The position numbers and the translations under genes were made by a program. The notes under the pieces were generated by a model. That model was not told where the DNA came from and made no database searches. It worked only from the letters and a program-made list of their open reading frames with translations. A stretch of DNA of 64,000 nucleotides from Eledone cirrhosa (lineage: Eukaryota): assembly GCA_964016885.1 (NCBI GenBank), contig OZ024745.1, positions 23,622,001 to 23,686,000 on the forward strand, read 5' to 3'. Shown here piece after piece: positions 1 through 64,000 of the stretch; within the stretch, counting starts at the first letter, position 1, and each line of letters opens with the position of its first letter.

Positions 1-25648: not shown

Positions 25649-27550
25649 ATGTTAAACGCAGCGAACGAAAATAGTGGTGGGGGGACATCGGTAAGAGTTG
25701 TAAGCTCGCACGCTTTAGTCCCCCCTTCCTTCCCAACTAACGTCATAGAGAAGGAAGGAAAAATTAAAATAAAAACAGACGAATCTGCGGAGAAAAAATA
25801 AAATGACGAAAACACAAATCTGGACTTGGATTCCAACAACGAAAAAAAAAAATTTGAAAAATTGCATGACAATACTAATAACACAAACAAAGACACAACA
25901 AACACAAAAATAACAGTTGAAAATAACACCATATCAGAAAACAAAGCAGACGACAAGATTTCATTTGCACAGAAAACAAAGAAATCTTTGACTTATATAG
26001 CGGAAAAAATTTCAGATGTGGTACGAAGGATCACGGACGCCAAACAATACATAAGTGAAGGAGAGAATGGTATTTTATCGGTAAAAATGCCTCAAGAATT
26101 CACGAAAGACATTGAAAGCCGAACGGTCAAGTTTCGGACCATCAACAACAGTACAAAAAAACCTGAACAGCCTTCTCAAGCAGATATCAAAACAGTACTC
26201 ACAGAAGTACTTAATGAAACCACTTTCATAAGAAAAGACAGACTGTATGGAAGCCTAGCAATTATCATGAAGAACGAATCGGCGGCAAAAAAATGTGCTT
26301 TGTCACCGATTCGTTCGAAAAATTTCACCTTTTATCCATCTTATATGGGGAAAAGAACTCAACGCATATGGCTGGATGCAATGATGCCAGATGTGGACTA
26401 CTGCTGGCTCATAGCTGGCTTCATCGATCCAGTGAATGACAACGTGATTTCCATTGGGAAAACCACAGGCAATGCGTTCAGTGGAACAGGTATAGAGCTG
26501 GTAGTACAAATGAAGCCTGAACGCATCGCCCAACTACCCGACAGAATCCTATTAGAGGACCACGGGTATATAAACATTAGCGTGGAGGGGAGAAGGCCGT
26601 CCTGCCATATCTGTGCAGGCAGAGGGCACCTGAAGGCCGCTTGTCCCCAACTCAACAAAAAGAAAACCCTGCTACCAACACCAGCTCCACCACCACCACA
26701 ACAACAGATAAACAAACAACAAAACTCAGTCTCACCCAACCCGTCCCTCAGTAAAACCACAACACCACCACAACACAAACAGTCACAACACATTACCCCA
26801 AAACAAAATACAGGCCCACCCAACCTCTCACTCAATAAAACAACACAACCACCGCAGACACAACACACAACACAGTCTAACATAGTGACATCCATCTCCC
26901 CCACAAAGAAAACCAACACGGAAACATTACCAGCAAACATACCTCTTCCCTCCAACACTGAAGATAACCCAACGAATTCGGAGGAAGAAACGGAGTCCTT
27001 CAGACAGATTAAAAGGAAAAAAAGAAAGCATGTGCAAAACACACAAGGACAAACAACCCCCACCCAAATCTCAACACAATCCAACAAAACAGAAAACACC
27101 CCTCCAGCAACAAACAAAACCAAACCTGCCCCTCCCCTCTTCGAAACACTCACACCATCGGAAAAAAAGACATTACACTATACTTACATCAACAGAAACA
27201 ATAATAAATTAAATGAACTCATATACAATAATCCTTCGGTACAAACCGAAGGTGTAAACTTTGTTTCGTCAGAAAACTACCCACATTTAAAATTAATAAA
27301 GATCCCAATGAACCTCTACCAAAAACTAAAAAAGGATTTTAAGGAGGACGTAGGACCACCCTCTGTCAAACCCATAAACCGCGTCCTACTAAAAAGCTTT
27401 CCCCCTCCCCTTCCCCTCCCCAACATAACTCCAAACACCCCAACCCCACCACACACTGACGACCCCACACCACCACAAGACACCCCTTCACCCAATACCC
27501 CCGACCCCATGGAAGTCGTGCAACCCGAACCCCGGGAAGCGGAAAGGTAG
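25649..27550 (+). pseudogene. Tx1 element 1 ORF1 (gag-like, zinc knuckle CHICAGRGHLKAAC) with an in-frame TAA at 25799-25801
   Basis: ATG 25649 is in frame with the 25826..27550 ORF, with a single stop at codon 51. Homologous to element 2 ORF1. Confidence 0.85.
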
Positions 27551-27583
27551 GTCTCTACACTCTCCTTCGGCTCTGCCGCCCAC

Positions 27584-30500
27584 ATGGATGTGTTAAGAGT
27601 AGGATGTTTGAATGCACGTGGCCTGGGCTCAACTTGGAAGCAAGCAAAGCTTCTAAATGACCTCAGGTCATGTAGTATAAATGTAATGGTTACCTGTGAG
27701 ACTCGAATCAGCGTCGTGCGGCAGCTGGCCCCCACCTTCGATGACTTTGAGGTGCATGCATCTCTCTGTCAACCTGGAGGTGGGGGTGGGGTTGTCGTAC
27801 TGCTGCAAAAACACCTGGGTCTTGCCGTACAGGTTGTGCACTCGGACCCGGAGGGTCGTTTGTTGGTGCTAGACGTTGGCAGTAGTGAAAGTGCGGCCTT
27901 GAGACTGGTCGCCGTCTACTCCCCTTTCGCAGCTGAACGGCCCGACTTCTTCCAGCGTTTGGAGACTTTTCTGGGAACGTCGCGTTCCCTGCTTCTAGCG
28001 AGGGATTGGAATGACATCCTGGATGCACGTTGGGACTATGCAGGAGCATGTCCTAATAGAGGGGGGTGTAACAGCCTCAAGGGGTTACTCGACCGTTTTA
28101 ACTTGGTCGATAGATATCGACTAGATTTTCCAACTGTGCCTACCTGGACTTGGAGAAACCACAGTGGTCAATCTAGATCGTACTTAGATAGATTCTTAGT
28201 TAGAAGTAAGGATAGGGACATATTAACCTGTCCAGAAATGCGCACGGTTGGCTACACGGATCACAAATTAGTGACCTGCGTGGTCAATCTCGAGAAAACA
28301 CATAGACAGGGTCCCGGTTACTGGAAACTTAATTTGTCTTTACCGGCAAAAGAGACTTACAGAAACCGGATTAGCAGATTAGTTAAGGAGAGGTTGACGG
28401 GTGCAATCGTCAACAACCGATGGTGGGCATCTCTCAAAAGAGAGATTAGAACAGAATCAATAAGTTATAGCAAGATGTTAGCTGCCGATAGGAATAGAAA
28501 CGAGAAAGAATTAACAGGTAAATTAGAAGAGGCAATCAAGAGCGAAGATGTGGCCAGAGTGCTGGCATCGAGGACGGCCTTGAACCAGTTTTTCGATGCT
28601 AAGCACGAAGGCTGCGTCATTCGAAGTAAAATACGTGCTCTAGGTAATGAGGGGGCCAAAGCCGTTGGATGGGCCCGCGTGACAGAAGCTAAGAGTGGAA
28701 ATCGATCCACCATCCGGTCGTTGCAAGACGAAGATGGACGGGTGATCCGGGAGCCTAAGCAGATGTGCGAGGCCTTTCAAAGGCACTTTGCCCGATTGTT
28801 CGGGGGAGGCGAGGGTCCGGGCGGGGGCGTGGATTTCGGTCCATACCTCGACGGCCTGCCGCGTCTCTCGAACGAAGAGGCAGAGTCCTGCGAGGGACCA
28901 ATCTCGGCTGATGAGATCGGAGATGCGCTGAGCCAATGCAGCAGACGCAAATCTCCAGGTCTCGATGGTATACCTTACGAACTTTATTTAGCAATGCCGG
29001 TCTTCTTCTCCGAACTCCTCGAAGCGGTCTACTGCAATGGGCAGCAGAACGGGAGAATTCCTTGCTCTGTAGCCAAGGGCGTAGTCACGCTGGTGAGGAA
29101 GGACGAGAACAAGGGGGATAGTATAAATAATTTTCGGCCCATAACCCTGCTAAACACAGAGTTAAAGATTTTGGCCAAGGTGTTAGCAAAGAGGTTGGCG
29201 CTTGTCGTGGGTGGCCTGGTGGGAGATGCGCAGACATGTGCTATCCCATCCAGGTCCATTCACGATAACCTCCACCTCATGCGATACATCATAGAGAGGG
29301 TTGGGAACAAACCCGGCTTCGGTGGGGCCCTGATCAACTTGGATCAGTCTAAGGCCTTCGATAGGGTCGACCATGGTTACCTGGATGCGGTGCTAGAGGC
29401 GGCTGGGTTCGGTCCTGTTTTCAGAGGCTGGATCACTGCCCTACATAGCAACCACATCTGTTCTAGGATCAAGGTGAACGGCTACCTTTCGAAGCCGTTC
29501 GAAATCACACGATCCATTCGACAGGGGTGCCCTCTCTCCTCCCTTCTGTACGTATTGACTCTCGAACCTTTACTGAGGAAGTTGGAGTTGTTGCAGGGTA
29601 TCCCCCTGGAACCAGGATTGAGCAAAGCGGTGTCGGCCTACGCCGATGACGTAACAGTAATGGTATCAACCGACTCGGAGATCGAGGCGATCGGTACCTT
29701 ACTGGAGGAGTACGAAAGGTTGTCAGGAGCGAAACTGAACCGGGAAAAATCCATCGGGCTGCAACTCGGAACGTGGAGAGGCAGACCGATGCCTCCTGAC
29801 GGTGTCGTCGGACACTGGACGGAGGGCCCGGTAAGGTTGCTTGGGGTCTGGTTTGGACCGGACCTCCAGGTGGAAAAGAACTGGAACGAGGTTACGAACA
29901 AGGTGTTTGCACTAACCCAGAAATGGGCCAAGTGTAAGCTGTCCCTAAAAGGCCGGGCGGAGGTGGCGAACATTTACATAGCGTCCGTCACTTACTACCG
30001 CCTGACTGTCGTGCCTTGCCCTAAGGAAACACTCACCACCATGGAACGCATGCTCTTCCAATTTCTTTGGAAGAAGCGTCCTCCTATGGTGAGAAGATCC
30101 ATCTGCTGCCAACAACCTTCGAAAGGAGGGCTGGGGATGCCGTGGTTGATGATGCGTAGGCACGCATTAAGGCTACGGCACCTACAGGTATTCCTCACTG
30201 GTCAACCGGTGTGGGCTCCGTTCGTGAAACGAGCCTTTCCGAGACTCGTCTCGCTCACCGAGCTACAGTCCTGGGTCAAGCAAAGATCCGGAAAACTGGG
30301 AGACTGGCACACTGAGTGTGCTCAGGCGCTCAGGGCTCTCTGGCAAGCGGGCCAGGCCATCGGTGGAGAATCCACCTCAGCATTCTATAGAGGGCTGGTG
30401 GCTAGCAGGGGCGATGACACCCTTGGAGAGTCGCTGGACATGGAAGAAGACGAACTGGCCAGCCTGTTCGGTAGGACTTTCGGCCCAGGACCAATGGACA

Positions 30501-31021
30501 ACTTCCAGAAGTCACTGGCCTGGCAGTGCTACCGGGGGGCTCTACCCGTTCGAGAGAGGCTTTACAGACACGGGCGCCCGGGCAGGGATCCCTCAAAAAA
30601 GATTTGCCCTAGATGCGTGCGTCACGAAGAAACCGATGCGCACGCATTGGTGCAATGTCCGGGCGTGGCTGATCTGTGGGGCTACGCCGAACGACTGCTG
30701 TCGCGGGTGGCGCCGATTAAATTGACCGCCGAGTCCGTGATGACAATCAAACCGCCTCCCCTCTTCACAAAGGAAGCAAAGGCGGTTTTTCTGTGCGTAA
30801 TAGCCATGTTGAAAGAGGTTGTTTGGTGGACACGATTGAAAGGTCTGAGGTCAGGCAACTTCCACTCTGGCCATAGTCTGGTCTACTTCTTCCGATATCA
30901 CTTCGGAAGAAGGATAAGAATGGAGAGAGAGGTGCTTGGCCACAGGCAGTTTTATGAAAGGTGGGTGATAGTGGCGAGAATGGCTCGTGTAAATGGGCCT
31001 TCTCTGTATACCATCCTGTAG
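27584..31021 (+). CDS. Tx1 element 1 ORF2: APE endonuclease, reverse transcriptase and C-terminal CCHC finger (1145 aa)
   Basis: Motifs CLNARGL, SYLDRF, TDHK, GPGYWKLN, KSPGLDG, FRPITLLN, LDQSKAFDRVDH, RQGCPLS, YADD, GGLG and CPRC..E...HALVQC. The GDWN motif reads RDWN here (28001). Confidence 0.95.
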   Translation: MDVLRVGCLNARGLGSTWKQAKLLNDLRSCSINVMVTCETRISVVRQLAPTFDDFEVHASLCQPGGGGGVVVLLQKHLGLAVQVVHSDPEGRLLVLDVGSSESAALRLVAVYSPFAAERPDFFQRLETFLGTSRSLLLARDWNDILDARWDYAGACPNRGGCNSLKGLLDRFNLVDRYRLDFPTVPTWTWRNHSGQSRSYLDRFLVRSKDRDILTCPEMRTVGYTDHKLVTCVVNLEKTHRQGPGYWKLNLSLPAKETYRNRISRLVKERLTGAIVNNRWWASLKREIRTESISYSKMLAADRNRNEKELTGKLEEAIKSEDVARVLASRTALNQFFDAKHEGCVIRSKIRALGNEGAKAVGWARVTEAKSGNRSTIRSLQDEDGRVIREPKQMCEAFQRHFARLFGGGEGPGGGVDFGPYLDGLPRLSNEEAESCEGPISADEIGDALSQCSRRKSPGLDGIPYELYLAMPVFFSELLEAVYCNGQQNGRIPCSVAKGVVTLVRKDENKGDSINNFRPITLLNTELKILAKVLAKRLALVVGGLVGDAQTCAIPSRSIHDNLHLMRYIIERVGNKPGFGGALINLDQSKAFDRVDHGYLDAVLEAAGFGPVFRGWITALHSNHICSRIKVNGYLSKPFEITRSIRQGCPLSSLLYVLTLEPLLRKLELLQGIPLEPGLSKAVSAYADDVTVMVSTDSEIEAIGTLLEEYERLSGAKLNREKSIGLQLGTWRGRPMPPDGVVGHWTEGPVRLLGVWFGPDLQVEKNWNEVTNKVFALTQKWAKCKLSLKGRAEVANIYIASVTYYRLTVVPCPKETLTTMERMLFQFLWKKRPPMVRRSICCQQPSKGGLGMPWLMMRRHALRLRHLQVFLTGQPVWAPFVKRAFPRLVSLTELQSWVKQRSGKLGDWHTECAQALRALWQAGQAIGGESTSAFYRGLVASRGDDTLGESLDMEEDELASLFGRTFGPGPMDNFQKSLAWQCYRGALPVRERLYRHGRPGRDPSKKICPRCVRHEETDAHALVQCPGVADLWGYAERLLSRVAPIKLTAESVMTIKPPPLFTKEAKAVFLCVIAMLKEVVWWTRLKGLRSGNFHSGHSLVYFFRYHFGRRIRMEREVLGHRQFYERWVIVARMARVNGPSLYTIL

Positions 31022-31235
31022 GTAAAGAAGTAAAGGAGAGGGGAGCACCTTCTCCATGTGCTCCCCGGGCAAAGGATTGCACACTTTTTCGGGGGTGTGT
31101 GCAACCCCCATCACGTCCCCTCCCTTTTGAGGTTATTTTCGATTATTTTCATGTTACACCCTTTTTACTCGATTATATGTAAACTCCCCCTTTGTATTTG
31201 TCTCTTCTTTTTATGCCTTTATGGTAAATAAAGAA

Positions 31236-31263
31236 ATCTATCTATCTATCTATCTATCTATCT
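31236..31263. repeat. (ATCT)7 spacer between the two Tx1 elements
   Basis: Directly visible. Confidence 0.97.
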
Positions 31264-31465
31264 TGATAGAGTAAGACACGCTTCGCATCGGCTCCGCTAT
31301 TCCATCGGGATTTACCCTTACTATTGTAAGTACCGGATAAATTTTTTAGTGCAACACATTTGGAACACTAACCCCTGTTATTTAGGGAAACATTTTTGCA
31401 TTTACCCCCTTTTTAGGGGGTAAAATAAATATCTATTTTTGCCGAAAAATTTCTTTCTTGGCAGC

Positions 31466-33301
31466 ATGGCGGAAAAGATGGCAGACATGTCTGCCATTAG
31501 CTCTGCCACGCCCCCCAAGTCTGAAGAACAAAAAATAATTACAACAAAATTAGACATTGAAACAAACAAACAAAATGAAAAAACAAATGTTAAGGAAAAT
31601 GAGCAAACAGAAAACAAACAAACAGAAAATAATACAAATAACGACAGGGCAACTTTCGCCCAGAAAACAAAGCAATCCATTACATACACACCAATTGACC
31701 TAACTGCCGCCAGAGAAAAACTGGCCGAAGCAAAGAAACATATTGTTTTGGGGGAGAACGGAATGTTTTCCATTAACTCCCCCCCAGAATTCAAGAAAGC
31801 CAGAGCAGAAAACACAGTTATATACAGAACTATACTGAACCAGACAAGAAAGCCAGCACAGCCCAGCCAAATGGAAATAGAGTTAGTCCTAAAAGACTAT
31901 ATGAAGAATATTCTCTTCATACGAAAGGACCGACTCTATGGCAGCATTTCGGTCCTAACAAGAGACAAAGAAACGGCGGAGAAGCTTTCCCTAAGCCCAC
32001 TCTCGTCGACAACATATAGCTTCTATCCCTCCTACATGGGTAGAAGAACACAGAGAGTAAAAGTAAAAACAATGCTGCCCACAATGGACTTCTGGTGGGC
32101 TATTGCTGGCTTCATTGATATGGGCGAAGACACTATGCTGTCAATGGGGAAGGCAACTGGAGATGCGTTCCTGGGAATGGGCCTCGACATACTAGTCCAA
32201 ATGAGGCCCGAAAGAATAGCACAAATCCCGGATCGCATCTGGCTGGATGACCTTACCCCAATAGACATAATTGTAGAGGGGAGAAGACCAGCATGCTATT
32301 TATGCATGGAAAGGGGACACGTTAAGGCTAACTGCCCGAAACGTATCCCCCAAAAAGGACTATTGCCCACACCCACCACAAACAGTACACCAGCACCACC
32401 CACCTCCAAAAATACACTAATACCACACACAGCAAACAAAATACAGACACCACCAACCACAAACACAACACAAACATCACCACCACCAGCACCAAACACA
32501 AGCACGACACAAAAATCACCACCACCAACCACAACACAAACATCACCACCACCATCACCAACCACAAGCACGACACAAACATTACCACCACCACCACCAC
32601 AAAACCCATTCCAAACAAATAATAAAAAAAACAGTAACAAATCTACCCCTCCCGCAAAAAAAAAACAACCACACAACACGTCCCTCCCACCTAGCGCTGA
32701 AGAGTTTCCCCCAACTTCTGAAGAAGAAGGAGGAGAAGCCTTCAGACAAGTTAAAAGAAAAAAAAGAAAACACACACCCAGCACACCACAAATAACCCAC
32801 ACACAAACACCAACTCCAATCAAAAACACCCCACCCTCAACAAACAAAAATAAATCTGCGCCTCCCCTCTCCGAAACATTGACAGCATCACAAAAAAAGA
32901 CGTTGTAATACACATATATAAATAAAGAAAACAAAAAACTGGTTAAATTAATAAACAATAACCCTATGGTGCAGACCGAAGGGCCAAACTTTATCTCAAC
33001 AGAGAACTTCACCCATTTAAAAATGATAAAGGTCCCTCTGGACCTTTATCGTTCCTTAAAAGAACAATTTAGACGGGACGTGAGCCCCCCCTGTTTAAAA
33101 CCGTTGAATCGCGTCCTCTTGAAAGATTTCCCCATAACCGCCCCTCTCCCTGACACAACTCCAAATACCCCAACCCCACCACACACGTGTACCCCCACAC
33201 CACCACAAAACATCCCTCCACCCAACACACCTGATGCCATGGAAATTACGCAACCCGGAGAGGTAAGTGCTTTTCTTTCTTCACTTTCAACACCAAAATA
33301 G
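31466..33301 (+). pseudogene. Tx1 element 2 ORF1 (zinc knuckle CYLCMERGHVKANC) with an in-frame TAA at 32906-32908
   Basis: ORFs 31439..32908 and 32966..33301 are in one frame. KKTL*YTYIN aligns with KKTLHYTYIN of element 1. Confidence 0.88.
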
Positions 33302-36300
33302 ATCAATTGAGAGTTGGCTGTTTGAACGCGCGTGGCCTGAGCTCAGCTTGGAAGCAAGCAAAGCTTCTAAGTGACCTCAGGTCACAAAGTATAGATGTGA
33401 TGGTTGTTTGCGAGAGTCGGATCAGCAGCGTGAGACAGCTGGCGCCCGCCTTCGATGACTTTGAGATGCACGCATCTCTCTGTCAACCCGGAGGCGGCGG
33501 GGGAGTTGCCGTACTGCTGGATAAACGTCTGACTCTCGACGTACAGATTGTTCACTCGGACCCGGGGGGTCGATTACTGGTGCTGGACGTCGGAGGTGGT
33601 GAAGGCGGGGCTTTCAGACTGGTCGGTCTTTATGCTCCCTTCGGGGCGGAAAGAGCCGACTTCTTCCAACGTCTGGAGACTTTTCTAGGAACGTCGCGTT
33701 CCCTGCTTTTAGTGGGGGACTGGAATGGAATCCTAGATGCGCGTTGGGACTATGCAGGGGCATGTCCCGATAGAGGGGGGTGTAGCAGCCTCAAGGGGTT
33801 ACTCGATCGATTCGACCTGGTCGATAGATTTCGACTAGATTGTCCAACTGCGCCAACCTGGACCTGGGCAAACCGCAGTGGACAATCTAGATCGTACCTA
33901 GATAGGTTTTTGGTTAGGAGTAAGGATAGGGACGTATTTAGTTGTCCAGAACTGATCATGGTTGGCTATTCAGATCACAAATTAGTGACCTGCGTGGTCA
34001 ACCTTGATAGAACGCATAGACAGGGTCCCGGTTACTGGAAGATGAACTTGTCCTTACCGACAAAGAAAGATTACAGAAACCGGATTAGTAGCTTAGTTAA
34101 GATGCGGTTGACGGGAGCGATCGTCAACAGTAGGTGGTGGATATCTCTAAAGAGAGAGATTAGAGTAAGTTCGATAGGTTACAGTAAGGAACTAGCGGCG
34201 AATAGAAATAGGAGGGAAAGGGAGTTAACAGATAAACTAGAAGAGGCGATTAGGAGCGGAGACGTAGCCAGAGTGTTAGCGACGAGAACGGCATTGAGCC
34301 AGTTCTTTGACGCGAAGCACGAAGGCTGCGTTGTCCGAAGTAAAATACGTGCTTTAGGAAACGAGGGGACCAAAGCTGTTAGCTGGGCCCGCGTGACAGA
34401 AGCCAAGAGTGGGATTAAATCCACCATTCGGTCTTTGCGAGACCAGGATGGACGGGTGATCCTTGAACCTGAGCGAATGTGCGAGACCTTTCAAAGGCAC
34501 TTTGCTCGACTGTTCGGAGGTGGCGGGGGGCCGGACGGGGATGTGGACTTCGGTCCATACCTCGACGGTCTACCGCGTCTTTCGAGCGGCGAAGCGGAGT
34601 GCTGCGAAGGGCCAATCACAGCCACTGAAATCGGGGAAGCGCTCAGCCAATGCAGCAGACGCAAATCCCCGGGTCTCGATGGTCTACCATACGAACTTTA
34701 TTTAGCTATGCCGGTCTTGTTCTCCGAACTCCTCGAGGCTGTCTATTGCAACTGGCAACAGAACGGGAGAATTCCCTGTTCCGTGACCAAGGGCGTGGTC
34801 ACGCTAGTGAGGAAGGACGAGAGCAAGGGGGACGACTTAAGTAACTTTAGGCCCATAACTCTGCTGAATGCAGAGTTACAGATTTTGGCCAAGGTGTTGG
34901 CGAAGAGGTTGGCGCTTGTGGTGGGTGGTTTGGTGGGAGACGCGCAGACATGCACTATCCCGTCCAGGTCCATTCACGACAACCTCCACCTCATGCGATA
35001 CATCATAGAGAGGGTTGGCTACGAACCCGGCTTTGGTGGGGCCCTGATCAACTTGGATCAATCTAAGGCGTTCGATAGGGTCGACCATGGTTACCTGGAT
35101 GCGGTGCTAGCGGCGGCGGGCTTCGGACCCGTTTTCAGGGGCTGGATTTCTGCCATGCACAGTGGCAACATCTACTCTAGGATTAAAGTAAACGGCTACC
35201 TCTCGGAGCCGTTTCAAATCACCCGATCCATCAGACAGGGGTGCCCCCTCTCCTCCCTTCTGTACGTATTGACTCTCGAGCCACTGCTGCGGAAGTTGGA
35301 GTTGCTGCGGGGCATACCCCTGGAACCGGGATTGCACAAAGTGGTCTCGGCCTATGCCGACGACGTAACAGTAATGGTGGCGGACGCCTCGGAAATCGGG
35401 GCGATCGCCACCCTACTGGAGGAATACGAAAGGCTGACGGGGGCTAAGCTGAACCAGGACAAGTCAGTCGGTTTGCAACTCGGAACGTGGAGGGGCAAAC
35501 CGATGCCGTTAGACGGTGTCGTCGGGCGGTGGACGGAGGGCCCGGTGAAGCTGCTCGGGGTCTGGTTCGGACCGGACCTCCAGGTGGAGAAGAATTGGGG
35601 CGAGGTGACGAGCAGGGTGTTTGCGCTGACCCAGAAGTGGGCCAAGTGCAAACTATCACTGAAAGGTCGGGCGGAGGTGACGAACGCTTACATAGCGTCC
35701 GTCATCTACTACCGCCTGACCGTCGTGCCTTGCCCCAAGGAAAAGCTCACCATCATGGAACGCATGCTCTTCCAGTTCCTCTGGAAGAAGCGGCCTCCCA
35801 TGGTGAGGAGATCCATCTGCTGCCAGCACCCTTCGAAAGGAGGGCTGGGTATGCCGTGGCTGTTGATGCGTAGGCACGCATTGAGGCTACGGCATCTACA
35901 GGTATTCCTCAACGGTCAGCCGGTGTGGGCCCCGTTTGTGAGGCGAGCCTTCCCACAGCTCGTCTCGCTCACCGAACTGCAATCCTGGGTGAAGCAAAGA
36001 CCGAGAAAACTGGGCAACTGGCACACTGAGTGTGCCCAGGCGCTCACGGCTATCTGGCAAGCGGACCCGACTGTCAGTGGAGAATCTACCTCGACATTCT
36101 ATAGAGGGTTGGTGGCTAGCAGGGGCGACGACACCCTTGGAGAGTCGCTAGGCATGGAGGAGGACGAACTGGCCAGCCTGTTCGGTAGAACTTTCGGCCC
36201 GGGACCCATGGACAACTTCCAGAGGTCCCTAGCCTGGCAGTGTTACCGGGGGGCTCTGCCCGTTCGAGAAAAGCTCTACAGACACGGGCGCCCGGGCAGG

Positions 36301-36735
36301 GATCCCGCGAAAAAGATCTGTCCCAGATGCGTGCGCGACGAGGAAACCGTTGCGCATGCACTGGTACACTGCCCGGGCGTTGCCGATCTGTGGGGCTACG
36401 TCGAACGACTGCTGTCGCGTGTGGCGCCGATTCGATTAACCGCCGAGTCTGTGGTGAACATCAAGCCGCCTCCTCCCTTCAGAAATGAAGCAGAGGCGGT
36501 CTTTCTGTGCGTAATAGCCATGATGAAAGAGGTTGTGTGGTGGACGCGCCTGAAAGGTCTGAGGTCGGGTGACTTTCTCTCCGGCCATCACCTGGTTTAC
36601 TTCTTCCGATACCACTTCGGAAGAAGAATCAGGATGGAGAGAGAAGTGCTTGGTCCCAGACAGTTTTATGAAAGGTGGGTGAAAGAAGCGAGAATGGCCC
36701 GTGTAAATGGGCCTTCTCTCTACATTGTTCTGTAG
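33298..36735 (+). CDS. Tx1 element 2 ORF2: APE, RT and CCHC finger; open frame, but ATA at the position of the element 1 ATG
   Basis: All motifs present (GDWN, SDHK, YADD). ata-gat-caa-ttg-aga-gtt aligns with atg-gat-gtg-tta-aga-gta. Confidence 0.92.
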   Translation: MDQLRVGCLNARGLSSAWKQAKLLSDLRSQSIDVMVVCESRISSVRQLAPAFDDFEMHASLCQPGGGGGVAVLLDKRLTLDVQIVHSDPGGRLLVLDVGGGEGGAFRLVGLYAPFGAERADFFQRLETFLGTSRSLLLVGDWNGILDARWDYAGACPDRGGCSSLKGLLDRFDLVDRFRLDCPTAPTWTWANRSGQSRSYLDRFLVRSKDRDVFSCPELIMVGYSDHKLVTCVVNLDRTHRQGPGYWKMNLSLPTKKDYRNRISSLVKMRLTGAIVNSRWWISLKREIRVSSIGYSKELAANRNRRERELTDKLEEAIRSGDVARVLATRTALSQFFDAKHEGCVVRSKIRALGNEGTKAVSWARVTEAKSGIKSTIRSLRDQDGRVILEPERMCETFQRHFARLFGGGGGPDGDVDFGPYLDGLPRLSSGEAECCEGPITATEIGEALSQCSRRKSPGLDGLPYELYLAMPVLFSELLEAVYCNWQQNGRIPCSVTKGVVTLVRKDESKGDDLSNFRPITLLNAELQILAKVLAKRLALVVGGLVGDAQTCTIPSRSIHDNLHLMRYIIERVGYEPGFGGALINLDQSKAFDRVDHGYLDAVLAAAGFGPVFRGWISAMHSGNIYSRIKVNGYLSEPFQITRSIRQGCPLSSLLYVLTLEPLLRKLELLRGIPLEPGLHKVVSAYADDVTVMVADASEIGAIATLLEEYERLTGAKLNQDKSVGLQLGTWRGKPMPLDGVVGRWTEGPVKLLGVWFGPDLQVEKNWGEVTSRVFALTQKWAKCKLSLKGRAEVTNAYIASVIYYRLTVVPCPKEKLTIMERMLFQFLWKKRPPMVRRSICCQHPSKGGLGMPWLLMRRHALRLRHLQVFLNGQPVWAPFVRRAFPQLVSLTELQSWVKQRPRKLGNWHTECAQALTAIWQADPTVSGESTSTFYRGLVASRGDDTLGESLGMEEDELASLFGRTFGPGPMDNFQRSLAWQCYRGALPVREKLYRHGRPGRDPAKKICPRCVRDEETVAHALVHCPGVADLWGYVERLLSRVAPIRLTAESVVNIKPPPPFRNEAEAVFLCVIAMMKEVVWWTRLKGLRSGDFLSGHHLVYFFRYHFGRRIRMEREVLGPRQFYERWVKEARMARVNGPSLYIVL

Positions 36736-37047
36736 GTGAAGAAGTGAAGAGGAAAGGGGGAGCGCCTCCTCTCTGGGCTTCCCCCGCGAAAAGAGTTGCA
36801 CACTTTTCGGGGGTATGTGCAATCCCCAACACGCCCCCTCCCTTTTGAGGACTTTTTATTGTTATATTATTATTGTTATTCCTTTTTCTTTACTCGATTT
36901 ATGTAAACTCCCCCACTGTGTAAATGTCCCCTTCTTTTGTGCCCTCGTGGCAAATAAATAGAAATTTATCTATCTATATCCCCCTCTTATTATTAAAAAG
37001 AAAGTTATCTATCTATCTATATCCCCCTCTTATTATTTCTCATTCAT

Positions 37048-37162
37048 TATTTCAAATCCCGCCGAGGTTGACTTTGCCTTTCATCCTTACGGGGTCGATA
37101 AAATAAAGTACCAGTAATGCACTGGGTAATTGCTGGCTTTGTGCCAAAAGTAGAAACATTTA
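37048..37162 (+). mobile_element. 5'-truncated family A SINE
   Basis: 'ttcaaatcccgccgaggttgactttgcc...agtagaaac'. Confidence 0.8.
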
Positions 37163-37231
37163 TTTCTCATTCTGTCCCTCTCACTTCGCACACACTTTGT
37201 CTCAAACTGACGACAGTTTTCTATTTACAGG

Positions 37232-37404
37232 ACCAACACCACCACCACCATGCTACCATCGCACCACCACCAACACCACCACCACCACCATACTACCATC
37301 GCCACCACCACCACCACCACCACCTTCATCACCACCACCGCCACTATCATCATTCTCACGACAGTCACCCCCACTACCACCACCACCACCTCCACCACCA
37401 CAAC

Positions 37405-37455
<51 letters not shown>

Positions 37456-38488
37456 TATCATCATCATCATCATCATCTTTATCGTCGTCGTTATCATTAT
37501 CAAAGAAATCATTATTATCCGTTGTCATTGGCCTCACTACCACCACCGCCACCATTATCATTCTCACCACCACCGCCACCACCACTACTACCACCATCAC
37601 TATCACCATCGCCATACTACCATCGCCACCACCACCAGCACCACCACCACCACCACTACTACCAACATCACTACTACCACCACCATCGCCACCATACTAC
37701 CATCGCCACCTCCACCACCATACCACCATCGTCACCTCCACCACCACCACCACCACCACCACCACCAACACCATACTACCATCGCCAACACAACCACCAT
37801 CACCACTACCACCATCATACTATGGTAGTGGGGGTGATGGTGGTGAGAATGATAATGGTGGTGGTGGTGGTTAGGTGGGGTGACCGTGGTGAGAATGATG
37901 ATGAGGGTGGTGGTGTAGATGGTAGTGGGGGTGACGGTGGTGAGAATGATGATGGTGGTGGTGGTGGTGGTGGTGGTGGTGGTGGTGGCGATGGTAGTGG
38001 GGGTGACGGTGGTGGGGGGTGGGGGTGGGGGTGACGGTGGTGAGAATGATGATGGTGGTGGTGGTGGTGGTGGTGGTGGTGGTGGTGGCGATGGTAGTGG
38101 GGGTGACGGTGGTGAGAATGATGATGGTGGTGGTAGCGGGGGTGACGCTGGTGAGAATGATGATGATGGTGGTGGTGGTGGTGGTGGTGGTGGTGGTGGT
38201 GGCGATGGTAGTGGGGGTGACGGTGGTGAGAATGATGATGGTGGTGGTAGCGGGGGTGACGCTGGTGAGAATGATGATGATGGTGGTGGTGGTGGGGGTG
38301 ACGGTGGTGAGAATGATGATGGTGGTAGTGGTGGTGGTAGCGGAGGTGACGCTGGTGAGAATGATGGTGGTGGTGGTGGTGGTGGAGGTGGTGGTGGTGG
38401 TGAGAATGATGGTGGTGGTGGTGGTGGTGGTGGTGGTGGTGGTGGGGGTGACGCTGGTGAGAATGATGGTGGTGGTGGTGGTGATGAT
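37232..38488. repeat. Compound (CCA)n/(CAT)n array that switches to (GGT)n at ~37822, with a ~66-bp higher-order unit
   Basis: 'attctcaccaccaccgccacc' on the left is mirrored by repeated 'ggtgacggtggtgagaatgatg' on the right. Confidence 0.9.
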
Positions 38489-38588
38489 CAAAAGATCACC
38501 TCAAACATCACAACGCGACAAAGTTCGTTTCATGATTGCAACACCAAAGACATAATCACTAACAGCCATTATATCCCACACACACACA

Positions 38589-38668
<80 letters not shown>

Positions 38669-39272
38669 AACACACACACACAGACACACCCACCCACACA
38701 CACACACAAACACACACACACAGACACACCCACACAACACAGACACCTACACAGACAGACACACACACACACACAGACACACACACCCACACACACATAC
38801 ACACACAAACACACAGACACACACACCCACACACACACACAAACACACACACACAGACACACCCACCCACACCCACACAGAAACACACACACACAGACAC
38901 ACCCACACAACACAGACACCCACACAGACAGACACACACACACACACAAACACACACACCCACACACGCAAACACCCACACACCCACCCACACACACACA
39001 TACACATGCACATACACACACACACAGGACCCACACACCCACACACCCACACTCACACCTACACACACAAACACACATACACGCAATTATACACCATTCA
39101 CATAGTCATATGAAAACACGGAAAATTGAGCGCGCACAAAACTGACATAGGCACATACACACACATATATACATACACACACATAAATATGCACACACAT
39201 TCATTCCAAATTTGCACACACGCACGCATTCAAACACACATACACACACACATAAATATACACATATTCACA

Positions 39273-39445
39273 TAATTGTTTCTACTTTTGGCACAAGGCC
39301 AGCAATTATCTCAGTGCATTACTGGTACTTTATTTTATCGACCCGTAAGGATGAAAGGCAAAGTTAACCTCGACGGGATTTGAACTCAGATCATAAAGGG
39401 CCGTAACTCTATGCTACAAAGCATGGCGTCCGACCCTCTACCGAG
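39273..39445 (-). mobile_element. tRNA-derived SINE family A
   Basis: Reverse-complement match. Confidence 0.85.
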
Positions 39446-39566
39446 CCACACACACTCACACGTCTTTAAGCTCTCACAAATATGCACTAATTTACATATA
39501 CACAGAGACAGATAAATACATACACACATGTGTGTGTGTGTGTGTGTGTCACACACATACACACAT

Positions 39567-39601
<35 letters not shown>

Positions 39602-39602
<1 letters not shown>

Positions 39603-39913
39603 CAAGTAAGAATATTTTCGAAACACCGAGTTGGTTTGAAATTATTAGAAATGTAAGCTATCGCCGTATTTTGACTAAAGAAATAAAAGAAATTATTTAG
39701 CCTGATAGTGGGGTTAAGAACCCCCGGAGAAATGTAAAAAGATGAGTATTGACGTACATGGGAGTCGAACCCACATCTTTGGTTAATTAAAGATGTGGGT
39801 TCCACTCCCATGTACGTCAATACTCATCTTTTTCCATTTCTCCGAGGGGTCTTAACCCCACTATCAGGCTAAATAATTTCTTTAGCCAAAATACGGCGAT
39901 AGCTAACATTTCT

Positions 39914-39918
<5 letters not shown>
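39602..39918 (-). mobile_element. Fold-back (inverted arm + tail) element in (TA)n with a tRNA T-arm-like motif
   Basis: 39642-39780 pairs with 39789-39918, with a ~40-nt tail at 39602-39641. Minus strand reads 'gtgggttcgactcccat'. Confidence 0.7.
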
Positions 39919-39963
<45 letters not shown>

Positions 39964-39964
39964 G

Positions 39965-40012
<48 letters not shown>

Positions 40013-40473
40013 CACACGCACACACACACATATATATATACACACACACACATAACTTCACTACACCCCCGGCTGTCACACATTCAATGGTTTAAAGCAT
40101 TATAACGTTCATATTGGTGTGGCTGTTCCTCTCTCACTTCCTGTTTCTCCTGGCATCATCATCATCATCATCATCATCATCGTCATTATCGTCATCGTCA
40201 TCGTCGTCATCATCATCATCGTCATCATCGTCATCATCAGCATCGTCGTAGTCGTCATAATCTTCCTTATCATTAACACCAACATCATCATCATCAACAA
40301 CATCGCCATCATAACCATCATCATCATCGCCATCATCATCACCATCATCACCATCAGCAACAACAGCTTCCACCGTCCCATTATCATAATTCCGTCGCTG
40401 TATCGACATAACCTTTATATTGGTCGTCATAATTTACCTCCTCCCCCTCCCCTCCTCCTCCACCACCCTCCTT

Positions 40474-41192
40474 CACCACCACCACCACCACCACCACCAC
40501 CCTCCTTCACCACCACCATCACCACCACCACCACCACCACCACCACCACCACCACCACCACCACCACCACCACCACGACCCTCCTTCACCACCACCACCA
40601 CCACCACCACCACCACCACCACCACCACCACCACCACCACCACTACCACCACCACCACCACACCACCACCACCACCACCACCACCACCACCACCACCACC
40701 ACCACGACCACCACCACCACCACCACCACCACCACCACCACCACCACCACCACCACCACGACCACCACCACCACCACCACCACCACCACGACGACGACGA
40801 CCACCACCACCACCACCACCACCACCACCACCACCACCACCACCACCACCACCACCACCACCACCACCACGACCACCACCACCACCACCACCACCACCAC
40901 CACCACCACCACCACCACGACCACCACCACCACCACCACCACCACCACCACCACCACCACCACCACCACCACCACCACCACGACCACCACCACCACCACC
41001 ACCACCACCACGACGACGACGACCACCACCACCACCACCACCACCACCACCACCACCACCACCACCACCACCACCACCACCACCACCACCACGACCACCA
41101 CCACCACCACCACCACCACCACCACCACCACCACCACCACCACCACCACCACCACCACCACCACCACCACCACCATCACCACCACCACCACC
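40474..41192. repeat. (CCA)n with CGA interruptions
   Basis: Directly visible. Confidence 0.97.
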
Positions 41193-41279
41193 ATTCTTCT
41201 ACTTTCAACTATTATCCTCTTTCGTTATTATCTCTGTTTACTTAAAGCCTTTTTGGCTCCTGTTCATAATCGTTGCAGT

Positions 41280-41288
41280 TACCACAAA

Positions 41289-41339
<51 letters not shown>

Positions 41340-41345
41340 CACAAA

Positions 41346-41405
<60 letters not shown>

Positions 41406-41411
41406 CACAAA

Positions 41412-41462
<51 letters not shown>

Positions 41463-41468
41463 CACAAA

Positions 41469-41516
<48 letters not shown>

Positions 41517-41545
41517 CACAAATACTACTACTACTACTACTACTC

Positions 41546-41579
<34 letters not shown>

Positions 41580-41585
41580 CACAAA

Positions 41586-41639
<54 letters not shown>

Positions 41640-41645
41640 CACAAA

Positions 41646-41701
<56 letters not shown>

Positions 41702-41720
41702 TTACTACTACTACCACAAA

Positions 41721-41783
<63 letters not shown>
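41280..41783. repeat. Higher-order repeat [TACCACAAA(TAC)n] x9
   Basis: CACAAA interrupts (TAC)n about every 55-75 bp. Confidence 0.93.
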
Positions 41784-41810
41784 AGCCCTATATGTATGTG
41801 TGTGTGTGTT

Positions 41811-41847
<37 letters not shown>

Positions 41848-42118
41848 GTGTGTGTGTGTATATACATATATATACATATGTATGGGTTATATCGAACATT
41901 AAGAATAATGTTCGATTCATTTGTAAATAAACGGCCCTCTTTGAAGCTGTGTCGGTGATCGATCGTCACCTGTGTCGGTGATCGATCGTCACCTGTTTGT
42001 TCAACACTGGCTTAAGAAAATACAACTGGAGTCTTTAACAATATTTATTTACTTAACCAGTTTCACAGTTCTTATATTCTTGTGTTTTTGTTGTGGTTTG
42101 TTTGCATATTTACATACA

Positions 42119-42265
<147 letters not shown>

Positions 42266-42654
42266 CGCATTGAGTTACAATTCACACCGTTTGAGGCAAA
42301 AGAACGAAATGCCTGTCGATGAAGTGAGTCCCATGTTCGATCATGGAATACCACAAGCTTATGTGTTACGTAAGTTGGATTGATGATTTCGAATTCATAG
42401 AAACATATCGGATGTATTGCAGAATATCGTCCGATATGTCCAGGTCTATTGTTTTAACCTGATTAGTTCTTTCGTTGTTTTGGTATTTTGTGGTTGGGCT
42501 TTGCCTACCGCAATTTTCAATTTGTCAAGCTATTTAAACGTAATGTTATTACTCTAAGGACATACCCTTATTGAGTGCTTTGCTACTCATTCCTTATTGT
42601 AGGTCGACTTTGCTTGGCCACAGCCAAAGCTTCGATTTTACTAAGCTTCCACTG

Positions 42655-42735
<81 letters not shown>

Positions 42736-42738
<3 letters not shown>

Positions 42739-43304
42739 AAATAACGGAGCAAAGGACTCGCGTATAATCCTGTAATTAAATGAGCTCAAAGGAAAGAGTT
42801 TTCCTGTGGACTTTAAAATACAATATATAGAGGGGAAAGACACAGAAGAGTGTGTTTTTCTTTACAGGAATTTCAAACCACCAGCGTGAAGAGAATATAA
42901 TCTAACAGAGGCATAGGAAACACATTAAAATTAAAAGTATAAATTAAAATAAGAAACCAACCTCACCTAAATCACACATGTACACACTCACCAGGAGAAT
43001 GTTTCGCCATTTTAGTGGGTTCCAATTCAGCCCTGTGGGTCATCAGCATGTAGAAGGCCGATATTGTCCGCACTACTAGAGAGAACTAAACTAAACTACC
43101 TTTCGCGCGTGTAGACATAAGGGAAATGCGTGCGCGGGGCAGTAATCGGTGGCATGAACAGAACAAGCTGCTAGAAATAGCAGCCTATACTATTCAATTT
43201 ATGGTGCTCAACAGCAGAGAGAGAGCGCGCGCAAGGAGCAAATATCAAGTAAAATAACGGAGCAAAGGACTCGCGTATAATCCTGTAATTAAATGAGGTG
43301 AAAG

Positions 43305-43307
<3 letters not shown>
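42736..43307 (-). mobile_element. ~510-bp element with ~58-bp direct repeats and a degenerate hammerhead (PLE pLTR or retrozyme-like)
   Basis: Repeats at 42736-42794 and 43248-43307. The antisense signature 'gtttcg...tcatcag' lies at 43001-43046. Confidence 0.6.
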
Positions 43308-43358
<51 letters not shown>

Positions 43359-43577
43359 AGTTCAGGCATGGAGGAGGCCAAAGTCAGTTTTTCTCCTTTT
43401 TGTTGTTTTCTATATCTCTCTTTCTATACACTTTTTGAGATCACATGAAGAACCCAGTGAAGAAGTCCTTTATAACAACCAGGTACTCGGTTTTGGTGTC
43501 CCAGAGATACTCTCCATCGTCATATTGTTGTTCTTCTTGTTTCATTTCCTTTACTATTTGTCGAATTGTGTTCGTTC

Positions 43578-43622
<45 letters not shown>

Positions 43623-43697
43623 CTTACATTGCCCATGGAGGACGCTGAGATACAACCGGTCCTGGCATTGATAAATATGGTGGGTCCGTCAACTCCG

Positions 43698-44296
<599 letters not shown>

Positions 44297-44299
44297 CAA

Positions 44300-44332
<33 letters not shown>

Positions 44333-44678
44333 CATAAATACTCACACACACACACATATATATATGTATGTATAAATATTTATATACATACATATATATA
44401 TATATACACCCATATTTATACATATATATGTGTGTGTGTTATAGCACCGAACAACATGTACAGTTAATTATAGGTGTGTATATAAGATAAAACTAATGTT
44501 TTTATTTTTTATTTTTTCAGTCGGCGCCATGAGACCCTTGACAGTCGTAAACAAACAAATATGTCTGTTGCTATATATTACTGAATGGGGGTGATGGGGT
44601 GACTTGACTTGTGTTCGAACCTACTTTAAATCACTTCAGGCATAACACTCCAGAAACGTTCTACCTCTATCGTTCACG

Positions 44679-44777
<99 letters not shown>

Positions 44778-44807
44778 GTAGACTATTATATATTTTATAT
44801 ATTATGC

Positions 44808-44847
<40 letters not shown>

Positions 44848-44894
44848 TATAGACTATTATATTTTCTATATATTATACATATTGTATATATATA

Positions 44895-45015
<121 letters not shown>

Positions 45016-45042
45016 ATATTATACATATTATATATATATATG

Positions 45043-45077
<35 letters not shown>

Positions 45078-45191
45078 AGGAAGTTATAGTTCACTTGAAG
45101 CATTGTGTAATGAGGTATAAAACGTTTATATATATATATAGTACCTATTTATATAGTACCTATATATATATATATATATGTACTAATTTAA

Positions 45192-45222
<31 letters not shown>

Positions 45223-46061
45223 CTAATTTAAATATTGTTTGATGATGATCGAAATGAAGATGACCACGACAACCATCACGATAACGACGATGATGGTCGA
45301 TGATGATGATGATGATGGTGGTGTTTGTGTTGGTGATGATGATGATGACCTTACTGCTGAAGATGATAATAACCATGCCAATGACAATGTCTAATTAAAG
45401 TGTCGGTTGTCCTCTTAGTGATGATGGTGATGGTGATGATTCTGATGAACTAATGTATTAATGGCGTCGCTGCTCCTGTTGTTTTTGTTGTTGCTGTTGC
45501 TGTTGTTGTTGTTGTTTATCTCTACGTCAGACCTAATCAAGCAGACCTTTGTTCAGATGTTATTTTTTAAAACGATATGTAGTGTCACACGTTAATCAAT
45601 ATGTTGCTCTGTTTTTGTGACGGTAAGATATTTTACAAGTAGATATATATATTGTAGCTAACATCAAATACTCAATATCCTGACCATTTTTAAAAAAAAT
45701 ATATATGAATTATTTAAAGATTTCCCACCACCTCCTATAGACGTGTTCTTCAATATAGTTTTTATTGTTGCAGCCGTGGGGCTATATAAGTATTTCTTAT
45801 TTCTCAAATATATGTAAAAAATATATTTTAAGATATATATTTTTCTTCTTCTTATCAGAACTTCTGAGAACGATTGGAATAGAGAATCTTCCAAACCCAG
45901 CGTTAATCAATTTCCAATTGTTGAATAGTTTACAGACGGCGATTATCAGAGTGTAAGACAGATCGATAAAAACTGAAGTCTTCTAATGAAGTTCTTTAGG
46001 TACGTGTAGATTAAAATCAATATATATATGTATAATTGTATGCACACACACAAACACACAC

Positions 46062-46149
<88 letters not shown>

Positions 46150-46412
46150 GGAAAAAATGAAACGAAATTTCATTTCCCACTCTTAGTACGGCTGTTACTT
46201 AAATATAAGTATGTATACGTACATACATATATGTATACAGACGCACAATAGTATGTATATATATATATACATACATGCACACATATATACATGTACGTAT
46301 GTATTCACCGAACATTTATTATAATGCCCGGTGTGTTTGTAAACAAACATCCCGTATTAAGCCGTAGTGTCTAGCAACCATCGTTGCTCGTTTGTTCAAC
46401 ACTGACAAAGGA

Positions 46413-46455
46413 ACGCTGTACTAATTTCAAGCTTATTAGCTATCGTCAGCAACGT
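46413..46455 (-). ncRNA. Minimal type I hammerhead (array unit 1; GAAAU variant)
   Basis: acgttg-CUGACGA-tagctaataagctt-GAAAU-ta-GUA-cagcgt. Confidence 0.7.
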
Positions 46456-46840
46456 ATACCTTCCTGCCAGATGATTGAACGTCTGAAAGTATATACTTTC
46501 CTTGTGCATATTAACGGCTGAGCAGCCTAATTTGCACATCGAGTGGGTTAATCGGCCGGGTGCACCGAAAACGATAAACGGAAAAAATGAAACGAAATTT
46601 CAATTCCCACTCTTAGTACGGCTGTTACTTAAATATAAGTATGTATACGTACATACATATATGTATACAGACGTACAATAGTATGTATATATATATACAT
46701 ACATGCACACATATATATATGTACGTATGTATTCACCGAACATTTATTATAATGGTCGGTGTGTTTGTAAACAAACATCCCGTATTAAGCCGTAGTGTCT
46801 AGCAACCATCGTTGTTCGTTTGTTCAACACTGACAAAGGA

Positions 46841-46883
46841 ACGTTGTACTCGTTTCAAGCTTATTAGCTATCGTCAGCAACGT
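46841..46883 (-). ncRNA. Minimal type I hammerhead (array unit 2)
   Basis: acgttg-CUGACGA-...-GAAAC-ga-GUA-caacgt. Confidence 0.75.
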
Positions 46884-47123
46884 ATACCTTCCTGCCAGAT
46901 GATTGAACGTTTGAAAGTATATACTTTCCTTATGCATATTAACGGCTGAGTAACAGCCGTACTAAGAGTGGGAAATGAAATTTCGTTTCATTTTTTTTTG
47001 TTTATCGCTTTCGGTGCACCCGGCCAATTAACCCACTCGATGTGCAAATTAGGCTGCTCAGCCGTTAATATGCATAAGGAAAGTATATACTTTCAGACGT
47101 TCAATCATCTGGCAGGAAGGTAT

Positions 47124-47166
47124 ACGTTGCTGACGATAGCTAATAAGCTTGAAACTAGTACAGCGT
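47124..47166 (+). ncRNA. Minimal type I hammerhead (array unit 3)
   Basis: acgttg-CUGACGA-tagctaataagctt-GAAAC-ta-GUA-cagcgt, with palindromic ACTAGT stem III. Confidence 0.82.
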
Positions 47167-47557
47167 TCCTTTGTCAGTGTTGAACAAACGAGCAACGATG
47201 GTTGCTAGACACTAAGGCTTAATACGAGATGTTTGTTTACAAACACACCGAGCATTATAATAAATGTTCGGTGAATACATACGTACATATATATATATAT
47301 ATGTGTGCATGTATGTATCTATATATACATACTATTGTACGTCTGTATACATATATGTATGTACGTATACATACTTATATTTAAGTAACAGCCGTACTAA
47401 GAGTGGGAAATGAAATTTCGTTTCATTTTTTCCGTTTATCGTTTTCGGTGCACCTGACCGATTAACCCACTCGATGTACGAATTAGGCTGCTCAGCCGTT
47501 AATATGCATAAGGAAAGTATATACTTTCAGACGTTCAATCATCTGGCAGGAAGGTAT

Positions 47558-47600
47558 ACGTTGCTGACGATAGCTAATAAGCTTGAAACTAGTACAGCGT
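47558..47600 (+). ncRNA. Minimal type I hammerhead (array unit 4)
   Basis: Identical to unit 3, 434 nt downstream. Confidence 0.82.
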
Positions 47601-47786
47601 TCCTTTGTCAGTGTTAAAAAAACGAGCAACGATGGTTGCTAGACACTACGGCTTAATACAAACACACCGAGCATTATAATAAATGTTCGGTGAATACATA
47701 CGTACATATATATATGTGTGCATGTATGTATATATATATACATACTATTGTACGTCTGTATACATATATGTATGTACGTATACATA

Positions 47787-47865
<79 letters not shown>

Positions 47866-47870
<5 letters not shown>

Positions 47871-48366
47871 TAGAATTAATAATAGAAATTTAAAACCTAA
47901 CCAAAATACCACTAATAACCCAAGCAATATCCAATTTGATAAATGTAACTGTAGAAATAAATCTAACTGTCCGTTAAATAACAATTGCTCAGCTAAAAAT
48001 ATAGTATATAATTGTAAAGTAAAAACTAATTTAAATTCATTTAATTATGTGCGATCCACTTCCACAGAGTTTAAATCCCGCTTCAATAATCATAAAAATT
48101 CTTTTACAGATCCAAACAAGAAATCTTCAACTTCTCTATCTAGCCTATTATGGGACCTCAAACTAAAGAACGTTGAATATTCGTTGATTTGGAATATTAT
48201 TTCATAAGCTACTCCTTTTAACTCCTCTTCATAAAATTGTGATCTTTGTATAGAGGAAATATTCTTTATATTAAAGACCAAAAATTCCCTGAACTTAAGG
48301 AATAATTTATTCAGTTGCTGTAGACATAGATTAAACTCAAAGTTTAAATATAAATTTAAAATGTAA
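47866..48366 (+). pseudogene. Degraded PLE GIY-YIG endonuclease fragment (CNC..CPL type, Naiad-like)
   Basis: [15 protein letters not shown]...IVYNCKV...[10 protein letters not shown]...SLS..LWDLK...W; continues past stops to CDLC..E...LN.R...CCRH. Confidence 0.85.
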
Positions 48367-49981
48367 TATATAATTAATTAATTCTATTAATATATTGAAC
48401 CTGTCGATAAATCATTAGATTCCTTCATCTTTTTGACTGATTATACACTCAAGTAAAAATAACTTTTCTTCCTAAATATAAATAAATATAATAAACTATT
48501 CTAGAGAAATATACTGAGGGCTCTTAAAAGGAGAACATATTTCTTATATTTTTTATTTTTTATTGTTTGATAGTTTCTCCTATTTTCGAAAGTTTATCCT
48601 TTCAAAGTTTCTGTTTATTTCTCTTATGGATATAATATTAAGTTAAATATACAATATACGTAGAAAATTTCTATACTAAATCTATTAAACATACTATTAT
48701 TTTGAAATTATAACTTGAAATATTCTATAATATTTTAAAGTTATATTGTTTTTAAAGTTATATTGCTTATAATTATATTTCCAAATCGTAATATAATTCT
48801 TTTGTATTTTATGTACTTCAATTATACTATGTACTGTATTTATATATACTTCTCTCTCTATATGTGTGTATATATGTATATGTGTGTATTGACATACATG
48901 TACATATGTTTTATGCGTGTATGTCTATCTGTATGTATATATATACGTGATGCGTATCTACCTATTTGTGTGGGTACATATATGTATGTATATGTGAGAA
49001 TTGTGTATGTACATGTGCGTGTATATCCATACAATCGATTGCACTTATGATTATCCCAAGATTCGTGACAAATAGACATATAATAAGAGCCATAAATACA
49101 TAACAGGTAATCTTATAAAACTTATATAAAAAAAATTTTGTTTAATAACATAAAGTGTGTATAACATAAAATTTCCTTTAATATCTTAACAATTGTAGCA
49201 TTCATATAACTATATAACATTCCTTTCCTTCTCTGATTTTATAAGATTCCTATATCTTAAATTAAAGAATCGTTTATATTTTGTATGTATATATTATATA
49301 CGTAGTTAGATATGTATATATATTTTTATAAGTGTGTATATATATTTATATGTATGTATTTTTGCGTGTGTATACGTGTTATATAATATATAGATCTTTA
49401 ACAATATAATAATATATAGATTTCTTAATATACAGATCCCAATTTTTAATATATTGATCTCAATATTTAACTGATTAACTAAACATCTAATCATATTTAA
49501 ACAATGGTTAAATTTCTCATATTATATAGGTATATTCCATTCATGATTATTAACATTTCTAATTTTATTTATTCATTTCATCTCAATTGTTAAGATAACT
49601 CAACAAGATATGACTTAGAGTTCTTCGTTCTCTCTCCTTTCTCTGTCTCCTCTCTCTATCTTTCTCTCTCTCTGTTGTTCTGCTCTTTCTCTCTCTTTCC
49701 TTCTCTCTCTTTCCTTCTCTATCTTTCTCTTTCTCCGTAATCCCAACGGCTTATTTTAAAAATATCCAATACTGACTTACCTAATAATTAAAGCTACAAC
49801 TCCACTATCTGGGAGCTTCCAACAGTAATGGTTGCATTCTTTAAGGGTATGTCAATATTTATAAAATTGATCTATATTATATTTTATCTGATGAAAGCAC
49901 ACCATAATTTAACTTGATGTCCTTGAAATGTATAATGAAATAAATCTGGTTTTATAAATATAGTTTCCATTTGTTAATATC

Positions 49982-50040
<59 letters not shown>

Positions 50041-50101
50041 TATATAAAGATACACACACACATACACATATATATATACATATAAATATATATATATATG
50101 A

Positions 50102-50241
<140 letters not shown>

Positions 50242-50259
50242 CATATATATATATATATA

Positions 50260-50742
50260 TAATATATAAGATCAAAAGATGGGTAAAAGAGTTCCATGTA
50301 TTTTATTATGCGCATTTCAAAAACAAATATCATCATACAATAATATTTGTGTTTTCATCAGATAAAATAGGAAGACATGATATGAAGGTTAAAAAACACT
50401 TGTGAATAGTGCAGTTTTAAATCAACATATGAAAAGTAGTTTTAGATTGATGTGTGATATTGGGAAAATATTTTTTTGAGGTGGGGGGAGGTTGGAAAGG
50501 ATGAAAAAGAGGAGGAGATGAGAGTAAAAAGTGGAGGGGGAGGAGTATAATGAGGAAGGATGAGATAGGAGGAGAGATGGGTGATAGAGAGAGAGAGAAA
50601 TGCGCATAATAAAATACATGGTACTCTTTTAACCATCTTTTGATTTTATATATTATGTATACTCCAGTCCTACAAACTGTAGAGTGCTTCTTATCCGATA
50701 TCTGAATTGCTTTATTGTACTACAATAAAACTCACCTCCTAC
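50260..50742 (+). mobile_element. Inverted-arm + tail element in (TA)n
   Basis: 50261-50318 is the reverse complement of ~50596-50653, followed by a ~90-nt tail. Confidence 0.6.
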
Positions 50743-50774
<32 letters not shown>

Positions 50775-50775
<1 letters not shown>

Positions 50776-52354
50776 TATTAAAATAACAGATTAAAGTTTA
50801 AGCAAAGAATCGCTGCTTTCACCCTTAACGGGATCTTCTGAAACTAACAAAGTCAATCTGTAGACGCAGAACTGGATATTTCAAAAAACGTTGCAACCGG
50901 AGGAAGACAGGCAGACGATACTTTGGTTCGTGGTAACGTTCGCTGGCAAAGAACGGGGAAAAACGAATAATACGTCATTAATAGGAGCGGTGAAAAACAA
51001 TTACGCGCAAAGACAGAACCACGTTTATGGTATAAAAGAGGTCGTAGACTAATGTTCTCTTAGGTGGTGCATAGAGACGTTCTCTGGCAATGAACGAAAA
51101 AACGAAGATAATAAGTCATATGTGGAGCGTGGAGAACAATAGCACGCAAAGACAAAACCACGTAAATGGTATAGCAGAAGTCGTAGACTAAAATTAATCT
51201 CCGCTATAGAGTTAAGAACAAAGTAAATAAATACAATACAGAAGTAATAGAAACAAATAAATACATACATGCAAACAGATACGTACATACACAAGCATAC
51301 GCAAAACCTTACCATAGGTATACAAAACCACGCACATATAAATATGTGTGTGTGTGTGTATGCTTGTGTACAAATAAATAAATAATTATATCAACGTATA
51401 TAAGTAAATAAATACGTATATAACAAGCGCACACGCATACCTACATATAAATACACGAATGTTCGGAGACGTAAGTCAACTAAAACAAGAAGTACACATA
51501 TACACACACCCACCATACGTACGAACCTGCATACTCACGCAGACGCAAAACTCCCGTATGCACATAGCCAAACCCTAAATACCAGACTATGTAAAGATTA
51601 TACGCCATAACAGTCAAATATACGTACGAGAAAGTATACTTAACTTCACAAAACATACGGGTAATATATACTTACCTATGCAAATAAGTAAAGGAATAAA
51701 CAAAACATATACTTAGCTCCCACATCAAGACGTAAAATATCCACGTATAGGTCGTGCTATCCGTTAGGGTATAACGTGGGGCTGTAATACAGGAAAGTTT
51801 TGTGCAATTTATGTTTACAAGCCGAAATTGCCTCAGATTTTTTGTTTAAGATATGGTCTGTGGCGTAGAGTATTTCCAGGGCCTCAGCGGCGCAGAGGTC
51901 ACATGGTCTTTTATTTCCGTTATACGATCTAGCCCTAGCTAGGATCTCCCAGTGTAACTTATATTGGGTGTGGTTATCTTTTAGACTCCAGATATAAGCT
52001 GAAAGTGACGTCATATTCCTTCTTAGAGGGTAGCGAAAAGAATGGGTATGCATGTAAAGACGCTGCTTGAAACTATTGGCGGTTAACCCTATGTAGGCCC
52101 TATGGGACGTGGGTGTTACAACCTTACATTTGTAGACAATGTTACTAGAGAGGCATTTCCCGGATAGGGGGCAATCAGCCCGATTCCTACAATTACAGTT
52201 AGTACTAACTACAGGGTTGCACGTGTTCCTACGGCTAGGTAGTTTAGCTAAATTTGAAGCTGTGATGTTATGTGCAAGGTTAGGAGTCGTAGAGTAAGAT
52301 TAAAGTTTAAGCAAAGAATTGCTGCTTTCACCCTTAACAGGATCTTCTGAAACT
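50775..52354 (-). mobile_element. 5'-truncated PLE with a long 3' UTR and an upstream short direct terminal repeat (52297-52354)
   Basis: Open GIY-YIG frame. The terminal repeat at 50788-50846 is duplicated at 52297-52354. Confidence 0.88.
51757..52296 (-). pseudogene. PLE linker + GIY-YIG endonuclease, uninterrupted but 5'-truncated (Naiad-like)
   Basis: Manual translation: YSTTPNL...NCNCRNRADCPLSGKCLSSNIVYKCKV...AYIGLTANSFKQRLYMHTHSF...SLSAYIWSLK...CDLCAAE...LNKKSE..SACKH. Confidence 0.9.
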
Positions 52355-52382
52355 ATTATTAATATTATTATTATTATTATTG

Positions 52383-52751
52383 TCGTTATTCCTTGAATCT
52401 CAGTCATTGATGTTGGTTAACTGGAAAGTCCGTTGGATTGAATATCAAGCCACTACCTGCAGCCTCAGATATTCAGGACGTATCGGAGGGTTCTTGCTGT
52501 TCCAAGCAAGCATGCCTTTTGAAGCGTTCCAAAAAGCGTGAAGGGGCCGATTTTCTTTAACCATCCCTGGAAACTTTTGGAGATAGTCCTCAGTGCGCCT
52601 ATGACAATCGGGATCACTTTGACTTCATGGCAGTTCCAAATCCTTTTCACCTCCCACTTTAGGTCCTGGTATCGGTTAATTTTCTCCCTCTCCTTCTCTT
52701 GCACTCTCGTATCGAACGGGCAGGCCACATCCACAATCAGACACGTCCACA
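52383..52751 (-). mobile_element. R4/Dong-clade non-LTR retrotransposon 3' fragment (restriction-like endonuclease) in (TAA)n
   Basis: IVDVACPFD...EKINRYQDL...VIPIVIGAL...[14 protein letters not shown]. (TTA)n lies on both flanks. Confidence 0.88.
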
Positions 52752-52782
<31 letters not shown>

Positions 52783-52795
52783 ATAAATATGTATA

Positions 52796-52827
<32 letters not shown>

Positions 52828-52838
52828 CATATAAATAT

Positions 52839-52871
<33 letters not shown>

Positions 52872-52925
52872 AATATATATATATATACACATATATATAT
52901 ATACATATAAATATATATATATATA

Positions 52926-52998
<73 letters not shown>

Positions 52999-53148
52999 GT
53001 GTGTGTGTGTGTATGTGTGTGTAATGTTTAGCAGTGCGATATATGATGTTTATTAACTACCTATAAATATACAATTGACTAATGCTACCTTACTACTACA
53101 ACTAATTGGTAGTAATATTCTCTATAAATATTGTTCATTTGTAAATAG

Positions 53149-53530
53149 TAATTGTTTCCCCTTTTGGCACAAGGCCAGCAATTATCCCAGTGCATTACTG
53201 GTACTTTATTTTATCGACCCCGTAAGGAGGAAAGGCAAAGTTAACCTCGATGGGATTTGAACTCAGACCGTAAAGAACCATAACTCAATACTGCAAAGCA
53301 TGCCGTCCGACACTCTACAGATACTGCCAATCCACCGCCATTACAGTTTCTACTTTTGGCATAAGGCCAGCGATTACCCCAGTGCAACACTGGTACTTTA
53401 TTTTATCGACCTCGTATGGATGAAAGGCAAAGTTAACCTTCGACGGATTTGAACTCAGAACACAAAGTGCCATAACTATGCTGCAAAGCAAGATGTATGA
53501 CGCTCTACCGACACTGCCAAACCACCGTCC
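53149..53530 (-). mobile_element. Two tandem family A SINEs (53149-53340 and 53344-53530)
   Basis: Two consecutive reverse-complement matches. Confidence 0.85.
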
Positions 53531-53788
53531 TATTTGTAAATACTAATGTGAAGCAGAATGTAGTCGAACTTCGTAACTCTTCGTTATAGATCAGTTGAGT
53601 TACCATTTACACAAGATAAATTAGGTACAGGAAAGAAGTCCACGAGTTGACTCTTTCAGCGTATCTCCCTTTATATTCTCCAGGGTAACACCTTTGAAAT
53701 TCTGTTTGCTGGGAACATGAAGCAACACACTCGTAGTTTTGCGCGTCTGTGAGACAAAAGGAGCAAACGAAAGAATGTCTTTCATTGG

Positions 53789-53879
<91 letters not shown>

Positions 53880-53889
53880 GGAGAGAGAG

Positions 53890-54064
53890 AGAGATGTAAA
53901 ATCTGGACCGCGGCGCCAAGCGGTTTCTGCTTGTAACAGAAGCCAAAATCGCTTGGCACCGCGTTCCGGATTTTAGTTATCTCTATACCCATTCTACATC
54001 GCCCCGTGTGTTGAGTACTCCCATGGTGAGAGGTCTTGTCTGTCCTCGCACTTCGAACAACATG
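53890..54064 (+). mobile_element. Hairpin+tail element distantly related to the 'taggaa' family
   Basis: Hairpin ~53890-53984. The tail has 'tacccattctac...ttgagtact..ggtg', like the 6800-6840 tail. Confidence 0.5.
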
Positions 54065-54148
<84 letters not shown>

Positions 54149-54554
54149 CATATATAGGTTGTTCGTCGTACGTGGGTAATAATATGTTTAGAGGTTTGAT
54201 ATAGGATTTAATTCTTTCATAATTAAATCCCATTTAAAAGCTTCAGTCTATGTCAATACCGATGTACTAATTAGTAAATCTGATATTAAGATAATTATGC
54301 ACGCAATGAAATCCATTTCATTTATTGATTTATTTATTTGTTGATAGCTCATGCTGGATCAATACTTTTTTTAAAATAGAGAAGAGATATTTGATATTTC
54401 CAAAGGAGAATACGACTGGGCTGAATTATGTGAAATTATTTGAATATATATTTTTGGTTCTTTTACATAAAACATTGCGATGTCGCTTATACAGTGACGA
54501 TGCCCTCTTAGTGATGAACAACATAACTTTAGAAAATATTTCATTATTATAGTT

Positions 54555-54741
54555 TAGGCGGTGGATTGGCAGTATCGGTAGAGGGTCGGACGCCATGCTT
54601 TGCAGAAAAGAGTTACGGCCCTTTATGGTCTGAGTTCAAATCCTGCCGAGGTTTACTTTCATCCTTACGGGTCGCTAAAATAAAGTACCAGTAATACACT
54701 AGGATAATTACTGGCCTTGTGTCAAAAGTAGAAACAATTAC
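54555..54741 (+). mobile_element. tRNA-derived SINE family A
   Basis: Full-length match. Confidence 0.85.
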
Positions 54742-54867
54742 TATAGTTTATGAATTATAGTTGGTACTAATTCTAGTATAGTCAATCCTTTGGATATAAT
54801 TTAAAATTACGATAGCAATAAATTTTGATCTCATTAAAAACCAAAGGCAATATTATTTTGGAAGAGA

Positions 54868-55555
54868 CCATTTTGCCGGTCCCGGTAAAATAGACCTCCA
54901 GGCTATTTTGCAGGTAATAGTGTCAGATACCATGCTCTGCAGTATAGAGTTGGGGCCCTTTACTGTCTCAGTTCAAATCCCGCCGAGGTTAGCTTTGCCT
55001 TTCATCCTTACGGGGTCGATAAAATAAAGCGCCAGTAATGTACTGGGGTCAATTTAATTGACGTTCCCTTCTACCAAAATGGCTGGCCTTGTACCTAAAG
55101 TAGAAATCATTATTCCATTATTATGAAGGCAGGTAACGTTAAAAATAACAACACAGATTTAACACAGAAGTTTATTTATTTTCACCACCAATTATTAAGA
55201 CAATTAAACCCTAGCCCTAACTCAAACAAAAACCCAACACTAATACTATTTATATTTACCGGGGATCGGTAAAAAATTGTCGATCGACATTCGTCAAATC
55301 GGACCGAGGAAACAACGTTTCCATTGATCTTTCCAATTGCTAATACTATCTATCGGTCTCAACTCCAGGTAGAAGGAGCAACATAAAATGACTTCCTCAG
55401 GGACATAACGCATCGCCCGGTCCAGAAATCGAACTGACAACCTCACGATTGTGAATCCAGTTATCTAACCAATCAGCCACACGCCTTCACTGGGGATCGG
55501 TAAAATAAGCTTTAAAAGCCTGTTTGTCTATTTTACCGGGACCGGTAAAGTAGCC
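54868..55555. mobile_element. Second copy of the SINE-carrying MITE, with a nested CORE-like SINE
   Basis: TIRs as at 14971-15404. Family A SINE at ~54915-55112. The insertion at 55275-55491 has a 14-bp TSD (ggggatcggtaaaa). Confidence 0.82.
55275..55491 (-). mobile_element. tRNA-headed CORE-like SINE (family B)
   Basis: Reverse complement of 62322-62537, with a TSD. Confidence 0.8.
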
Positions 55556-55755
55556 TATTTGTATTATTTTATATAACTAAGAATTGAAACTAACAACCAA
55601 ATATTCTACGAAATGTTATCCCCAATATTAATATCTTTTTTATCTTCCGGTGGGTGGGGGACACGTTTATTGGTTCATTCCTACATACCAATCTTTACAC
55701 TCAGCACCCGCTCTACCCTATTGCCATTGAGCAGCTTAAAACTAGTTTATGCCAA

Positions 55756-56565
55756 CTAGCAGAAAAAAACCACCCCTCGGGTGGTTTTCTGCCAGCATGT
55801 GTAGTGTGCATATTGATATTATACGCATGTATATATGCATGTAGATATGATACATCAAATAACATCGTAATTGACAATATACACAGAAATTGAACGAAGA
55901 CTGCGTTACACTGTCTTATGTAATCAGGAACATAATCCATGATACATTAAAAAAAGACGATATTATATACAAACTGCATTAGGAGGAAATTAGTGACGGA
56001 AATATATGAATGTTTATTTAACCCTTTAGCATTTGCATTACTCTATATTTACTATTGTATTTTACTGTAAACACTTTATCTCACATAATTATCTCACATA
56101 TTATCGAATCTATGAGATTTTGATATTATTTATTTTGAGAACAATACCTTAATATCAGTATGAGTAGTCAGTTATGGCCGGTTTCAACAGAAAGAAGGGA
56201 GATAATTGTGGCAGGAAATGGCCGGTTTAAATGCTAAAGGGTTAAGCGATCGCTAAGCGGAAGTGTTGACATTTGAAAATTTGAAAATCTTAAAATAAAC
56301 AACAAAATTATTTATATTTAATCAAGAATAACGAAATTTAGTAGATAAATTATGTAATATTCATTCATTATTTATTCACATCCCGTCGAGGTTAACTTTG
56401 CCTTTCATCCTAACGGGGGTTGATAAAATAAAGTACCAGTAATACACTGGGATAATTGCTGGCCTTGTGCCTATTGTAGGAACAATTATTTATTCAAAGT
56501 AATCCAACTTATTTTACAAACGGGATAAAAGAATGTATTCTGGACGCAGTCCTACACTCCTTTCT
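55756..56565 (-). mobile_element. Helitron-like element (copy B type end) with a nested piggyBac MITE and SINE fragment
   Basis: CTAG plus hairpin at 55756-55796. Body is homologous to 3395-3960. Confidence 0.65.
56022..56241. mobile_element. piggyBac-type MITE
   Basis: TTAA|ccctttagcattt ... aaatgctaaaggg|TTAA. Confidence 0.85.
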
Positions 56566-56814
56566 TCTTCTTCTTCTTCTTCTTCTTCTTCTTCTTCTTC
56601 TTCTTCTTCTCCTCCTCCTCACTGCCACTACCACCCTGTCCACTCTGTCTTAATTCCCACTCTTTAATTACCCCCCCCCCCCCCCCGCCGAGTCTTACCT
56701 TACTTGTACTGTCTCTGCTATTGAATGTTAGTTCTTAACTGATAAACAGGCGAAACCTCAGAGTAATAGGATTCATAAGTATGTACGACCAATGGTTTCG
56801 AGGGTTCCAAAATG

Positions 56815-57172
56815 ACCAGTGTATTACTGGTACTTCATTTTATCGACCCCGTAAGGATGAAAGGCAAAGTTAACCTCGGCGGGATTTGAACTCAGAATAG
56901 CAAGGGCCGTAACTCTATGCGTCAAAGCATGGCGTCCGACCCTCTAGAGATGGTGACATAGAGCTTGTGGTATAGAGATGGTGGTATAGAGATGGTATGG
57001 AGATGGTGGTATAAAAATAATTGTTTCTACTTTTGGCACATGGCCAGCAATTATCTCAGTGCATTACTGGTACTTTATTTTATCGACCTCGTAAGGATGA
57101 AAGGCAAAGTTAACCTCGGCGGGATTTGAACTCAGAAGGTAAAGGGCCATAACTCTATGCCATAAATCATGG
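56815..57172 (-). mobile_element. Two family A SINE copies (56815-56947 and 57018-57172)
   Basis: Reverse-complement matches. Confidence 0.8.
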
Positions 57173-57650
57173 GGTGGTATAAAAATAATAAACAAAGGAC
57201 ACAGAACTCCATGGTCATCGATATATATATATATATGATTTTATATGTGATTTTAATCATTTCCAGTACATTTGCGCCTTCTATCTCTCTACGTCGCCAT
57301 AATCTCTTTGTCTCTGTCCACCAGTTCGGTCAGATTCTATCTATATGTAGCTATAGTCCTGTCCACTTGTCAGCCTCATTTTCTGTCATATTTTTCTGTG
57401 TATCAGTCTCTCTCAGCTGACAAACCGATAGCCAGGCTGATAGACAAGCAGACAGAGATGCAGTCAGACAGACAACATGTCTGTCTGTGTGTCTGCTTGT
57501 CTATCAGCCTGGCTATCGGCCTCTCTGTCTCTCTGACTCTCTGTCTGTCTGTCTGTCTGTCTGTCTGTATAACTGACATAAAGCTGGCATTGGTGTCGGC
57601 TTAATCGAAAAATAACATGTTAGGTTTATTGGGAGAACAGATGCTGTTAA

Positions 57651-59180
57651 TGGTGGTGGTGGTGGTGGTAGTGGTGGTAGTGTTGGCGGTGGTGGTGGTG
57701 GTGGTGGTGGTGGTGGTAGTGTTTGCGGTGGTGGTGGTGGTGGTGGTGGTGGTAGTGGTGGTAGTGTTGGCGGTGGGGTTGGTGGTGGTGGTAGTGGTGG
57801 TAGTGTTGGCGGTGGGGTTGGTGGTGGTGGTGGTAGTGGTGGTAGTGTTGGCGGTGGTGGTGGTTGTGTTAGCGGTGGTGGTAGTGGTGGTGGTGGTGGT
57901 GGTGGTGGTAGTGGTGGTGGTGGTGGTGGTAGTGGTGGTAGTGTCGGTGGTGGTGGTGGTGGTGTTGTGGGGTAGTGGTGGGGTGGGGGTGGTAGTGGTG
58001 GTAGTGTTGGCGGTGGGGTTGGTGGTGGTGGTAGTGGTGGTAGTGTTGGCGGTGGGGTTGGTGGTGGTGGTGGTAGTGGTGGTAGTGTTGGCGGTGGTGG
58101 TGGTTGTGTTAGCGGTGGTCGTAGTGGTGGTGGTGGTGGTGGTGGTGGTAGTGGTGGTGGTGGTGGTGGTAGTGGTGGTAGTGTCGGTGGTGGTGGTGGT
58201 GGTGTTGTGGGGTAGTGGTGGGGTGGGGGTGGTAGTGGTGGTAGTGTTAGCGGTGGTGGTGGTGGGGTGGTAGTGGTGGTGGTGGTGGTGGTGGGGTGGT
58301 AGTGGTGGTGATGTTGGTGGGATGGGGGATGGTGGGTGGAGTGGTGGGGCCTGGTGTGGTGGGGGTGGATGGTGGGGTGGGGGTGGGGTAGTGTTGGCGG
58401 TGGTGGTGGTGGTGGTAGTAGTGGTGGTGGTGGTATGGTGGGGTGGTGGTGGTAGTGGTGGTAGCGGTGGTGGTAGTGGTGGTGGTGGCGGTGGTGGTAG
58501 TGTTGGCGGTGGTGGTGGTGGTGGTGGTGGTGGTGGTGGTAGTGGTGGGGTGGTGGTGGTAGTGGTGGGGTGGTGGTGGTGGTAGTGGTGGTGGTGGTAG
58601 TGGTGGTAGTGGTGGTGGTGGTGGTTGGGTGGTTGTGGTAGTGGTGGTAGTGGTGGTAGTGGTGGTAGTGGTGGTAGTATTGGCGGTGGTGGTGGGGTTG
58701 GTGGTGGTGGGGTGGTGGTGGTGGTGGTGGTAGTGTTAGCGGTGGTGGTGGTGGTGGTGGTAGTGTTGGCGGCGGTGGTGGTGGTGGTGGTCGAGGAGGG
58801 GGGTTGTTGTTGGTGGTAGTGTTGGCGGTGGTGGTGTTCGTGGTAGTGGGGGTGTTGTTGTTGGTGGTAGTGTTGGTGGTGGTGGTGGTAGTGTTCGTGG
58901 TGGTGGTGGGGGATGTTGTTGTTGGTGGTAGTGTTGATGGTGGTAGTGTTGGTGGTGGTGTTGGGGGTTGTGGTGGTGGTGGTGGTGGTGGTGGTGTTAG
59001 TGGTGGTGGTGGTGGTGTTAGTGGTGGTGGTGGTAGTGGTGGTGGTGGTGGTGGTAGTGGTAATGGTGGTGTATATAGTAGTGGTGGTGGTGGTGGTGGT
59101 GGTGAAAGAGGTGGTTGTGGTGTAGGTGTTGGTGGTAGTGGTAGTGGTGGTTGTAGTAATGATGGTTGTGTTGATGATGG
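57651..59180. repeat. (GGT)n compound array including a ~240-bp internal duplication
   Basis: 57770-58010 recurs at 58010-58250. Confidence 0.95.
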
Positions 59181-60005
59181 AGGTATCGCCGCTGAAACAT
59201 TCGTGCAATATTGCTTGGAGTGGTTTTGGCGCTGATCACGTAATTAGTTTTGGCGTCAATGTACTGAAATCGTGATTGTTGTTGTTTAACCCTAGGCCAC
59301 ACTTCATTGAGCGCACTTATGACGATCAACTGATTTCCAGCTGTGACCATCTCATCTTTTTTATCTATCAGGGAGTATAATGACCAATATAACCTTCTTC
59401 GTATATGATAACATGGTGTTTTTTTTAATGATTTTTTATTTATTTGGCTGCTATTTTTTGCAAGTTGAGTGACCCCATGCAGTCTCCTTGCTACGTGGTA
59501 GTGGGACTGTGGTTATTGTTCTTGTTATTATTTAACCACCGGCCAATCCTGATAAGATCATACTTATAACCATGAGAATCCCAACTTGGTCTCGGTCAAA
59601 TTTTATCCCAAACTAGGTGCAATTTGATTGGTTGATATTTTAGCCGTCGGAAAACCATTTCGTGTCTCTCCCAGTTGTCTCGGCATGATTGCCTTATATG
59701 GTAGTTGGTGGTTTCGCGATTTCTTTTGCATTTAGAATAAGCCTAGTGCTGCTAGAAAGCTCATGGTTGCGTTCTGCATGAAGAACAGATAATTAAGTGC
59801 AGATTATCATGTTTGAATTGGAGGAGGTTCAACGAGACGGAAACATCTCCAGAATATTCACCGTAGCGTACAAAGATCTGACCAACTCATCCACCTAACA
59901 GAAACTTTACATAATCTAATTCATTTTTGTTGTGAGAGTGGTGGTGGTGGTGGCGGTGGTGGTGAGGATAGAGATGGGAACAAGAATGTGACTGCAGAAT
60001 TTATA

Positions 60006-60222
60006 ATAATTGTTTTTCCTTTAGGCACAAGGCCAGAAGTTTGAAGGGGATGGGGGAAAGTCGATTAAATCGACCCCAGTACATTACTGGTACTTTATTT
60101 TATCGACCCCGTAAGGATGAAAGGCAAAGCTAACCTCAGCAGGATTTGAACTCAGTTCGTAAAGAGCCGTAACCCTATGCCATACAGCATATTGTCCGAC
60201 GCCCCACCGATACTACCAATTG
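60006..60222 (-). mobile_element. tRNA-derived SINE family A (long variant)
   Basis: Reverse-complement match. Confidence 0.8.
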
Positions 60223-60845
60223 GCGTCAGTGTAGAAACCTCTCGAGGTTGTTGTTTAGCCCATGGTGTTAGCCCTGATCGAGTATATGTACGATGAAAGG
60301 TATTCGACCCCTATAATCATTTCAAATATTGTTTTCTATCAGACGTAGTGTATATAGGGCGATAATATCCATTGTCTCTCTCGTCATATTGTATATATGA
60401 TCGGGTATTATATGAGGAGAAATATATGGCTGCTATTTCTAGCAAGTTGTGTAAACTTGTAGACGTTCCATGGTGATAGTGGCTGGAGGATAATGGTAAT
60501 AATGATGATGGTAGTGATGATAATGGTGGTGATGGAGGTGGTGGTGGAGGTGGGTTGATGGTAGTGGTGGTGATGGAGGTGGTGGTGGTTGGTGGCGTTG
60601 GTGGTTGTAGTGATGGTGTTGTTGGTGGTGGTGTTGGTGGTAGTGATGGTGATGGTGGTGTTGGTGGTGTTATTAGTGGTGGTAATGATGATGGTGTTGA
60701 TGATGATGATTGCTTTTGTGGTGGTGAGCTGAAGGAGTGTTAGACCCGCGGCTATTACCGAAGGGACTGACTGTTAAATTGAGCAGATGACAAGAAGTAA
60801 TAAGACAACCAACACCACAAGAAGAAGAAGAAGAAGAAGAAGAAG

Positions 60846-60876
<31 letters not shown>

Positions 60877-60899
60877 GACAAAGATATTTAGATAACTCA

Positions 60900-60900
<1 letters not shown>

Positions 60901-60930
<30 letters not shown>

Positions 60931-61430
60931 CTTCTTCTTCTTCTTCTTCTTCTTCTTCTTCTTCTTCTTCTTCCACTTATTAATGGGAGGGTCATGGAGT
61001 GCAGAGTCCTCAAACAGTTCTTCCAGCGGGTCCTGTCAGAAGCAACCGTCTCCAATTGATCTGGCGAGATCCCCCAGAGAGCCCAGCCAAGCTCTTGAAT
61101 GTTATCCAACCGGAGACGATCGCTGTCTACTCCTGGCCTCCTCCCGATTCGCTTTTCCCGTAAAAATCTGTCCAAAGATACTTTCCTGAGATATTCCAAC
61201 CACATGCCCACAATATCGGAGCTGTTATCCTTTGATTCGGAGAAGTAGTGACTCTACCTCGAGTAACTCTCTGATCTCCGAGCTACGCAATCCATCAAGC
61301 ATCGGTACTCCAAAGACCCTTCGGAAGAACCCCATCTCGGCCGCTTGTATTCACGATCGTATTCTTTCGGTCATTACCCAAGATTCATGACCATAGGTAA
61401 ACGTTGGGACAAATACTGAATTGAAGATTA
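60901..61430 (-). mobile_element. RTE-clade (Rex3/Expander-like) LINE 3' fragment with a (GAA)n tail
   Basis: Minus strand VPTFTYGHESWVMTERIRS*IQAAEMGFFRRV...RRPG...DRTRWK. (CTT)n at 60901-60973. Confidence 0.85.
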
Positions 61431-61755
61431 CACATAATGAAAATACAAAATGGATCAAAATGGTGAAGACGGAAGTGGGCAGTGATAAGAAACAGAAGCT
61501 AATCTCTATAACTAAGGACAATATTCTGTAGCAAGAAAAGACATTACGAATTTGGAATGTTTCAGTACTGGATGTAATTCAACGATTTTGGCTGAAGCAT
61601 CTAAAATTCTTACATTGTCGAATCGGAAATTTTCTAAATGAGTAAACACAAGGAAGTATTCAGGAGTCGGTGGTTGAGGGAGGAACAAATTTGGTCTTTG
61701 GTTGTGAAAGATCTTACGATAGGAAATACTGTAGAAAACAATCGGCAGATCACCT

Positions 61756-61955
61756 ATGAGGGTCGCCTGAAAAGTTCATAAGCTGACCCAGATGCACTCA
61801 TGGAATGACCAAATGAGGTTTATTTTTAAAGATAGTCCTAAGAAAGAAACAATACAGTTGTTAATAAGAAGAGTTGAAATTAATACATGTAAGATTTCAC
61901 AGCTTTAGCATCACTTTTTCATAGTCAGTCCAAGAACTTTTCAGCCAACCCTCAT
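61756..61955. mobile_element. mariner-derived MITE
   Basis: TA|tgagggt..ctgaaaagttc ... gaacttttcag..accctca|TA. Confidence 0.8.
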
Positions 61956-62321
61956 ATCTTAGTCTGTTATGGAAAAGAACAAGAGGTATTTTTTGCTGAG
62001 AAAACACAAGCATTTGTTTGATACAGAACATGTAACCTGTTGTACAGACACAGAACAAGAAACAATCGCTAGTTCCCGCCAGAGACTAACACAAGGAAAT
62101 ACTGCAATGACTGACCAGATTGTAAGTAGCATGGGCCGACATTAAGCAAAAAGCCGATGATAGGGTGATTCTTTATTAGATTGTGTTGTCTATAAACCTT
62201 CTCATCGTTTATTCGTCATTTCCTGTAGTTCTGTCTCGTTTTCAATGAATCTATTGCTAATTTTACAATTATATATGTATATGTACATATATATGTGTGT
62301 GTGCGCGTGTATATATATATA

Positions 62322-62537
62322 TGAAGGCGCGTGGCTGAGTGGTTAGAGAATTGGATTCACAATCTTGAGGTTGCGAGTTCGATTCCTGGACCGGACGATG
62401 CGTTATGTCCCTGAGCAAGACACTTTATTTCACGTTGCTCCTTCTACCTGGAGTTGCGACCGATAGATAGTAATAGCAATTGGAAAGACTCATGGGAACA
62501 TTGTTTCCTCGGTCCGATTTGACGAAAGTCGATCGAC
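62322..62537 (+). mobile_element. tRNA-headed CORE-like SINE (family B)
   Basis: A-box 'tggctgagtggtta', B-box 'gagttcgattcc' and CORE-like 'tgtccctgagcaagacacttt'. Confidence 0.8.
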
Positions 62538-62661
62538 TGACTATATATATATATATACATTTGTTTGTGTGTGTGTGTTTGTGTGTGTGTTTGTGTGTGT
62601 GTGTGCGTATGTGTGTGTGTGTGTGTGTTTGTGTGTGTGTATTTGGGTGTGTGTTTGTGTG

Positions 62662-62714
<53 letters not shown>

Positions 62715-62896
62715 GTGCGTGCGTGTGCGTATGTGTGTGTGCGTGTGCGTATGTGTGTGTGTGTTAGTAAAAAGCTCGTGGTCGATCCTCTACTATTACT
62801 AATATACACAACCTGCATCATACCATATATTGAGTACTTCTTTGATTTCTGGTCTTGCCGGTCCCACTACCCCAGATTATATATAATATATATATA

Positions 62897-62986
62897 GGGA
62901 GAGAGAGAGAGATAGACAGCGATAGGTATATATATATATATATAGAGAGAGAGAGATAGATAGATAGATAGATAGACAGCGATAGG

Positions 62987-63020
<34 letters not shown>

Positions 63021-63047
63021 TAGATAGATAGATAGATAGACAGCGAT

Positions 63048-63094
<47 letters not shown>

Positions 63095-63120
63095 TAGATA
63101 GATAGATAGACAGCGATAGG

Positions 63121-63154
<34 letters not shown>

Positions 63155-63188
63155 TAGATAGATAGATAGATAGATAGACAGCGATAGG

Positions 63189-63222
<34 letters not shown>

Positions 63223-63253
63223 TAGATAGATAGATAGATAGATAGACAGCGAT

Positions 63254-63301
<48 letters not shown>

Positions 63302-63377
63302 AGAGAGAGAGAGATAGACAGCGATAGGTATATATATATATATAGAGAGAGAGATAGATAGATAGATAGACAGCGAT

Positions 63378-63411
<34 letters not shown>
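62897..63411. repeat. Compound tandem unit [(GA)n(GATA)n GACAGCGATAGG (TA)n] x8
   Basis: 'gacagcgatagg' recurs about every 60-75 bp. Confidence 0.92.
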
Positions 63412-63414
<3 letters not shown>

Positions 63415-63439
63415 GAGAGAGGGAGAGAGAGAAAGAGAT

Positions 63440-63496
<57 letters not shown>

Positions 63497-64000
63497 CTGA
63501 TGAATGTGGGAGGTAAAGAGCAAGAATGAAAACTGAATGACGGAAGGAAAGAAAAACTGAAAGAAAGAAGAAAAAAAAAGAAAAAAAGGGAGAAAGAAAG
63601 AAGGAAAGAAAATGAGAAATAGAAATTGATGGACAGAATGAGAAAATGACAGGAAGTGTGGTAGAGAGAGGTTGGAGGAAATATTGAGTGAGAGAGAGGG
63701 AGAGGTAAGACAGATAGAGGGGGGGGGGTGAGAGGGGGAGTGAGAGAGAGTGAGTGAAAGAGAGTGAGAGAGATAAGAGTGATAGATAGATGAGAGCGTG
63801 TGAGGGAATGATTGAGTGAGAGAGAGTCAGAGAGAGTGAGTGAGAGAGAGTGAGAGAGAGAGAGAGAGTGAGAAATAAGAGTGATAGATAGATTAGAACG
63901 TGTGAGGGAGTGATTTAGTGAGAGAGAGAGAGAGTGTGTGTGTGTGTGAGTGAGAGAGAACAAGAGATTGGAATAGAGAGAGAGAGAGAGAGAGAGAGAG

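Follow-up and report, generated by a model that had tools for sequence, protein, structure and literature searches.

A conserved 5′ splice site at the end of ORF1 and a candidate ORF2-spanning intron in L1/Tx1-group LINEs of Eledone cirrhosa

Two head-to-tail LINEs

The window, a 64,000-nt stretch of Eledone cirrhosa contig OZ024745.1 (positions 23,622,001 to 23,686,000), contains two LINEs arranged head to tail at 25420–31263 (element 1) and 31264 to about 36975 (element 2). Both lie on the plus strand, and each carries an ORF1 and an ORF2. Element 1 is a near full-length L1/Tx1-group LINE that terminates in an (ATCT)n tail. Its ORF1 is open over 582 residues (25802–27550) and includes a CCHC knuckle. 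A predicted phase-2 5′ splice site (27544–27552) overlaps the ORF1 stop codon (27548–27550) and is followed by a pyrimidine-rich spacer (27553–27583) ahead of the ORF2 ATG. ORF2 (27584–31021) encodes 1145 residues and is composed of an AP endonuclease, a reverse transcriptase (RT), and a C-terminal zinc domain. A candidate 3′ splice site (31000–31022) is formed by the ORF2 stop TAG and the following G, and ranks 8 among 255 AGs. The 3′ UTR (31022–31235) contains a purine-rich run, three predicted hairpins, and an AATAAA at 31227. In the window copy of element 1, the probable ORF1 start near 25649 (region 25649–25800) is out of frame. An A-run at 25794–25800, upstream of the open frame, differs in length among contigs through indels.

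Element 2 belongs to a second young family. Its ORF1 spans 31466–33301 and is interrupted in the window by a private premature stop (32906–32908), where 28 of 29 close copies have C. The predicted 5′ splice site (33260–33268) is in phase 0 and lies 12 codons ahead of the ORF1 stop. ORF2 (33298–36735) comprises 1145 codons and starts with ATA rather than ATG, its start overlapping the ORF1 stop. The candidate 3′ splice site (36714–36736) ranks 2 of 263 AGs when scored in a family copy. The 3′ UTR (36736–36960) has hairpins as in element 1 and an AATAAA at 36953. Two-sided change at the hairpins is slight, being seen in 1 of 23 pairs among eight sequences, and a search of Rfam gave no matches.

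Both elements are L1/Tx1-group non-LTR retrotransposons with an ORF2 and a separate ORF1. Pfam RVT_1 scores above its cut-off in both ORF2s, Exo_endo_phos passes it in element 2 but not in element 1, and zf-RVT falls just under it in both. The closest solved structure to ORF2 is that of human L1 ORF2p (E 1e-48). A CX2CX4HX4C motif is present in both ORF1s; zf-CCHC matches them below cut-off (E 0.006–0.09), and the Atlas hits of ORF1 (0.90–0.91) are to CCHC and ZCCHC3-like clusters. A search for ORF1 homologs gave no match at E 0.001. Placement in Tx1 rather than L1 is plausible. In the RT tree, the only row labelled TX1 (P0007) lies close to the group without belonging to it, and the nodes that join the two are poorly supported. 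A search with an outside protein of 43% identity revealed no additional clade. An octopus repeat annotation names 13 recently active L1-Tx1 families (PMC13282606), and a search of an octopus LINE expression paper gave no match for Tx1 or splicing (PMC9115989).

In the 3.0-Gb genome, both families are young, with 99–100% identity among the 40 best of 1,344 and of 1,285 candidates, respectively. The element 1 family has 612 exact unspliced donor copies, and 16,333 copies of the wider clade match a degenerate pattern of the ORF2 end. The two elements share 85% identity in the ORF2 protein and 70% at fourfold sites.

The donor at the end of ORF1

The original prediction held that each element has a strong 5′ splice site at the end of ORF1, although the sequence around it is otherwise dissimilar. 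The donor GT is indeed found at 27547 in element 1 (AAG|GTAGGT) and at 33263 in element 2 (GAG|GTAAGT). By our own rough score of U1 pairing, the donor is among the top five GTs in all 20 elements scored, and ranks first, ties included, of 226–341 GT sites in 12 of them. The spacers, however, are homologous, and can be aligned if a 14-nt indel is placed immediately before the donor. Because the spacers are alignable and the ORF2 proteins are 85% identical, the recurrence of the signals in two copies is a weak argument by itself.

Conservation was assessed in representatives picked by eye for variety from the first 100 genome matches to each pattern, mostly on contig C1, together with further fetched copies. 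Loci with both ORF2 ends were kept, 20 at first and 24 later. A chimera (L101), a copy with a deletion (L127), and a copy lacking the spacer (L110) were left out, and the H representative was replaced by a younger copy, Hy. Between the deepest branches, fourfold-site identity is 48–55%.

All 24 subfamily representatives contain the 5′ splice site motif, with its G|GT located 25–56 nt ahead of the ORF2 start. The −1G, +1G, and +2T are invariant in the 24, positions +3 and +4 are occupied by A or G only, and +5G and +6T are each present in 22. The core from −2 to +6 requires 12 parsimony steps, where the rate at fourfold sites would predict 23.9 (P 0.019), whereas most of the flanking columns take 4–10 steps each; no change at all is seen at 32 of 261 fourfold sites. 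These donor columns are biased, as the search for donors itself relied on a donor-like match in the 60–70 nt before ORF2, and the subfamilies are not independent. Counted by eye, the donor precedes about 96 of the first 100 of 2,538 ORF2 starts.

The donor is in phase 2 in element 1 and most families, in phase 1 in V3/V11/I2, D1, and G, and in phase 0 in element 2. Since phases 1 and 0 also occur, it is not merely an Arg codon followed by a stop. The donor exceeds what chance would give, and a conserved 5′ splice site stands at the end of the structural gene. Its retention in all three phases and its presence in all 24 representatives argue for a U1-binding site under selection.

The acceptor at the end of ORF2

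The ORF2 stop was proposed to double as an acceptor. In both elements a TAG (31019–31021 and 36733–36735) follows a pyrimidine-rich run and precedes a G, as proposed, but a good acceptor rank is limited to one branch. The run itself is made of the codons for P-S-L-Y. Acceptors were scored roughly, with generic frequencies rather than a model trained on this host.

In the D/E branch, which holds both window elements, 11 of 14 representatives have an AG, at the ORF2 stop or 7 nt before it, that is among the two best of about 250 downstream AGs. The best AG is the one 7 nt upstream, not the stop itself, in 9 of these 11 cases; this upstream AG is the predicted acceptor in V5, V6, D, K, and M. Element 1 (rank 8), V2 (16), and V1E (32) rank lower. 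The ranks in deeper branches are 19–43 in V3, 35–43 in H, and 23–92 in F. The F family ends in TAA, without an AG at the stop, yet retains a full donor; it accounts for 19 of the first 100 of the 16,333 ORF2 ends and for about 1,645 donors net of control. Among older relatives of F, the base after TAG is A, C, or T, so the +1 G is lacking. As to loss of either site in sister families, the check proposed originally, the donor is kept in 24 of 24 while the acceptor fails in the TAA-ending branch.

Synonymous randomisation of the codons, the stop, and the next base gave P values of 0.011–0.036 in 12 of 25 rows (0.036 for element 1 and 0.016 for element 2), which largely reflect TAG then G alone; in the F branch P is 0.33–0.52. 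The last 25 codons of ORF2 show 0.56 of the expected synonymous change, the fourth-lowest window, and two windows in the RT core are lower still. The third base of the stop changed once, which is unremarkable, as 26 of 60 twofold purine sites take at most one step. The acceptor exceeds chance only in part, since conserved AGs are common: 74 AG sites are shared by at least 85% of the 24 representatives. The D/E branch combines a good acceptor, a purine-rich run, hairpins, and a poly(A) signal, and these constitute a candidate last exon of roughly 210 nt. Sequence comparison lends moderate, non-independent support to donor–acceptor pairing in the D/E branch, and the pairing fails in the TAA-ending branch.

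Reading frame across the predicted junction

If the join is in use, a stop is expected in the phase of the donor. As originally described, joining the two sites in element 1 would give a protein ending in ...EAER, the same as unspliced, and in the element 2 family one ending in ...QPGEVKK in place of ...QPGEVSAFLSSLSTPK. In 11 of 18 subfamilies the donor's phase meets a stop within three codons, compared with 8 of 36 for the remaining phases (permutation P 0.031). For decayed copies, the frame of the family served to set the phase. With close relatives collapsed, 8 of 14 match (P 0.10). The five phase-1 subfamilies all match, with differing sequences. The misses are V2, K, M1, D2, H, F, and N2; as a post hoc rescue for K, M1, and D2, use of the upstream AG would let ORF1 terminate at the stop codon of ORF2.

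The downstream exon had also been said to keep its stops through two TAA/TGA swaps between the elements. The second swap is polymorphic within the element 1 family: TGA is found in all five element-1-type rows among the first 100 of the 16,333 ORF2 ends, whereas the 29 nearest copies are identical to the window there.

Search for spliced genomic copies

It had been suggested that the spliced RNA could seed HAL1-like half-LINEs. No precisely deleted copy was found in five subfamily groups, a pool of about 4,000 full-length copies. This size is an estimate, the sum of 612, 1,645, and about 27% and 46% of 2,538, with the shares judged by eye. An exact junction search of the genome gave no match for either window family, compared with the 612 unspliced donors of element 1. 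Variant junctions gave four matches for element 1, none spliced, and one for element 2, unspliced. Among the matches for V1/V2/M (8), F (7), and D1 (14), none is joined to the ORF2 end, and a generic junction pattern matched six times, as did its control. Exact patterns miss mutated copies and acceptors that share the third or fourth base of the donor, and the groups covered were those of element 1, element 2, V1/V2/M, F, and D1. When four contig sets were compared with element 1, no donor-to-stop joint was present among the 15 joints listed (126 more were counted), although contigs cannot show absence.

The first 100 of 1,417 matches to the 3′ UTR hairpins all follow ORF2 sequence, and no SINE-like partner is among them. 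Efficient trans-mobilisation is therefore not indicated, and the failure to find spliced copies counts for less as evidence against splicing. L1 proteins are described as acting mainly in cis (PMC5860796). Given cis action and no SINE-like partner, the lack of spliced copies in the groups searched rules out abundant half-LINE seeding but speaks only weakly against splicing itself. Half-LINE seeding is thus unsupported, and the original interpretation as a whole is partly supported.

A predicted ORF2-spanning intron and its alternatives

We favor, with a probability of about 45%, a conserved and likely U1-bound donor of the copia/EVADE type, with partial ORF2-skipping splicing in the D/E branch. 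U1 snRNP would bind the donor at the last codons of ORF1, and part of the D/E-branch transcripts would be spliced from there to the acceptor at the ORF2 end, yielding an ORF1-only mRNA. This mRNA might supply surplus ORF1 protein, while the unspliced RNA would serve as ORF2 message and template. With ORF2p preferring its own RNA in cis, the spliced RNA would not be copied back into DNA. The same U1 site may also shield the full-length RNA from early 3′-end formation, as in EVADE; such protection would explain why the donor is retained in branches with a poor acceptor.

In Drosophila copia, a spliced gag RNA is produced by removal of an intron of about 3 kb (PMC5580714). Similarly, the intron predicted here, also roughly 3 kb, would remove the enzyme-coding part and leave a structural-protein mRNA with a normal 3′ end. 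However, copia is an LTR element with a single gag-pol frame and a demonstrated splice, whereas here the element is a non-LTR LINE, its ORF1 has its own stop, and the splice is predicted. A broader and more tentative proposal is that a LINE clade independently evolved the copia strategy. The whole endonuclease-RT gene would then be a regulated intron, with donor phase and downstream stop co-adjusting, and host splicing would set the ORF1p:ORF2p ratio, perhaps switching mobility by tissue.

The strongest alternative, although we consider it rather unlikely, is that the donor binds U1 without any splice to the ORF2 end. U1 would keep the A-rich ORF1 from being cleaved and polyadenylated too early, or would stabilise an intronless RNA in some other way, and the "acceptor" would consist of P-S-L codons and an inherited TAG. 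This accounts for donors that persist where the acceptor is lost and for the failure to find spliced genomic copies in the groups searched, and it has precedents. In the Arabidopsis Ty1/copia element EVADE, one conserved donor serves both splicing to the shGAG RNA and protection from early termination (PMC5580714). As in EVADE, the donor here is of U1 type and better conserved than the acceptor, and a double role in splicing and in blocking premature termination is proposed for it. EVADE differs in having a short intron followed by early termination, whereas the intron predicted here would span all of ORF2. In HIV-1, the major splice donor is reviewed as suppressing the 5′ poly(A) site (PMC12789967). 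The LINEs resemble it in that a U1 site, here predicted, lies downstream of poly(A) hexamers in a retroelement RNA: AATAAA or ATTAAA occurs 200–360 nt upstream of the donor in most representatives. Unlike in HIV-1, these hexamers show no established enrichment or conservation as a poly(A) site, with 23 observed against 17.4 expected upstream and 6 against 9.3 downstream. As hexamers near the donor are not clearly enriched, the U1-only explanation has no positive signal of its own, and under it the acceptor ranks and the phase matching would be coincidental.

It is improbable that the signals have no function and are by-products of coding sequence, an Arg codon and a stop codon inherited by descent. 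The phase-2 donor consensus automatically spells R-stop, the selection of donors by a donor-like match biases the columns, and the P value of the core is only 0.019. The motif nevertheless persists in phases 1 and 0, where it no longer reads Arg-stop, and its variation is limited to U1-compatible variants. In addition, positions +5 and +6 are non-coding in phase-2 families and still take only two steps each, and by U1 pairing the donor comes out at or near the top in each 5.6-kb element.

We see even less reason to expect that the donor is spliced to another acceptor, within ORF2, late in the 3′ UTR, or in downstream host sequence. A strong T-rich acceptor-like site does lie 160–185 nt into the 3′ UTR of several F-branch representatives (L120, L195, and L212), but no strong acceptor common to all branches is present anywhere in ORF2 (best mean score 2.1). 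One D-family copy, L267 (G000:C3:364829125, minus strand), joins the donor region to ORF2 codon 31. This joint would be a precise GT-AG splice only if the copy came from an extra-G subfamily. Because L267 agrees with plain D1 at 18 of the 25 diagnostic sites, a 2-nt microhomology deletion is more likely, and a precise splice was rejected.

A short intron of 40–60 nt fusing ORF1 in frame to ORF2, hinted at by the pyrimidine-rich spacer and an in-frame AG in ORF2 codon 5 of phase-2 families such as element 1, is dismissed as most improbable, for element 2 and the young H family lack an in-frame AG, the ORF2 ATG is retained in nearly all families, and the fused RNA would copy itself in cis, yet the element 1, V1/V2/M, and F variant searches caught no such genomic copy.

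Relation to other LINEs

The favored splice from the ORF1 end to the ORF2 end would differ from the events described for human L1, in which splicing to SpORF2 and SpIREs removes the 5′ UTR or ORF1 and leaves ORF2 (PMC2896524; PMC5860796). Genomic copies of such spliced RNAs, considered dead ends, amount to about 2% of full-length L1 (PMC2896524; PMC5860796). In both cases the splice sites lie in the LINE's own RNA, functional in L1 and predicted here. In contrast to L1, the donor here follows ORF1 and persists in deep lineages, and the groups searched yielded no spliced copy. HAL1 half-L1s are genomic non-autonomous families (PMC5753468). The predicted ORF1-only product has the same coding content as HAL1, but no ORF1-only genomic family was found among the subfamilies searched.

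LINEs have been taken as intronless, with splicing as a liability (PMC5860796), and the LINE splicing described so far in these sources removes ORF1 and is unselected (PMC2896524; PMC5860796). No report of a LINE with an ORF2-spanning intron was found among the open-access full texts searched. Splice sites have reportedly been noted in TART, and splice sites in a zebrafish LINE are said to have been the subject of a study. Selection that maintains a consensus donor in a clade numbering at least 16,000 copies would mean that this LINE needs the spliceosome or U1 for something. Either splicing or U1 protection would provide a testable handle on the balance of ORF1p and ORF2p or on escape from early polyadenylation. 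The families are young, near-identical, and intact, which makes the hypothesis readily testable.

Other features of the elements

Several further observations concern the insertion habit and coding arrangement of the elements. First, ends in (ATCT)n are found in the window (25338–25424 and 31236–31263) and at loci L031–L060, and members of the same or a sister family often follow each other head to tail about 5.8–6.2 kb apart. These arrays suggest that the elements favor (ATCT)n or one another's tails. Many Tx1 members insert at specific sequences. Second, L101 and L255 are apparent subfamily chimeras, with the 5′ end from one subfamily and the 3′ end from another, pointing to template switching or recombination.

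Third, in the element 2 family the intact ORF2 starts with ATA, not ATG (window 33298–33301), in 29 of 29 copies and in both donor variants. The ORF1 of element 2 extends 12 codons beyond the donor, and its stop overlaps the ATA. By analogy, this overlap looks like AUG-independent termination-reinitiation, a process reviewed in PMC5972666.

Finally, synonymous positions in ORF2 codons 26–29 (D-L-R-S; window about 27659–27670) are near-invariant in 25 representatives, and codons 526–600 in the RT core show the lowest synonymous change in ORF2. RNA signals or recombination between families are possible sources of this constraint.
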